A stretch of 64,000 nt of DNA. Origin: Nitrospirota bacterium. Lineage in GTDB: Bacteria > Nitrospirota > Thermodesulfovibrionia > Thermodesulfovibrionales > Dissulfurispiraceae. Location: NCBI GenBank assembly GCA_963710375.1, contig CAVPZX010000002.1:544001-608000 (forward strand), written 5' to 3'. The translations under genes were made by a program, and so were the position numbers. The notes beneath the pieces are model-generated. The model was not told the origin of the DNA and did no database searches. It was given only the letters and a program-made list of their open reading frames with translations. Shown here piece after piece: positions 1 to 64,000 of this stretch. Positions within the stretch are counted from its first letter, which is position 1. Each line of letters starts with the position of its first letter.

Positions 1-173
1 AGATGCTTATTAAGATCGCCGATTTCTATGACGATGAAGTGGATACTGCCGTCACAAACCTTACCACCATGCTCGAGCCGATGCTGATGATTTTTTTAGG
101 CGTTACCATAGGCTACATTGTTGTGTCACTTTACTTGCCCATATTCAAGATGGGCGAGGCGATAGGACAGTAA
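1..173 (+). CDS. pilC: Type IV pilus platform protein PilC (T2SS F family), 3' fragment
   Basis: Manual translation ...MLIKIADFYDDEVDTAVTNLTTMLEPMLMIFLGVTIGYIVVSLYLPIFKMGEAIGQ* matches the PilC C-terminus; next to pilRS/pilA. Confidence 0.92.
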   Translation, partial: MLIKIADFYDDEVDTAVTNLTTMLEPMLMIFLGVTIGYIVVSLYLPIFKMGEAIGQ

Positions 174-176
174 GAA

Positions 177-278
177 GCGAATAGTGAAACGTGAATAGTG
201 AATGGTAAAGAGTTAAGAAGTGAAAATCAATATACTTGCTTCCAGTCTTTCTTCACCATTCACTTTTCACTATTCACG
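177..278. repeat. Inverted 7-mer tandem repeat hairpin (GTGAAWA/GTGAATG units vs TTCAC units)
   Basis: gcgaatagtgaaacgtgaatagtgaatggt ... ttcaccattcacttttcactattcacg between convergent pilC and pilR. Confidence 0.85.
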
Positions 279-1623
279 TTCCTTTATCCTTCTTATGTTT
301 AGACAGCCGGTAGCGGAATTCTCTGAAAGACAGTCCGAGTAGTTGAGCTGCTTTTGTCTTCACCCCTCCGGCCTTTTCAAGCGCCTTCTCAAGAAAACTC
401 CTTTCCAAAGCACCTAAATATTCATTGATGTTTACTCCGGTATCCGGCAGGTGAGCTACTGAACTGCCCTGGCCCGAAGGTTCCTTGCAGGAAGTACATT
501 TAAGGTAACCATCTTCCGAAAGAATAATTTCCCTTTCAATCATGTTCTTTAGTTCCCTAACATTGCCCCTCAGTTCGTGCTGCAAAACATAATCCACAAA
601 TGCGGGATCAATTTTAAGAATTGTTTTTTGAAACTTTTGGGACAGTCCCCTTGCAAAGTGATCAATGAGGAGAGGAATATCTTCCCTGCGTTCTCTCAGA
701 GAAGGCAATCGGATCTCAAATGTCGAGAGCCGGTAATAAAGGTCCTCCCTGAACTCGTTCTTTTCCGAGAGCTCAGTCAGGTTCTTATTGGTCGCGACAA
801 TTATTCGCACATCCACCTCTATTTCATTGCCGCTGCCGAGCGGCCGCATTTTTTTGTCTTCAAGAAACCGGAGCAATTTTGACTGCAACGGCAACGGCAT
901 CTCTCCGATTTCGTCAAGCAGGAGCGTACCGCCGTCTGCCTCAGCGATGAGCCCTCTCTTGGATTCATAGGCTCCGGTGAAGGCCCCTTTTTTATACCCG
1001 AACAGTTCGCTTTCGAGAAGTTCTGAAGGCAGGCTTGCGCAGTTAATAGCAATAAACGGCTTATCGTTCCTTTTACTCCTGTTGTGAATCGCCTTTGCAA
1101 CAAGCTCCTTGCCTGTGCCGCTTTCACCTGTTATAAGAACATTTGTGTCAAAAGGCGCTATTTTGTCTATTAAGGAAAAGACGGTTTGCATTGCTACAGA
1201 TTTGCCTACAATGCTTTGGTAAACATCAGCATATTGCTGAAGCTCTTTTACCTTTGTCTGCAAAAATATTTTTTCTTTTATGTTTTTTAAAGCAATGCGA
1301 ATCTCATCGATATTAAATGGTTTGGTGACATAATCATAGGCCCCAAGCTTCATGGCGCTTATTGCTGTTTCCGTTGATGCAAATGCCGTTATTATAAGGA
1401 CAACGGTATCAGGGCTGATATCCTTCAGTTCCTTGAGAAGGTCGATGCCTGATCCGTCGCCAAGCCGGAGATCAATAATTGCCAGATCAAAATAGTGCTG
1501 TGCAATCAGCGGCCCTGCTTCAGCGAAACATGACCCCTGATATGTTTCAAAACCGGTTTCGTCCAGAAGGAGTTTTAACGCCTTTCTGATATTCGCTTCA
1601 TCATCGACTATAAGTGCGCGCAT
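274..1623 (-). CDS. pilR: Sigma-54-dependent response regulator PilR (REC-AAA+-HTH)
   Basis: REC domain, GESGTGKE Walker A, GAFTGA, C-terminal SFREFRYRLSK HTH typical of PilR; context. Confidence 0.9.
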   Translation of the reverse strand: MRALIVDDEANIRKALKLLLDETGFETYQGSCFAEAGPLIAQHYFDLAIIDLRLGDGSGIDLLKELKDISPDTVVLIITAFASTETAISAMKLGAYDYVTKPFNIDEIRIALKNIKEKIFLQTKVKELQQYADVYQSIVGKSVAMQTVFSLIDKIAPFDTNVLITGESGTGKELVAKAIHNRSKRNDKPFIAINCASLPSELLESELFGYKKGAFTGAYESKRGLIAEADGGTLLLDEIGEMPLPLQSKLLRFLEDKKMRPLGSGNEIEVDVRIIVATNKNLTELSEKNEFREDLYYRLSTFEIRLPSLRERREDIPLLIDHFARGLSQKFQKTILKIDPAFVDYVLQHELRGNVRELKNMIEREIILSEDGYLKCTSCKEPSGQGSSVAHLPDTGVNINEYLGALERSFLEKALEKAGGVKTKAAQLLGLSFREFRYRLSKHKKDKGT

Positions 1624-1644
1624 GTTAGTATCTCCTTAGAAAAT

Positions 1645-1732
1645 TGAAGGTGAGCAGATGGGAAGTTGAGAAGTTGAGTAAAGAAATCTTGACAAGTTCA
1701 CACCCTCTCACCTTCTCAACTTCTCAACTTCT
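1645..1732. repeat. Inverted 8-mer tandem repeat hairpin (GAAGTTGA / TCAACTTC)
   Basis: ggaagttgagaagttgag ... ctcaccttctcaacttctcaacttct; right arm overlaps the last codons of pilS. Confidence 0.8.
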
Positions 1733-2871
1733 GTAGTTGTTGGAAAGCTGATCGAAAATCGTGCTCCGCCTAGTGGAGAAGAACCGGCCAAAACTGTTCC
1801 GCCAAAGTTCGTTATTATTCTATAGGCTATTGCGAGTCCCAGACCTGTGCCGTTTGTTTTTGTCGTAAAAAAAGGTTCGAAAATCTTGTCCTGCGCCTCA
1901 TCACTAATGCCGGGGCCGTCATCTTCTATCTCTATACTTGTCTCCTTCCGGTTCTTTCTGAGTACCACCTTAACGGTGCTCCGTGCTGCCTCGACCGCGT
2001 TCTTAATAATATTATTCAGGGCTATTTCGATAAAGGTCCTGTTGGCCATAATTATCGTATCCGCTACAGAAGTTAAAATTATTTTTTTGTCGTTCCTCTT
2101 GTCTTCAACCAGCATCTTAAGCATTGCAGAAAGGTCAACGTCTTCCTTTAAGGCATCTGCCGGCCTCGAAAATAAGAGGAAATCATTAACCAGACTGGTT
2201 AGGCGTTTTGTCTCGGTCATGAGTATATCGACAAACTCTCTGTCAGTCCTTCCCTCATTCAGGAATTGAACTGCAGCCGATATTGAGGCCAAAGGATTCC
2301 TCAGTTCGTGCGCAAGATCTGCGCTTACTCTGTAAAGCCGTTCTAACCCCTGGATTTTTATCCTTTCTTCTTCAAGCCGCCTGATGTAATGTTCCTGCTG
2401 TTCCATCCTTGTTTTCAGGTTATCGCCTGCAAGAGCTATAAGAGAAAAGGCAAAAAGGTGCAGTGAAACATTAAGTATCCCCTCCCTTTCAAATAGAATG
2501 CCATAACTGTAATACACCGTCCCATAAAGAATTGCAGCAATTATTGGAAACAGAAAGATTTTTTTTGTTTTTATCAGAACGGAGGAGAAAAATATCGGGA
2601 ATAGATAAATAAAGGTCAGATATGAATAAATGCCAAAACTTATATATGCTATTGCCGATATAAAGACTATATCAAGCAAAAAGTCGAAATAATTTATTTT
2701 TTCAGTGGCGACGACAAGCCTCAGGAGAACAATAAATATATAAATGACCAAAATGTTTCTAAGACTCGGATTAGCATAAGGCAGGCCAGCTATCTGAAAA
2801 CCTATCAGCAGCGCCAGTGCAAAAATAAAACGCCCGATGCGGTAATAATTGAAAAAAGATGAGGCATACAT
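1708..2871 (-). CDS. pilS: Membrane sensor histidine kinase PilS
   Basis: About 6 N-terminal TM helices, AHELRNPL H-box, DDGPGI and GTGLGL boxes; directly upstream of pilR. Confidence 0.85.
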   Translation of the reverse strand: MYASSFFNYYRIGRFIFALALLIGFQIAGLPYANPSLRNILVIYIFIVLLRLVVATEKINYFDFLLDIVFISAIAYISFGIYSYLTFIYLFPIFFSSVLIKTKKIFLFPIIAAILYGTVYYSYGILFEREGILNVSLHLFAFSLIALAGDNLKTRMEQQEHYIRRLEEERIKIQGLERLYRVSADLAHELRNPLASISAAVQFLNEGRTDREFVDILMTETKRLTSLVNDFLLFSRPADALKEDVDLSAMLKMLVEDKRNDKKIILTSVADTIIMANRTFIEIALNNIIKNAVEAARSTVKVVLRKNRKETSIEIEDDGPGISDEAQDKIFEPFFTTKTNGTGLGLAIAYRIITNFGGTVLAGSSPLGGARFSISFPTTTEVEKLRR

Positions 2872-2893
2872 TTGATAATTAGTGTAGGGCTGG

Positions 2894-2932
2894 TGACATT
2901 TTTTGTCAATGCCAGAGTGACAACAATTGTCA
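2894..2932. promoter_or_regulatory. Two TGACA-N5-TGTCA palindromes, probable PilR upstream activator sites
   Basis: tgacattttttgtca (2894-2908) and tgacaacaattgtca (2918-2932), about 70-110 bp upstream of the sigma-54 site. Confidence 0.65.
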
Positions 2933-3003
2933 CTAAATTCCTCGCCATTACTCGCATCTCAATAAAATAATTAAAAAACAAGCTGTAACGGTAGAACCAT
3001 CAA

Positions 3004-3019
3004 TGGCATGAAAGATGCT
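3004..3019 (+). promoter_or_regulatory. Sigma-54 (-24/-12) promoter of pilA
   Basis: TGGCATGAAAGATGCT fits TGGCAC-N5-TTGC with GG-N10-GC spacing. Confidence 0.8.
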
Positions 3020-3114
3020 TTACTATGATAGCTTGATAACATCTGACAGTGTCAGTATAATGAGTACACATGACATCCGCCGTTGGCGGGCAAGCTTACA
3101 TAAGGAGGTAATAT

Positions 3115-3546
3115 ATGTCTAAGGTTATTCAGAAAATGAGAACAATCGACGAAAGGGGCTTTACCCTTGTCGAACTGCTCATAGTTATCGCGATCATAGC
3201 TATTCTCGCAGCTATCGCTATCCCTCAGTTCTCAAGCTACCAACAGAGAGGCATCAGGGCCAGCATGCAGTCTGATGCGAGAAATACTGCAACCGTGGAG
3301 GAAGCATATTTTGGAGATAACCAGAGCTATACGGCGATTGGGCCTATGGCCGGGGCATCCCCGGGCGTGTCCTTCGTGATCGGTTCACAGACAGCAAGGA
3401 TGACTGCCCATAACGGCATTCAGGTGCAACAAATGAATAACGGCGGCAACAGCGGATACAACATTCAGGTTTTTAATCCCAATGGAGGATCAGGCTCCAA
3501 CACCTTCTACCAGGATAATACGGGAGTTATGAGCTGGGCTCCTTAA
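3115..3546 (+). CDS. pilA: Type IVa major pilin (128 aa mature)
   Basis: G|FTLVELLIVIAIIAILAAIAIPQF prepilin motif with E5; AAGGAGG RBS; Geobacter-like N-terminal helix. Confidence 0.95.
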   Translation: MSKVIQKMRTIDERGFTLVELLIVIAIIAILAAIAIPQFSSYQQRGIRASMQSDARNTATVEEAYFGDNQSYTAIGPMAGASPGVSFVIGSQTARMTAHNGIQVQQMNNGGNSGYNIQVFNPNGGSGSNTFYQDNTGVMSWAP

Positions 3547-3572
3547 GTTCCTCTGACACTGCAAATACATCT

Positions 3573-5567
3573 GTGCTTAAAGTGGGCGCAAACAGCGCCC
3601 ACTTTAAGTCTCTCTCGAAATCAAAGAATCTCACGTTGCAGCTCTCTACAATCTTTTTATCCACCTTTGCAATCTTCTTATTTTTTCTAACACCCAATGT
3701 GAATACCGGAGACGCTGGGGACCTTATCACTTCCTCTTATTATCTCGGCCTGGCCCACCCTTCCGGTTATCCATTATACCTGCTTGTTGCCAAAACAGTT
3801 ACTCTCTTGCCGTTCGGCAATATAGCCTTTAAAGTTGCCCTTGTATCAGCCTTGTTCAGTTCTCTTTCCCTGACATTATTGTACTGGCTGATATCCTGGC
3901 TGACCTGCAGCCGCGTTGCCGGGTTATTTGCAGCAGCATTGCTACTCGTATCTTATTCTTTTTTTACCCAGTCATTAGTAGCTAAATTTTATTCTCTCAA
4001 TCTGTTTCTGATCTTATCCATATGCGCTGTCTGGCTGTTGCGGATGCGTGATACAGACTTATTCGATGACGAACAAGGTCTTTACGTAACAGCCTTTATT
4101 TTCGGGCTGAGCACAGCCAATCACCACACCGGAATATTGTTGTTGGCTCCTGTGGCGATTGCCCTGTTTACAAGAAAATCAACTTTTAAATTAAAAACAA
4201 TAATAATTGCGATTTCGCTGTTGTTTGCAGGATTTATTATTAATGCATATCTTTTTCTGAGAGGCGGTGAAGACAGATTTTTCACTATTTCATATGTGCG
4301 GGACCTGAGCGATTTTTACGGTGTATTTTTCAGGCAGGTTTATGGAGGCAGCGGCACGCTTACTGCTGCGGCGTCCGCTTTTCAGAATGTTTCCCTATTT
4401 TGGAACGCTATTAAGAATTTCATCTTTGTTTTAACCGCAAATTTCAGTCTGCTTTCATTTCCTCTTTTTTTCGCGGGCATTTATCGACTTCTGAAAAGAG
4501 AGCTTAAGATATTGTTTTTCATGATGTCAGGCCTGCTTGTTTATGGTCCTTTACTAGCAAAGCTCACACTGAGCGAAAAAAATGTATCTGAAAGAGATTA
4601 TTATATTATTGCGCATCAGTATTTTATACCCGCACTTGTTTTTTACGTTTTTTTCGTGGCCATCGGTTTTTATCAAACTGCCGAATGGCTCAAAAAACTG
4701 CCGTTGAAACTTCTTCCAAAAGCCTTACCTGTCATTTTCGCCTTTTTCCCTTTAGTCTTCCTCGTTTCAAGGGCAACCGACAGCGATTATAGAACCAATT
4801 ATGTTCCATACCAATTTACAAAAGACATGTATTCCGTTTTACCCGTAGACAGCGTCTTTTTGACCTTTGGAGACGATCAGGTATTTCAGAGTTTTTACCT
4901 AAAAGAGATCGGCAGGTATCGTGACGATGCATGTCAGCTTGCCGCTGCTGTCAAAAGAGACACCGTATGGAAATTTCAGGGGTGCAACAGAAAAATTTAT
5001 GCCGGCATTTTTCCGGCTGTCTTTACGAAGAATGTAAGAAAGATGGTGCCCCTTATGCTGAAAAACAGATTTTATTCTCCGGATTCGATAACAAAAGACT
5101 TCACCTACAGTAATTATCTATACAGCAGACCGGCATCTTTAATTTATGAATATCTGCCCAAAAAACCTTACGTCGAGAATCAGGAACTTAATGATAGCAG
5201 CATCGATCGGCACATAACCGGTCAAATGAAAAATTCCGCGGACTTAATTAACTATAGCGTTTGCCTGGAGCACTATACCGACGATTACATTACAAGGGCC
5301 AACCAATGTATGAGGTATTTTACTTACTTATTGGAATTTGCAAAGGTATACTCGGGCAAGGAATATGGCAAAACAGGGGAGCGGCTAAAACTCAAATACC
5401 ACATTATTGAGGACCATAAAGACAAAGAGATACGTTCTTATGATATAGCTGTAACAGAAAGAAACCAGCCATATTTAACTGATGCCCTGGATATTAATAA
5501 GCACAATGACTGGAAACTATTCTACATCAGGAGACAGGAACTGGAAGACAACAGATCAGTATTTTAA
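3573..5567 (+). CDS. DUF2723 / TMEM260-like GT-C membrane glycosyltransferase (start uncertain)
   Basis: N-terminal GDAGDL...LGLAHPSGYPLY motif, many TM helices, soluble C-terminal domain. Confidence 0.85.
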   Translation: MLKVGANSAHFKSLSKSKNLTLQLSTIFLSTFAIFLFFLTPNVNTGDAGDLITSSYYLGLAHPSGYPLYLLVAKTVTLLPFGNIAFKVALVSALFSSLSLTLLYWLISWLTCSRVAGLFAAALLLVSYSFFTQSLVAKFYSLNLFLILSICAVWLLRMRDTDLFDDEQGLYVTAFIFGLSTANHHTGILLLAPVAIALFTRKSTFKLKTIIIAISLLFAGFIINAYLFLRGGEDRFFTISYVRDLSDFYGVFFRQVYGGSGTLTAAASAFQNVSLFWNAIKNFIFVLTANFSLLSFPLFFAGIYRLLKRELKILFFMMSGLLVYGPLLAKLTLSEKNVSERDYYIIAHQYFIPALVFYVFFVAIGFYQTAEWLKKLPLKLLPKALPVIFAFFPLVFLVSRATDSDYRTNYVPYQFTKDMYSVLPVDSVFLTFGDDQVFQSFYLKEIGRYRDDACQLAAAVKRDTVWKFQGCNRKIYAGIFPAVFTKNVRKMVPLMLKNRFYSPDSITKDFTYSNYLYSRPASLIYEYLPKKPYVENQELNDSSIDRHITGQMKNSADLINYSVCLEHYTDDYITRANQCMRYFTYLLEFAKVYSGKEYGKTGERLKLKYHIIEDHKDKEIRSYDIAVTERNQPYLTDALDINKHNDWKLFYIRRQELEDNRSVF

Positions 5568-5568
5568 A

Positions 5569-6177
5569 ATGAACCGAAACCGAATTATATCAGCCATGCT
5601 TATATCAGGCACAATAGTGCTCCTGATCATTTTGCGCCTCAGCCTCGACCAGTGGCAGGGGTACGGTAATGGTGTGGAGAGTTTGGGGAAAGAGGATTAT
5701 AAGAGCGCTGTCATGTATTTTGACAGGGTCCTCAATGCCCATATACCATTCAGCCCTCTCGAAAAAAAAGCAAAACTCCGTTTAACCGAGCTTGCATTAA
5801 AATTTGAGAAAGAAAAAAAATATGAACTGGCCCTGGTGTGTTATGAGACAATAAGGACATCAAGATATCTGACACGCCATGTTGCCATTCCTGACAGCAA
5901 GGATATTCCATTTTTGAATGACAGAATTGCTTCTATAAAGGCGCAGCTTCTTGTTAAAGATGGCATGGTTAAGGATTTCAAAGAGGGATACGACCAGCAG
6001 ATGGGTATAATGAACAAGGATTTTTCTCCGTCAGTTTTCTGGTCTGCAGTTGCAGTTGCCGCTTTCTGGGCTTATATTGGATTTATCGTACTTTGGATAT
6101 TCAAAAGAAAGAGGGCTTACATATACATATTCTGCCTGGCACTTATTGTATGGATAACCGGTTTATATTTTGCTTAG
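5569..6177 (+). CDS. Hypothetical membrane protein with a helical (TPR-like) extracytoplasmic region
   Basis: ATG just after the DUF2723 stop; N-terminal TM, two C-terminal TMs. Confidence 0.7.
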   Translation: MNRNRIISAMLISGTIVLLIILRLSLDQWQGYGNGVESLGKEDYKSAVMYFDRVLNAHIPFSPLEKKAKLRLTELALKFEKEKKYELALVCYETIRTSRYLTRHVAIPDSKDIPFLNDRIASIKAQLLVKDGMVKDFKEGYDQQMGIMNKDFSPSVFWSAVAVAAFWAYIGFIVLWIFKRKRAYIYIFCLALIVWITGLYFA

Positions 6178-6279
6178 AATAGACTCCTGGGCTTTTGAAA
6201 GAGGAGGGTCTGCTGGAATGAAAGATGTACTCCGGGACAAAAGCTATACCGGACCGTTACACTTCAGTGCGGCCAGCTC

Positions 6280-7341
6280 ATGAAGAGAGTTTTGATTCTA
6301 AACAGACGCTGCATAAAACATCCGGAAAGAGGGGGGGCGGAGGTCTATACATTTGAGTGTGCAAAGGCGTTGATAGAGCATGGGTACAATGTCGTGTGGT
6401 TTTCTTCGAGGTCCAGTGGACTAGCCGATAAAGAAGAATTAGAGGGGATAACTTTTGTCAGAAAAGGCAATGAACTTACAACACATTTCCATGGTTTTTT
6501 ATATGCCCTGAAAGAGAAAGATTGTTTTATCATAGACGCATTTAATGGCATTGGGTTCTTTACTTTTTTCATGAAAAACTCGATAATCCTGATCCACCAG
6601 ACTTATAATGAATTCTGGACATCTGAATTGGGGTTACTCGGTTATCCATTCAAGTACCTCGAAAAAATCCTGTTACATTTATATAGCGGCAGGCCGGCAA
6701 TCACTGTTTCAGATTCAACATGCCGGGATTTAAAGGAGATCGGATTCAAAAACATCGAAATTATACATAATGGCATTGATATTAAACCATTGGACCATAT
6801 ACCTGAGAAGGAAAGCGCCTTAACGCTGATTTACCTCGGAAGACTTAAGAAAACCAAAAATCCTGAAGATGCAATTAGAGCATTCCTCCGTATAAGAAAC
6901 ACGATTAAAGATGCAAAACTTTGGATCGCAGGAGACGGCCCCCTTTATGGATACCTGACAAAAAAGTATGGACAGTATAGTGATATACATTTTTGGGGAT
7001 TCGTGGAAGACCGGGTGAAGCATGACCTTTTACGGAGGGCCCATTTCCTCCTGGTTCCCAGCATACGCGAGGGATGGGGACTGGTGGTCATAGAGGCCAA
7101 TGCGGCAGGCACCCCTGCAATTGGATACAGGGTCAAAGGGCTCATTGACAGCATTCGGGATGGCCGGACAGGAATACTGGTTGATGACCCTGTCTCCATG
7201 GCGACTCAAGCCATAGTATACTGGCAGGATAAAAAAACGTATGACTCACTTTGCATACAGGCGCTTGAATGGGCAAAGGAGTTTTCCTGGACTAAAACAA
7301 GGAAGCAATTCATTCTCCGCCTTGAGCGAGGGTTATCATGA
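6280..7341 (+). CDS. Glycosyltransferase family 4
   Basis: GGAEVY N-terminal motif, PSIREGWGLVVIEA (EX7E) motif. Confidence 0.9.
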   Translation: MKRVLILNRRCIKHPERGGAEVYTFECAKALIEHGYNVVWFSSRSSGLADKEELEGITFVRKGNELTTHFHGFLYALKEKDCFIIDAFNGIGFFTFFMKNSIILIHQTYNEFWTSELGLLGYPFKYLEKILLHLYSGRPAITVSDSTCRDLKEIGFKNIEIIHNGIDIKPLDHIPEKESALTLIYLGRLKKTKNPEDAIRAFLRIRNTIKDAKLWIAGDGPLYGYLTKKYGQYSDIHFWGFVEDRVKHDLLRRAHFLLVPSIREGWGLVVIEANAAGTPAIGYRVKGLIDSIRDGRTGILVDDPVSMATQAIVYWQDKKTYDSLCIQALEWAKEFSWTKTRKQFILRLERGLS

Positions 7342-8054
7342 AGGCGCTTGTTGTCATACCAACTTACAATGAAGCAAGCACCATTGAAAAAGTCCTGACA
7401 ATGACTCTTAATGCCATGAACTGCCACATTCTTGTTGTGGACGACAATTCATCGGACATGACAAGAGATATTGTCAGACGCTTTTTTGATACTGGGGAAG
7501 TCTCTATGCTGGAACGCCACTCAAAACTGGGGCTCGGCACAGCCTATGTGGAAGGTTTCCAATGGGGTCTTCAAAACGGGCATGATCTTTTTTTTGAGAT
7601 GGATGCTGACAATTCTCACAATCCCGACTCCCTTCCTTCCTTTGTCGAAAAGATAAGAGAAGGATACGACATTGTTGTCGGCTCACGGTATCTCAATCAT
7701 ACTATCAGTGTTGTCGGTTGGGATTTTCGCAGGCTGCTGATCTCCAAGTTCGGAAACTGGTATGCATCCACTCTGCTGGGGTTGAAACAATTTACCGATT
7801 TGACTAGCGGGTACAGGTGTTATACGAGTACGGCACTGAAGACCATCGGTCTTGAAACGATACGATCAAACGGTTACGCATTCCAGATCGAAATGGTATA
7901 TCGCGGCTATAATAAGGGGCTAAGAGTGGCAGAGATACCTATAATATTCTATGAGCGTGGAGGCGGGGGATCGAAAATGAACCGGAAGATCGTACGGGAG
8001 GCAGTGATGTTGCCCTTTAAACTCAGACTAGATGCTATCAGGCATCATTTATAG
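7338..8054 (+). CDS. Polyprenol-phosphate mannose synthase (Dpm1/Ppm1-like GT2)
   Basis: IPTYNE, VDDNS, GLGTAY, MDADNSH, DLTSGYR and GYAFQIE motifs. Confidence 0.9.
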   Translation: MKALVVIPTYNEASTIEKVLTMTLNAMNCHILVVDDNSSDMTRDIVRRFFDTGEVSMLERHSKLGLGTAYVEGFQWGLQNGHDLFFEMDADNSHNPDSLPSFVEKIREGYDIVVGSRYLNHTISVVGWDFRRLLISKFGNWYASTLLGLKQFTDLTSGYRCYTSTALKTIGLETIRSNGYAFQIEMVYRGYNKGLRVAEIPIIFYERGGGGSKMNRKIVREAVMLPFKLRLDAIRHHL

Positions 8055-8100
8055 AGAGCCTTCTGCCAAAATTGCCGAAAACCATGGGAAACAGATAACA

Positions 8101-9663
8101 ATGTCCGATATTGTAAACTCATCTTTAAAAACAGCTGCAAAAGGCACTGTAGTTATCCTGTTCGGTACAGCGGCCAGCAACATCCTATGGTTTACCACAA
8201 AGTTATTGATAATCAGAAGTACGACAGTGGACCAATTGGGCATCTATTCTCTGGTGATCGCCATTATCGGCGTGAGCACGCTAATTGCCAGTCTCGGGAT
8301 CCATGAAGGCGCAACAAAATATATTTCCCAGTTCATCAGTGAGAACAAATTATTCGATGCCGAATCCATACGGAAAACATCTGTTCAAATAGGCATACTA
8401 TCCGGTATAACAGTCTGTACACTGCTTATTCTGCTGGCCGCTCCCATATCCAGATTCGTTTTTTGCAAGCCTGCCCTTTCAAGCCCCTTAAAGGTCGCAG
8501 CTCTTTTCATACCCTTTAATGTCATAACTATCATTATCATCTGGATTCTTAGAGGATATGGATTAATCAGGGCTAAGGTATATTATATTGACATAGGGAT
8601 ACCGCTGGTTTTTCTTTTTTTCCTCTCTATTTTCCTTTACTTCGAACTTCCATTTATCAGTATTCTTTATGCTTATGTCCTGTCTTCAATCATTGTACTA
8701 TGTTCGACCGGCTACTATGGATACAGGGCAATTGGATTAAACCCGCTTTCATTAGGTGGGGGATCACACTACTCTTCACTCTTGAAATTCTCCGGCTCTG
8801 CTTTTCTCCTCAGCTTGATGCAGACTATCTTCTGTTGGACAGACACGCTTATGTTGGGAAGATATGCCGGCCCCGCAGAAGTAGGGATATACAATATTAG
8901 TGTCGTGCTTGCCACCATGCTGACGTTTCCTTTTATAGCGCTTGGATTCGTGTTCATGCCTATCGCCGGAGAAATGTTTGTAAAAAGACAGCTGCCCGAG
9001 CTTAAAAGGACATACCAGGTGCTTACAAAGTGGATATTTACAGCAAGTCTTCCACTTTTTTTCATACTCTTCTTCTTTCCCGAAATGACTATAACATTTC
9101 TTTTTGGAAACCGATTTCTTGATTCTGCACTGCCCCTTCGCATTCTATCCCTGGGTTTTTTGCTTCAGACTCTTATGGGAACAAGTGTCGTCCTTATGAT
9201 GGTTGCAGGCCTTTCTCAGGAAATCAGGAATATTTCAATATTTGGAACTCTTCTGAATCTTGCGCTGAACTATATGCTTATCAAACGCCTCAATTTAGGT
9301 CTTGTGGGAGCGTCGGCAGCGACCATGCTTTCCTATGTCACAATCAGCACCATCAATTTAATCATCCTTCATAAGAGATATGGAATCGAACCTTTTACAT
9401 TCAGGTATATAAGACCTGTTTTCGGCTCAATGTTTGTCGGAGTGATTATATACATTATTGCAAAGGCGCTCCCCCTCTACTTATGGATGCTTCCCCTATA
9501 TTTAATTTTATTTATGACCGGCTATCTTCTCTCATTAATATTGCTGAAAGGCCTTGACAGCGACGATATCTCTATTTTTGAACTAATTTCTGAAAAAACT
9601 GGTTTGAAAATGCAAGGCCTGAGAAGCTTTCTTCATTTGCTGACAGTCAAAAGGACACTTTGA
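8101..9663 (+). CDS. Wzx/MOP-family oligosaccharide flippase
   Basis: About 14 TM helices, WTDTLMLG...VGIYN motif; ATG at 8101 preferred over the overlapping upstream start. Confidence 0.85.
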   Translation: MSDIVNSSLKTAAKGTVVILFGTAASNILWFTTKLLIIRSTTVDQLGIYSLVIAIIGVSTLIASLGIHEGATKYISQFISENKLFDAESIRKTSVQIGILSGITVCTLLILLAAPISRFVFCKPALSSPLKVAALFIPFNVITIIIIWILRGYGLIRAKVYYIDIGIPLVFLFFLSIFLYFELPFISILYAYVLSSIIVLCSTGYYGYRAIGLNPLSLGGGSHYSSLLKFSGSAFLLSLMQTIFCWTDTLMLGRYAGPAEVGIYNISVVLATMLTFPFIALGFVFMPIAGEMFVKRQLPELKRTYQVLTKWIFTASLPLFFILFFFPEMTITFLFGNRFLDSALPLRILSLGFLLQTLMGTSVVLMMVAGLSQEIRNISIFGTLLNLALNYMLIKRLNLGLVGASAATMLSYVTISTINLIILHKRYGIEPFTFRYIRPVFGSMFVGVIIYIIAKALPLYLWMLPLYLILFMTGYLLSLILLKGLDSDDISIFELISEKTGLKMQGLRSFLHLLTVKRTL

Positions 9664-9726
9664 TATACTATTCATATAAAATTCAAAACAATTTGCAAAC
9701 CTGAAGATGCAGTATAATGATTCGAC

Positions 9727-10482
9727 ATGACAATTTCAGATAAACTTAAGCGATTTGGCAGAAGCTTATATAGTGCTCCTTTGAACTATCCATTGTCTTT
9801 TCAACTTAAGGATCTGCCGCAAAATATATTTGTGCGGACTGTCAAGGCGATGATTTACAGCTTCCTGGAAAAAGGCTATGAAGTCGTGACAAATGAAAGG
9901 ATTGTCGAGATACCATTTGTTTTTCAAAATCTGGACTTGTCGCAAAAGTCCACCATTCTAGATTTTGGTTGCTGTGAAAGTATGGTGTCCATAGAACTTG
10001 CAAGCTTAGGACATAACGTTACAGGAGTAGACATGAATGAGTATATTTATGAACATCCCAATTTTAACTTTATAAAAATCAATTTCTTGAATAATACGTT
10101 TCATGATGAATACTTTGATGCTATTATTGCTATTTCTGCGATTGAACACTGTGGTCTTCCGGCTTATGGGTTGCAGGAATTTTCAGACGGTGACCATATG
10201 GTCATTAATGAGATGTATAGAATTCTTAAAAAGGATGGGAAAATTGCCCTGACTGTTCCATTCGGGGAAAAAGGGTTGATTGAAGGGCACGTGGGGCAAA
10301 GAATTTATGATTATGATTCATTAATGACGCTGTTAAGCAAATTTAAGATTATTAAGGAAGCCTACTTTATCGGGATAGACAAAAAATATTGGCTGCCATC
10401 TACCAAAGCAGATTTACGCGATTTAAACTCTGCTTCAAAAGGATTTGCGCAAGGGGTCGCGTGTATATATGCGTCAAAATAA
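9727..10482 (+). CDS. Class I SAM-dependent methyltransferase
   Basis: ILDFGC motif I, FDAIIAISAIEH, RILKKDG. Confidence 0.8.
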   Translation: MTISDKLKRFGRSLYSAPLNYPLSFQLKDLPQNIFVRTVKAMIYSFLEKGYEVVTNERIVEIPFVFQNLDLSQKSTILDFGCCESMVSIELASLGHNVTGVDMNEYIYEHPNFNFIKINFLNNTFHDEYFDAIIAISAIEHCGLPAYGLQEFSDGDHMVINEMYRILKKDGKIALTVPFGEKGLIEGHVGQRIYDYDSLMTLLSKFKIIKEAYFIGIDKKYWLPSTKADLRDLNSASKGFAQGVACIYASK

Positions 10483-10508
10483 ACTTATAAATAACCCGGA
10501 GTGAACTC

Positions 10509-11996
10509 TTGGCCGGCAACCCTTCTATTAATAAGCGAGTGTTATTTGTAAATCCTGCAAAAGAAAACGGGTACTATGCTGACCGCATTCATATGGGCTT
10601 TTCACTTCTGGGGCAAATATTGTTAGAGTCAGGTTGCCAGGTAAAGGTAGTAGACTACTCTTTTTTGAAAAGCATTGAATCCGAAACAATGACAATCCCG
10701 CAAATTGAGGATATTATTAAGGATTTTAAACCGGATGTCATAGGAATATCGATTTTCTCATATTTATATGATGAGTCGCAAAAAATGATAGAGCAGGTCG
10801 TCAGATGCTGCAATACTCCAATTATTGTAGGTGGTCCACATGTAACCTTATTTCCCGAAGATTTTTCTAATGATACACGCGTTAGTTACATCGTTAGAGG
10901 TGAAGCTGAAGCCATTATAACCACATTGGTAAATTCCGCCACCCGGGAACTATCGCCGGTATTAATAAACAGCCCTGTCCCAACTCCCGAACAAATACCC
11001 GCAATAAATCTTGATATTGTTCATGAAAGCCGCCATTTAAGAAATTATCAAATACAATTAAGCAGAGGGTGTCCGTTTAATTGCAGTTTTTGCACTATAG
11101 ATTCAATAGCAGGCCGAAAAATGCGCGCACGCGACCTGGACTATTGTCTTGATCAGGTCGTGGAGGCGAAGAGGCGTTACCCTAATATACAGTGTATAGC
11201 AATAACCGATGATTGTCCCACATTTAACGGGGAAAGGTTTAAAGAGTTCTTAAACAAAATCGCTGAAAGAAGGGTTGACGCCTTTCTCACAGTTGATAAT
11301 ATGCGAGCGGATCTTATTGACGAAGAAATGCTCCAACTATATATTAAAGCTGGCGGCCAAAATATTTGTTTGGGTGTTGAGAGTGCGGATCCTGAAGTGT
11401 TTAAAATGGTACATAAAGGTGAATCGCTTGATAAGATAATATATGCAGCCAAGCTGGTTCACAAGTATAATCTCCAATTAGGCCTTTGTTTTGTTATCGG
11501 TTTGCCGGGGGACACTTTGGAAAAAAATAAGGAATCTGTCAAACTGGCAAAAAAATTGAAAGCCGATTACATATTTTGGAATGTATGTGTGCCATGGCCT
11601 GGAACAGAGGTCTATGAGTGGTTCAAAAAAAACGGCAAAATAGGGGATATTCGTAACTTTTCGCCTCTTATCGATTCAAAAATAAATTTTAAAGACCCCC
11701 CTGCCGAATCTAACATCTTCAAAAAAGAGGATATAGTTAAAGCATGGCTGACCGCAAATATGGAAACCTGCAATATCCCAATAATTGCTCTGCGCAACGC
11801 TCGTACCATTCCGGCATTTATGCTGAGATTATTATATTTGACCCGTAGATATAACCTCTATAAATCATCATTTATTTTCATATGGAAACTATTCACGTCT
11901 AAAATGTGGTTTGAGATAAAAAAGAGGCTAAAGGTTTATGTGTGGAAGAGAAGAAGAGAAAAGTTTGCAAAAAATATTCTGTTAAGGATCCCATAA
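10509..11996 (+). CDS. B12-binding radical SAM protein
   Basis: Cobalamin-binding N-domain (DVIGIS, VGGPH), SRGCPFNCSFC CxxxCxxC. Confidence 0.9.
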   Translation: MAGNPSINKRVLFVNPAKENGYYADRIHMGFSLLGQILLESGCQVKVVDYSFLKSIESETMTIPQIEDIIKDFKPDVIGISIFSYLYDESQKMIEQVVRCCNTPIIVGGPHVTLFPEDFSNDTRVSYIVRGEAEAIITTLVNSATRELSPVLINSPVPTPEQIPAINLDIVHESRHLRNYQIQLSRGCPFNCSFCTIDSIAGRKMRARDLDYCLDQVVEAKRRYPNIQCIAITDDCPTFNGERFKEFLNKIAERRVDAFLTVDNMRADLIDEEMLQLYIKAGGQNICLGVESADPEVFKMVHKGESLDKIIYAAKLVHKYNLQLGLCFVIGLPGDTLEKNKESVKLAKKLKADYIFWNVCVPWPGTEVYEWFKKNGKIGDIRNFSPLIDSKINFKDPPAESNIFKKEDIVKAWLTANMETCNIPIIALRNARTIPAFMLRLLYLTRRYNLYKSSFIFIWKLFTSKMWFEIKKRLKVYVWKRRREKFAKNILLRIP

Positions 11997-12000
11997 AGGC

Positions 12001-13122
12001 ATGAACATCGCCGTAGACGCGTTCCCTCTCTCAATGACATTATCTGCGGGAATCTCGAATTATTTAAATAGCATATTGGACAACCTGTTAAGTATTGACA
12101 AAAAAAACCTCTACTTTCTTTTTTGCAAAAATCATTTCCAATTTAATGAGAGAATAAATTTGAGGTTGAGATTCGGGCCTAAGACCGGAAAAAAATCCTT
12201 GTCCTATGTAAACACCTTGTGGCTTTTCAGTATTGGTGTGCGAATGATGAAGAGAGACAAGATTGATATTTTCTGGGGAACAAGGCAAATGCTTCCCCCA
12301 TTTCTTCCAGCCCATACACGAAAGGTGCTTACTGTATATGATATGGTATGGCATTATTTCCCGGAAACGATGGGGAATTACAACCGGCTGGTTTCAGATT
12401 TGCTGGCAATGCGATCCATTAAATCAGCTGACCACATCATAACGATATCTAAAGCCACGGCAGGGGCTCTGACAGAAATTGCAGAAGTTCCACCCCAAAA
12501 GATAAGCGTTGTTTATCCTGCAGCTGATAGCTATAAACCGCTGGATAAGTCAGCCGCAGCCGATTATATTGCAGGGAAGTACAGAACCTCTCTGAAGTAT
12601 ATTCTCACTGTAAGCACTGTAGAGCCTCGGAAAAATTTGATAACTCTGCTCAAGGCATTCGCAGCACTAAAAAATGAGAACGTCCAGCTTCTCATAGCAG
12701 GTGCATCAGGCTGGAAAAATTCAACTATATACTCCGCATATGAAAGACTCGGCTTTTCAGAAAGACAGGTTAAATTCCTAGGATATGTGCCCTACAAAGA
12801 CATGAATAACTTATACTCGGGCGCCTCCCTGTTTGTCTTCCCTTCGATATATGAAGGTTTTGGCATACCGCCTCTTGAAGCCATGGCATCGGGTACGCCT
12901 ATCATCGTATCGAATTCGTCTTCCCTCCCGGAGGTGGCTGGTGAGGCAGGCATACTCCCTGAGCCAATGGATGAAACAGGCTGGCGGAACAGTATACTAA
13001 AAGTGTTGTCGGACGCGTCTCTTCAGGAAGAGATGATAAAAAAAGGCCTTAAGCAGGCAAGTATTTTTTCATGGAAAGAGGCCGCACTACATACTTTGAA
13101 AGTCTTTGAGAAATTTGTTTGA
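12001..13122 (+). CDS. Glycosyltransferase family 4 (mannosyl/rhamnosyltransferase-like)
   Basis: EPRKNL and FPSIYEGFGIPPLEAMASG motifs. Confidence 0.9.
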   Translation: MNIAVDAFPLSMTLSAGISNYLNSILDNLLSIDKKNLYFLFCKNHFQFNERINLRLRFGPKTGKKSLSYVNTLWLFSIGVRMMKRDKIDIFWGTRQMLPPFLPAHTRKVLTVYDMVWHYFPETMGNYNRLVSDLLAMRSIKSADHIITISKATAGALTEIAEVPPQKISVVYPAADSYKPLDKSAAADYIAGKYRTSLKYILTVSTVEPRKNLITLLKAFAALKNENVQLLIAGASGWKNSTIYSAYERLGFSERQVKFLGYVPYKDMNNLYSGASLFVFPSIYEGFGIPPLEAMASGTPIIVSNSSSLPEVAGEAGILPEPMDETGWRNSILKVLSDASLQEEMIKKGLKQASIFSWKEAALHTLKVFEKFV

Positions 13123-13152
13123 ATATATAATCTGATCATTGGGGAGGCTAAT

Positions 13153-14175
13153 TTGATCAAAAAAGCACTTATAACAGGAATCACCGGTCAGGACGGAGCA
13201 TATCTGTCAAAGCTGCTGCTCGAAAAAGGCTATGAGGTGTATGGCGCATTCAGGCGCACTTCTGATCTGAATATGGGCCGCATGAAGTTTCTCGGCATCG
13301 ACAACAATATAGAGTTTGTGCCTCTTGAACTCCTTGAGTTTACCAATATTCAAAAGACACTCGAAGCCATAAAGCCCGACGAGGTCTATAACCTGGGCGC
13401 GCAGAGTTTTGTAGCACTTTCTTTTGAGCAGCCTATTTTTACCGCTGATGTCACAGGCCTTGGCGTACTCAGGATGCTGGAGGCTATACGCGCCGTCAAT
13501 CCCCAGATACGGTTTTATCAGGCATCGAGCAGCGAGATGTTCGGCAAGGTAAGGGAGACTCCCCAGAATGAACAGACACCATTTCATCCGCGGAGCCCTT
13601 ATGCGGCATCGAAACTTTTCGGGCACTGTATGGCTGTAAATTACCGTGAATCATATGACATGTTCGCCTGCTCCGGCATTCTTTTTAATCATGAGTCTCC
13701 CCTGCGGGGACTTGAGTTTGTTACTCGAAAAGTCACTCATGCGGTCGCAAGAATAAAACTGCGACTTCAGGAAAAACTTTCTCTTGGCAATCTGGATTCG
13801 ATGCGTGACTGGGGATATGCCGCAGAATACGTGGAGGCAATGTGGCTTATGCTTCAGCAGTCCAGGCCTGACGATTATGTAATTGCCACGGGTGAAACGC
13901 ACAGCGTCAGGGAGTTTGTGGTGACGGCATTCAGGGAGGCCGGGATCGAGCTGGAATGGACTGGACATGGTATTCACGAAAAAGGTGTAGAAAGGGCGAC
14001 AGGCAAGACTCTCGTTGAAATAGCACCGCAATTCTTCAGACCTGCTGAAGTAGATGTCCTGACAGGGGATTATTCCAAGGCAAAGGCAAAACTAGGATGG
14101 GAACCTAAAACCACTTTTAATGATCTCGTTAAAATTATGGTGCATCATGACATAAGTATTACGGAAAAAGGTTAA
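13153..14175 (+). CDS. gmd: GDP-mannose 4,6-dehydratase
   Basis: [40 protein letters not shown]. Confidence 0.96.
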
Positions 14176-14194
14176 CCTGCATGTATCCTTCCTT

Positions 14195-15297
14195 ATGAAG
14201 ATTCTTCATCTCATTTATGATCATAACAACAATCCCTGGGTCGGCGGCGGGGGAGCAGTAAGGGTCTATGAGATATGCAAAAGGCTTGCCAAACAAGGGC
14301 ATGAAATAACTATCATCAGCGGAAACTATCCAGGCGCTGCCAACTATATTGAAGACGGATTACGGTTCTTGTTTGTGGGCAGCAATAAAAATTACATGTT
14401 GAGCACCTTTTCCTATGCATGGGAAAGCGCTTCGCTGGTTAAAAAAAGGGGGCAAGAATTCGACATTATCATCGAGGATTTTGCCCCCTGGAATCCGGTT
14501 TTCTCAGCATTCCTGACAAAAAAACCTGTTGTGCTTCATATCAATCACCGTGAAGGAATAAATATTCTTAGAAGATGGCGGCTTGTGGGATTACCGTTCT
14601 TTTTGATCGAAAGGTTTTATCCGTTTTTTTTCAAAAACGTGGCTGCCCTCTCGGAGGAGACAAGAAAAAAAATACGTATTGCCGGCGCGAAAATAGTGCC
14701 CGCCGGCATTGATGAAAATTTTTTTATCAATAATAGCGATGTTGCAAACATGATAGGACGATATTTGCTTTACGTTGGAAGACTCCATATCAAAAACAAA
14801 GGGCTCGATACTCTTCTTTGCTCCATGATAGGCCATGATGCTAGATTGCTTATAGCAGGCCGTGGCAAAGATGAGGATTCTCTGAAACAAATGGCCCAAA
14901 GTTTTGGGGTCGAAAACGTGGCTTTTCGCGGTTTTGTCGGAGAGGAAGAAAAAGAGACCTGCTGCGGAACTGTCAGGCACTGGTCTTACCGTCGAGATTT
15001 GAGGGCTGGGGTATTGTTGTTCTTGAGGCCGCTGCGTGCGGAAAACCGGTTATAGTAAGCGATATCCCTGAACTGGGGTATGCTGTTGAAGCAGGGTTCG
15101 GCATATCATTCAAGACAGGGGATTCGAAAGACCTTGCCCAGAAAATAAAATTTCTCATCGAAAATGAACCTCTGAGAACGGAGATGGGGCGGAAAGCTCG
15201 CGAATATGCTAAGGACTACACATGGGACAAGATATCGCTCGATTATGAACGGTTTCTGCTGAAAATAATAAAAGACAGGCAAATGACAAAAGGCTAA
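14195..15297 (+). CDS. Glycosyltransferase family 4, frameshifted near 14950
   Basis: N-half in one frame; C-half (LPSRFEGWGIVVLEAAACGKPV...) continues in the -1 frame to TAA 15295-15297; one A missing in the A5 run 14949-14953. Confidence 0.85.
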
Positions 15298-15422
15298 GGG
15301 CTAAAGGAAAAGCAGGAGACAAAAAATTAAGAATGGAACCCTGTGTTTTTTTCTCTGTTTCACTTTCGCCTTTTGCCATTAGCCTTTTGCCTTCTTGGCC
15401 TTTTGACATTTGCCTTTAGGCT
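15278..15422. repeat. Inverted 7-mer tandem repeat hairpin (AAAGGCT / AGCCTTT-type)
   Basis: ggcaaatgacaaaaggctaagggctaaagg ... gccttttgccattagccttttgcc...gacatttgcctttagg. Confidence 0.85.
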
Positions 15423-15535
15423 ATTTCCTATTATGAGTCTTTTTTATGCTATACTACCCGTCAGTGCAAAATAAGCTTTAGCCTTTTACAGAGGCTTAAG
15501 CCGGGGCGTAAAATAAAGCTGCTGGAGAGATTTGC

Positions 15536-17797
15536 GTGAAAGGTGCTCTGATTAGTTGTTTTATTTTAAGTCTTTTTTTAGTGTCCATTAATCTGTTTTG
15601 CGGACCCGCCTATTCTCAAGAAGTCCCTGTCGTTACCGCCATAGAGGTAAAGGGCGTAAAACGCATTGAAGAAGGCTCGGTAAAAGCAAAAATATCCCAG
15701 AAAATAGGGGAGCCTCTGTCTGATGAAAAGACCTCTGATGACATAAAAGCCATTTTCAAAATGGGCTATTTCGATGATGTAAAAGTTAATATGGAGCCCT
15801 TTGAGGGCGGCCTTAAGCTGATCTATATGGTTGAAGAAAAACCAACCATTATTAAGGTAGACTTTCAGGGAAACAAGGAATTCGATGACAGTAGACTTAA
15901 GGAAAAGACTACAATTACTGCCGGGGCAATATCAGATATAAACCTTATCAACGATAATGCAATAAAACTAAGGGCTTTTTATGAAGATGAGGGTTACTAT
16001 CTCGCAAAGGTGGTTCCAGTTGTGAGAAAAGCCGGTAAGGGTGAAGTTGTGTTGACCTTCCAGATTAACGAGGGCGAGAAGGTCAAAATCAGAGATATCA
16101 GGATAGAAGGGAATAAAGCGATCTCTGCCGGTAAAATCAAAGCGGCCATGAAGACTAAAGTGAGGGGGTGGCTATCCTTTATCTTCGGCACCGGTTACTA
16201 CAAAAAAGACGAGATGAGGGCCGATATCGATCGCATAAGGGACGTCTATTATGATAAAGGTTACATTAAGGTCACCGTAGGCGAACCGGTTTTGCAGCTC
16301 ACAGATGATAAAAAAGGGATGAAAATTACCATATCGGTTTCCGAGGGAGATCAGTTCAAAGTATCTTCAGTCGAGATTGCCGGCAACAAGGCTTACAAAG
16401 AAGATGAAGTGAGGAAACTTATCAAGATCTCGCCCGGAAAGGTCTTCGATAAATCGGTTCTGTCTCAGGATGTAGTCGCTATCAGCGATAAATATGCAAA
16501 CAACGGCTTTGCGCTTGTATCAGTATTCCCCGACCTTATCCCCGATGAAGAAAAGAAAACAGTGCGGGTTGTCTTCAGGATTACCGAAGGCGATAAATAT
16601 ACTGTTGGTAAAATCTCCATAACCGGCAACACGAAAACAAGAGACAAAGTAATACGCAGGGAAATCAGACTTGACGAGGGAGATACATTTGATGCATCTT
16701 CTCTGAAACGCACTTACGAACGTTTGAAGAACCTGCAGTTTTTCGAAACAGTCAACATTCAGCCAAAACCACTGCATGATGAAAAAATAGTAGACCTCGA
16801 TGTTGCTGTAAAAGAGAAGTCTACCGGCTCCATAAGCGTTGGCGGCGGATATAGCACTCTTGACCACTTCATGGTCATGTTTGATGTAACCCAGAGCAAT
16901 CTTGATGGCTCGGGACGGGGTCTGAGGTTAAAGGCACAGCTCGGCAGCAAAAGTTCTTTTTACGAAATATCCTACAAGGACCCCTGGTTTATGGATAAAC
17001 CTTATTATTTGAACGCCAGCGTTTATAAAACGTACCGGGTATACGGAGACTTTGACAGCAAAGCAACCGGCTTTAGCGTGTCCTTGGCTAAAAACCTGTC
17101 GGAATACTGGGTAGCCTCGTTAGGATACAATCTGGAGCAGGCGAATATTTATAATGTCGCCACCACTGCCTCCTCAATCATAACAGATCAGGAGGGGACA
17201 AAACTAACCAGCGCCATCAGCCCTGCAATAGCCAGGGATACCCGGGACAACTATCTGGATCCGACAACTGGCTCCCGTAACTCAATTGGGTTCACCTTTG
17301 CCGGATTAGGGGGGTCAAATGACTTCATAAAGGCACTTGCTGACTCTTCCTGGTATTTCCCTGTTCCCTTTTCATCAACATTCATGTTGAGAGGCAGATT
17401 TGGATATGAGGTGGGTTTGTTCGGCAAAGAAGTGCCATTATACCAGCGGTTTTTTCTCGGTGACATTAATACCATCCGGGGAATCAACTATGGGGATGCG
17501 GGACCTAAGGATGTTAATAGCCAGCCGTTCGGTGGACTAAGTGAGCTTATATTCAATGCCGAGTATGTTTTTCCTGTTGTACCTGAATATAAGTTCAAAG
17601 GGGTTGTCTTTGCAGACGCGGGCAGAGCGTATGGCATAGATGAAGTTATCGGCAGTAACCTCACATACACGACCGGGTTCGGGATACGATGGGTTTCCCC
17701 TATGGGTCCGATAAGGGTTGAGTGGGGCTATAATCTAAACAGGTATCACGGTGAGGCATCAAGCAAGCTCGGATTTACTTTTGGCGCTGCTTTTTAA
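15536..17797 (+). CDS. bamA: Outer membrane protein assembly factor BamA
   Basis: Signal peptide, POTRA repeats (GNTKTRDKVIRRE), barrel ending SPMGP...F; precedes skp-lpxD. Confidence 0.95.
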   Translation: MKGALISCFILSLFLVSINLFCGPAYSQEVPVVTAIEVKGVKRIEEGSVKAKISQKIGEPLSDEKTSDDIKAIFKMGYFDDVKVNMEPFEGGLKLIYMVEEKPTIIKVDFQGNKEFDDSRLKEKTTITAGAISDINLINDNAIKLRAFYEDEGYYLAKVVPVVRKAGKGEVVLTFQINEGEKVKIRDIRIEGNKAISAGKIKAAMKTKVRGWLSFIFGTGYYKKDEMRADIDRIRDVYYDKGYIKVTVGEPVLQLTDDKKGMKITISVSEGDQFKVSSVEIAGNKAYKEDEVRKLIKISPGKVFDKSVLSQDVVAISDKYANNGFALVSVFPDLIPDEEKKTVRVVFRITEGDKYTVGKISITGNTKTRDKVIRREIRLDEGDTFDASSLKRTYERLKNLQFFETVNIQPKPLHDEKIVDLDVAVKEKSTGSISVGGGYSTLDHFMVMFDVTQSNLDGSGRGLRLKAQLGSKSSFYEISYKDPWFMDKPYYLNASVYKTYRVYGDFDSKATGFSVSLAKNLSEYWVASLGYNLEQANIYNVATTASSIITDQEGTKLTSAISPAIARDTRDNYLDPTTGSRNSIGFTFAGLGGSNDFIKALADSSWYFPVPFSSTFMLRGRFGYEVGLFGKEVPLYQRFFLGDINTIRGINYGDAGPKDVNSQPFGGLSELIFNAEYVFPVVPEYKFKGVVFADAGRAYGIDEVIGSNLTYTTGFGIRWVSPMGPIRVEWGYNLNRYHGEASSKLGFTFGAAF

Positions 17798-17931
17798 AAA
17801 AGGCTAAAGGCAAAGGGCAAATGGCTAATGGCGCAAGGCTAAAAAAACAGAATACAGAAAATTAAAGTCTGATCCTGATTTTTTGTTTTTTTATTTAACC
17901 TTTTGCCTTTAGCCCTTTGCCTTTAGCCTTA
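17798..17931. repeat. Inverted 7-mer tandem repeat hairpin
   Basis: aaggctaaaggcaaagggcaaatggctaatgg ... ccttttgcctttagccctttgcctttagcctt. Confidence 0.88.
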
Positions 17932-17952
17932 AAATAAAATTTGGAGGGTTCG

Positions 17953-18486
17953 ATGAAAAAAGTTATTCTGGTAATGATCGTTGGATTTGCGGTGCTCTTA
18001 AACGGCGCCTTGTCTCGTGTTAACGCAGCTGATATCAAATTAGGTTTTGTTGATATAGACAGAGCTGCAAACGACTCTGAAGAGGGTAAAAAAGCGGTAG
18101 GCGGATTGAAAGACTTTATGGCTTCAAGGCAATCTGCAATCACTGAAAAAGGCAAGGCGATCGACAAGATGAAGAGCGATCTGGAGAAACAGGGGGGGAT
18201 CATGTCTCCGGATGCGAAAAAGTCGAAAATAGAAGAATTGGAGCGCTCGGAAAGAGAATTTCAGAGGATGGTGTCTGATGCGAATCAGGAGTTCGAGAAA
18301 AAAAGGAGAGAATTGACGGAGTCGGTATATAAAGAAATAATTGAAATAGTCGGGAAATTCGGGCAGGAGCAGAAATACACCGTCATTCTGCCGGTCCAAT
18401 CGGTGCTTTTTAGTGATAAATCGCTTGATATTACCGATATCATAATAAAGCAATTCAATGAGTCCAAAGGTCATAAGAGTAAATGA
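17953..18486 (+). CDS. skp: Periplasmic chaperone Skp/OmpH
   Basis: Signal peptide, KLGFVD, coiled coil, DITD C-terminal motif; GGAGG RBS. Confidence 0.9.
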   Translation: MKKVILVMIVGFAVLLNGALSRVNAADIKLGFVDIDRAANDSEEGKKAVGGLKDFMASRQSAITEKGKAIDKMKSDLEKQGGIMSPDAKKSKIEELERSEREFQRMVSDANQEFEKKRRELTESVYKEIIEIVGKFGQEQKYTVILPVQSVLFSDKSLDITDIIIKQFNESKGHKSK

Positions 18487-18488
18487 TT

Positions 18489-18553
18489 TTACGGGTTTGC
18501 GGGTATATGAGTAAATGGGTGGAATTCTCGTACGATCATATACCCATCCACCC
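18489..18553. repeat. Degenerate inverted 8-mer repeat
   Basis: ttacgggt ttgcgggt atatgagt aaatgggt ... atacccatccaccc. Confidence 0.55.
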
Positions 18554-18565
18554 TAAAGGGATCAT

Positions 18566-19582
18566 ATGACATTGCAAGAACTTACCGAACTGCTTGCAGG
18601 GGAAATCAATGGCGATGGGTCCACTGAAATAACCGGGGTTGCAGGCATTCCCGATGCCCGGGAAGGAGATATTACTTTTCTTTCTAGCACAAAACTAATT
18701 CCAGAACTGAGTACGAGCACGGCAGCGGCTGTACTGGTTAAGGACTTTATTCCAGAACTCCAGAAGCCGCAGGTCAAGACAAGAAATCCTCTCTATTCCT
18801 TTGCGAAGCTCCTGGAGCATTTTTACGCCAAGAGCATACAGCACAGAGGGATCAGCGAAAATGCGTTTATTGCGGTAGGGGCTGAGATAGCCCCGGATGT
18901 CACTATTTATGATTTCAGCTATATTTCGGAAAAGGTAAGAATCGGCCCGGGTTCCGTAATCTTTCCCGGAGTATTTATAGGTGAAGCTTGCAGTATCGGT
19001 GAAAAGTGTACTATTTACCCAAATGTGACTATCAGGGAAAACACCGTTATCGGCAACAGGGTAATTATTCATCCAAACGCTGTCCTGGGCTCCGACGGGT
19101 TCGGATATGTTTTTGAGGAAGGAAGGCATAATAAGATACCCCAGGTTGGGAATGTACTGATAGAAGATGATGTGGAAATAGGCGCCGGCGTTACAATTGA
19201 CAGGGCCACAACCGGAACGACAATTATAGGCAAAGGGACCAAGATTGACAACCTGGTACAGATCGGTCACAACGTACGCGTCGGCAGTAATGTTATATTA
19301 GTGGCCCAGGTTGGAATAGCAGGGAGTTCCTCTATTGGCGACGGCGCCGTGCTTGGAGGACAGGTAGGGGTAGCAGACCATGCTGTTATTGAAGCCGGAA
19401 CAATGGTAGCCGCTCAGTCGGGGATTATGAGTATAGGAAAGGTCAAACAAGGCGTCTATGCCGGATATCCTATAATTGCTCATAGAGACTGGCTTAAAGC
19501 GTCAGCGCTTTTTGCCAGGTTGCCTGAATTGAAGAAACGAATTGAAGCGCTTGAAAAAAAGTTAAAAGACCGTGAAACGTGA
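18566..19582 (+). CDS. lpxD: UDP-3-O-acylglucosamine N-acyltransferase
   Basis: Hexapeptide repeats, GSDGFGY, KIDNLVQIGHN. Confidence 0.96.
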   Translation: MTLQELTELLAGEINGDGSTEITGVAGIPDAREGDITFLSSTKLIPELSTSTAAAVLVKDFIPELQKPQVKTRNPLYSFAKLLEHFYAKSIQHRGISENAFIAVGAEIAPDVTIYDFSYISEKVRIGPGSVIFPGVFIGEACSIGEKCTIYPNVTIRENTVIGNRVIIHPNAVLGSDGFGYVFEEGRHNKIPQVGNVLIEDDVEIGAGVTIDRATTGTTIIGKGTKIDNLVQIGHNVRVGSNVILVAQVGIAGSSSIGDGAVLGGQVGVADHAVIEAGTMVAAQSGIMSIGKVKQGVYAGYPIIAHRDWLKASALFARLPELKKRIEALEKKLKDRET

Positions 19583-19647
19583 AAGGTGAAACGAAAAAGC
19601 CGTTCTTTAATTCTTTACTGTTCACTATTCACCATTCACGTCTCACT
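19571..19647. repeat. Inverted 7-mer tandem repeat hairpin (GTGAAAC / TTCAC)
   Basis: cgtgaaacgtgaaaggtgaaac ... gttcactattcaccattcacgtctcac; contains the lpxD stop. Confidence 0.82.
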
Positions 19648-19667
19648 GCTTTTTTAGTGGAGGAGAA

Positions 19668-20099
19668 ATGATGGACATTAAGGAAATCTTGGCCGTTCTG
19701 CCTCATCGCTATCCTTTTTTGATGGTTGACAAGGTAATTGAGCTGGAGACTGAAGTCAAGGCAGTCGGGATAAAAAATGTTTCTGTGAACGAGCCTTTCT
19801 TTCAGGGCCATTTCCCCGGCAATCCGGTAATGCCCGGCGTTCTCATCGTTGAGGCATTGGCACAGCTGGCTGGAATACTTGCTTTCCAATCAGGCGTTCA
19901 GGGGAAAACAGTATATTTTATGAGCATAGAAAAGGTGAAGTTCAGAAAGATTGTTATACCGGGCGACCAGCTCAGGCTTGAAGTCAATGTCATGCACAAG
20001 AGAGGCAATGTCTGGAAATTTTCGGGGAATGCGTTTGTCGGAGACAAATTGACGTCAGAGGCTGAGTTTACAGCTATGGTTTCTGATAAAGACCTTTAG
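19668..20099 (+). CDS. fabZ: 3-hydroxyacyl-ACP dehydratase
   Basis: LPHRYPFL, FFQGHFP, MPGVLIVEALAQ. Confidence 0.97.
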   Translation: MMDIKEILAVLPHRYPFLMVDKVIELETEVKAVGIKNVSVNEPFFQGHFPGNPVMPGVLIVEALAQLAGILAFQSGVQGKTVYFMSIEKVKFRKIVIPGDQLRLEVNVMHKRGNVWKFSGNAFVGDKLTSEAEFTAMVSDKDL

Positions 20100-20107
20100 G
20101 AGGATGG

Positions 20108-20887
20108 ATGCCAAGAGAAATTCATAAGACAGCAATTGTCAGCCCTAAAGCAGAGATTGCCGATAATGTTTCGATCGGTCCCTTTTGTCTGATAGGTGAA
20201 GGTGTAACTATCAAGAAGGGCTCAAAGCTTATTTCAAATGTGATTATCGAAGGAAACACCGAAATCGGCGAGCACTGCACAATTTACCCTTTTGCCACTA
20301 TCGGCTTGCCGCCGCAAGACCTTAAATACAAGAACGAAAAGACCGGTGTTAAAATCGGCAAACAAAATATCATCAGAGAATACGCATCAATACATAGGGC
20401 TTCTGTCGGTGGCAATGGGATGACTGAGATCGGAGATTCAAACTTCATTATGGCCTATGTCCATATTGCTCACGACTGCAAAATCGGTTCTTCAATTGCA
20501 TTGGTTAATGCCGCAACCCTCGCAGGACATGTTGTTGTAGAGGATTTTGCGACCATAGGGGGCATTGTAGCCATCCACCAGTTTACACGTATAGGCGCTT
20601 ATTCAATGGTCGGGGGATTCAGCGGCATAGGACAGGATATACCCCCCTATACCATGGCTTCTGGATCCCGTGCAAAACTCTATGGGCTCAATGTGATAGG
20701 TTTAAAAAGGCACGGGTTTTCAGATGAGACAATTAACAATCTCAAGAAGGCCTATAAAATCCTCTTCAGAGAGAAACGGACACTGAAGGACGCTCTAAAA
20801 AGAATCAAGGCAGAGCTTTCCGGAATAAAAGAGGTTGAGAGGCTCGTGGAGTTTGTGGAGAAAAATAAAAGAGGCATATGCAGATAG
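20108..20887 (+). CDS. lpxA: UDP-N-acetylglucosamine O-acyltransferase
   Basis: PQDLKY, IRE, HIAHDC, LAGHV, HQF. Confidence 0.97.
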   Translation: MPREIHKTAIVSPKAEIADNVSIGPFCLIGEGVTIKKGSKLISNVIIEGNTEIGEHCTIYPFATIGLPPQDLKYKNEKTGVKIGKQNIIREYASIHRASVGGNGMTEIGDSNFIMAYVHIAHDCKIGSSIALVNAATLAGHVVVEDFATIGGIVAIHQFTRIGAYSMVGGFSGIGQDIPPYTMASGSRAKLYGLNVIGLKRHGFSDETINNLKKAYKILFREKRTLKDALKRIKAELSGIKEVERLVEFVEKNKRGICR

Positions 20888-21696
20888 GTATCATTGCCGG
20901 GGCCGGTGAACTCCCTGAGATTATAGCAAGAGATGCAAAAGAACGCGGCTACAAAGTTATTACCATAGCGCTGGAGAATCTGGCCTCTTCAGTGCTCAAT
21001 GACCTTTCAGATGAGATACAATGGATCAATGTCGGCAAATTAGGCGCTCTTATAGATTCATTTAAGACTTCCGGGGTCTGCGAAGCCATTATGGCCGGGA
21101 AAGTACCCAAGTCACTCCTTTACAAATCAAAAATCACACCTGATCTGAGGGCGATCAAGCTCCTGTTTTCTCTTAAAGACAAGAGCGACGATGCAATCCT
21201 AAACGCACTCGCCAATGAACTGGCAAAAGAGGGAATTACCATCATAAATACGGCATCCTTCAGCCCTCACCTTCAGACACCCGAAGGGGTCCTGACCCAA
21301 GAGCCCCCTTCAAAAGAGGAATGGGCTGACATCGAGTTCGGATGGAAAATTGCAAAGGCAATTGGGGAGATGGATATCGGACAGACCGTTGTCGTAAAAG
21401 GACAGGCAGTGATGGCGGTGGAGGCTATCGAGGGCACTGACGAGGCTATACGCAGAGGAGGGAAATGGGCAGGCGATGGGGTAGTCGTGGTTAAAGTGAG
21501 CAAGCCCCAGCAGGACATGAGACTCGATGTGCCGGTCATAGGTCCCACCACCTTGCAGGCAATGATTGACGTCAGGGCGCGCGTCCTTGCTATAGAAGCG
21601 GAAAGAAGTATAATAATACATAGAGACAAATTAATTAAGGAGGCAGAAGAATCCGGCATCTCAGTTGTCGGGTTGTCGGCGCTAAAGACAAAGTGA
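20878..21696 (+). CDS. lpxI: UDP-2,3-diacylglucosamine diphosphatase LpxI
   Basis: GIIAGAGELP, DIGQTVVV, EAIEGTD, KPQQDMRLDVP. Confidence 0.92.
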   Translation: MQIGIIAGAGELPEIIARDAKERGYKVITIALENLASSVLNDLSDEIQWINVGKLGALIDSFKTSGVCEAIMAGKVPKSLLYKSKITPDLRAIKLLFSLKDKSDDAILNALANELAKEGITIINTASFSPHLQTPEGVLTQEPPSKEEWADIEFGWKIAKAIGEMDIGQTVVVKGQAVMAVEAIEGTDEAIRRGGKWAGDGVVVVKVSKPQQDMRLDVPVIGPTTLQAMIDVRARVLAIEAERSIIIHRDKLIKEAEESGISVVGLSALKTK

Positions 21697-22700
21697 CCCA
21701 TATAGCCGCCATTAAAGCGGGCATACATACAGTGAATAAAAACTGGCAGTTGCTTTTTGTACAGTTTATAGCATTCGTACTGAGCGGTTTGAGCTTTTTT
21801 ATTATTGTAGGTATGCCCATAGCCATCGCCTTTATCATATTCGGTCTTGATCTGACGGAAATACTGCGACTTAAAGATTTGATAAGCGTATTCCGCGGAT
21901 CTGCGGAACTGTTGAACAAATATTTTGCAATGGCACTAATCATACTTTTCAGTCTTCTTATTTATCTTTCGGTTATCCTTGTCGCATGGGTCTTTGCTCT
22001 GGGCGGAACAATCGGAATCCTTGCCAAATCAATCCTTAACGAGATCACTAAATTCAGTCTAAAAACCTTTTTCTCCGAGGGAAGACGTCTCTTTCTTCCT
22101 TTGTCCCTTTTTTCATCCATAATCGCGATCATGTTCCTGCTTATTGCCTTCTTACTCGGAATTTTAGTCGGGGGAGCGTCAACGATCATTGATATTGCCA
22201 AGGGCTACGAAGCAACTTTCGGCCTCTTTATCGGGTTTTTCTGCTCGCTGGTTCTCATGTCGGTCGGAATTGCCCTGATTCTGCTGACGCTCTCGGTAGC
22301 AACATACGGAGTAGCACACCTTGTCTTTGGCCAGGAGGCCGGTTCTGTAACAACAATAAAAGAGACTGTAAGGTATCTTTATTCAAAACCGGCTGCTATA
22401 GGTTTTTACACTCTTGTACTGCTCGGATATATGGTAATCGGATTTATCGTGATTCTGATAGGAGCTCCCCTGACCTTTGTTCCTGTCGTGGGACCGCTGA
22501 TTTCACTGCCCTACCAGTTGTTTACGTATATGTGCCAGGGGTATTTAAGTCTTGTTATGCTGGCAGCTGTATTCCATTATTACAAAGGGGCTCCGTACGC
22601 AGTTTCCCAGCCGTCCACAGGGGTTGACGATATTTCTGGGCACACAGAAGATGCGCCTGCGCCACCTCCTGATCAGCCGGAAGAGTCTCAAGCAGGCTGA
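21693..22700 (+). CDS. Hypothetical multi-pass membrane protein
   Basis: Start overlaps the lpxI stop (GTGA); about 6 TM helices, acidic/Pro-rich tail. Confidence 0.75.
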   Translation: MTHIAAIKAGIHTVNKNWQLLFVQFIAFVLSGLSFFIIVGMPIAIAFIIFGLDLTEILRLKDLISVFRGSAELLNKYFAMALIILFSLLIYLSVILVAWVFALGGTIGILAKSILNEITKFSLKTFFSEGRRLFLPLSLFSSIIAIMFLLIAFLLGILVGGASTIIDIAKGYEATFGLFIGFFCSLVLMSVGIALILLTLSVATYGVAHLVFGQEAGSVTTIKETVRYLYSKPAAIGFYTLVLLGYMVIGFIVILIGAPLTFVPVVGPLISLPYQLFTYMCQGYLSLVMLAAVFHYYKGAPYAVSQPSTGVDDISGHTEDAPAPPPDQPEESQAG

Positions 22701-23421
22701 CGCCGAACAGGATTTCAAAAGATTGCTTTATATACACCTTGAACACTCGCGGACTGAAATCACGAATCAGATCCTTTAATCCCGTGAAATCCCCCTCTTC
22801 GCCCCGTCCGCCTCGGGCAGAGCAGCCCCTTTGCCCTTTATTTTTAAATACAGCGGCAAGCGCAGTATAATCTACAGCGTAAGGTATCGAACCCTGCTGT
22901 AAGAAACCATCCGCCCATCGTTTCTGGGCTGAGCCTATCAGTTTTTTCCCGTTAATGGTCAGCTCCCCGTAGGATGTGGATTGAAAACAGAGCGGACTTC
23001 TCTCAAGATTGCTTCTCCTCTCACGCCGGGTTTTCATCTCAACGGAAAGTCCCAGCCGTTGAAGTCCGAGAGAAAATGCAGTGCTGATATTCTTGTAGGC
23101 ATCGAGAAGGCCCTGAGAAAATAAACCCTCGTTTCTCGATGAGAAACTGTAGGTAAGCTCCTCGCCGTGGAGAATACCCCTGCCCCCGGTTGGCCTTCTC
23201 ACAACCTGCACATCATTGGCAGCGCAGTAGCTGGTGTCGACATCTGTGATTTTCTGAAATGCCCCCAGGCTGACCGAAGGGTGACACCAGCCGTAAAGCC
23301 GCAGCGTCGGAGGCGAGTCGCTTCTGCGAACGGCAGCAGCGATGGACTCATCAAGCGCCATATTATAAGCGGCGTCGCAGGGGCCGGAGTCGATGAACCT
23401 CCATTCACTCAAAGTCGGCAT
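22555..23421 (-). CDS. Lipoate-protein ligase A / octanoyltransferase LipM family
   Basis: NMALDE, TLRLYGW, VRRPTGGRGILH, KLIGSAQKR. Confidence 0.9.
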   Translation of the reverse strand: MPTLSEWRFIDSGPCDAAYNMALDESIAAAVRRSDSPPTLRLYGWCHPSVSLGAFQKITDVDTSYCAANDVQVVRRPTGGRGILHGEELTYSFSSRNEGLFSQGLLDAYKNISTAFSLGLQRLGLSVEMKTRRERRSNLERSPLCFQSTSYGELTINGKKLIGSAQKRWADGFLQQGSIPYAVDYTALAAVFKNKGQRGCSARGGRGEEGDFTGLKDLIRDFSPRVFKVYIKQSFEILFGVSLLETLPADQEVAQAHLLCAQKYRQPLWTAGKLRTEPLCNNGIQLPA

Positions 23422-24593
23422 AAATTTCGCTGAATTTTATTCCGGCTATCATTGAATCTTTGTATTTGACCTTCAGGTAATTTTTTGACTCAAACAGTTC
23501 ATTTGATTTTATGCCGTTTTCCAGACCCAGGTATGCCTCGACAAAAGCTGCAAGGTCATCGGTTGCCTTGATGAGTTCTCCATCCCTCGGATTGTATTCA
23601 TCATTGTTGAATTCTTCGCTGATTTCCCTGGAAGTCATGGCCTTGATCTTTCCATTTATCACTGCAATACTCGAAAATTCGTTCTCGGTAAACATTCTCA
23701 TTTCCTCATGCCACGATTCAGGAATCAGGGCATAAACCTCTTTTTCCATCTGCTCTTTCTCATATTCCTTGATGAGAGCCTCCAGCCCCCCGACAGACCT
23801 TTTAACAGGAGAAATAATATCGCGTGTAAGCACCTCCGGCAGGTCATGGAACAGGCCGGTAAAATAATTGTTGATGCATCGCCTTCTGCAAGCCGATATC
23901 CCACGCGAGAACAAGTAAGACAGCACTGCAACGATGAGCATATGGCCGATCACAGACGTTTTGGGGACCCTGTGGATATGGCTCCATCGCAATTGGAATC
24001 TCAGTTGGCCGCACAGATCGATGAAGTTTCTGTATTGTGAATACATGGCGAGTTGCTGTATGCCCCTGAGGTCGTAATATTTCTCCTGCTCGCTCTGCAG
24101 GTTACTTTTGATCTGCGGGATTTCAAAACCTGAGGGATTTGTACGCTCGATAATGTCGAACTCCCATTTAGTGGCATAAAAATGGGCAGCCCTTAAAATC
24201 TTACGGTTCAGGGTATCAGGAGAATCCGCAAAGTAGTCCCTGAATTTATTGCAGAAGGCATCTCCCAGGGGCGATATGACAGGCTTCAGTTTATCATAAA
24301 CCCATGCATTCAGCTCCCCGTATTTAGCCCTATCTTCTTTTATTTTATAAAAAATCTGGGGTTTCAGATCGGTGATAACAAGGCGCTGCAAAAATTCGAA
24401 GATACCACCCTCTATAATCTCTATCCAGTCAAACCCCTGCTGTTCCTCCTCAAATTTTCCCAAAAAATACGCCAGCATCATCTTATGGGCCTGCTTGTCC
24501 AGTTCTCTCAGACTCGACAGGGCGTATCTTGTCGTTCCACCGCTGCATATTGGCAGCATCAAAAATTTTCAGCAACAGCGATTTTCTGATCAT
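23405..24593 (-). CDS. Tandem HD-domain (YfbR-like) hydrolase, frameshifted near 24512
   Basis: Real N-terminus MIRKSLLLKIFDAANMQRWNDKIRPVE joins LRELDKQAHK after removing one extra base; second domain has TSVIGH and LFHDLPE. Confidence 0.82.
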
Positions 24594-24615
24594 ATTCTAC
24601 CGCAATCCGCGGCAA

Positions 24616-24807
24616 TCACTTCTTCTCTTCTAGCAGTATCTTATGCCTGAGCAGCGATATTTCTTTTACATGTCCCTCGAATGTTTTCTGCTCACCGAAA
24701 AGGTTCTTGAGGAAAACAGTGGCACCCTCCGGAACCAGGACATCCACATTTTCCAGGTAAAGACTTTCTTGCCCGTCTTTATAGACATATGCATTTGCCT
24801 CACACAT
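24616..24807 (-). CDS. cooT: CooT-family nickel-binding protein
   Basis: MCEANAY N-terminal Cys2, L..HKI C-terminus; AGGAGG RBS. Confidence 0.8.
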   Translation of the reverse strand: MCEANAYVYKDGQESLYLENVDVLVPEGATVFLKNLFGEQKTFEGHVKEISLLRHKILLEEKK

Positions 24808-25216
24808 GGGCAACCTCCTTTATTCGTTCAACGAGTTTTTCTATTAAATGAGGAAGAGGCTCTTTTGTAATGCCGAGCACTTCTATATCTTCCTGGTTCA
24901 GCGGGAGCAGGATTTTTTTAGAGGGAGAAGACGCTATTGCCTCAGACATTTTAGCGGTAAGTTCCCCCATCATGCCATTTGCGAGCATTATGCTGAGCGG
25001 TCCCGTGATAATATCAACCCTGCCTGCATTCCATTGTATCGCGTTCTCTCCGGTAGCGCCCTTGTTGGCCCGCGCCTTAATCATCGCCGTGGTGGCGGTG
25101 GAATTAGTGCCGAGGGCGATAATTTCAATTCTGTCTCCCAGTTCTTCTTTTAATCGCTTGATTATAAGGCTTCCGATACCTCCGCCCTGCCCGTCAATTA
25201 CCGCTACTCTTACCAT
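24800..25216 (-). CDS. DUF3842 family protein
   Basis: VIDGQGGGIG, LGTNSTAT, GATGENA, MMGELT. Confidence 0.85.
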   Translation of the reverse strand: MVRVAVIDGQGGGIGSLIIKRLKEELGDRIEIIALGTNSTATTAMIKARANKGATGENAIQWNAGRVDIITGPLSIMLANGMMGELTAKMSEAIASSPSKKILLPLNQEDIEVLGITKEPLPHLIEKLVERIKEVAHV

Positions 25217-25256
25217 GATTGTAAGTATACCTCAATGCCTTGCGAAATTACGACTT

Positions 25257-25295
25257 GGAAACCAAGTGCGGCTAAAACAGCCGCACTTGGTTTCC
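25257..25295. terminator. Perfect 17-bp stem hairpin downstream of dodecin (possible terminator or stabiliser)
   Basis: ggaaaccaagtgcggct-aaaac-agccgcacttggtttcc; no clear U-tract on the minus strand. Confidence 0.45.
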
Positions 25296-25314
25296 CCTCA
25301 AAAAAAACAATGCG

Positions 25315-25530
25315 TCAGTCTTTAAGGTGATACTTGAATGACACCTTTACTTTTGCTCTGTATGCGGAGACCTTACCGTTCTCGACATGCATATCCAGTT
25401 GCACCACTTCTGCAATCCTCAAGTCCTTCAGTGATTTTGATGCGGCTTCAACAGCTGTGGCAGCAGCTTTTTCCCATGACTCAGTACTCGTACCGACCAG
25501 TTCGATAATCTTATAAACACTTTCAGGCAT
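25315..25530 (-). CDS. Dodecin-family flavin-binding protein
   Basis: VYKIIELVGTS.ESWEKAA, YRAKVKVSFKY. Confidence 0.92.
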   Translation of the reverse strand: MPESVYKIIELVGTSTESWEKAAATAVEAASKSLKDLRIAEVVQLDMHVENGKVSAYRAKVKVSFKYHLKD

Positions 25531-25639
25531 CGTTCCTCCCCTCTCGGCAAGATCATCCAGCCATATGCCTCAGATGATATGCCAACTTCAAGATTTAATA
25601 ACTACGGCAACGCCGCTATGATAACTAGCATAGAATATT

Positions 25640-26905
25640 TTATTTTATAACATCCATCCCCATGTAGTGTGTCAGTGCCTCCGGCACCGCTACCGTGCCG
25701 TCATTCTGTTGATAATTTTCGAGGATGGCAACAAGCGTGCGGCCGATTGCAAGACTGGAGCCGTTTAGCGTATGGACGAATTCTGTTCCCTTTTTAGCTT
25801 CTCTTTTAAACCTGATGTTTGCCCTCCGCGCTTGAAAATCCCCAAAATTCGAGCAGGAAGATATCTCGCGGTACCGGTTCTGGCCGGGCAGCCAGACCTC
25901 TATGTCATAGGTCTTGGCTGATGAAAATCCCATATCTCCCGTACAAAGAACTATTACCCGGTATGGTAGCCCCAGTCTCTGTAATATATCCTCCGCGTTA
26001 GCTGTCAGTTTTTCAAGTTCGTCATAGGAGTTTTCAGGCTTTACGAATTTCACCAGTTCCACTTTATTAAACTGATGCTGCCGGATGAGTCCGCGAACAT
26101 CTTTTCCGTATGAGCCGGCCTCGCGCCTGAAGCAGGGAGTATAGGCAGTATAATAGATTGGGAGCTGGTCTTCCCTCAAAATTTCATCTCTATGTATGTT
26201 GGTCACAGGCACTTCGGCGGTAGGGATAAGGTAAAACTCGGGATCAACTGTCCTGAACAGTTCTGCCTCAAACTTCGGCAATTGTCCGGTCCCGGTCATA
26301 CTTTCCCTATTTACAAGAAGCGGCGGGAATATCTCCTCATAGCCCTTCTCAGTATTTAAATGGAGCATAAAATTCATCAGGGCCCTTTCAAGACGTGCGC
26401 CTGCCCCTTTCATTAATGAAAACCGTGCTCCGGCAATTTTGGCGCCCCGCTCAAAATCGATGATTCCAAGTGTCTCGGCAATGTCCCAGTGGTTCAGCGG
26501 CTCAAAACCAAACACCCTAGGCTCTCCCCATTTTCTAATTTCCACATTTCCGGTCTCGTCTTTGCCAACAGGTACAGAATCATGGGGGATATTGGGGATA
26601 TTAAGCAGGAACAGCCCTGTTTTCTCCTCAATGCCTTTAAGCACCTCATCGATCTCCTTAATTCTTTCAGAGACGCCTTTCATTTCAGAAACCAGGCGGT
26701 CCGCATCCTGTTTTTGTCTCTTTAATCTTCCAATCTCCTCCGATACAATATTTCTCTTATTTCTGAGTTCTTCTGATTCCCTCAGCAATCCGAGCCTTTC
26801 CTCTTCCATGCTGAGGAACCCCGAAAGGTCAATATAGTAATCCCTTTTTTCCAAAGCGATTTTTAGTGTATCGATGTTCTCCCTTACAAATCGCGCATCA
26901 AGCAT
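25640..26905 (-). CDS. serS: Serine--tRNA ligase
   Basis: N-terminal coiled coil, [27 protein letters not shown]. Confidence 0.97.
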
Positions 26906-26933
26906 ATAGTCTCCCTTAAAAGGATATTTAAAC

Positions 26934-27010
26934 AAAGGTTAAGGCATAGGCAAAGGTAAAGACTAAAACGGTGTTTTATGATTGCTTTACCTCAACCTCA
27001 ACCTTTACCT
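26934..27010. repeat. Inverted 6-mer tandem repeat hairpin (AAGGTT / AACCTT)
   Basis: aaggttaaggcataggcaaaggtaaag ... tttacctcaacctcaacctttacct. Confidence 0.78.
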
Positions 27011-27087
27011 GGTTTTCAGCGCTTCATTTTTTTAGAAAATCCCCGAAAAAATAAAGAAATGTTAATGATATAATAATAGAACGCGCC

Positions 27088-28647
27088 ATGATTAATTTCA
27101 AGATTACAAGTCTGCTCGACGGGAACCTCACAATTGATAAGTCCCAGGGCAAGCCTATAACTCTCACGCCAGGGGAAACTATAAAAGCAGAAATCGCAAA
27201 TATCCTGTCATCAGGAAATGCGGTTCTCAAGATAAAAGGCGAACTCATTGCGGCCAAAACCCAGGTGCCTCTGCAACCGGGAGAAACAGCTTTTTTTAAA
27301 GTGTCCGATTCCCAGTCCTCTGCCAATGAACTCAAGCTGCAGTTTCTTGGCTATGAAGACACTTCTGAGGACGCATCGGTACTCAAAAACTTCATGACTA
27401 CCCCTGAAGGGCAGACCCTTGCAGGACTCATTCAGGAGTTATCGGATAGTCTGTTAAAGCAGAGCGCAACCTCCACTTCACAAAACCAAAGCATCGGCTC
27501 AACTCTTACGCAGGGCGGAGGGGCCCCGGCCGGGAGCGGTGCATCAGATAGTTTTCCACTGGACAAACTTGAAAGCCTTTTGAAAGCGCTGCCGGCCAAT
27601 ATTAATGCATTGCCGACAGATATAAAAACGCAACTGCACGACCTTCTGCTTTCAAGCCTAAGATCAACGGGTCAGAGCATTCAATCCCGGCTTGAGACAG
27701 TGCTGAGTCAGCTTTCCGATACATTGAATAACTCCCCTGATACCGGGACTTTAAAATCCGATATAATGCTCAACATGGAAAGGCTCCTTTCGGGACCACT
27801 TAAAAATGCCTTTCTTAATAGCGGGGTTGTTCTCGAAGCAAAGCTGAAATCGACAGCTTTGTCAATGATGCTCGATGCTGCCGAGGTCGAAAACGAACCA
27901 GCAGGGCAGGCCGCGAGTCCGGCGTTGCAGCAGGACGAGGCAACTTCCGGCAAAGAACTGATAACAGCACGAACTGAGACACAAGCTCCAATGGATGAGA
28001 AGACTGGACAGACTCAGCCGGCCCCTCTGGATGAAAAGACGGTAAAGACGCAGCCGGCTCTTATTCCAGCGCTCAAGAATGACCTGAAAGCGGTGCTCCT
28101 GGAATTGAAACAGCGCGTTTCCGCTCCTCTAGAGAACAGCCCGGCTGCACAAGATTCAAAAGCGCCTGTTGCTGCAAAAGAGACTGTCGACAATGCTGCT
28201 GCTTTAAAAACCCTGCAAGGCAAGGTTGAAGGTCTCCTGAAGGATGTTGAAACATTCCAGGCCCTTTCCAAAACTACCGACTCATTCTATACCTTTCTGC
28301 CGGTTAACTGGAAAGAATTAAAGGACGGCGATGTGGCATTCAAGCAGGGTCGCGAAGGTGCGACAGGGGGCACAACGTCCTCATGCAGAATAAATCTCAA
28401 TCTCGCCGGGTTCGGGTCGCTTTCGATAATGGTCCTAATGAATAACAAAGATTTTTTTGTCTCTTTCAAGGCCGACAGGCCGGAATCCCATTCTCTGATA
28501 AGCGCCAACCTGGACGAGCTTAAATCTTCGTTCGCAGAAAAAGGGCTGAGCCTCAAAGCAGCCCATGTCCTCGATAAAACCGACACTACAATGGAACATC
28601 TCGACAAACTCGGCTCCTCTGACAGGATAATAAACATTACGACATGA
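27088..28647 (+). CDS. FliK-like flagellar hook-length control protein
   Basis: Low-complexity middle, SGVVLEAKL and NDLKAVLL motifs, C-terminal T3S4-like domain; paired with an FlhB-C gene. Confidence 0.72.
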   Translation: MINFKITSLLDGNLTIDKSQGKPITLTPGETIKAEIANILSSGNAVLKIKGELIAAKTQVPLQPGETAFFKVSDSQSSANELKLQFLGYEDTSEDASVLKNFMTTPEGQTLAGLIQELSDSLLKQSATSTSQNQSIGSTLTQGGGAPAGSGASDSFPLDKLESLLKALPANINALPTDIKTQLHDLLLSSLRSTGQSIQSRLETVLSQLSDTLNNSPDTGTLKSDIMLNMERLLSGPLKNAFLNSGVVLEAKLKSTALSMMLDAAEVENEPAGQAASPALQQDEATSGKELITARTETQAPMDEKTGQTQPAPLDEKTVKTQPALIPALKNDLKAVLLELKQRVSAPLENSPAAQDSKAPVAAKETVDNAAALKTLQGKVEGLLKDVETFQALSKTTDSFYTFLPVNWKELKDGDVAFKQGREGATGGTTSSCRINLNLAGFGSLSIMVLMNNKDFFVSFKADRPESHSLISANLDELKSSFAEKGLSLKAAHVLDKTDTTMEHLDKLGSSDRIINITT

Positions 28648-28649
28648 AT

Positions 28650-28800
28650 GACGGTCTCGTAAAAAGTCCATATGCTGCGTTGCGCTGCACACTTCGTCAC
28701 TGCGGCGTACAGAAAGTACGCCTCATTCCTCAGTATTTGCACGCCTTGCCTATGAACTTCTTACGAAACCGTCTAATTTCTGACTTTTTGCGAGTTCATC
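28650..28800. mobile_element. REP/MITE-like palindromic element
   Basis: gacggtctcgtaaaaagt (28650-67) inverted at 28756-73 and again at 28783-800; inner hairpin ggcgtac-agaaa-gtacgcc. Confidence 0.65.
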
Positions 28801-29067
28801 ATGAATGACAAGCGCAAGAAAGCTGCGGCGTTGCGGTACATTCCTGAAAAAGATGTCGCCCCGAGGGTTGTTGCAAAGGGAACAGGATACATTGCCGAAA
28901 AAATACTCGCTATCGCAAAAGAGCATAACATTCCTTTGAGGGACGATCCACAGCTTGTAGAGGTGCTTTCAGCACTCGACCTCTACCAGGAGATTCCACC
29001 CGATCTGTACAAGGCAGTTGCCGAAGTGTTGGCTTTTGTGTACAAAATGACGAAGAAACACGTGTGA
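28801..29067 (+). CDS. FlhB C-terminal domain-like protein (FlhX; EscU/YscU/HrcU family)
   Basis: [32 protein letters not shown]. Confidence 0.92.
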
Positions 29068-29735
29068 GAGTGGCCCCTAAAAGTAAAAAAAGTACCCTGC
29101 TCGAAATTTATGATAAACTTTACGCTTTTTACGGGCCCCAGCATTGGTGGCCTGGAGATAGCCCGTTTGAAGTCGCCGTAGGAGCAATCCTCACCCAGAA
29201 CACCAATTGGTCGAATGTTGAAAAAGTGATCGCAAATCTTAAAGCTGCACGTGTGCTCAGTGCCCGTGCATTGCACAAGGTGCCGGTGGCAGAGCTTGCA
29301 TTGCTTATTCGACCGTCAGGGTACTTCAATATTAAAGCAGGGAGACTCAAGGCCTTCCTCGCTTTTTTATTGACAGCATATCGCGGCAGCATGAAAAAGA
29401 TGGGCAAGGGAGACTCGGCCTCACTCAGGCAGGAACTCCTGAATGTTCACGGCATCGGGCCTGAAACAGCTGACTCAATCCTCCTCTATGCCCTGGACAA
29501 ACCTGTATTCGTTATTGATGCCTATACAAAACGGGTCATGTCCAGGCACGGCGTATTAGACCGTGGCGCGTCATATGATGAATACCAGCGGATGTTTCAC
29601 AAGTTGCTGGGAAATGGTATCGGCCTCTTCAACGAATACCACGCCCTTCTTGTCATGGTTGGAAAAGACTACTGCAAACCGAAACCCCGTTGCGTAAACT
29701 GTCCGCTATACGACCTGCCACAGGTCATTGGTTAG
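29064..29735 (+). CDS. HhH-GPD DNA glycosylase (endonuclease III-related)
   Basis: [28 protein letters not shown]-terminal Cys cluster. Confidence 0.9.
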
Positions 29736-29748
29736 AGATCTGCATCAT

Positions 29749-29943
29749 TTAAATTTTTGGTAGAGGGCCAGTTTGTTTTTGCTTTGTATCACCTGGGTCA
29801 TCAGTAGTGGGCGAGTAACGCCGAGCCCACATATATAGAAGTGGCGACCACACATAATGCTCAATACAGGCCGGTGATTGAATTGAATTGAACGGCTAAT
29901 TGATACAGAGTAGAAACAAACTGGCCCTCTACCAAAAATTTAA
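29749..29943. mobile_element. MITE-like element with 43-bp terminal inverted repeats
   Basis: ttaaatttttggtagagggccagtttgtttttgctttgtatca (29749-91) is the reverse complement of 29901-29943 with 3 mismatches. Confidence 0.75.
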
Positions 29944-30104
29944 TACTTTTGTAACATAATTTATGCAATAATATATTGAAAGATGGAATGTAATAATCGT
30001 GACATTCTAATCGTAAAAACCTCTTGCAACCCTATCCAGTCCCTTATCGTCGCATTCAACACTTTGCCATTGCCGATAACTCATATACCTTTGGAGGGCA
30101 GCAG

Positions 30105-31388
30105 ATGAAAAAAATTTTTGTGCTGGACACCAATGTCTTGATCCATGACCCTACCTCGATCTATAAATTCGACAACAATGATATTACTATTCCTTTTGTA
30201 GTAATAGAGGAACTGGACAGCCTGAAAAAGGGGCGGGGAGAGATCGCTGCCTCTGCCAGACAGGCATTGAGGATAGTGGACGAATTAAGAGAAAAGGGTT
30301 CTCTTTCTTCAGGAGTCACAATGGAATCGGGCGGCACTATGACAGTATGCCTGCCGGAAAACAACTCTTCGCCGAAATTCCTTGACAATGGGACAGAAGA
30401 CAACCAGATCATTAAAACCGCTCTGACTATCACAAAAAAAGAGCCCAGAGATGAAGACGGGAATCCTCTTCCCGTAATACTGGTTTCTAAAGATACCGCC
30501 GTGAGAATAAAGGCCGAATCGCTGGGGATTCCTGTCGAGGACTATAAGAATGATAAGACCTCGCTGTTCAAGCAGTACGGCAAGGTACTCACAAATGGCG
30601 ATAGTACCAACGGAATCTTTTCCCAGCGCTATTTATTGTCTGAAGACAGCCTGTATAAACTGACAGGGAAAGACAGGCTTAAAGTTGTGAAGCGGGCCAA
30701 GGAGTTGATGGGGATAGCGCCTCGAAACCTGGAGCAGGAGTGCGCCGTGGATGCCCTTATAGATCCTTTGATAGAAATAGTGGCGCTTATAGGAAATGCA
30801 GGCACAGGCAAAACCCTTTTCGCTCTTGCCGCTGGGCTACATCAGACATCCCAGATCACCAGGAAATCCGCGCTTTACGAACAGGTGATCGTGTCAAGGC
30901 CGATCGTCCCTATGGGTAATGATCTCGGCTACCTGCCTGGAGATATCGAGGAGAAGCTGACTCCCTGGATGCAGCCGATTTTCGATAATTTGGAGGTCAT
31001 CGTCAACACGCCAAAGGGAATGATAAAAGACAGGACCAATGCCTCATCGATAAGAAGCTATCAGTACCTTATAGACGCGGACCTTTTGCAGGTGGAACCG
31101 CTGACTTACATAAGAGGCCGCAGCCTGCCCAAGCGTTATTTTATTATCGATGAGGCCCAAAACCTCAGGCCTATCGATGTCAAAACTATTGTCACCCGTT
31201 GCGGCGAGGGAACAAAAATAGTTTTTACCGGCGACCTCAATCAGATCGACACGCCTTATCTTGACAAGGCAAGCAACGGCCTTGCGTACTTGATAAGCCG
31301 CTTCATCAACGAGGAAAACTTCTGTTTTATAAATCTGAAATCAAGCGTAAGGTCTAAGCTGGCAGAACAAGGGGCTCAACTTTTGTAA
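30105..31388 (+). CDS. PIN-PhoH (PhoH2-type) protein
   Basis: FVLDTNVL PIN domain, GNAGTGKT, LGYLPG, YIRGRS, IIDEAQN; GGAGG RBS before ATG 30105. Confidence 0.92.
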   Translation: MKKIFVLDTNVLIHDPTSIYKFDNNDITIPFVVIEELDSLKKGRGEIAASARQALRIVDELREKGSLSSGVTMESGGTMTVCLPENNSSPKFLDNGTEDNQIIKTALTITKKEPRDEDGNPLPVILVSKDTAVRIKAESLGIPVEDYKNDKTSLFKQYGKVLTNGDSTNGIFSQRYLLSEDSLYKLTGKDRLKVVKRAKELMGIAPRNLEQECAVDALIDPLIEIVALIGNAGTGKTLFALAAGLHQTSQITRKSALYEQVIVSRPIVPMGNDLGYLPGDIEEKLTPWMQPIFDNLEVIVNTPKGMIKDRTNASSIRSYQYLIDADLLQVEPLTYIRGRSLPKRYFIIDEAQNLRPIDVKTIVTRCGEGTKIVFTGDLNQIDTPYLDKASNGLAYLISRFINEENFCFINLKSSVRSKLAEQGAQLL

Positions 31389-31398
31389 GATAAAGGGC

Positions 31399-31908
31399 CT
31401 ATGACGGAATTGCATTTATTCTTTTTAATTCTTCAACTACCAACTCCCTGACCCTCGGGAGAACGGCTGCTACTTCATCGCTTAATTCAAGCGACCATGA
31501 CGAGGCATCCTTTGGTTGTACTCCTATTATAATGGTGTCCGGCTTTGCGCCTGTCATTTCAGCCATTTGAAGTATGTCGATAAGATTCATCTCATGAAGC
31601 GACCACTTATACTCTGTCGGGAAGAAATTTAAATCATCAGGGGAAAACCTGTATATTGACCCGGGAACATCGTTGGCACTTACAGCGTCAACAAGAATGA
31701 GATAATCTGTTTCATGAAACAGCGGGATCAACTGGTGGCTCACAGTGCCTGCATCTATCAGTTGAACATTGTCAGGAAAAGGAGTTTCACGAAGTGCATT
31801 AATCAAATGCACACCGACCCCATCATCTTTAAGCAGGAGATTCCCAACGCCCAGGACTAAAACTTTGGGGGGAGGCGGGCCTCCCCCCATTTCATTTTCA
31901 ACCGTCAT
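31399..31908 (-). CDS. Hydrogenase maturation endopeptidase (HyaD/HybD family)
   Basis: LGVGNLLLKDDGVG, IDAGT, LVDA, SLHE. Confidence 0.93.
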   Translation of the reverse strand: MTVENEMGGGPPPPKVLVLGVGNLLLKDDGVGVHLINALRETPFPDNVQLIDAGTVSHQLIPLFHETDYLILVDAVSANDVPGSIYRFSPDDLNFFPTEYKWSLHEMNLIDILQMAEMTGAKPDTIIIGVQPKDASSWSLELSDEVAAVLPRVRELVVEELKRINAIPS

Positions 31909-32549
31909 GCAGATTTCTTGACTTTATACCCCGTAAATATAGCTGTGAAGGACTTATCTTTCTTGGCAATAGAGGCAATCAGGCTCAGATAGACATGCAC
32001 AAGAATGAATAGAATGAAGATCCACATCCCAAGGTAGTGCCACATCCTTACATAGGACAAGCCTCCCATCATGTTAGTGAACCATGCGAACAGGTTTGCA
32101 CCGTGCAGGAACCCGAATGCATAGCCCCTGTAAAGAGCAGACCCCGACACCCCCATAAAAATTATCATCAGGCCCATAAAGAGATACCCCAAAGCCTGAA
32201 GTGGATTGTATCTCCCGGTGTCCTTGTAGGTGCCTTTTATGAAGAGGTAATAAGCGAGTGTATCAGGAACGCCGGCAAGGTTTTTCCCTATACCGAAATC
32301 CTTCCAGTCGGCTGAGAATCTTGAGTTAAAAGCCAGATACACTCTTACTATAAATCCCAGCACCAGCGCGTATGCCGCAAGTATATGGAAGCACCTCATC
32401 CATACATACACATAACTGTCAGGCCCCCCTTTTATGAACGGCGAATGGGTGAAGAAGCCCGTGAATATGAGTATCCCGATTGCTATAACCCTGACCCAGT
32501 GGTCGATCCTGTATGCCAGGTTCCATTCATATTTCATTTCGTTTCCCAT
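31905..32549 (-). CDS. [NiFe] hydrogenase b-type cytochrome subunit
   Basis: Four TMs with heme His residues (HW, FH, WHY, VHVY), YNPLQ motif. Confidence 0.92.
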   Translation of the reverse strand: MGNEMKYEWNLAYRIDHWVRVIAIGILIFTGFFTHSPFIKGGPDSYVYVWMRCFHILAAYALVLGFIVRVYLAFNSRFSADWKDFGIGKNLAGVPDTLAYYLFIKGTYKDTGRYNPLQALGYLFMGLMIIFMGVSGSALYRGYAFGFLHGANLFAWFTNMMGGLSYVRMWHYLGMWIFILFILVHVYLSLIASIAKKDKSFTAIFTGYKVKKSA

Positions 32550-32560
32550 GGCATCCCCCC

Positions 32561-34152
32561 TTAAGAGACCTTGAATTCCATTATGCGATTAGATTCAGGA
32601 TGGATCACATGTACCGTACATGCGAGACAGGGATCGAAAGAATGAACAACCCTCAATATTTCCAGAGGTTTATCGGCAACAGCCACTGGCGTTCCAATAA
32701 GGGCTTCCTCGATCGGGCCCCTTACGCCGTTGTCATCCCTTGGACACACATTCCACGTTGTAGGCACAACGCACTGGTAGTTCTTGATCTTTTTCCCTTG
32801 GACATCTATCCAGTGGCCCAATGCGCCCCTCGGCGCCTCCCAAAGACCGATCCCTTTTGCACTGTCAGGTATCTCGTAAGCAGTATAAACATCTGCATTG
32901 CCTTTTTTGATGTTCTCGATGATTTCGAGGCCCCACTGGGTCATGCTATCGGCAACCATCTTACACTCAAGCGCCCTTGCTGCAATCCTTCCGATCACTC
33001 CTAAAAGCACCTGGGGCTGTCCCGCATGACCGATAGCAGCCAAAGTACCGTTAATAAGCTTCTGAACTGTCGGCTGGCCGGACGCATATGCCACCAGCAT
33101 CCTTGCGAGCGCACCGACTTCCATCGGCTTATTTTTCAGTCTTGGGGCTTTGGCCCACGTATATTTCTTGTTTTCGTCATAACCCGTATATTCAGGATCT
33201 GTTTCTCCAACTGCAGGATTGAGCGGTTTGGAATCCTTATACCAACTGTGCGAGGTGTGCTCTGACACATCCTCCGGCTTTGCCTCATGGACCTTTGGAA
33301 AGTCTTCAGCAAAAATCGCGCCTCTTGGCAGCAATCTTTTCTTTGGATCATAAGACGCATCCTCGAATACTCCCCATGACAGGAAATTGGCATGACCTTT
33401 GCCGACCCCTGCATAATCCAGATAATAAGGGGCAACAGCCAGGACATCGGGAATATACACATTATCTACCCAGTCCTGGAGTCTTTCGTCCTGAAAAGGA
33501 AATCTTTCATGTCCTCAATACTCGGAACGTGAGTACATCCCCCTGGAGGGCTGGTCATTGTCATAGGCATTCTTCCGCCAAAAATAGCACTGACTTGAGA
33601 TGCCCTTGATTGCATATTGAGCGCTTCGAGATAATGTGCAACAGCAAGGAGATTGATATCAGGCGGCAGTTTGTAAGCAGGATGCCCCCAATAAGCGTTT
33701 GCAAAAGGTCCGAGCTGCTTTGATTCTACAAAGGCCTTTAATTTCTCCTGGACTCTCTTGAGAGATGTCTCCTTCGGCTGGGCCTTGAGAGCAGATACAA
33801 CATCGACATAATCAAGCGCCGTAAGGTGATAGAACCACAGTATATGGGAATGGACGAACTGGGCGCCCTCAATAATATTTCTGAGCAGTCTTCCATTTGA
33901 AGGGGGTTTCGCCTTAAAAGCGTCATCCATGCTCATGGAAGACGCATGGCCATGAGAAGTGGGACATACGCCGCAGATTCTCTGTGTCAGGTGCCATGCA
34001 TCCCGCGGGTCCCTACCCTGAAGAATAATTTCAAAGCCCCTGAAAAGTGTGCCTGAAGTCCACGCATCCTTAACCTTGCCGCCCTCAATTTCGACATCCA
34101 GCTTAAGATGCCCTTCTATCCTTGTAATAGGATCAATTGTCAGCCTTGCCAT
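32561..34152 (-). CDS. Group 1 [NiFe] hydrogenase large subunit, frameshifted near 33483
   Basis: DPITRIEGH, L1 QRICGVCPTSH, L2 SFDPCLACTVH plus cleavable tail; two track ORFs join as ...RTK-x-LQDWVDNVYIPD if one base is added. Confidence 0.9.
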
Positions 34153-35258
34153 TATTTTTCACCTCCCTCATCTTTACCCTTCAATCTTCCTGATGCCGCA
34201 GACCCCAACGCATGGACTGCTATGCCCGCCACGGTCACAATTGCCGCAGTCGCGCCAATTTTCTCTGTTGTAGCCTGGTAACCCGCCATTTTGACATCCG
34301 GCAGCCTTTTGTAGAATCCCGCAAATTTGTCAGGCCATCCCGGTTCTGCACAGCCTATGCATGGCCCTCCTGCTCCAATGCACCAGCTGACCCGGTTGTT
34401 GTATCTTACCTTCGGACATGCAGAATATGTCATTGGTCCCTTGCAGCCCATCTTAAACAGACAATATCCAAGCGCCTCTTCCTTCGATCCGAACTTCTCT
34501 ACAAACCTGCCTCCGTCGAAGTGAGACCTGCGCTCACAATTTTGATGAATCGGCTGGCCGTAAAACATTTTAGGTCTTCCTACACTATCGAGTTCAGGCA
34601 GTTTTCCGAGAAGCAGGTAATTTACGATGACCGCGGTAAGGAATTCGACGTTCACAGGACAGAGGTCGAGATTGACAAAAGGCTTGTCGATTCCTACTTT
34701 CTTAAGCGCAGCTGATACGCCGATTATCTGTGAGGGGTTTGGAGCTGCCGACGGCACACCGCCATAGGTGGCGCAGCTTCCTACTGCCAGAATCGCTACT
34801 GCTGGGCCTGCAAATTCTTTAAAAATGTCTATCATCTCCTTGCCGCCGATCGTTCCGAACCCTTTCCTGGTAGGCATACCACCTTCTATTACAAGGATGT
34901 AGCCGCCTGCTTTTCTTGAGGTATCAAGTATTTCTTCAGCTTGTTTACCTGCGGCAGCCTGAATTGTTTCATTGTAATCAAGACTAAGCACATCAAGAAC
35001 CAGGTCGGCCGCACTAGGATATGTCGCTTTGATAAGCGCTTCGGTACAGCCGGAATCAGAAGCAAAATTAAGCCATACAACAGGAGGCCGCTTTGACGCT
35101 TTTTCTATTGCCGCAGCTATCTTTGGAGTATATAGCTCCGACAAACCGAGGAGAGCTGCTGTAGCTCCGCAATACTTCAGGAAATCCCTTCTGTTGACAC
35201 CGCGAAACTCAATTGCATCCAGAAACTTCTTGGTGATTCCATCATCGTTCTCTGCCAT
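34152..35258 (-). CDS. Tat-exported [NiFe] hydrogenase small subunit with C-terminal membrane anchor
   Basis: NRRDFLK Tat motif, GSCATYGG, HQNC, CLFKMGCKGP, PCIGC. Confidence 0.94.
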   Translation of the reverse strand: MAENDDGITKKFLDAIEFRGVNRRDFLKYCGATAALLGLSELYTPKIAAAIEKASKRPPVVWLNFASDSGCTEALIKATYPSAADLVLDVLSLDYNETIQAAAGKQAEEILDTSRKAGGYILVIEGGMPTRKGFGTIGGKEMIDIFKEFAGPAVAILAVGSCATYGGVPSAAPNPSQIIGVSAALKKVGIDKPFVNLDLCPVNVEFLTAVIVNYLLLGKLPELDSVGRPKMFYGQPIHQNCERRSHFDGGRFVEKFGSKEEALGYCLFKMGCKGPMTYSACPKVRYNNRVSWCIGAGGPCIGCAEPGWPDKFAGFYKRLPDVKMAGYQATTEKIGATAAIVTVAGIAVHALGSAASGRLKGKDEGGEK

Positions 35259-35348
35259 AGTCCATCCTCCCTATTTTTGTTGGGGTTTCATAAAAAAAGC
35301 CAAGAATTCCAAATGTTCATATATTGACTGATACACTTTTGTGGCATG

Positions 35349-35378
35349 AGCATACAATATGTTAAAACATGATGTCAA
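35349..35378 (-). promoter_or_regulatory. Putative sigma-70 promoter of the hydrogenase operon
   Basis: Minus strand TTGACA-N18-TATGCT about 90 bp upstream of the small-subunit ATG. Confidence 0.5.
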
Positions 35379-35462
35379 GACCCATTTCGAACAGCAGATT
35401 TCTAAGTGATGCGTTACTATCTTGCATCCTCCGGAAATCTGAAGTATTATTGAATTGATCTC

Positions 35463-37403
35463 ATGAAAAAGAACCTTACTCATAAGATTCTGGAAGCACA
35501 CCTGGTGGAGGGTGAGTTAATACCCGGCAGCGAGATCGCCATCAAAATCGACCACACACTTCTGCAGGACGCTACCGGAACTCTCGCCATGCTGGAGTTC
35601 GAGGCCTTGGGGCTTGAGCGGGTAAAGGTTGAATTGGCAGCGCAATACGTGGACCATAATCTCCTCCAGACAGATAACAAAAATGCTGACGATCACAAGT
35701 TCCTCCAGACCGCTGCGGCCAGGTACGGCATCCATTTCAGCAAGCCGGGTAATGGCGTCTCGCACCAGGTCCACATGGAGCGCTTCGGAGTTCCCGGCAA
35801 AACGCTTTTGGGCGCTGACAGTCATACTCCGGGGGCCGCAGGCGTCTCCATGCTGGGGATTGGCGCCGGTGGTCTGGATGTGACCCTGGCCATGGCCGGC
35901 TACCCATATTATCTCCCTTGCCCCAAAGTCCTCGGGGTAAGGCTCACAGGCAAACTCCCGGACTGGGTGAGCGCCAAGGACGTGATACTCGAGATGCTCA
36001 GACGTTATGATGTGAAGGGTTGCGTGGGCAAGATCATCGAGTATTACGGACCGGGAGTCAAATCTCTTTCCGCCACGGACCGCGAAACTATAGGGAACAT
36101 GGGCACCGAGACCGGTGCAACAACATCCATATTCCCGTCCGATGATAGGACGCTGGAGTATTTGTCGGACCAGGGACGGGGAGGCAACTGGATCAGTCTT
36201 GCCGCCGATGAGGATGCGGGATACGATGAAGATGCAGAGATAGACCTTTCAAAACTCGAACCGCTCATTTCAAAGCCGTCGTCTCCAGGAAATGTGGTCA
36301 CCGTGCGCGAAGTGGCAGGCAAGAAAGTAGACCAGGTGATAGTAGGAAGCAGCGTGAACTCTTCTTTCCGGGACCTCATGGTGGCAGCAAGGATGCTCGA
36401 AGGCAGACGGGTTCATCCGGAAACAAATTTTCATGTTAATCCCGGAAGCCGTCAAGTGATCGAGAACGTTGCCCAGGCAGGCGGACTTATGGCGTTCCTC
36501 CTGTCAGGGGTGCGTTTGCATGAGCCTGGCTGCCAGGGATGCATAGGCATGGGCCAGGCGCCAGGGACCGGAGAGGTAAGCCTTCGGACCTTTCCCCGTA
36601 ATTTCCCGGGCAGGTCCGGGACCAAAGACGACAAAGTCTACCTCTGCTCTCCTGAGACGGCAACAGCGGCGGGGTTGAAAGGGGTAATCACAGACCCCAG
36701 GGATATGGCGAAAGAGATGGAATATCCGAAGATAGAAGACCCGAAAAAATATACGATCGACGAAAAATCAATCATTTTCCCGACACATGAACTTATAAAA
36801 ACAGTGGTGATAAGAGGGCCAAACATCAAGCCCCTGCCGGACCTTGAACCCCTTACTGAAATTCTTGAAGCAGAGGTGGTGCTCAAGGTGGGCGACAACA
36901 TCTCGACCGACACAATCATGCCCGCAGGCAACAAGGTGCTGCCGTTGCGTTCGAATATCCAGGCGATAAGCGAACATGTGTTCGAGCAGATCGAACCAGG
37001 TTTTGCCGCTGAGTGCAGATCGAAAGGCGTCGTAGTCGTGGTAGGGGGAGAGAATTACGGCCAGGGGTCCAGCAGAGAGCATGCAGCGTTGGCGCCGCGT
37101 TATCTCGGGGTACGCGCAAAGATCGTGAAGAGCTTTGCACGCATCCACAAGTCCAATCTCTGCAATTTCGGTATCCTTCCTCTCACCTTTAAAGACCCTA
37201 AAGACTATGACCGGTTAAGCAAGGGTGCGAATGTCGTATTCCGCGATGTTCGCACCCGTATTAAGAAAGGCGACCGGGAGATTCCGGTTGAAGTGGATGG
37301 ACAGACTGTCATCACTGTCCTGGAAGTGTCCGAACGCCAGAGGAAGCATCTGCTGGCAGGAGGGACGCTGAATTTTGTAAAAAATGAAATACGTAATAGG
37401 TGA
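35463..37403 (+). CDS. acn: Aconitate hydratase (about 650 aa type)
   Basis: QDATG, YVDHN, GADSHT, GCQGCIGMG, ISTDTI, NYGQGSSREHAA. Confidence 0.93.
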   Translation: MKKNLTHKILEAHLVEGELIPGSEIAIKIDHTLLQDATGTLAMLEFEALGLERVKVELAAQYVDHNLLQTDNKNADDHKFLQTAAARYGIHFSKPGNGVSHQVHMERFGVPGKTLLGADSHTPGAAGVSMLGIGAGGLDVTLAMAGYPYYLPCPKVLGVRLTGKLPDWVSAKDVILEMLRRYDVKGCVGKIIEYYGPGVKSLSATDRETIGNMGTETGATTSIFPSDDRTLEYLSDQGRGGNWISLAADEDAGYDEDAEIDLSKLEPLISKPSSPGNVVTVREVAGKKVDQVIVGSSVNSSFRDLMVAARMLEGRRVHPETNFHVNPGSRQVIENVAQAGGLMAFLLSGVRLHEPGCQGCIGMGQAPGTGEVSLRTFPRNFPGRSGTKDDKVYLCSPETATAAGLKGVITDPRDMAKEMEYPKIEDPKKYTIDEKSIIFPTHELIKTVVIRGPNIKPLPDLEPLTEILEAEVVLKVGDNISTDTIMPAGNKVLPLRSNIQAISEHVFEQIEPGFAAECRSKGVVVVVGGENYGQGSSREHAALAPRYLGVRAKIVKSFARIHKSNLCNFGILPLTFKDPKDYDRLSKGANVVFRDVRTRIKKGDREIPVEVDGQTVITVLEVSERQRKHLLAGGTLNFVKNEIRNR

Positions 37404-37409
37404 TGGGTA

Positions 37410-38582
37410 ATGGATAAGGTAAAGAATATTGGACTGCGCGGTGTTACGGTCGCTGACACTAAAATCAGCCACGTCGACGGTGAAAACGGAATTCTCATCT
37501 ACCGGGGCTTCCAGATCGAAGAGCTTGCCCGGAGTTCTTCATTCGAGGAAACGGCTTATCTGCTTCTATATGATGAGCTTCCAAACAAGCAACAACTGGA
37601 GGAGTTCAAGGGCAAGCTGGCCGGGGAGCGGAGCGTCCCGGCTTTCATATTTGAAACTTTCAGGCTACTGCCGGGAAAGGCCCAACCAATGGATATACTC
37701 CAGGCATCCATACCACTCCTTGCCACGGATGATCCCGGTCTGGAGTTGGAAACACGCGAAGCTAACATTGCTAAGGCCATCAGGCTCATCGCTCTTATAC
37801 CGGCTTTGGTGGCCGGCTGGGACCAGATACGTAAGGGCCTGGAGCCTATGCCTCCTGATAATGCACTGTCCCATGCAGGCAATTTTTTATGGCAGCTTAC
37901 GGGCCAGAGGCCTGATACTGAGACATCACGAGATCTCGATACAGCGCTGTTGCTCCACGCTGATCATTCGTTCAATGCATCGACGTTTGCATGCCGCGAG
38001 GTGGTGTCCACGCGGGCGCACATGTATGCAGGGGTTGCGGCAGGCGTTGGCGCACTTTCCGGTAGCCTCCACGGCGGCGCCAATGCACAAGTAATGAAGA
38101 TGCTCCTGGGACTCCGGAACGTTGAGGACATTGCCGGGTGGGTAAGGACTCAACTCGACAGCGGACAGAAGATAATGGGCATGGGCCACGCGGTTTACAA
38201 GACTATGGACCCGAGGGCCCGTTTCCTGAAGGACATGTGTTTCAGACTGGGGAAAAAGCTTGGGCAGGAGCACTGGTGCCGGCTGTCGTCCCAGATCGAG
38301 GAGAGTGCGGTGGCGGAATTCGAGAAAAGGGGCAAGACCACGATCAAACCGAATGTCAACTTTTACAGCGCCGCGGTTTACCATATGATGGGGATTCCGC
38401 TCGACCTGATGACGCCCATCTTTGCCATAGCACGGGTTGCAGGATGGACGGCGCACATCATCGAGGAGAAATTCGGAGATGCCCAGGGAAAGCCGGCTCT
38501 TTACCGGCCCTCTTCCGAGTATGTGGGCAATTACTGCGGCAAGACCGGCTGCACTTATACACCGATAGAGGAAAGGCGGTAA
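37410..38582 (+). CDS. gltA: Citrate synthase family protein
   Basis: GLRGV, HADHSFNASTF, GSLHGGAN, GMGHAVYK, DPR, PNVNFYS (Asp to Asn, see findings). Confidence 0.9.
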   Translation: MDKVKNIGLRGVTVADTKISHVDGENGILIYRGFQIEELARSSSFEETAYLLLYDELPNKQQLEEFKGKLAGERSVPAFIFETFRLLPGKAQPMDILQASIPLLATDDPGLELETREANIAKAIRLIALIPALVAGWDQIRKGLEPMPPDNALSHAGNFLWQLTGQRPDTETSRDLDTALLLHADHSFNASTFACREVVSTRAHMYAGVAAGVGALSGSLHGGANAQVMKMLLGLRNVEDIAGWVRTQLDSGQKIMGMGHAVYKTMDPRARFLKDMCFRLGKKLGQEHWCRLSSQIEESAVAEFEKRGKTTIKPNVNFYSAAVYHMMGIPLDLMTPIFAIARVAGWTAHIIEEKFGDAQGKPALYRPSSEYVGNYCGKTGCTYTPIEERR

Positions 38583-38585
38583 GAA

Positions 38586-39968
38586 ATGATACGCGGGACT
38601 AAAAGAAAGCTGCAATCAATCAATCCCTATACAGGGGAAGTAATGCGGGAATTCGGACTCGTGACCGGACAGACGATTAATAAAGAAATAGCTCTTTCGC
38701 GAAAAACATTTTCCACATGGCGCGCCACGCCTGTCTCCGAACGGTCAAGCTACGTAAAAAAGTTGGCCGTACATCTCCGGGCGGAGAAACGGACCTATGC
38801 GGAACTGATGACAAAGGAAATGGGCAAGGCCTTCAGGGAGTCGTTGGGGGAGATCGAGAAATGCGCATGGCTCTGCGACTACTACGCGGAGAATGCCCCG
38901 AAGTTCCTGGAGACCGAGCATGTCACGACAGAGGCGGTGAAGAGTTATATAAGATTTGATCCGCTGGGGATCGTGCTCGCGATCATGCCGTGGAATTTCC
39001 CTTTCTGGCAGGCGTTCCGGTTCGGCATCCCGGCGATCTGCGCCGGGAACGTAGTGGTACTGAAACACGCATCCAATGTGCCGATGTGTGCCCTTGCCAT
39101 CGAAGACTCGTTCAAGAAAGCCGGATTCCCGGACAATGTTTTCAAGACGCTGCTCATCGACGCTAAGGACGCACTCAGTCTCATCGATGGTGACAAGATC
39201 GATGCGGTATCGCTCACAGGGAGCAACAAGGCAGGAGAGGAAGTCGGCGCCCATTCCGGAGGAAAGATCAAGAAAATGGTGCTGGAGCTTGGCGGCTCTG
39301 ATCCGTTCATCGTGCTTGAGGATGCAGACATTGAAAAGGCGGGGCGGACAGCGGTCAGTGCCCGAATGCTTAACGCCGGTCAGAGCTGCATAGCTGCAAA
39401 GCGCTTCATAGTTCATGAGAAAATAGCTGCGGAATTCAGTAAACACTTCGTCGCGCGCCTCAGAGAACTGAAGATCGGCGATCCCATGGATGAGTCAACT
39501 GATATCGGCCCGGTTGCAAAGCCTGACATCCTCAACTCCCTGAAAAAGCAGCTCAGGGACGCCAAAGCAAAAGGCGCTGAAGTTATACAGTTAGAACATT
39601 CCTTAAAAAAAGGGCTCTTCTTTGCGCCCTGTGCTGTATATAAAGCAACAAAGAAGATGAAGGTCCTTACCGAAGAGGTGTTCGGACCGATTGCGACCAT
39701 TATAATTGTTAAGGATGAGGATGAGGCGGTAAACGTGGCAAACGATACAGAGTTCGGCCTAGGCGCATCCATATGGAGCAGGGACCACGATCGGGCTGAA
39801 AAACTGGCGGCGAGACTGGAAGCGGGCTGCATAGCCATAAACGATATGGTGAAGTCAGACCCGCGTCTGCCCTTCGGAGGGATAAAGAAATCCGGGTTCG
39901 GCAGAGAGCTGTCGCATTACGGGCTGAAGGAGTTCGTGAACATCAAAAGCGTGGTCGTGAGAGAGTAG
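38586..39968 (+). CDS. NAD(P)-dependent succinate-semialdehyde dehydrogenase (Sad/SsaD type)
   Basis: [47 protein letters not shown]. Confidence 0.88.
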
Positions 39969-39970
39969 AA

Positions 39971-41602
39971 ATGAAGGCATCCGATCTCTTTGTGAAGCAA
40001 CTCGAAGAAGAAGGGGTGGAATACATATTTGGCCTGCCGGGAGAGGAAAACCTCGACTTCCTCGAATCCCTCCGGACCTCATCCATCAAAGTAATTATTA
40101 CTCGCCACGAGCAGCCGGCTGCATTCATGGCCGCGACCTATGGAAGGCTCACAGGAAAGGCAGGGGTCTGCTTCTCTACGCTTGGTCCCGGCGCATTGAA
40201 CCTCGTTACCGGTGTGGCCCACGCTCAGCTTATCGGCGCGCCGCTGGTTTCGATCTCCGGCCAGAAGGCACTCAGAGCGAACTGGCAGGCGCGGTTCCAG
40301 CTGGTCAACGTGGTCGAAGTGATGAGGCCCATTACCAAAGACTCAGTCTCCATCGTTGATCCGGACACCATCCCCACTGTTTTAAGGAATGCCTTTTCGT
40401 TGGCACAAACAGAACGGCCTGGAGCAGTACATCTGGAACTGCCGGTGGACGTTGCTGTTAGCCAAACCAACGCGCAGGTGCAGAAACGGGGATTCACGCG
40501 GAGGCCGGCGCCGGATACCAAGTGCATCACACAGGCAGCCGAACTGATTAACAAAGCTCAGTTCCCCTTGATCATTCTCTCGTCAGGGGCCAACAGGAAC
40601 CAGGTCTGCCGGCAGCTGACGCATTTCATCAATAGGACAGGCATCTACGCGATACATACACAGATGGGGAAAGGCGTTCTGAGCGATGACTCTGAATACA
40701 GCCTCTTCGCAACCGGCATTCACCGTCGTGATTACGTGAATTGCGGAATCGACAGGGCCGATGTGATCATAACGATCGGATACAATATCGTTGAATACCC
40801 GCCATATGTATGGAACAAGAACCTCGACAAGAAGATCATAAATATAGACTTCGCAGAAGCGCCGGTGGACAAATACTACAATCCCGAAATCGACATTATC
40901 GGCGATATTTCATGCGCTCTCAGGCAACTCGGGGAGATTATAACCCCCAAGGAAAACACCGGGACATTCAAGGTCGTGCGGGAATTCCTTAACCGGAAAC
41001 TCGCGCCTGATTTCAATAAACAGTATCCTTTGACACCGCAGGAGGTCGTGTTTCGTGTGCGGGAGGTCCTGTCGCACCAGGATATCCTGACACTTGACAA
41101 TGGAATCTACAAGCTGTGGTTTTCCCGCCTCTACCGTACTTACAGACCTAACACGTTCCTGCTGGATAATGCGCTGGCAACAATGGGCGCAGGACTTTCC
41201 GCCGGCATCATGGCCAAGATGCTTAAGCCCAGTCTGAACGTGCTGGCTGTCGTGGGAGACGGCGGGTTCATGATGAACGCCCAGGAGCTTGAGACCGCGC
41301 TTCGATATAGTGTACCACTCGTAGTCCTGATCCTAAACGACAATGCCTTCGGTTTCATTAAGTGGGAACAACAGGCCAAGGGATTTCCCGGCTTCGCCCT
41401 GGATTATTCCAATCCGGACTTTGTCAAGTATGCTGAAAGCTATGGGGCCGTGGGAGTGAAGGTAAAGGAGGGAGATGATCTGTCAGAACTCTTACGCAAG
41501 GCGTTTGCGCTCAAGAAACTTGTCATTATCGAATGTCCGGTCGATTATTCGGTCAACCTGGAAACCTTCTCAAAAGAACTAGCCAACATCGTCTGCGAAT
41601 AA
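39971..41602 (+). CDS. ThDP-dependent acetolactate-synthase-like enzyme, probable 2-oxoglutarate decarboxylase
   Basis: FGLPGEEN, RHEQ, TLGPGA, LDNALATMGAG, GDGG...NDN; no ALS small subunit nearby. Confidence 0.85.
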   Translation: MKASDLFVKQLEEEGVEYIFGLPGEENLDFLESLRTSSIKVIITRHEQPAAFMAATYGRLTGKAGVCFSTLGPGALNLVTGVAHAQLIGAPLVSISGQKALRANWQARFQLVNVVEVMRPITKDSVSIVDPDTIPTVLRNAFSLAQTERPGAVHLELPVDVAVSQTNAQVQKRGFTRRPAPDTKCITQAAELINKAQFPLIILSSGANRNQVCRQLTHFINRTGIYAIHTQMGKGVLSDDSEYSLFATGIHRRDYVNCGIDRADVIITIGYNIVEYPPYVWNKNLDKKIINIDFAEAPVDKYYNPEIDIIGDISCALRQLGEIITPKENTGTFKVVREFLNRKLAPDFNKQYPLTPQEVVFRVREVLSHQDILTLDNGIYKLWFSRLYRTYRPNTFLLDNALATMGAGLSAGIMAKMLKPSLNVLAVVGDGGFMMNAQELETALRYSVPLVVLILNDNAFGFIKWEQQAKGFPGFALDYSNPDFVKYAESYGAVGVKVKEGDDLSELLRKAFALKKLVIIECPVDYSVNLETFSKELANIVCE

Positions 41603-41804
41603 ATTTATACAAGGAGCAGTCAGCCCACAGTGCTTCACTCAACTGCCACCCCAAAGGTCTTCGACCTTTCGGGGACCCCGTCTTCTCGCAAGGCATCCAG
41701 CCTTGCTCCGAGGCTATGACAGCCTCTGTCACCATCCTTGGTGTCTCTTAGGCTGTCAAAGTCCGCTCAGCACCATGGCCCGCCTGCTCCTTGTATAAAT
41801 TTAT
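41599..41804. mobile_element. MITE-like element with perfect 21-bp terminal inverted repeats
   Basis: ataaatttatacaaggagcag (41599-619) / ctgctccttgtataaatttat (41784-804); several internal hairpins. Confidence 0.75.
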
Positions 41805-41820
41805 AAATAATATGGTTATC

Positions 41821-41872
41821 TTGAACAAGCAATAAGGCTTGTGATATTCTAAATGTAAATGAATTCTATTTA
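41821..41872 (+). promoter_or_regulatory. Putative promoter and Zur/Fur-type operator of zur-znuACB
   Basis: TTGAAC-N18-TATTCT with TG extension, then the imperfect palindrome taaatgtaaatgaattctattta. Confidence 0.5.
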
Positions 41873-41873
41873 T

Positions 41874-42290
41874 ATGAAATACTATCTGGATGTTCTCAAA
41901 CAGAACGGTTTGAAAATCACCCCTAAACGCAGGGCGGTCATCGATTTGTTTTTGAAGAACAACAGGCGTATGGGGCCGCGTGAGGTTTATCAAAAACTTA
42001 GGAAAGATATTGCCCCTTTGGGTTTGCCTACGGTTTACAGAATTCTGGAGCAGTTAAAAAACATAGGAGTCTTAATGCAAATACCTTCCGAGGACAGGCA
42101 ATTGTATTATGTGTTATGCAAGATGCCCGATGGGCACCACCATCATTTTGTCTGCAGAGGATGCAGGCGGGTGGAAGAAGTCGAGTATTGCAATTTCGGT
42201 GCTGTTTCGAAGTTTATCGAGAAGAATTTGAACGGAAAGGTAGAACAACATTTTTTGCAAATAGAGGGTCTGTGTTCTAAATGCAGGTGA
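41874..42290 (+). CDS. zur: Fur-family metalloregulator, probably Zur
   Basis: TVYRIL, HHHHFVCRGC, GLCSKC; heads a Zn/Mn ABC operon. Confidence 0.82.
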   Translation: MKYYLDVLKQNGLKITPKRRAVIDLFLKNNRRMGPREVYQKLRKDIAPLGLPTVYRILEQLKNIGVLMQIPSEDRQLYYVLCKMPDGHHHHFVCRGCRRVEEVEYCNFGAVSKFIEKNLNGKVEQHFLQIEGLCSKCR

Positions 42291-42310
42291 AAAATCTTAT
42301 TATAAGTAAC

Positions 42311-42506
42311 TGTAATTCAGACAGTGAGGATAAGTCTCTTGCGCTCAGACGCTCCGTCTTGACAGTTCTAACGGCTCGTTTCGCTACAGGCGCAAAATTC
42401 ACCCTGCGGGATTCAGTTTCGCGCCTGTTTAACGCTCTCTCGCCGAGAACTGTTACCAAGACTGCGCGATTCGCTTCAGAGACCCATCCTCACTGTCTGA
42501 ATTACA
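42311..42506. mobile_element. MITE-like long palindrome with 21-bp terminal inverted repeats
   Basis: tgtaattcagacagtgaggat / atcctcactgtctgaattaca; inner pairs cagttct/agaactg and acaggcgc/gcgcctgt. Confidence 0.75.
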
Positions 42507-42508
42507 TT

Positions 42509-43408
42509 ATGAATAAAACCAGCCTGCGCCCTTTTGTGATGTTAATAATCATGTTTTTGTTTGCGTCAGTGGCCGGTTGCAAACACGAGACCGCCCAGGA
42601 AACAAAAAAGATCAAGGTGGTCGCTTCTTTTTATCCCATGTATATAATGGCACTCAATGTAATTAAAGACGTTCCTGAAGTGTCCGTAAGCAACCTCACT
42701 CCGCCAATGACCGGTTGTTTACATAACTATACATTGACGACCGATGATGTGAAAAAGCTGGCAGATGCCCAGGTCTTTGTTGCCAATGGGGCAGGCATGG
42801 AGTCTTTTCTTGACCGCGTTGTAGCCCAATACCCGCAAATTAAAATTATAAAATTAGCAGATGGAATCCCGCTTATCAAGGGTGAGGGTGAAGAGACGGA
42901 CAATCCGCATGTATGGGTGAGCATATCCCTCGCTATTGCCGAAGTTAAAAATTTCGGTAAAGACATGGAGAAGTTCGACCCTGCTCACGCGGACTTGTAT
43001 CGCAAGAATACCGGGGCTTATGTTGAAAAGCTGGAGACATTACGCCAAAAAATGAGAAAGGAAATGGCCCCCTATAAAGGACGAAAGATCATTACATTTC
43101 ATGAAGCGTTCCCTTATTTTGCACAAGAGTTCGGGCTCGAAATTTCGGCTGCGGTAGAGAGAGAACCTGGAAGCGAGCCGAGCGCCAGGGAACTCTCAAG
43201 GACTGTGGATTTGATCAGAAAGGCAGGTATCAAAACCTTGTTCAGCGAGCCCCAATACCCTGCTACAGCCGCCGATACTATCGCCAGGGAAACCGGGGCT
43301 AAAGTTTATATGCTCGACCCAGCAGTTACTGGCCCGAATGATCCTGACGCCTATATCAATATCATGGAAAACAACCTTGAGGTATTAAAAAGTGCTTTCT
43401 CCAGATAA
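42509..43408 (+). CDS. znuA: Zn/Mn ABC transporter substrate-binding lipoprotein
   Basis: Lipobox VAGC, GCLHNY, NPHVW, FHEAFPYF; the track's 76-aa N-extension is mostly MITE sequence. Confidence 0.85.
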   Translation: MNKTSLRPFVMLIIMFLFASVAGCKHETAQETKKIKVVASFYPMYIMALNVIKDVPEVSVSNLTPPMTGCLHNYTLTTDDVKKLADAQVFVANGAGMESFLDRVVAQYPQIKIIKLADGIPLIKGEGEETDNPHVWVSISLAIAEVKNFGKDMEKFDPAHADLYRKNTGAYVEKLETLRQKMRKEMAPYKGRKIITFHEAFPYFAQEFGLEISAAVEREPGSEPSARELSRTVDLIRKAGIKTLFSEPQYPATAADTIARETGAKVYMLDPAVTGPNDPDAYINIMENNLEVLKSAFSR

Positions 43409-44204
43409 CGAAGAGATCGAAAGTCCTGCGGGCGATAAGCTCTGCCGGCACTGTTGTATCAAGGTCAGTGATCTGACGGTCCGTTTAGGCAACAAGCCTG
43501 TTCTTGATAATGTCAACCTGCATATTCATTGCGGTGAGGTTGTTGCTATTGTAGGTCCCAACGGCGCAGGAAAAACCACTCTGTTACGGACGATATTAGG
43601 GGAATTACCTTATCGCGGCGCCATGGAATCGCGTATTGGCGGTATTGAAGGCAGGATCCCACGAATTGGATATGTTCCCCAAAACCTACATCTCGATCTG
43701 GATTCTCCCATTAATGTCACTGATCTGGTTGTCCTGGCAATCAGCAAGCATCCTGTTTGGCTCGGGGTGACCAGGAGGTTGTCGGAGGAAGCCCGGCACG
43801 TGCTGTCTGTCTTTTCTGCCGGGCATTTGGCAAAAAAAAAGATCGGCGAACTGTCAGGAGGAGAATTGCAACGTGTGTTGCTCGCCATTGCGATGACAGC
43901 GGAGCCGGAATTACTGCTCCTGGACGAACCCGGCAGCGGAGTGGATATTCAGGGGTTGTCTCTGTTTTATCAGCTTGTCAGAAGTTTAAGGGAACAACAT
44001 GACATCGCAGTTATCATTGTGACCCATGACCTGGCCGGCATCTCAACCTATGTTGACCGCATTATTCTCCTGAATCATTCGGTTGTTGCTGAAGGCGAAC
44101 CGGCCAAAGTGCTTTCCAACGAGAAAATACTTAAGACCTTTGGCCCCAGTCTTTGGAACATTTCCGCGATGCCTACCTTGCCGTACCTGAAAGAACAGCT
44201 ATGA
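43392..44204 (+). CDS. znuC: Zn/Mn ABC transporter ATPase
   Basis: GPNGAGKT, IGYVPQ, LSGGELQR, LLLDEP. Confidence 0.88.
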   Translation: MLSPDNEEIESPAGDKLCRHCCIKVSDLTVRLGNKPVLDNVNLHIHCGEVVAIVGPNGAGKTTLLRTILGELPYRGAMESRIGGIEGRIPRIGYVPQNLHLDLDSPINVTDLVVLAISKHPVWLGVTRRLSEEARHVLSVFSAGHLAKKKIGELSGGELQRVLLAIAMTAEPELLLLDEPGSGVDIQGLSLFYQLVRSLREQHDIAVIIVTHDLAGISTYVDRIILLNHSVVAEGEPAKVLSNEKILKTFGPSLWNISAMPTLPYLKEQL

Positions 44205-45055
44205 TTGATCTATGGTACAAATTGGCTGATTATGTGCTGCCCTTTGATTTAGCGCGGTATATTTTCATAAAAAATGCCCTACTGGCAGTCCTTCTTGTTA
44301 CGCCGGTATTCGGAGTCTTGGGTACCATGGTGGTAAGCAACCGGATGGTTTTTTTTACCGAGGTTTTGGGACATTCGGCCCTTACCGGGATCGCCATAGG
44401 TGTTCTTTGCGGAATTCATGACCCGACGTTCCCGATGATTACTATTGCTGTGGTCCTGGCTGTCCTCGTAAACATTCTGAAAGATATGACGCGTGCATCC
44501 ATGGATAATGTTCTCGGGGTGGTTCTTGCGTTTATGATAGCGCTGGGAATCACTATCTTAAGCAGGCAGGGAGGATTTGTTAAATTCACTACCTATCTTA
44601 TTGGAGATATTCTTGCAGTTACCCCCCAACAAATCGCCTGGATAGCAGCCTTATTCGTTGTTGTGTTTCTTTATTGGTACTTTGCAGGCAATGCTTTGAT
44701 TTTGACGAGCGTCAGCGGATCGTTGGCTCGAAGCCGCAGGATAAGGACATTTCTGGTTGAGACAAGTTTTACCATACTGCTTGCCGTGGTGGTGATGGTG
44801 TCTATCCGTCTGGTGGGGATTTTGATTATAAATTCACTCCTGGTTTTACCTGCGGCAGCCAGCCGCAACCTTGCTCGAAGTGTGGGCTCGTATACGGCAT
44901 TTTCAATAGCAATAAGTATGCTGTCAGGGACAACTGGGTTATTCGCGTCTTACTATTGGGGCACTGCATCCGGAGCCACCATAGTTCTTTTCGCTGTAGG
45001 ATGTTACACAATATCGGCCCTGACAGGTCGCTTCCGGCATAAATTATTTATCTAA
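44201..45055 (+). CDS. znuB: Zn/Mn ABC transporter permease
   Basis: LGHSALTG, YLIGDIL, LVLPAAAS; ATGA overlap with the znuC stop. Confidence 0.88.
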   Translation: MIDLWYKLADYVLPFDLARYIFIKNALLAVLLVTPVFGVLGTMVVSNRMVFFTEVLGHSALTGIAIGVLCGIHDPTFPMITIAVVLAVLVNILKDMTRASMDNVLGVVLAFMIALGITILSRQGGFVKFTTYLIGDILAVTPQQIAWIAALFVVVFLYWYFAGNALILTSVSGSLARSRRIRTFLVETSFTILLAVVVMVSIRLVGILIINSLLVLPAAASRNLARSVGSYTAFSIAISMLSGTTGLFASYYWGTASGATIVLFAVGCYTISALTGRFRHKLFI

Positions 45056-46591
45056 CTGGGCACTGTTTATAAACTTCGCCACGTCACGCCGTAGTTGGGA
45101 AATGGCGTCGCTGTCCAGATACATCATATGACCTGTCCGGTATCGTTGCGTAGTGACATTCTTTCCGAATACCGGCGTTATTCCCAGATGTGCCAGGGTA
45201 TATTCCGTGGCAAAATAAGGAGTTGCCAGGTCAAAATAGCCGCAGGCGAAAAACAGCTTCATATAGGGGTTCTTGTCAAGTGCGTTTCGCAGGTCCTCAC
45301 CGGTTTCGGCATAGCTGTTTTTGGCCTCCCAGTCCCATTTCCCGGTGCCCCCTCCCAAAGTAAAATATTCCAGGTCAGACTGGAAGCCTAGCTCGCCACG
45401 AACATAATCGTTGAACATTGCAGTAAAGGGAGGGCGGATTGCCGCAACAGTCGGATCAAAACCGACTGGCGCCGCTGGATCAAGGTCCGCCGCGGTAAAA
45501 CGGGTGTCCATGAAACCTACAAACCTCCTCTCTTTTCGAAGAAGCTCTTTAACAAAGCTGCCGGGATCAATGCGCAGATTGTGTTTGTCGATAAAGGTCT
45601 TGTCGAGTCCGGTAAATCCGGCCAGCTTATCAACTACTGCCTGTCGCTCTTCAGGTGACAGATGGTCCCCTTTGGCAAGGGCTGTTAAATAATCGGTGGC
45701 AGCCCAGGCCTCAACCGATTCCAGGGTCTTGTCCAGGTCAGCATGTGGCACAAGCTTTTTATGATACCAGGCCGTCGCAGCGTAACTGGGGAGTGACAAA
45801 ACGTATGCGAGATCATTACCGTTATTATAAGAGGTGGTCTGCGCATTCAGGATGGTAGAGACCATGATAATGCCGTTTAAGGCGATTCCATGATCAACCA
45901 GATACTCCGACAGGCCTGCAGCCCGAAAAGTGCCGTAGCTCTCCCCAACAAGAAAGAGCGGTGATCTCCATCGCTCATACCGGGTCAGATAAAGCCTGAT
46001 GAACCTTCCAATAGATTCAATATCACCCTGCACCGAGGCAAATTTTTTGGTAAGCTCAGGCTTGATGGCCCGACTATAGCCGGTACCAACCGGATCGATA
46101 AAGACAAGGTCGGCCTGATCCAGCCAAGTGAACTCGTTGTCCACCAGCTGGTATGGCGGCGGTGGCATGCTGCCATCAGCAAGCATTTGGACACGCCGGG
46201 GGCCGGCAGCTCCAAGGTGCAGCCAAACTGAAGAAGCGCCGGGACCGCCGTTAAATATGAACAAGAGGGGCCGTAGGCTGGCAGGAGTTGAGTTATGGAC
46301 CGTGTAGGCGATAAAAAAAATATGTGCTTCCTTTTCGCCGGCATCGTTCATTATCGGCAGTTGGCCTGCCGTTGCAGTATAGCTTATTTCCTTTCCCCCG
46401 ACAACAATTTTATGACTGGTAACAACAGGTTTTGTCTCGGGCATCTCATTCTTAACCTTTTCCGGCTGCTTTTCGCCAACCTTGTCCTGATCAGCAACAA
46501 TAGCTGTCTCTGACACCTGCGGTGACGAAGGGGTGGGAGCGCCGGCCATCAGCACCGTTGCGAGCAGTATCGATAAGAACAAATTGGTCAC
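45044..46591 (-). CDS. Secreted peptidase S10 (serine carboxypeptidase)
   Basis: Signal peptide, FNGGPG, DPVGTGYS, GESYG nucleophile, GHMMY. Confidence 0.92.
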   Translation of the reverse strand: MTNLFLSILLATVLMAGAPTPSSPQVSETAIVADQDKVGEKQPEKVKNEMPETKPVVTSHKIVVGGKEISYTATAGQLPIMNDAGEKEAHIFFIAYTVHNSTPASLRPLLFIFNGGPGASSVWLHLGAAGPRRVQMLADGSMPPPPYQLVDNEFTWLDQADLVFIDPVGTGYSRAIKPELTKKFASVQGDIESIGRFIRLYLTRYERWRSPLFLVGESYGTFRAAGLSEYLVDHGIALNGIIMVSTILNAQTTSYNNGNDLAYVLSLPSYAATAWYHKKLVPHADLDKTLESVEAWAATDYLTALAKGDHLSPEERQAVVDKLAGFTGLDKTFIDKHNLRIDPGSFVKELLRKERRFVGFMDTRFTAADLDPAAPVGFDPTVAAIRPPFTAMFNDYVRGELGFQSDLEYFTLGGGTGKWDWEAKNSYAETGEDLRNALDKNPYMKLFFACGYFDLATPYFATEYTLAHLGITPVFGKNVTTQRYRTGHMMYLDSDAISQLRRDVAKFINSAQLDK

Positions 46592-46645
46592 CTCCTGCCA
46601 TTGAATTAATTATTATCCTAACACGGTTCTGCCATTTTGTGTCAT

Positions 46646-46738
46646 AAGGCCGTGAATTGTGAATGGTGAAGCGTGAATGGTAAAAGGCTTTTTTTCTGTT
46701 TCTCATTCACTATTCACCCATTCACCATTCACGGCCTT
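46646..46738. repeat. Inverted 7-mer tandem repeat hairpin
   Basis: aaggccgtgaattgtgaatggtgaagcgtgaatgg ... cattcactattcacccattcaccattcacggcctt. Confidence 0.88.
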
Positions 46739-46828
46739 TTCTTTTAGAGGCCAACTTTAGTCTTGCCTTTTGTCCTTTTAGCCTCCATTATATTATTATG
46801 GTTAGCGAAGTTTAAAACGAGAGATTAT

Positions 46829-47857
46829 ATGAAAAAGAATAATATTGCATACAAGGGACTTGAGCGTAAACTGGAAAGGCTCAATGCAGAGGCTGAGACT
46901 TCTCTGGAATGGATGTTAGGCAAGAGCGACAAAATGAAAGAGGTAATCGAACAGATACGCCGAATCTCGAAGACGGATTTTACAGTCCTGATCCAGGGAG
47001 AAACCGGTGTTGGGAAGTCATTTATTGCCAACATTATTCATAACTTAAGCCGACGTGCTCACCATCCGTTTATAAGAATTGATATGGGAACTATACCCGA
47101 GACCCTTTTTGAAAGTGAACTTTTCGGGTATGAGAAGGGAGCGTTCACAGGCGCTGACAAAAACAGAAAAGGCTATTTTGAGCTTGCAGCCGACGGTGGG
47201 ACCATATTTGTTGATGAACTAGAAAATATGACCCCATATGCACAGAGCAAGTTTCTCACAGTTATCGAGGAAAGGAAAATACATCCCCTGGGAAGCGCCG
47301 AATCAAAGGACATAAATGTCCGCTTTATTTCCGCAACAAACAGGGACATAAAGCAGGCATTGGCGGAAAAACATATCAGGAATGACCTGTTTTACCGTCT
47401 CAGTGAATTTATCATAACTATTCCGCCATTGAGAGAGAGAGTTGATGACATACCTTTTCTCGCTCAGAAATTTCTTATGGAAGCAGAAGAAAAATTGAAT
47501 GCCCCACTGAAGAATTTCAGTGAAGAAATATTTGAAGCTCTCAAGCGCTATCCCTGGCCGGGTAATGTCAGGGAATTAAGAAACATTATTATAAGAAGAT
47601 CTGTGCTCATGTCCCAAAATCAGTCAGTAAAGCTCAGGGACATAGAACTTTTACTCGAGGACAACACGGGAAAGACAGAGTCTATCGATCTGTTGCCGCT
47701 TAAGGAACTTACCAAAATAGCTGTCAGGGATGTTGAAAGAAAGGCAATTAAAAAGGCTTTGGACTTGACAAGGGGCAATAAGTCAAAAGCTGCCTTGATC
47801 CTGCAGGTGGATTACAAGACACTTCTCACAAAGATTAAAGAATACAACCTTTCCTAA
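46829..47857 (+). CDS. Sigma-54 enhancer-binding protein lacking an N-terminal sensory domain
   Basis: GETGVGKS, GAFTGA, IFVDE, DLFYRL, WPGNVREL, Fis-type HTH; only about 28 aa precede the AAA+ domain. Confidence 0.88.
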   Translation: MKKNNIAYKGLERKLERLNAEAETSLEWMLGKSDKMKEVIEQIRRISKTDFTVLIQGETGVGKSFIANIIHNLSRRAHHPFIRIDMGTIPETLFESELFGYEKGAFTGADKNRKGYFELAADGGTIFVDELENMTPYAQSKFLTVIEERKIHPLGSAESKDINVRFISATNRDIKQALAEKHIRNDLFYRLSEFIITIPPLRERVDDIPFLAQKFLMEAEEKLNAPLKNFSEEIFEALKRYPWPGNVRELRNIIIRRSVLMSQNQSVKLRDIELLLEDNTGKTESIDLLPLKELTKIAVRDVERKAIKKALDLTRGNKSKAALILQVDYKTLLTKIKEYNLS

Positions 47858-47859
47858 AG

Positions 47860-47949
47860 GCAGGTTAAGGTTATGGTAGAGGTTAAGAAAATACAAAAAA
47901 AATTTCGGGTTATATCTTTGCCTCTACCTTAACCTTAACCTATACCTGC
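47860..47949. repeat. Inverted 6-mer tandem repeat hairpin (AGGTTA / TAACCT)
   Basis: gcaggttaaggttatggtagaggttaag ... cctctaccttaaccttaacctatacctgc. Confidence 0.85.
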
Positions 47950-47960
47950 TTTTAGTGTTT

Positions 47961-48069
47961 TATGGATTCAATTCCATTAATTATGGGGTAAATTCCATAG
48001 TATACCAAAAGTTTAATTCAAGAAATATCCATTAAATTCAAGAGTAAGTCAATTGGCATTCTTCTTGAT
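47961..48069 (+). promoter_or_regulatory. Two ATGG-N8-CCAT sites plus a near-consensus sigma-54 promoter
   Basis: tatggattcaattccat (47961) and tatggggtaaattccat (47982), 21 bp apart; TGGCATTCTTCTTGAT at 48054-69. Confidence 0.6.
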
Positions 48070-48157
48070 GTATGTAACTTCAAAGTCAAACAATCAATGG
48101 CAACCTTTCGAGGCTGTTGTTCCTGAATATGACACTGTCCAACAAGGAGGAAGTTTA

Positions 48158-48409
48158 ATGAGCGCAGGAATTGGCGGTATAGGCAATTTAGGCGGTAACA
48201 TAGGCGGTAATCCAGGCGTGACCCAGGCAACGGCAATACCGAAAGACCCTCTGAACGCTGAGGCACTGAATGGTATTCACCACAAAAAACATAAGGAAGG
48301 AGATATATCGTTTGAGGCCCAGATCAATAACCTTAACAAGGAAAAGGTAGCCGGCATCCAGTCCGGGACGAGTGGAGAGACAGGAACACGTATAAATAAA
48401 TACGTTTAG
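48158..48409 (+). CDS. Small Gly-rich hypothetical protein (83 aa)
   Basis: AAGGAGG RBS before ATG 48158; MSAGIGGIGNLGG...GETGTRINKYV*. Confidence 0.75.
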   Translation: MSAGIGGIGNLGGNIGGNPGVTQATAIPKDPLNAEALNGIHHKKHKEGDISFEAQINNLNKEKVAGIQSGTSGETGTRINKYV

Positions 48410-48427
48410 GGCTCGCAGTGAGGGTTT

Positions 48428-48757
48428 CTAACTGCCAGGCGCCTCAAGAGGATATCCCGCATTTTTCCATCCCTCTACGCCACCGCCGAGAACCTTTACG
48501 TTTTTAAACCCTATCTCCATATATTCGACTGCCCGACCGGCAGCACTTGCCTCCTTGGGTCAAGCACAATAGAAAACAATCTCCTGTTCTCTTGGCATAG
48601 AAGCGACATTACTTTTAAAAGCATTAAAGGAGATGGCACCTTCAAGATGCATATTTCTGAATTTTTCCTCGTCATCATAGGCACATACAAAAATAGCTGT
48701 GCCGGCCAGAACTTTCTTTCTTGTCTCTTCCGGAAGGATTCTTATAGGCTCAATCAT
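48428..48757 (-). CDS. Selenocysteine-containing rhodanese-like protein (CxU), 109 aa
   Basis: IVFYCA-TGA-PKEASAAGRAVEYMEIGFKNVKVLGGGVEGWKNAGYP; the rhodanese C-half continues in frame after the UGA at 48560-62. Confidence 0.85.
48529..48543 (-). promoter_or_regulatory. Candidate bacterial SECIS hairpin
   Basis: CUGCC-GGUCG-GGCAG stem-loop starting 17 nt after the UGA, loop opens with G. Confidence 0.6.
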
Positions 48758-48893
48758 TTTTCTGCCTCCAAAATTACTGTATTTAATCCTCAATTATTAC
48801 AATTATATCACCTATAAAGAACTTAGAACTGCGGAGAGTATTTTGGAATATATAAAAATGATTTATAATCTTCATAGAGAGGATTAATTTATA

Positions 48894-50657
48894 ATGGCAA
48901 CTAAACCCAGCCGGCTTGATTTACCACGCGGAGTTTTTCTTGTCTTTACCTTTCTAATGATAGGGATTATTGCAGCCGGTTATCTATATTACAAAAACCA
49001 GAAGGCCCACTTTGTAGAAAATATTAAGAATGATCTTGTTGCCATAACTGTCCTGAAAGTCGGGCAGATCGTAAATTGGAGAAAAGACCGGCTTGCAGAG
49101 GCTCGGGTCATTCAGGGCAGCCGGAGCATGCCGAGGCAAATGGAAGAATTTCTTGATAATCCCCGTAAAACAGGATTCAGGAAAGACCTTATGGACAGGA
49201 TGTTGTTGCTTAAAAAGAACTATGATTACAGTGATATTTTTCTGGTCGACGCAAATGGAAAGGCGGTTTTGTCCGTTGATTCATCTGCGACTGATATCGA
49301 ACAGCACGCAAAACACATGGCGTTGGAGGCAATTCATTCTGGTAAGGTGGTGTTAACTGATATCCAGATAACCGACTTATCCAAAACCATATATTTCAGC
49401 CTGATTGTCCCTATTCTCCTATCTAATAGCCGTCCGGCAGGCGCACTCTTGCTGATCATTGATCCCAACAGATTTTTATATCCGCTCATCCAGACGTGGC
49501 CTGTACCATCCAGAACAGCCGAGACCCTGCTGATCAGGCGCGAAGGAAATGATGTTGTATTCATTAATGAACTCAGGCATCGGAAAGGCACGACCCTTTC
49601 CCTTCGCTTCCCTCTCAGCCAAACTGACCTGCCGGCTGCCATGGCTGTGCTCGGCAAGAGGGGAATCACCGGGGGAATTGACTACCGGGGCAAGCCGGTG
49701 ATTGCGTGCACTGACCATATTCCCAATTCTCCGTGGTTTATCGTCACAAAAGTGGATGAAGATGAGGTGTATGCGCCCCTTCGGAAAAGTGCTTTTGTTG
49801 TCTCGGTCATTATAATAATACTTGTCACATCATCGGGCCTGGGCATCGCCTTGTGGTGGAGGCAGCAAAAGGTGCTTTTTTACCGTGAACAATACGAAAA
49901 AGAAATTGAATACAGCGTCGAACTCGAAAAAGCAAACAAAGAAACAGCAAAGACACTCGAAGAACTGCGCCGGTCCAATGATGAACTTAAACAGTTTGCC
50001 TATATCGCCTCGCACGACCTTCAGGAGCCTTTGAGAATGATAGCAAGTTACCTGCAGTTGATCGAGCGGCGCTACAAGGGCAGGCTCGACAAGGACGCTG
50101 ATGAGTTTATCGCTTTTGCTGTGGAAGGAGCAGGCAGGCTTCAGAATATGATCATCGGCCTTCTGGCTTATTCGCGCATAGAAACAAAGGGCAAGCCGCT
50201 TGAAGAGGTGAACTCGGCTGAGGTCTTCGCGAATGCCGTCTCGAACCTGAAACTCGTCATTGAGGAAAGCGGAGCCATGATAACCGCTGACCGTCTTCCG
50301 GTTGTCAAAGCTGACGCTGTCCAGCTTGTCCAGGTATTCCAGAACCTTATTTCAAATGCCATAAAATTCAGGCGGGAATCTCCACCCCGTATCCATGTTT
50401 CAGCGGTCCAGGAAGGGACAGAATGGGTCTTTTCAGTGAGTGACAATGGGATAGGCATCGCCGAGGAATATAAAGACAGGATATTTAATATTTTCCAGAG
50501 GTTGCATGGTAGGGAGTACCCCGGTGTCGGCATAGGGCTTTCGCTTTGCAGACGAATTGTCGAACGGCATGGCGGACGCATATGGTTTGAGTCAGAAGCA
50601 GGGAAGGGAACAACGTTTTATTTTACCATTCCAATAAAGGAGGGCAAGACATCATGA
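48894..50657 (+). CDS. Membrane sensor histidine kinase (periplasmic Cache-like domain)
   Basis: TM-periplasmic-[13 protein letters not shown]-box, [15 protein letters not shown]. Confidence 0.92.
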
Positions 50658-51106
50658 ATAATCAGAATATGGCAAAGCCGATTGATATACTGCTAGTTGA
50701 GGACAACCCCGGAGATGTGCGTTTGACACAAGAGGCCTTGAAAGAGGCAAAGGTCAGAAATGACCTTTATGTCGTTAACGACGGAGTTGAGGCCATGGCC
50801 TTTCTTCGGAAGCAAGGTGTTTATAAGGGGGTTCCGCGTCCTGATATGATACTTCTGGATCTGAACCTGCCCAAAAAAAACGGGCATGAGGTTCTCACCG
50901 AGATCAAGTCGGACGATGATTTGAAGCGCATACCGGTTGTAATGCTTACTATCTCTAAGGCTGAGGAGGACATTATAAAGAGCTACAATCTCTATGCGAA
51001 CTGTTTCATAACCAAGCCAGTTGACCTGGACCAGTTCCTGACTGTTGTGAAGTCGATAGAGGACTTCTGGCTCACGGTTGTAAAACTGCCAAACGGCAGT
51101 CATTGA
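50654..51106 (+). CDS. Single-domain response regulator (Rcp1-like)
   Basis: [24 protein letters not shown]. Confidence 0.93.
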
Positions 51107-51108
51107 AA

Positions 51109-53028
51109 ATGGACAATGCGACAAAAATATTACTGGTTGAGGACAATTCCGGGGACGCCCGTCTGCTGGAAGAGATGCTTAAGGAAGCTAATATACGGTT
51201 CGAGATGCACTGCGTCGATAGATTGTCATCAGGGATTGAAAAACTAAAATCGGATGGCTTCGACATCATCCTGCTGGACCTCGGCCTTCCTGACAGCCAG
51301 GGGTTGCTTACGCTCACAAAATTGAATGGAATCAAACCTGAAGCTCCGATTATTGTGCTGACTGGTCTTCCGGATGAGGCCGTGGGTATCCAGGCCGTGC
51401 AGGAAGGTGCGCAGGATTTTCTTGTCAAAGGACAGGTTGATAAAAATCTGATAGTGCGCTCTATAAGTTATGCAATTGAACGCAAGAAGATACAGGGGGC
51501 GCTGCTGAAGTCCGAGGAATTAATTACAAGCATCCTCGAACATGTTGATGAGGGATTCATTATCATCGACCGTGACTTCCGGATCCTGTCCGCTAACATG
51601 GCATACTCCAAGATAGTCGAGATGCCTCTTGATAAGATAATCGGCAAGCACTGTTATGAAGTGTCATATAATTTATCCGCACCTTGTACCATAACGGTAA
51701 ATGATTGCCCGGTAAGAAGAGTATTTGAGACCCGGAAGTCCTGCTCAGCCATTCATAAGCATGAAGATTCAAAAGGACGCACAATTCATATCGAGAAAAA
51801 GGCGTATCCCTTCTCGAAAGATCCTTCTGGCGAGGTTATTACAGCGATCGAGACGCTTGTTGACATCACAGAAAAGCAGAAACTCGAAGAGCAGCTGCGC
51901 CAGTCCCTGAAAATGGAGGCGATAGGACAGCTGGCTGGCGGCGTGGCCCATGATTTCAACAACATCCTTACTGCCATTATGGGTTATGGAGGTTTTGCCC
52001 TGATGAACATGTCAAAAGACGACCCCCATCGGATAAATATCGAACATATGCTTGAGGGCGCGGAAAGGGCAGCGCACCTTACAAATGACCTGCTTCTTTT
52101 TAGCAGAAAACAGATTAGCGAAAGAAAGCACGTGGACCTGAACGAGATCATTAAAAAGATGGAAAAATTCCTGACAAGGATAATTGGTGAGGACATCGAA
52201 TGTAAAACCGCATTACATCCTGGAGCGCTGCCGGTCCTGGCTGATGCACACCAGCTTGAGCAGGTCATGATGAACCTTGCGACAAATGCGAGGGATGCCA
52301 TGCCGAAGGGAGGTGTCTTCAGTGTGACAACCGAAAGAATCAGGCTTAATAAGGAATTCATAACGGCAAATGAATACGGTCAGCCGGGCATGTATGCATT
52401 GATAACCTTTTCCGATACCGGCAAGGGTATGGACGAAACGACCCGGCAGAGGATATTCGAGCCCTTCTTTACCACAAGGGAACTGGGGAAAGGCACCGGA
52501 CTTGGGATGGCGGTAGTCTATGGCATTGTCAAAGGACATGACGGATACATTAATGTCTACAGCGAGCCTGAGCTTGGCACAACCTTCAAAATATACCTGC
52601 CGATGACTACCTTGCAAGGGGAACTGTCACTGGAATCAATCCAGCCCCTAGCGTTGGGGAAAGGCGAAACAATACTAATAGCCGAAGATGACCCAGCGGT
52701 AAGAGAAGTTCTCAGATTAAGCCTTGAAGAACACGGCTACATGGTAATAGAGGCTGAAAACGGAGAGGATGCGGTAAGACAATACAAGGACAATATAGAG
52801 AAGGTGTCCCTTGTCCTCCTTGATGTGATAATGCCGCTAAAAAATGGCAGGGAGGCATGTGACGAGATAAAGGGTCTCAAATCCGATGCAAAGGTAGTAT
52901 TCGTGAGCGGATACACTGACGATATTATTATGGGAAAGGGGCTGCTTAAACCAGACACTGAATTAATTACCAAACCGATCTCACCTGACAATCTCCTGAG
53001 AAGGGTTAGAAAAGTGCTTGACAGATAA
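51109..53028 (+). CDS. Hybrid histidine kinase REC-PAS-HisKA-HATPase-REC
   Basis: N- and C-terminal REC domains, PAS (GKHCYE), [19 protein letters not shown]. Confidence 0.92.
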
Positions 53029-53415
53029 AGAAATAATTTTATTACCCCCCTTCAGTTGTCAATCAGAAGCCCTTTCAGTGTAAAACCTCCATTTAGTATT
53101 GTATTTTATCCAACTTTGGTGTCCGATGCTTCCATCTTATGCCTTTTTTCCAAGTTTCAATCACTGTCATTTCTTTCCAAAAAGTCTTCGACTTTTCGGC
53201 AGACCCTGGTCATTGTGAGCTAGGCGAAGTAATCTCTTAGTTTGTAACCAATTGATTTGTAGAAATTAATTCTACGCTCTACTCCTCGTAATTACATTAA
53301 AAATACTTTTTGCAATAGAATTTTTTGTTTTCAGTGAATCAGGTGCATTTTTTGCAATACATTTGACGAGTGTTACAAAATACATCTATAAAGTTAGTGA
53401 CTGGTAATTTGGAAT

Positions 53416-54660
53416 ATGGCGACAAAATTCAAACATATTGACGAACCTGATGTGCCAATCCCGGTCAGGCAGCTGGTCATTGGAACCAGAATGCCCTGTA
53501 ATGTATTTGTAAGAGAAAAAGAAGCTCTAAGGGTCTTCTTTAACAAGGACGACCTCTACACCACAGTGTCAGACAATATCTTGAGAGAAAAAGGCGCTTC
53601 CGAAGTCTTCATACATCAGAGCGACAGCATGTACTTCGACTTGTACCTTGCCGGTAACCGTTCACTAAATAGGGTCAGAAATGCCGACAGCGTGGCTGCA
53701 TTCAAAGAATATTCTTACCGCAAGGAACAGCACCATCAGATCGATACCACCCTGCTTGTTCCCGGCACAGAGATTAATTTCAGCCTCTTTGTCCTGGATA
53801 AGCTGAATTATTCTCCTGTAGTTGAAGCCTCTGACAATTCTCACGCTGTCATAAGCGAAAACATGCTGAACATAGCCGGTGATGTCGCCATAAATAAATG
53901 TGACGTGCCACGCTACCTTGAATATATTTCTGCGCTTCAGAAGTCCCCTGAATTGCTTGAAGGCAACAAAACTAAAATAAGAGCGTTCGTCCTCAAAGAG
54001 ACATCAAAGGCCATATTGCAGAATTTCCTTGCCGACCCAAAGAGCGGCGAGACCATAAAAGAGGTAAGCGGGCTGGTCAATGATATGATCGATTGCATCA
54101 TGGAGGACAGGGATGCAATATATGCATTGCTGTCCCTGAAAGGATACGATTATTATACCTATACTCACTCAGTCAATGTCGCCGCATTATCCATCGGTTT
54201 GGGCGTCGCAATAAATTTGAACCGGGAAGATACCGAGAAATTGGGGTTGGGCGGCATGTGCCATGACATCGGAAAGAGTCAGATCTCGCACGAAGTATTG
54301 AACAAGCAGGGCAGGCTTAACCCTCTCGAATACAATATCATCAAGAGCCATGTCCTGGAAGGCGAGAAAATAATGCGTGAACATAAAAACTTCCCCTCCG
54401 AGTCGTTCAGTGCCATATTGCAGCACCACGAAAAGCTGTCAGGCAACGGATATCCCTACGGCCTTAGCGGGCATGACTTAAACATCTTCGGAAAAATCGC
54501 TGCTATCGCCGATTGCTATGATGCCTTGACAACACGGCGTCCTTACAAAACAGCTTACACACCGTTTCATGCCCTTTCGATTATTTCCAAAGATACAGGC
54601 GACTACGATCCCGACCTGTTGAAAGCTTTTATAAAGATGTTGGGCAAGATACACCTCTAA
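53416..54660 (+). CDS. HD-GYP c-di-GMP phosphodiesterase
   Basis: YTYTHSVNV, HDIGK, HHEKLSGNGYP, ADCYDALTTRRPYK. Confidence 0.9.
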   Translation: MATKFKHIDEPDVPIPVRQLVIGTRMPCNVFVREKEALRVFFNKDDLYTTVSDNILREKGASEVFIHQSDSMYFDLYLAGNRSLNRVRNADSVAAFKEYSYRKEQHHQIDTTLLVPGTEINFSLFVLDKLNYSPVVEASDNSHAVISENMLNIAGDVAINKCDVPRYLEYISALQKSPELLEGNKTKIRAFVLKETSKAILQNFLADPKSGETIKEVSGLVNDMIDCIMEDRDAIYALLSLKGYDYYTYTHSVNVAALSIGLGVAINLNREDTEKLGLGGMCHDIGKSQISHEVLNKQGRLNPLEYNIIKSHVLEGEKIMREHKNFPSESFSAILQHHEKLSGNGYPYGLSGHDLNIFGKIAAIADCYDALTTRRPYKTAYTPFHALSIISKDTGDYDPDLLKAFIKMLGKIHL

Positions 54661-54756
54661 GGGCTCGCGGATAAATCAATTTGTTAAAAAAGAAATTATC
54701 AGGCAATCGGTCAGCAATTTTTTCTATGATCAGATGCTAAAAAAAGGAGGAATAAC

Positions 54757-54868
54757 GTGATACTCGATGATGTCAGGAAGATATCGAGGCAGAAAGGTGT
54801 GAAGACTGCTAAACATGAAGAAGGGTCAAATCATCAGGGCAATCCAGATGTCCGGAGGCTATCAATGA
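54757..54868 (+). CDS. Small Rho-N/SAP-like helical peptide (36 aa), apparently frameshifted at 54811-13
   Basis: Strong AGGAGG RBS; removing one A gives MILDDVRKISRQKGVKTANMKKGQIIRAIQMSGGYQ*, whose TGA overlaps the next ATG. Confidence 0.5.
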
Positions 54869-56226
54869 GCGAACAGTCTGATACGAACACGTGTTTTGCC
54901 CCCATAAATCCGGCGGCATCTTCTGTTGACAATCTTTTGCCTCCAGCAATAGCTCTGAAGGCCGAAAACGTTGGAGTTTTAAAGGCCAACCTCGACTTGT
55001 TTACGCTCCTGACGTTATCTATTCTTGCTGGGGCATTTATATCCTTGGGCTCGATTTTTTTTACTGCGGTAGTGGCTGGAAACGGAGTTGGCGGGTCTCT
55101 TAAACTACCTGTCGGCATTTTAAGGTTAGCGGGTGGGACTGTCTTCAGCCTTGGCCTGATTTTGGTGGTTATAGCAGGAGCCGAGCTTTTTACAGGCAAC
55201 ATCCTGATTATCATGGCTGCAGCCAGTAAAAAAATATCCATCAGGCTTGTGGCAAGAAATTGGGGGATGGCTTACGTCGGCAACATGATCGGCGCCATTG
55301 CAACGGCTTATCTGGTATTTGCCAGCGGCCATTACAAGTTAGCGGATGGCATCATAGGACTGCAAGCATTGGCAATCGCCAGCGCCAAATGCAAGATGCC
55401 CTTTATGGAGGCACTCATCAGTGGGATTTACTGTAACGCTCTGGTCTGCCTTGCCGTTTGGCTCTGCCTTTCCGGTCGTACGGTCATAGACAAAATCGGC
55501 AGTATAATCTTTCCCATCGCCGCTTTCGTCACCATAGGATTTGAGCACTGCGTGGCAAACATGTACTTCATTCCCACCGGTATCTTTATCAAAAACTACG
55601 CTGAACCAGGATTTTGGATAAAGACCGGCAATATTGCCGGCAATTTAGGAAGCTCCTATGAATCTCTTACGTGGAGTAATTTTTTTGTCGCAAACCTCCT
55701 GCCGGTGTCGCTCGGCAATATAATAGGCGGGCTCATGGTCGGACTTATGTACTGGATAATCTACAACCGTCCAAATACTTTAAACTTCGATAACCAAATG
55801 GAATTATTGAAAAAACTTATAGTTGTCGGCAGAAGGAAACACATTCGGTATACGGCGGAAGGGCATGTCACATTACACTCCGATTCGTGTTTTGCCAGGG
55901 GAAAGCTCTTCAATATAAGCGAAGGCGGTTTGTTATGTGCCATTAACAAGCAGGAGACCTACCTTCCCTGCAAGTTGGAGAAGATAATGTGCGATATAGA
56001 AAGTAACATGGAGGCGGGTACGACAATCACGGACCACAAACCTGATAAAATAAAGATTTCAGGCATTAATGCCCTTGTGGTCAACCTCGGCTCGGAAATG
56101 TTCAGTCAAATGACACTGGTATGGGTTTCGATTAAATTTATCAACCTCACACAGGAAAAGAAGAAGGAAATACTGGACTTTATTAAGGCGATACCCGACA
56201 AGGACAAACAAAACGGAAAAAACTAG
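54865..56226 (+). CDS. Formate/nitrite transporter (FNT) with a C-terminal PilZ domain
   Basis: GAELFTGN, CNALVCLAVW, GFEHCVANM, GNIIGG; tail has RKHIR (RxxxR) and NISEGG (NxSxxG). Confidence 0.88.
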   Translation: MSEQSDTNTCFAPINPAASSVDNLLPPAIALKAENVGVLKANLDLFTLLTLSILAGAFISLGSIFFTAVVAGNGVGGSLKLPVGILRLAGGTVFSLGLILVVIAGAELFTGNILIIMAAASKKISIRLVARNWGMAYVGNMIGAIATAYLVFASGHYKLADGIIGLQALAIASAKCKMPFMEALISGIYCNALVCLAVWLCLSGRTVIDKIGSIIFPIAAFVTIGFEHCVANMYFIPTGIFIKNYAEPGFWIKTGNIAGNLGSSYESLTWSNFFVANLLPVSLGNIIGGLMVGLMYWIIYNRPNTLNFDNQMELLKKLIVVGRRKHIRYTAEGHVTLHSDSCFARGKLFNISEGGLLCAINKQETYLPCKLEKIMCDIESNMEAGTTITDHKPDKIKISGINALVVNLGSEMFSQMTLVWVSIKFINLTQEKKKEILDFIKAIPDKDKQNGKN

Positions 56227-56317
56227 CCGCAAATAAATAACTTCCACATTGATGCATCCCTCCCGCCTGCCGGAGTTTTCGAGAAAACCGAAACAGCGAT
56301 TCCGGTATAATAAAGGC

Positions 56318-56821
56318 ATGCAACCATCCAGTCATAAAACAAATCCATCCAGGTATATTACCCCTGAGGGTCGAACACAATTAAGCGAGGAACTCTCATA
56401 CCTCTGGAAGGTAAAGCGCCCTCAGGTCACACAGGCAGTGGCCGAAGCCGCAGCCATGGGGGACCGTTCAGAGAACGCCGAGTATATTTACGGAAAGAAG
56501 CAGTTAAGGCAGATCGATTCCCGCATCAGGTTTCTCGCAAAGAGGATGAGCGAATTGATGGTCGTGAACAGGCCGCCTGATGATACGTCAAAAGTATTTT
56601 TCGGCGCCTGGGTCGAACTTGAGGATTCCGATGGGAACCTGTTCCGGTATCGCATCGTCGGTGCGGACGAATTCGATCTCAAAAAGGGTTTTATCAGCAT
56701 TGATTCTCCCATGGCAAAGGCGTTGTTGCGCAAAACCGAGGGGGAAGAAGTTGTGGTGAGCAGACCCCACGGTACTGAAGCCTTTGTGGTGACATCAATC
56801 CGCTATGAAATACAAAAGTGA
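56318..56821 (+). CDS. greB: Transcription elongation factor GreB
   Basis: YITPEG, GDRSENAEYIYGKKQLRQIDSRIRFL, ISIDSPMAKAL. Confidence 0.95.
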   Translation: MQPSSHKTNPSRYITPEGRTQLSEELSYLWKVKRPQVTQAVAEAAAMGDRSENAEYIYGKKQLRQIDSRIRFLAKRMSELMVVNRPPDDTSKVFFGAWVELEDSDGNLFRYRIVGADEFDLKKGFISIDSPMAKALLRKTEGEEVVVSRPHGTEAFVVTSIRYEIQK

Positions 56822-56876
56822 GGGAAGACTCCGGTGCATTCACTTGCCGGTTGCGAGATTTGGGGTATACTTTTAT

Positions 56877-57729
56877 ATGACGAAGCGAATAGTTATCAGA
56901 TTGTTGCCAATCTTTGCGCTGATGATTTTCTTATTCCCTGCGGCAGCAGGCGGTCATGAAGATAATGCCTCAGGAAATGCCGGAATTGTCGAGAGGACGG
57001 GTCAGAGTGTCCCGCTCGACCTGAACTTTCTTGATGAAGACGGTCGTATGGTCACGTTGCGCGAGTTGGTTACCAAACCCACTATACTTACACCCGTCTA
57101 TTATTCATGCAGCGACGAGCTGTCCGCTGATGCTGGGAGCACTGGCTTCCGTAATGGGAGAAGTCAAGCTTGAGCCCGGCAAGGATTATAAAGTAGTGAC
57201 GATCAGCATAGACAAAAACGATACGCCCGCAATCGCAAAGAGAAACAAGGGCAATTACATCAGGGCAAGCGGAGTTGCATTCCCGGCTGATGCCTGGCGA
57301 TTTCTAACAGGCGGAGAAGATAACATCAGCAGGCTCACCAAGGCCTTGGGTTTTAGTTATCGGCAGGAGTCCGGCACCAGAGCGGCTGGACCCGGCTCAC
57401 AAAAGGAATCTCAAGGGTTCGTCCATCCCACGGTGCTGATCTTTCTGGCGCCTGACGGCAAGATAATCAGGTACATCTATTATGGGCAATCACACTACGC
57501 ATCGCTCTCGCATGCTTCCTTTTCACCTGCGGATTTGACATTGGCACTCACCGATGCTGCACAAGGGAAAGTTCGGGCCGGTTCGATAAATCCTATACTC
57601 CTATGCTTCCCCGGCATATCCAGGAAGCAGGAAATATTCTATACACTGTTGTCGATAGTCGGTGTCTTAACGCTTCTTTGTGTAGCGGTCTTTTTTATTT
57701 ACCTGAGGAAGTCCGGAGGCCATCAGTAG
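56877..57729 (+). CDS. SCO1/SenC family copper chaperone, frameshifted at 57117
   Basis: Signal peptide; YYSCSD(g)SCP restores CxxxC when one G is removed; WRFLTG, FVHP, C-terminal TM. Confidence 0.82.
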
Positions 57730-57765
57730 AACTAACCCAATATTAACCTTTCAGTGTCTATCGGA

Positions 57766-58140
57766 TCAGTCTTCAACTTTTTCACGTTTCGGCCAACTCC
57801 TGATGACCTGAACAATTTCACGCACATATGCACATTCACATTTCACCTGACATGGGCGCAATTCATTTTTGTGCAGACAGTACCCCGGGCATTCTTCAGT
57901 GCCGTTAAGTCTTTCAAGAAATATTGGGCCACGGGATAAGTCTTCAAAATGCTCAGCAGGAACAGAAAAAGAGGTTCCGCATATGTGGGTGAATAGAAAG
58001 AGTCCAGTCATAAGTTCTTCAAAATTCGCTTGGTAGCCTATCATACGAAGTTTTGGATCACTAAGAAAAGACAGTCTTCCGTGCCATTCAAACCCGCACA
58101 TGGAGCACTTCTTGAATAATGTCGACTGTGGTTTGTCCAT
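57766..58140 (-). CDS. Cys-rich hypothetical protein
   Basis: CSMC, HICG, CPGYC, CQVKCEC; GGAG RBS right after the argF stop. Confidence 0.75.
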   Translation of the reverse strand: MDKPQSTLFKKCSMCGFEWHGRLSFLSDPKLRMIGYQANFEELMTGLFLFTHICGTSFSVPAEHFEDLSRGPIFLERLNGTEECPGYCLHKNELRPCQVKCECAYVREIVQVIRSWPKREKVED

Positions 58141-58144
58141 CTCC

Positions 58145-59053
58145 TTAGGGAGTAATCAGGAACTCAAGGAGTGCTTTTTCGGTATGCAATCTGTTTTCGG
58201 CCTGATCAAACACCGCGCTCTGAGGTCCATCCATAACCTCATCCGTTATCTCCTGGCCTCTATATGCCGGAAGACAGTGGAGGACTACAGCATCTTTTTT
58301 GGCGTGGCTGAGCAAAGCAGTGTTTATCTGGTACCCGGCAAACTGAGCTTTTCTATTTTCCGCTTCTTTTTCCTGTCCCATGCTCACCCAAACATCCGTG
58401 TAAACAATATCGGCATCAGCTACAGCCTCCACAGGGTCCCGCACAATGGTTATTGACCCGCCGGCGCTGCCCCGCGCCCTTTGGAGGATGTCAGGATGAG
58501 GATCGAAGCTATCAGGACAAGCGATAACCATATTGACGCCGGTAAGAGCAGACGCTTCTATGAGCGAGTTGGCAACATTATTGCCGTCTCCGATGTACGC
58601 CATACGTCTGCCCTTCAGGCCGCCCTTCCTTTCCATAATAGTCATTAGATCAGCCAGCGCCTGGCAGGGGTGATGAAGGTCCGAAAGACCATTGACCACC
58701 GGCACAGTTGCAAACGAAGCAAACTCCTCAACAGCAGAATGCGCGTAAGTCCTGAGAACAACGGCGGTGAGATAGCGGGACAGGACGCGCGCAGTATCGG
58801 CAATCGTCTCACCCCTTCCCAGATGTATTTCTTTTGGGTTGAGGTATAGTGATTGTCCTCCCAGCTGGTAGATACCGACTTCAAAAGATACCCTTGTACG
58901 AGTTGAAGGTTTTTCAAAAAATAGCCCGATGCTTTTGCCTATTAACGGGCATTTATGTGAGTCAGCGCCGGATTTCAGGGCCAACGCCCTTTCCAATAGG
59001 TGTTCGATCTCATTTTTTGTGAGATCATGTATTGCAAGAAGATCGCGTTTCAT
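58145..59053 (-). CDS. argF: Ornithine carbamoyltransferase
   Basis: STRTR, HPCQ, DVWVSMG, HCLP, QAENRLH. Confidence 0.97.
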   Translation of the reverse strand: MKRDLLAIHDLTKNEIEHLLERALALKSGADSHKCPLIGKSIGLFFEKPSTRTRVSFEVGIYQLGGQSLYLNPKEIHLGRGETIADTARVLSRYLTAVVLRTYAHSAVEEFASFATVPVVNGLSDLHHPCQALADLMTIMERKGGLKGRRMAYIGDGNNVANSLIEASALTGVNMVIACPDSFDPHPDILQRARGSAGGSITIVRDPVEAVADADIVYTDVWVSMGQEKEAENRKAQFAGYQINTALLSHAKKDAVVLHCLPAYRGQEITDEVMDGPQSAVFDQAENRLHTEKALLEFLITP

Positions 59054-60249
59054 ATCGATCGGCTCAGCAGTTCGTCAAGCAGTTCAGCAAGCACGTCCAC
59101 CTCTTTTTTCTCGACAATAAGCGGAGGGGTAAAACGCAGCACATTGCCGAGGCCCGCACAATTGATCAGGATACCCCTGTCAAGGCATGCCTTTACAATA
59201 GGCATCCCGTCCCTAGTAAGTTCCATGCCGACAAAAAGGCCCTTGCCCCGCACATCGACGATCTGATCAAAGGCTTCCTTAAGCTGCAGCAGACGTCCCC
59301 TGAAATACTCTCCCATTCTGACGCAGTGGTCCAGGACAAACCCGTCCTCGAGAATTGCCTCCACAGTAGCAATAGCAGCGGCACACGCCAGGGGATTGCC
59401 TCCAAAGGTAGAGGCATGATCGCCGGGCTTGAACGCTGCAGCAATTTTATCAGTAGTCAGCATTGCTCCTATAGGCATTCCTCCAGCGAGGCCTTTTGCA
59501 AGTGTCATGATGTCGGGGACCATATTATAATGCTCATAAGCAAAAAACTTGCCGGTCCTTCCCATTCCTGTCTGCACTTCGTCAAGAATCAGAAGGAGTC
59601 CGTGCTTGTCGCAGAGTTCCCTGACCTCGCCAAGATAGCTGTCAGAAGGTACGTTTACGCCTCCTTCGCCCTGTATGGGCTCGAGCATCACGGCACAGGT
59701 CTTAGCGGTTATTGCCTCTTTAAGCGAATGCATGTCGTTAAACGGGACATGCTTGAAACCCGGCATCAGCGGTTCAAATCCCTTCTGGATTTTGTCCTGA
59801 CCCGTTGCTGTCAGCGTAGCAAGTGTCCTGCCGTGAAATGATTTCAATGCAGTAATTATCTCATACCGTTCATGCCCAAAATGTTCTTTTGCATACTTTC
59901 TGGCAAGTTTAATTGCCGCTTCATTGGCCTCGGCGCCTGAATTGCAGAAAAAAACCTTGTCGGCAAAGGAGTTGGTGACGAGGAGCTTTGCGAGTTTTAT
60001 TTGAGGCTCGCTATGATAATAATTCGACACATGTATTAATCTTTGTGCCTGTTTTTGGATTGCAACGACGACCTTTGGATGGCAATGTCCGAGCACATTA
60101 ACAGCAATCCCCCCCAGGAAATCGAGGTATTCCTTGCCGTCAGCGCCCCAAACCCGCATCCCCCGCCCTTTTCTGAGCACAATGGGGAAACGGTTATAGG
60201 TATGCATCAGGTAATTCTCTGACTCTTCGATGACTTTTCGAGGTTCCAT
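59050..60249 (-). CDS. argD: Acetylornithine aminotransferase
   Basis: NSGAEANEAA, FHGRT, EPIQGEGG, DEVQTG, LAKGL, HASTFGGNP. Confidence 0.95.
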   Translation of the reverse strand: MEPRKVIEESENYLMHTYNRFPIVLRKGRGMRVWGADGKEYLDFLGGIAVNVLGHCHPKVVVAIQKQAQRLIHVSNYYHSEPQIKLAKLLVTNSFADKVFFCNSGAEANEAAIKLARKYAKEHFGHERYEIITALKSFHGRTLATLTATGQDKIQKGFEPLMPGFKHVPFNDMHSLKEAITAKTCAVMLEPIQGEGGVNVPSDSYLGEVRELCDKHGLLLILDEVQTGMGRTGKFFAYEHYNMVPDIMTLAKGLAGGMPIGAMLTTDKIAAAFKPGDHASTFGGNPLACAAAIATVEAILEDGFVLDHCVRMGEYFRGRLLQLKEAFDQIVDVRGKGLFVGMELTRDGMPIVKACLDRGILINCAGLGNVLRFTPPLIVEKKEVDVLAELLDELLSRSI

Positions 60250-60289
60250 AGGAGATGATAACACAGAGCCAAATAGCAGGGCAAATTAT

Positions 60290-60377
60290 AAGGCCGTGAA
60301 AAGTGAAACGTGAATCGTGAAACGTCTTTTATTTCCGGCCGTTGCCATTCACGTTTCACGGTTCACGGTTCACGGTT
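60290..60377. repeat. Inverted 7-mer tandem repeat hairpin
   Basis: aggccgtgaaaagtgaaacgtgaatcgtgaaacg ... attcacgtttcacggttcacggttcacggtt. Confidence 0.88.
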
Positions 60378-60499
60378 TTTAGCGGGCTTTTCAAACATAG
60401 CGGTTTTATATTATTATATATGCTCGGCCTTATCTATTGGTCATCATTTCCAGTTAAGGATTGTAAGCTGCACATTACAATTAAATATCGGAGGGTTTT

Positions 60500-61642
60500 A
60501 TGCTAAAGCGTTATCTTTTGGCACCGGGGCCTACACCTGTGCCTCCTGAAGTTTTGCTCTCAATGGCGATGCCGATTATTCACCACAGGGCGCCTGACTT
60601 TTTGCCTGTACTTGAATCTGCAAAGACAGGTTTGAAGTGGCTGTTCCAGACAAAGAACGATGTGCTTATCCTCACCTCGACCGGCACAGGCGGCATGGTG
60701 GGGGCGGTAAATAATTTCTTTAATCCTGGAGACAAGGTGGTAGTGGTAAACGGAGGAAAATTTGGGGAACGCTGGACGAAGATTGCTCAGTCATACGGAC
60801 TGAAGGTGGAAGAGATACTCGTTGAATGGGGTTATTCGGTAAAGCCTGAGGCTGTTGAGGCAGTATTGAAGAACGACCCCGAAATAAAAGGGGTCTTTGT
60901 GCAGGCTACCGAGACATCCACAGGCGTGTACCACAACATTGAGGGACTCGGAAAAGTCGTAAAGAAATTCGAAAATGCACTGTTTATTGTTGATGCGATA
61001 AGCGCCCTGGTGGCCCAGGACATTAAGACAGATGATTGGGGAATCGATATCATGATCGGAGGTTCACAAAAGGGCATAATGCTGCCTCCGGGGCTTGCAT
61101 TCGTTAGTGTCAGTGATAAGGCATGGAAAAGAAGCGAGACCTCGAAAATGCCGAAGTTCTATTTTAATTTCAAAAAAGAACGGGAGAACCTTGCAAAGAA
61201 CCAGACAAATTTCACCTCTGCCGTGACCTTGATCATAGGGCTCAACGAGGCAATAAAGATGCTGCAGAAAGAAGGGCTCGAAAATGTCTTTAAAAGACAC
61301 GCGCTCCTTGCCCACGCGACGAGAGAGGCGGTAAAGGCAATGGGCCTCGGCCTCTATTCAAAAGAATCCCCGAGCAATTCTGTCACGGCAATAGAAGCTC
61401 CTGCCGGGATTGACGGGCAGTTAATTTACAAAAATTTGAGAGAAAAATACGGAATAACCGGGGCCGGCGGGCAGGACAAGGCAAAAGGCAAGATATTCAG
61501 GCTCGCCCATCTCGGGTATGCCGACATTTTTGATGTCATAACAGGCATTGCTGCCCTGGAAATGGTGCTGAAGGAACTTGGTTACGGTATAAAGCTCGGA
61601 ACCGGAGTTGCAAAAGCACAGGAAATATTGATGCAGCAATAA
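60500..61642 (+). CDS. Class V PLP aminotransferase (Ala-glyoxylate/Ser-pyruvate family; probable SerC substitute)
   Basis: LLAPGPT, ETSTGV, VDAIS, GSQKG, PPGL; directly upstream of serA. Confidence 0.9.
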   Translation: MLKRYLLAPGPTPVPPEVLLSMAMPIIHHRAPDFLPVLESAKTGLKWLFQTKNDVLILTSTGTGGMVGAVNNFFNPGDKVVVVNGGKFGERWTKIAQSYGLKVEEILVEWGYSVKPEAVEAVLKNDPEIKGVFVQATETSTGVYHNIEGLGKVVKKFENALFIVDAISALVAQDIKTDDWGIDIMIGGSQKGIMLPPGLAFVSVSDKAWKRSETSKMPKFYFNFKKERENLAKNQTNFTSAVTLIIGLNEAIKMLQKEGLENVFKRHALLAHATREAVKAMGLGLYSKESPSNSVTAIEAPAGIDGQLIYKNLREKYGITGAGGQDKAKGKIFRLAHLGYADIFDVITGIAALEMVLKELGYGIKLGTGVAKAQEILMQQ

Positions 61643-61653
61643 ATTCACAGATT

Positions 61654-61781
61654 TTTTGGCGCTCAAATTCGCCGCAGGTTTAAGCGATCTGATTGAGCTA
61701 AACCGCAGGCGTAGCAGAGCTACGTTGAGGATTTAGCGACTGAGGATCGATTAAAGATGCGGTGAAGTTGAGATGCCAAAA
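61654..61781. repeat. REP-like long imperfect palindrome
   Basis: ttttggcgctcaaattcgccgca ... tgcggtgaagttgagatgccaaaa with apical cgtagc-aga-gctacg. Confidence 0.65.
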
Positions 61782-61823
61782 CGCTCACTCGATGAGGAGC
61801 GCATTAAAAGGAGGCGAACAAGC

Positions 61824-64000
<2,177 letters not shown>

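Follow-up and report, generated by a model that had tools for sequence, protein, structure and literature searches.

The window, a stretch of 64,000 nucleotides from a Nitrospirota bacterium, carries near its start the pilin gene pilA, directly followed by a membrane transferase gene and a set of glycan genes (Table 1). Open reading frames and Pfam assignments bear out the gene order of the earlier note (pilA, DUF2723 gene, small membrane protein, GT4, Dpm1/Ppm1-type synthase), and we observe that the whole unit exceeds positions 3115..8054, with divergent pilS and pilR genes and a sigma-54-type box upstream and glycan genes continuing to about position 15300 downstream. The last GT4 of the variable glycan genes carries a frameshift near position 14950 in the sequence.

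Table 1. Genes and features of the pilA locus, with positions counted within the window.
Feature	Position	Strand	Basis
pilR-like sigma-54 response regulator	274..1623	-	Pfam Sigma54_activat and Response_reg
pilS-like histidine kinase	1708..2871	-	Pfam HisKA, HATPase_c, weak 6TM_PilS
Sigma-54-type -24/-12 promoter box of pilA	3004..3019	+	Pattern match
pilA, major type IVa pilin, predicted glycan acceptor	3115..3546	+	PF07963; NF041775 below cut-off
Hairpin, 14-bp perfect, terminator/attenuator-like, between pilA and the transferase gene	3576..3608	+	
DUF2723/TMEM260-like (GT117) GT-C transferase	3636..5567 (open frame from 3573)	+	PF11028, E 9e-26
orf5, 202-aa 3-TM membrane protein, predicted partner subunit	5569..6177	+	Hydropathy
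GT4 glycosyltransferase	6280..7341	+	PF00534
Dpm1/Ppm1-type GT2, predicted polyprenol-phosphate-mannose synthase	7338..8054	+	PfDPMS, E 1e-26
Wzx-type flippase	8032..9663	+	PF01943/PF13440
Variable glycan genes: SAM methyltransferase, B12 radical SAM, GT4, Gmd, GT4	9727..15055	+	Pfam/NCBIfam

The sigma-54-type box, which follows the -24/-12 consensus, is the only match of its pattern within the window, and such a box also lies 5' of the major pilin gene in 11/12 relatives checked. The hairpin behind pilA (z = -4.8; 0/200 shuffles as stable) was overlooked by a simple terminator scan because its tail is not T-rich; of 49 measurable gaps between pilin and transferase genes, 33 hold stems of at least 8 bp, where 0.9 would be expected. 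Since this perfect hairpin sits inside the longest open reading frame of the transferase gene, which begins before it at 3573, translation likely starts at the TTG at 3636; residue numbers used here count from 3573. The arrangement of pilA, hairpin and transferase gene resembles the pilin-accessory cassette layout of Pseudomonas (pilA-tfpW; PMC11841053).

Judged by its sequence, the gene after pilA does encode a homologue of human TMEM260, which is CAZy family GT117 (PDB 9RQL/9RQM/9RQN; parts of PMC10214176 and bioRxiv 10.64898/2026.03.17.711096). It scores 91 bits against PF11028 (cut-off 24.2), contains both the GDAGD and the HPSGYPLY motif and matches TMEM260 (9rql) with an E value of 5.7e-30 over residues 26-434; TMEM260, a protein O-transferase, is its only sequence-level solved relative. 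The human enzyme depends on five residues (D52, H67, R264, Y267 and D441), each of them kept here, as D47, H62, R254, Y257 and D434, and invariant in 22/22 members of the transferase clade. The Asp of GDAGD, the motif that the earlier note proposed to align with the catalytic Asp of TMEM260, does align with human D52, but mutagenesis in bioRxiv 10.64898/2026.03.17.711096 makes D52 donor-positioning and D441, equivalent to D434, the catalytic base. Human R355, which contacts mannose and is partly required (R355A leaves about 20%; same preprint), aligns to Q349, with Gln in 22/22 of the clade, in a region where the alignment is moderate and the column uncertain in distant clades.

The transferase model (pLDDT 86) fits a GT-C fold with a Rossmann-like domain after it, the TM helices giving way at residue 428 to strands that alternate with helices, and all 22 Foldseek matches with E ≤ 0.001 are GT-C enzymes; 9RQL is absent among the matches listed. 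It terminates in a beta-hairpin and helix where TMEM260 has its C-terminal TPR domain, in line with Pfam, which detects no TPR domain in the transferase, and with the absence of C-terminal TPRs at E < 1e-3 from two linked clades (0/22 and 0/26, versus 36/87 others). The transferase has no Wzy_C match at E 0.01 and no NCBIfam match, and none of the plasmid records matched it. More than 16,000 clusters at 50% identity score E ≤ 1e-10 with its profile, not all of them necessarily of the same family.

Conserved pilA linkage had been set beforehand as a test of the proposal, and across 251 sampled genomes of the order 41/44 DUF2723 genes lie directly after a pilin gene. This adjacency is far above chance, given a background of about 18 pilin-like ORFs in a 3.19-Mb genome; the linked genes are kin, with only 6 state changes on a FastTree phylogeny of 119 labelled tips. 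The anticipated co-occurrence of DUF2723 genes with a Dpm1/Ppm1-type synthase was also recovered, the synthase being present in 36/37 genomes with a pilin-linked transferase versus 12/214 others, and orf5 in 36/37 versus 2/214; both patterns persist in genomes that keep these genes at distant sites. Counts were made with HMMs because single-linkage clustering lumped too many GT-C, TPR and methyltransferase genes together. One relative has its closest pilA not followed by the transferase, though its genome has a contig-cut copy.

Across phyla, a pilin gene lies directly upstream in 26 of the 71 usable loci and directly downstream in 1, and within 3.2 kb in 6 of the 44 loci without an adjacent pilin. 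Pilin-linked loci come from Nitrospirota, Aquificota, one Desulfobacterales genome and Patescibacteria; the complete five-gene cassette is present at four loci and is found again in Aquificota and the Desulfobacterales genome, and Patescibacteria share the pilin linkage. Pilin-transferase pairs occur in several chromosomal settings, including pilB-pilT-pilC-pilA-pilD operons. The suggestion that bacterial DUF2723 proteins gain a substrate applies to the pilin-linked clades and not in general (27/71 usable loci pilin-adjacent).

Among 39 readable loci of the window's family, 9 genomes have this transferase after the pilin(s), 7 an STT3/PglB-like gene, 5 a TM+TPR GT-C-like gene and 3 a member of a third membrane family. 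In one genome an STT3-like gene is followed by the same GT4 (51%) and synthase (67%). The TM+TPR family, presumably TMTC-like, is a distant match to the DUF2723 profile (HHalign 96%) and gave only TPR proteins among the best 60 matches listed in a PDB profile search; several other genes of this type in the window's genome could use the same donor.

PilA has an N-methyl motif and a mature length of 128 aa and, as noted before, has no Cys and a C-terminal Pro. Its globular part, described earlier as Ser/Thr/Gly/Asn-rich, is rich in Gly (12/75) and Asn (10/75) but not in Ser and Thr, which at 17% stand at the low end among linked pilins. Composition was rejected as evidence of glycosylation, with linked and unlinked pilins not differing in Ser+Thr (0.27 versus 0.24, P = 0.41, 9 versus 7) and Cys present in 43/65 linked pilins; Ser alone is 0.13 versus 0.05 (nominal P = 0.002), a post hoc comparison among kin on which we do not rely. 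The human GGxxxT/S sequon core, not found in this PilA, occurs in only 10/65 linked pilins and was rejected as a general pilin rule. The transferase linkage is maintained across very different pilins. As a lead only, a GG-x2-S/T motif is present in 9/9 linked versus 3/7 unlinked pilins of the family.

The predicted synthase is a GT2 with a DxD motif, closest to DPMS/Ppm1, and its best solved relative is Pyrococcus DPMS. It is the best match in this genome of the Tsukamurella lnt-linked Ppm1 (39% identity), a reference itself named by annotation and synteny, and groups with actinobacterial Ppm1 (FastTree 0.86); sub-threshold matches include AglJ and PpgS, enzymes for other sugars, and Bacteroides has a 41% Ppm1-type relative. 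With respect to mannose supply, Gmd lies inside the cluster and ManC elsewhere in the genome, and synthase orthologues adjoin ManC in two other genomes. The GT4 preceding the synthase has 56-62% identical counterparts in Aquificota and Desulfobacterales cassettes, its slot holding a GT9 or nothing in some relatives, and Wzx has 41-55% identical copies in many linked clusters. An initiating phosphoglycosyl transferase, a Wzy and a ligase are all absent from the variable glycan genes of the cluster; the genome has its Wzy_C genes on other contigs. A single mannose on PilA (+162 Da), as first predicted, is one of two possible outcomes, since GT4/GT9 and Wzx accompany the cassette and R355 appears as Gln; the other is a short mannose-initiated oligosaccharide.

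The orf5 product has 3 TM segments by hydropathy and a helical, weakly TPR-like loop domain, and its model is all-helical (pLDDT 94). Its TPR matches are sub-threshold only, its Foldseek matches non-significant and mostly TPR-type (best E 0.098), and an Atlas search gave unnamed clusters, commonest in Myxococcota, with TPR only below 0.8. The sister clade is likewise without detectable TPRs, yet its orf5 is frequently distant from the transferase or adjacent to the synthase, so that orf5 could instead serve the synthase.

On balance, the pilin-linked transferase likely O-glycosylates Ser/Thr of PilA with a mannose-based sugar from a predicted polyprenol-phosphate carrier. We hold with good confidence that the pilin is the acceptor; given this, mannose is quite probably the reducing-end sugar, and the chances of an extended rather than a single sugar in this genome are about even. 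PilS/PilR and sigma-54 would drive pilA, and the hairpin would let some transcripts read through. The Ppm1-type enzyme would make polyprenol-P-mannose from GDP-mannose; GT4s and modifying enzymes would probably extend the glycan on the cytoplasmic face and Wzx would flip it, a single mannose being presumably used in minimal cassettes. By analogy with TMEM260, periplasmic D434 would activate a pilin hydroxyl for transfer with inversion, and orf5 may supply in trans an acceptor-gripping helical domain absent from the transferase clade. Archaea build glycans on dolichol phosphate; that a variable, Ppm1-started monophosphate-lipid oligosaccharide is here flipped by Wzx and moved en bloc to the pilin by a two-subunit GT117 enzyme, with orf5 as TPR-like acceptor module, is a tentative and somewhat doubtful extension.

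The pilin might also be glycosylated with a non-mannose sugar, or with a Wzx-pathway pyrophosphate-linked oligosaccharide in a TfpO/PglL-like manner, with the initiating transferase elsewhere and the Ppm1-type enzyme serving other GT-C proteins. This would suit several sister-clade loci where Wzx comes immediately 3' of the transferase gene and the sugar clusters are large and variable, the absence of R355 from the clade, the three Bac_transf genes elsewhere in the genome and the ten genomes that have the synthase without orf5 or DUF2723, some copies beside other GT-C-like genes. It is nevertheless improbable, since the synthase tracks the linked transferase, five minimal cassettes have no adjacent Wzx, the phosphate-binding R264/Y267 pair of a monophosphate-donor enzyme is kept, and no initiating transferase was found at E 1e-12 in the window cluster or in 40 unassigned genes from 8 related clusters.

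The transferase gene nearly always comes first after the pilin, co-oriented with it and preceded by a terminator-like hairpin. This holds in several chromosomal settings, the slot is otherwise taken by STT3/PglB-like genes, and the one sequence-level solved relative of the transferase acts on protein. These points make it distinctly improbable that the transferase acts on a non-pilin target (lipid A/LPS core in ArnT style, or general periplasmic proteins) and that the pilA site is a recombination hot spot for surface-glycan genes, as could be read from bamA, which closes the glycan cluster and in relatives precedes skp and lpx genes, from GT9, the heptosyltransferase family, and from the many family members elsewhere that adjoin S-layer/Ig-like or cytochrome genes. 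That the transferase serves pilus assembly or acts as a chaperone in a non-catalytic, TfpY-like way, whether or not some transferase activity is left, is very improbable: non-glycosylating accessory genes fill the slot in Pseudomonas (part of PMC11841053) and orf5 has three TM segments like TfpY-like proteins, though with a different fold description, but the invariance of all five catalytic residues and the co-occurring donor synthase argue against it.

Glycosylation of PilA by the GT117 enzyme would share with TMEM260, in the parts of the sources cited above, the Pfam family, a match over the GT-C part and the start of the Rossmann-like domain, and an expected lipid-monophosphate donor. The acceptor is an IPT domain there and a predicted pilin without the human sequon here; the human enzyme has a C-terminal acceptor-binding TPR domain and R355, this clade no detected TPR and Gln; and the human O-Man is not extended, whereas orf5, GT4/GT9 and Wzx accompany the transferase here. 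The closest working analogue is most likely Pseudomonas aeruginosa group IV pilA-tfpW, in which a GT-C gene lies directly behind pilA after a terminator, with an 11-TM layout and periplasmic C-terminal domain, a polyprenyl-phosphate-sugar donor and Ser/Thr O-glycans (parts of bioRxiv 10.1101/2020.04.19.049825 and PMC11841053). TfpW differs in these parts in using D-arabinofuranose, in having a TPR domain of its own and in its DDX and YX6PFX7P motifs. The transferase here has GDxGE...AHPxGYPLY as its loop motif and a donor gene of Ppm1 type, and Pfam finds no DprE1/E2 of the D-arabinofuranose pathway among the cluster genes. A first-loop motif other than DDX would favour a family different from TfpW.

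TfpO/PilO and PglL (Wzy_C) likewise O-glycosylate pilins, and tfpO also lies directly behind pilA, but they are of another family and use pyrophosphate-linked glycans. TfpO needs a C-terminal Ser on the pilin, which only 2/65 linked pilins have. In actinobacterial O-mannosylation (PMC5882110) a Ppm1-type synthase also feeds an extracytoplasmic GT-C enzyme acting on proteins, but there Pmt is a GT39 enzyme of a general system, and the GT117 enzyme here is tied to a pilin gene.

The literature searched, with subscription papers and preprint supplements outside reach, gave no description of a bacterial pilus-sugar role for the TMEM260 family and no substrate for its bacterial homologues. TMEM260 is a human disease enzyme, and a pilin acceptor, donor synthase and partner in one short operon would offer a testable bacterial model. 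If true, the proposal adds a pilin glycosylation route beside TfpO, TfpW and PglL. Within one bacterial family the slot behind pilA can be occupied by any of at least four membrane-transferase families, an interchangeability that would fit a role in shielding pili from phages, as shown for pilin glycosylation by TfpO/TfpW (part of PMC11841053). Should the en bloc, two-subunit reading hold, GT117 would be a family of protein O-transferases that is widespread in bacteria and whose acceptors differ from clade to clade and, with PF11028 present in Bacteroides thetaiotaomicron, a candidate for the Bacteroidota O-oligosaccharyltransferase termed unknown in PMC8729774.

We observe that the association between the DUF2723 gene (PF11028, GT117, TMEM260-like; here the transferase gene) and a pilin gene extends across the order Thermodesulfovibrionales (Nitrospirota), to which named close homologues assign the window's organism. 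Among 251 genomes of the order, each at least 80% complete, PF11028 is found in 40 (44 genes), and a pilin gene ends no more than 400 nt upstream of the conserved transferase motif in 41 of the 44, those in G109, G015 and G090 being the three without; the pilA linkage proposed in the earlier note is thus conserved. About 18 pilin-like ORFs are found in the 3.19 Mb of the window's genome, so that adjacency by chance is below 1%. The linked pilins are very diverse, and genome G001 is an exception: it has a DUF2723 gene, but not behind its closest pilA. In a cross-phylum sample skewed to close relatives (the best 80 of at least 586 confirmed loci from a GTDB pattern scan, 71 with enough flank), the pilin gene lies directly upstream in 26 loci, directly downstream in 1, within 3.2 kb in 6 and is missing in 38. 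Four loci, three of Aquificota and one of Desulfobacterales, have the complete pilin-transferase-orf5-GT4-synthase cassette; their GT4s are 56 to 62% and their synthases 55 to 62% identical to those of the window. In Patescibacteria, the transferase gene sits within pilB-pilT-pilC-pilA-pilD operons, adjoining a YfhO-family gene. Five records titled Gammaproteobacteria (L067, L073, L082, L104 and L125) group with Patescibacteria in gene order and proteins; their titles may be wrong, and they were not counted as Proteobacteria. In a FastTree phylogeny of 135 proteins (those shorter than 450 aa and four duplicates of loci omitted), the linked members form one large group and, separately from it, groups of Patescibacteria, and the unlinked lineages are many, with only 6 changes of the linked/unlinked label across 119 labelled tips, and therefore few independent linkage events. 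In other classes of the phylum, DUF2723 members are multi-copy and unlinked.

Features of the pilA cluster in the window, in order
Feature	Position	Strand	Remark
pilR, pilS		-	upstream of pilA
sigma-54-type box	3004-3019
pilA	3115-3546	+
perfect 14-bp hairpin	3576-3608		z -4.8
DUF2723 gene (transferase)	start probably 3636
orf5	5569-6177		202-aa membrane protein
GT4
Dpm1-type GT2 (synthase)	7338-8054
Wzx flippase
methyltransferase
B12 radical SAM protein
GT4
Gmd
GT4, frameshifted	14195-15290		frameshift near a short poly-A tract (about 14950): either an assembly error or a pseudogene
bamA

Of 12 relatives checked, 11 also have the sigma-54-type box ahead of the pilin. The start of the window's DUF2723 gene, the only one in its genome, is placed where it is because the hairpin lies between pilA and the gene. 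Terminator-like stems of at least 8 bp occur in 33 of 49 measurable pilin-to-transferase gaps, against 0.9 expected (13 gaps were too short for the count), and the available text of PMC11841053 gives the same terminator layout for Pseudomonas pilin-accessory cassettes.

Judged by profile, modelled fold and aligned catalytic residues, the transferase is a member of the TMEM260-like family. It matches PF11028 in Pfam, and human TMEM260 is its sole PDB sequence match at E<=10 (E 5.7e-30, residues 26-434); its predicted model (pLDDT 86) combines a GT-C core with a Rossmann-like domain, and every significant Foldseek match to this model is a GT-C enzyme. According to the available part of a cryo-EM study of human TMEM260 (bioRxiv 10.64898/2026.03.17.711096), D441 is the catalytic base, donor binding needs D52, H67, R264 and Y267, the R355A variant keeps about 20%, and the TPR domain recruits the acceptor. 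In the alignment these six residues correspond to D434, D47, H62, R254, Y257 and Q349 (numbered from 3573), so that all except R355 are kept. Every one of the 22 members of the window's clade has all five, while in the sister clade D47, R254 and D434 are found in 26 of 26, H62 in 22 and Y257 in 25. The GDAGD aspartate, which the earlier note took for the catalytic Asp, would indeed be essential, since it aligns with donor-binding D52, but the base is D434. TPR domains, a feature of the human enzyme, occur in none of the 22 and none of the 26 members of these two linked clades versus 36 of 87 other members, which argues for a bacterial branch rather than a TMEM260 orthologue with the same acceptor.

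Of the 251 genomes, 38 carry orf5 and 48 the synthase (E<=1e-60); each is found in 36 of 37 genomes with a pilin-linked transferase versus 2 and 12, respectively, of the 214 others, bearing out the expected association with a Dpm1/Ppm1 gene. The lone miss is G286, a 300-contig assembly, and none of the three genomes whose DUF2723 gene is unlinked has either. The genes co-occur even at distances of kilobases or on separate contigs, and in family f2 orf5 adjoins the synthase rather than the transferase. The orf5 product has three TM segments, an all-helical predicted model and only sub-threshold TPR similarity; the distribution of TPR domains suggests that it may supply acceptor binding in trans.

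The best solved relative of the synthase is Pyrococcus DPMS, and its best matches in a plasmid collection are Bacteroidota and actinobacterial proteins, the named ones annotated as polyprenol monophosphomannose synthase. It is also the best match in the window's genome to the lnt-linked Ppm1 of Tsukamurella, and in a tree it groups with Ppm1-type proteins, the remaining GT2s of the genome falling outside (support 0.86). Given these relatives, orthologues adjoining ManC in two genomes, ManC encoded in the window's genome and Gmd within the cluster, mannose is our best guess for the donor sugar. The cluster holds three GT4s and a flippase; an initiating phosphoglycosyl transferase, polymerase or ligase is found neither in it (such genes lie elsewhere in the genome) nor among the 40 unassigned of 94 genes from 8 related clusters, the others having been assigned by BLAST clusters. 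GT4 and GT9 enzymes act with cytoplasmic nucleotide sugars and, if acting on the glycan, would therefore have to extend the lipid-linked sugar before transfer. In relatives the GT4 is replaced by a GT9 or missing, and some cassettes consist of pilin, transferase and orf5 only; we therefore read the system as one with a mannose core that may or may not be extended. The Ser/Thr-rich, Cys-free pilin invoked in the earlier note proved uninformative: linked and unlinked pilins are not told apart by their Ser+Thr content (0.27 versus 0.24; 0.17 in the window's), and 43 of 65 linked pilins contain Cys. The human TMEM260 sequon core, tried as a pilin rule, is rare in linked pilins.

With respect to the gene behind pilA, the window's family comprises 44 genomes with a pilA-like gene (43 plus G012), 39 of them with readable downstream DNA (3 end at a contig edge, 2 others were left out). 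Next after the pilin or pilins comes DUF2723 in 9 of them, an STT3/PglB-like gene in 7 and a TM+TPR GT-C-like gene in 5. In 3 genomes the place is taken by a third membrane family, unclassified and accompanied by sugar genes, in 3 by minor pilins and in 2 by a short pilin together with genes for a small protein and a permease-like protein. One genome has a lone GT2 there, and the remaining 9 have unrelated genes. The STT3/PglB-like identity rests on Pfam and PDB for G012 and on 38 to 48% identity to its protein for the other 6; in G012 the STT3-like gene is still followed by the same GT4 (51%) and synthase (67%). That a known protein glycosyltransferase family takes the place of DUF2723 in these relatives is, among the contextual evidence, the strongest pointer to a role of the slot in pilin glycosylation.

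Several variants of the slot deserve mention. The seven STT3/PglB-like genes (L225 in G012, L266, L271-L275) follow tandem Cys-rich pilins and are candidates for pilin-dedicated oligosaccharyltransferases using a monophosphate-linked glycan. The TM+TPR gene at L262-L265 and L245 carries a WDD loop motif and is possibly TMTC- or TfpW-like; L262-L265 also have a different GT2 (26 to 32% to the window's synthase). At L160, L267 and L280, pilA precedes the gene for a 580 to 610 aa membrane protein (D..WxHL loop motif; no Pfam match where scanned), which would be a candidate third pilin transferase family, and genes of amino-sugar biosynthesis. The very short (60-aa) pilin of L253 and L255, with genes for a small secreted protein and a permease-like protein behind it, resembles the Geobacter split pilin. 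In the window's own genome (G000), the segment C2:823875-828508 has a TM+TPR GT-C-like gene that runs opposite to the genes on either side of it, a second pilin and three minor-pilin-like genes, and contig C5 holds a cluster of several more such GT-C-like genes.

Other acceptors are also conceivable. In another class of the phylum, DUF2723 paralogue clusters (L170, L172, L173, L177) adjoin genes for multiheme cytochromes, NHL-repeat proteins and PPIases, and secreted cytochromes could be their acceptors. At L066, L070, L102 and L117 (Peregrinibacteria/Gracilibacteria), the gene for a large SLH/Ig-like surface protein lies between two DUF2723 genes, making such proteins a candidate second acceptor class. 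On Pseudomonas asturiensis plasmid pCC1524 (L288), the neighbours of a type I secretion system and of the gene for a large DUF4214 protein encode a GT4, GtrA, a polyprenol-P-mannose synthase and a hypothetical protein of 494 aa, a similar donor module that possibly serves a secreted protein.

As far as its available descriptions go, the Pseudomonas pilA-tfpW system probably works alike, the difference here being a GT117 enzyme and a predicted Ppm1-type donor synthase; possible homology to TfpW is the main risk to novelty, and the first loop of our enzyme, which does not carry the DDX motif described for TfpW, speaks for a separate family. The available part of PMC10214176 says of bacteria only that there are "distant homologs in bacteria", and our literature search found no paper tying DUF2723, GT117 or TMEM260 to pili. 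The cassette is thus a real, conserved and probably undescribed variant of pilin glycosylation.

Follow-up and report, generated by a model that had tools for sequence, protein, structure and literature searches.

The gating of formate/nitrite transporter (FNT) channels from the cytoplasmic side is debated, with roles under discussion for the N-terminal helix, the C-terminus and PflB. The usual gating partner of FocA is a protein of the PFL family. PilZ domains are known for outputs in motility, polysaccharide synthesis and transcription. Within FocA, roles are known for F75 and F202, which form a gate, for T91 and H209, which form a pair, and for K156 (PMC12559229, in part). The same source describes a C-terminus that swivels in cryo-EM together with the N-terminal helix, by which the vestibule is shaped or blocked (PMC12559229). 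The C-termini of FNT proteins are cytoplasmic, and loss of R280 abolishes formate uptake by FocA (PMC5572259, in part). The C-terminus of NitM, a nitrite transporter of marine alpha-cyanobacteria, inhibits transport (PMC4390861, in part).

The window analysed here, a stretch of 64,000 nucleotides from a Nitrospirota bacterium, contains a gene in which a FocA-like channel domain runs on into a PilZ domain. The first-pass annotation had proposed that an FNT channel is joined here to a c-di-GMP receptor domain, and this core of the proposal, with the receptor function predicted, has good support from the fold, the motifs, conservation and selection.

The fusion gene and its channel domain

The fusion gene (P0001) lies at 54865..56226 on the forward strand and encodes 453 residues, counted from an ATG at 54865 with GGAGG 7 nt upstream. 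This ATG is the likely start rather than the GTG at 54757, from which databases give a protein of 489 residues, because homologs start there. From 54757 or 54865 a single open frame extends to 56226 with no stop between the FNT and PilZ domains, whose junction lies at about 55771. This junction is spanned with 0 differences by contigs of runs X4 (55666-56190) and X7 (55645-55837) and with 1 difference by a contig of X2 (55635-55858), X2 and X4 coming from the same study as the possible source run and X7 from a different one; in X3, two contigs leave a 13-base hole immediately before the junction. Cover of the channel gene was low in runs X6, X8, X9 and X11, from which only the X8 joint and loose ends described below were used. 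Directly upstream of the channel gene, a scan for sigma-70 sites found nothing promoter-like. Composition does not support a recent foreign origin of the fusion gene, with a GC3 of 0.54 in the gene and of 0.53 on average in the genome.

What had first been read from the sequence, namely an intact channel continuing in frame into a tail with two PilZ motifs downstream of an HD-GYP gene on the same strand, agrees with the present analysis in each of these points. The frame is bridged by the contigs above and is stop-free between the domains. The channel motifs GAELFTGN (residues 105-112) and GFEHCVANM (residues 225-233) are present, the latter with its central histidine, H228, at 55546. The sequences RKHIR, R324 to R328 at 55834..55848, and NISEGG, N350 to G355 at 55912..55929, both on the forward strand, match the c-di-GMP motifs RxxxR and [D/N]hSxxG at exactly the coordinates claimed. 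The upstream gene (53416..54660, forward strand, 414 residues) has the catalytic motifs of an HD-GYP phosphodiesterase, that is, the HD dyad, HHE..GYP and RPYK.

The channel domain comprises residues 29-298 (54949..55758, forward strand) and matches Pfam Form_Nir_trans with an E-value of 2.6e-70 and 237 bits against a cut-off of 34.6. It scores above the cut-off of TIGR00790 (241.8 against 232.3 bits) and misses those of the FocA equivalog models NF008069 (257.6 against 440) and TIGR04060 (253 against 290.1). Judged by these profiles, the protein is an FNT family member and not a FocA equivalog. FocA is the top match both by sequence (E ~1e-68) and by fold (Foldseek E 2.4e-15, 44% identity), and comparison of the channel model with 9g4d gave a target TM-score of 0.81, in line with a predicted FocA-like membrane fold. 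F94, T110, K175, F221, F226 and H228 correspond to F75, T91, K156, F202, F207 and H209 of E. coli FocA; L98, V194, A231 and residue 108 correspond to L79, V175, A212 and L89, which also have roles in FocA. F94, L98, T110, K175, V194, F221, H228 and A231 are invariant in all 28 aligned fusions, and residue 108 is L or M. By its sequence the pore appears intact, and nothing suggests a dead channel.

Compared with the FocA structures of E. coli (3kcu, 9g49) and Salmonella (3q7k), the fusion shares the T91/H209 pair, the F75/F202 gate and K156, as well as the N-terminal helix (P12, G23, K26) and Y278/R280. Where helix 6 ends on the cytoplasmic side, Y300-N301-R302 (55762..55770, forward strand) aligns with Y278-L279-R280 of FocA. 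In this Y-x-R element, Y is kept in 28/28 and R in 26/28 of the aligned fusions, whereas the position of FocA L279 holds N, C or D in all of them. The fusion also differs in a five-residue insertion after helix 1 and in a PilZ tail of 150 residues where FocA has a C-terminal end of 5 residues. Of the four FocA residues with reported cross-links to PflB (PMC12559229, in part), three (Y25, T28 and K29) are different in the fusion. The fusion channel is presumed to be a pentamer.

Formate, nitrite and HS- had been considered as substrates of the channel. Formate fits the sequence best and is quite probably what is conducted, while nitrite and HS-, which fit less well, are given low and similar probabilities, the latter together with any other ion. 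Formate is favoured by the likeness to FocA only, because formate dehydrogenase (FDH) genes are near-universal in the order: the genome has three of the selenocysteine type, but of the order's 251 genomes 230 have an FDH and just 16 any FNT, and co-occurrence with FDH was discarded as a guide to the substrate. No dsrA was found in this genome, which argues weakly against a role in HS- transport.

The PilZ tail and the fusion family

Helix 6 is followed by a linker (residues 303-321; 55771..55827, forward strand), a predicted helix of low confidence (pLDDT ~45-60), and by the PilZ domain (residues 322-442; 55828..56190, forward strand). The proposed pairing of Pfam domains is clear for Form_Nir_trans and marginal for PilZ, which with a cut-off of 22.5 scored 24.6 bits when the tail was scanned alone but 20.6 bits in the whole protein (residues 323-394). 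Eight homologs score between 26.7 and 37.8 bits, and each of the 10 fused homologs from the first search has a precomputed PilZ match. Folded alone, the tail was predicted to form six strands and a closing helix (residues 128-140 of the tail) with a mean pLDDT of 81, in a model built on a 22-row alignment that includes 11 unfused PilZ relatives and may be biased toward PilZ; a model from an 11-row alignment of fusions only had the same topology. Its top Foldseek match is 5y6g, the PilZ domain of YcgR with c-di-GMP (E 9.5e-7), and a VIA comparison with the same structure gave Z 13.6 and rmsd 3.6 over 119 aligned residues. Among the top 15 rows of the fold search, 14 are PilZ proteins by title and one is an uncharacterised protein, and at rank 16 the score drops to Z 6.9. 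The sequence profile of the tail recovered no solved PilZ structure, and such structures were reached by the fold searches alone. The idea that the tail is a PilZ barrel is thus borne out by the predicted fold. The tail also satisfies the sequence definition of a canonical PilZ domain, RxxxR plus [D/N]hSxxG, given in the main text of a survey preprint (10.1101/814665), and no hydrophobic segment resembling a membrane span was found in it. On these motifs and models, it is a canonical PilZ domain that likely binds c-di-GMP. The aligned length of the linker is constant in the 28 aligned fusions, and RxxxR sits 22 residues past R302, an aligned distance that is equal in 28/28. The models do not fix the arrangement of the two domains, because the linker has low confidence in both of them and the pTM of the full-length model is 0.50.

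The architecture census showed a recurrent fusion, found in at least 33 clusters at 90% identity: 11 from the first search, including this gene, 17 from a second and 5 from a third. This is a lower bound, as the second search missed the 10 fusions of the first, and the third recovered 22 of the 28 then known. A library at 50% identity yielded 138 matches, which include a representative of the full fusion and a fragment of a tail, and no further channel-PilZ fusions were found in the 19 of these matches that were scanned. The named sources are Nitrospirae, Ca. Magnetominusculus, Ca. Magnetobacterium, Ca. Magnetomorum, Methylotetracoccus and Methylolobus, and in databases the architecture is called plainly a formate/nitrite transporter. 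A single origin of the fusion is indicated by a tree of the channel part only, which left out one fragment and the five fusions found later and on which 27 fusions are separated from 45 unfused FNTs by a branch with support 100/98. Its occurrence is patchy in the order (8 of 251 genomes; 2 of 3 in the genus), and in all eight of these genomes it is the sole FNT found. Outside the fusions, the proteins most similar to the tail are of the REC-PilZ type (31% identity, E 6e-17), and this similarity suggests that the tail originated from them. The PilZ tree has no resolution at the base, and the AU test (p 0.38) neither rejects nor establishes that all tails form one clade.

Conservation within the tail centres on the nucleotide motifs in part of the family. 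The first 11 fusions have seven invariant tail columns, four of which are the motif residues R324, R328, S352 and G355. RxxxR is kept in 26 of the 33 clusters, and both motifs are kept in 23 if S or G is allowed and in 13 if scored strictly. All 11 members of clade 1 have RxxxR and 10 of them both strict motifs; in clade 2, RxxxR is found in 15 of 22, and the second motif mostly has G for S. Loss is centred on a Methylotetracoccus-type subclade of five members, to which the cluster of the cultured Methylotetracoccus oryzae and Methylolobus aquaticus belongs; there, both motifs have largely disappeared but the domain has stayed, and the tail therefore has a role, or persists, without c-di-GMP. 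Purifying selection acts on the PilZ tail: for the three closest pairs, which have dS of 0.70-1.12 and are the least saturated, most of the remaining pairs being saturated, dN/dS is 0.19-0.27 for the PilZ part and 0.06-0.09 for the FNT part. In the homolog L002, an in-frame TAA, either a true stop or a sequencing error, removes the last strand and the helix.

Proposed gating by c-di-GMP and its alternatives

Binding of c-di-GMP to the tail probably gates formate flux through the channel in an allosteric manner, to judge from motifs, models and related proteins. This is proposed because of the effect of R280 loss in FocA, the movement of the FocA C-terminus, the inhibition exerted by the NitM C-terminus and the constant spacing of RxxxR. 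Each protomer of the presumed pentamer would carry a PilZ domain ~20 residues below helix 6; when c-di-GMP binds, the RxxxR switch would become ordered, and the linker helix would be displaced together with the Y-x-R terminus of helix 6. Flux would then change, because the same terminus in FocA is paired with the N-terminal helix and gives the cytoplasmic vestibule its shape. The source of the signal would be the general cellular c-di-GMP network, for which the host has 12 GGDEF, 14 HD_5 and 8 PilZ matches, and not from the adjacent HD-GYP gene. As to the sign, there is a slight lean toward an unliganded tail that restrains the channel and c-di-GMP that opens it, over the opposite, as is suggested by analogy to NitM, whose C-terminus is inhibitory, and to BcsA, which is subject to autoinhibition. 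No PFL-family gene (PF02901) was found in any of 6 fusion genomes that are 88-99% complete, absence having been scored in fusion-bearing genomes only. The fullest version of the proposal, for which the chances seem about even, is that of a pentameric FNT with five PilZ domains whose formate:proton flux would be switched directly by c-di-GMP, the messenger for motile versus sessile life, and which would have arisen once, spread among Nitrospirota (magnetotactic genera included), Ca. Magnetomorum and methanotrophs, and taken the place of gating that depends on PflB.

The c-di-GMP-binding PilZ domain might instead face outward as an adaptor in place of PflB, recruiting a component of chemotaxis or the motor, or formate dehydrogenase, with little direct gating. 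In L003, L004, L142 and L143, all four loci of one subclade, a Cache-HAMP-MCP gene directly follows the fusion, abutting it in three, but these loci count as one event because they are close kin, and no such neighbour is present in this window or at L001, L002, L144 and L117. The kinship of the tail with REC-PilZ proteins also suits an adaptor, as does its C-terminal helix, which in PilZ domains is a known protein-contact surface (10.1101/814665, in part); moreover, a conserved KNLMGR stretch persists in clade 2, also in members whose nucleotide motifs have gone. On balance this alternative is unlikely.

It is a little harder still to regard the tail as a captured PilZ domain that is independent of c-di-GMP or decaying, and is retained to aid folding, to stabilise the pentamer or to damp the pore in a fixed way. 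The motifs are gone in 7-10 of the 33 clusters with the channel intact, the tail has evolved about three times faster than the channel, the L002 homolog is truncated and the PilZ score of this very gene is marginal. Against this, the motif residues are the best-kept tail positions in clade 1, and most of clade 2 has RxxxR.

The first-pass annotation had further supposed that the HD-GYP protein is a dedicated local phosphodiesterase, and conservation of this neighbourhood was the part that failed. The two genes are on the same strand with 204 bases between them and no terminator-like site found there, and the prior for an HD-GYP neighbour of a given gene in this genome is ~0.9% by chance (a post-hoc figure). 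An HD-GYP match also lies 8.8 kb upstream of the fusion on one contig in genome G326, and a GGDEF gene 5 kb downstream of it at L001. However, G326 has 17 HD-GYP matches, and unrelated genes stand between its match and the fusion; in the same-genus genome G386, the nearest listed HD-GYP match is ~139 kb away. Adjacent HD-GYP genes were found at 0 of 8 other fusion loci (flanks of 1.8-8 kb, 88 of 103 ORFs scanned, the other 15 being short, ~200 aa or less), and none of the scanned ORFs contained an HD domain. The accompanying genes vary: at L001 they are a glnA region and an SiaABC-like cluster, at L002 transhydrogenase, at L144 a nos accessory cluster, at L117 genes for aminotransferase and 2-hydroxyacid dehydrogenase, and at the remaining four the chemoreceptor gene. 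The 14 HD_5 matches of this genome include five near-full-length paralogs of the neighbouring gene.

In X8, a contig joins the HD-GYP stop directly to greB (56318..56821, forward strand), a downstream neighbour that has no link to the fusion elsewhere, leaving out the 1620 bases in which the channel gene lies; this joint is a single contig of depth 3.7 from a relative 92-95% alike, at a likeness threshold of 85%. Contigs of X9 and X11 depart from the window sequence at the HD-GYP stop. Remnants of mobile-type repeat ends flank the channel gene on both sides, a degenerate terminal-repeat copy of an interspersed element of ~170-180 bp immediately after the HD-GYP stop (54661..54684, forward strand) and a second copy of the end of that element immediately after the fusion stop (56228..56258, forward strand), in which 29 of 31 bases equal other genomic copies. 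We infer that the channel gene was recently inserted here or was lost in relatives. In both cases the two genes are separable; the HD-GYP gene is likely a chance neighbour, and the fusion is not part of a conserved local c-di-GMP module. A conserved HD-GYP-channel module is thus largely refuted, and a co-transcribed HD-GYP partner that sets a local c-di-GMP pool to gate the channel is very improbable.

Comparison with known systems

No description of an FNT-PilZ fusion was found in the literature searched, of which most subscription journals were not part, in agreement with the earlier remark that no characterised example was known. The words 'formate', 'nitrite', 'transporter' and 'channel' are absent from the main text of the PilZ survey preprint (10.1101/814665), a statement that extends to neither its tables nor its supplements. 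Coupling of this kind is not a new category, since control of potassium transport by c-di-AMP and of a pore by the PilZ domain of BcsA are known (PMC10118264, in part). If the proposed gating holds, a PilZ domain on a metabolite channel would place one-carbon and proton flux in direct connection with c-di-GMP. Because its switch for a soluble ligand sits at the end of helix 6, this natural FNT would make gating testable by one small molecule and point mutants, for which the motif-less members in cultured methanotrophs are natural controls, and it might be used as a c-di-GMP-responsive formate valve or reporter.

With YcgR, MotI, PlzD, MrkH, Alg44 and BcsA, the fusion has in common a predicted barrel and helix, RxxxR and [D/N]hSxxG, and its tail shares with canonical PilZ effectors a conserved Phe near the last strand (F425). 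The outputs of those effectors are the flagellar motor, transcription and polysaccharide synthesis, and none was a small-anion channel within the literature searched. BcsA is likewise a membrane protein in which a C-terminal PilZ domain controls a pore (PMC10118264, in part). NitM is the FNT in which a cytoplasmic C-terminal extension controls transport, although this extension is a charged peptide of ~20 residues without a known ligand, whereas that of the fusion is a folded, predicted second-messenger receptor (PMC4390861, in part); NitM also belongs to a different FNT branch. KtrAB/CD and KimA are potassium transporters whose ion flux is set by a bound cyclic dinucleotide (PMC10118264, in part), but the ligand is c-di-AMP, the domain is RCK_C and not PilZ, the ion is a cation and not an anion, and the fold is unrelated. 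The receiver-FNT fusions of 11 loci also place a signalling domain on a FocA-like channel and are uncharacterised like FNT-PilZ. Their switch is N-terminal and depends on phosphorylation, whereas that of FNT-PilZ is a predicted C-terminal c-di-GMP receptor, and one of them, L054, falls outside the FNT-PilZ clade on the channel tree. If the gating proposed here is true, the two kinds of fusion together would mean that FNT channels have repeatedly been placed under direct signal control.

Start of the fusion gene and the interspersed element

The gene in which an FNT channel is joined to a PilZ domain (window 54865-56226, forward strand) probably starts at ATG 54865 to encode 453 aa. On the 5' side of this likely start, positions 54757-54870 contain two short frames with a strong ribosome site of their own, apparently what is left of a gene for a small basic protein after a frameshift. 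Pfam gave no match for the first 20 residues there, and the remnant appears similar to small SAP/Rho-N-like proteins. The database call of 489 aa from GTG 54757 arises because this remnant precedes the likely start.

An interspersed element of ~170-180 bp with terminal inverted repeats occurs across the genome to which the window belongs, and its ends are found in the window at 54661-54684 and 56228-56258. Among the matches listed genome-wide there are 28 end pairs, 25 of them spaced by 159-194 bp, and the copies are usually flanked by TAA, TTA or TAG. The element is MITE-like.

Neighbouring genes and formate dehydrogenases

In the HD-GYP protein encoded upstream of the fusion, the first 245 residues (window 53416-54150) have no match in Pfam and are common to five paralogs in the genome. 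Four related loci share a gene for a Cache_3-Cache_2/HAMP/MCP chemoreceptor 3' of the fusion (L003, 9299-11329; L004, 9444-11492; L142, 384-2402; L143, 3265-5289), and in L142 and L143 the fusion is preceded by a molybdopterin oxidoreductase. The window's own genome encodes the formate dehydrogenase alpha subunit three times, each gene having a TGA codon in frame where the C-A-R-x-U-H site is encoded; the genes lie on contigs C9 (45926-48590, broken by a frame change near 47865-47890), C6 (107742-110423) and C3 (116391-119564). An ORF near the C6 copy may encode a CO dehydrogenase, judging by its appearance.

Relatives of the PilZ tail and other FNT fusions

The same-genus homolog (L002) carries an in-frame TAA (9174-9176) inside its PilZ tail, beyond which the frame runs on to encode the expected last strand and helix. 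The nearest unfused relative of the tail is a family of REC-PilZ proteins of ~240-265 aa, frequent in the order of the window's genome (for example, contig C5, 364813-365607; L111, 1902-2621).

FNT channels are also fused to other domains. Eleven of the 87 FNT ORFs examined are receiver-domain-FNT fusions (L043, L044, L054, L058, L059, L060, L062, L064, L076, L078 and L080), as confirmed by Pfam in three. In Ca. Brocadia (L037, L039, L050) the FNT match covers ~1790 bases, and these genes are perhaps tandem or duplicated. Besides the PilZ and receiver-domain fusions, a third type, in which a C-terminal domain of ~100 residues matches Frankia_peptide (PF14407) weakly and below the cut-off, is found in Chloroflexota (L061, L063 and L075, ~7900-9180).
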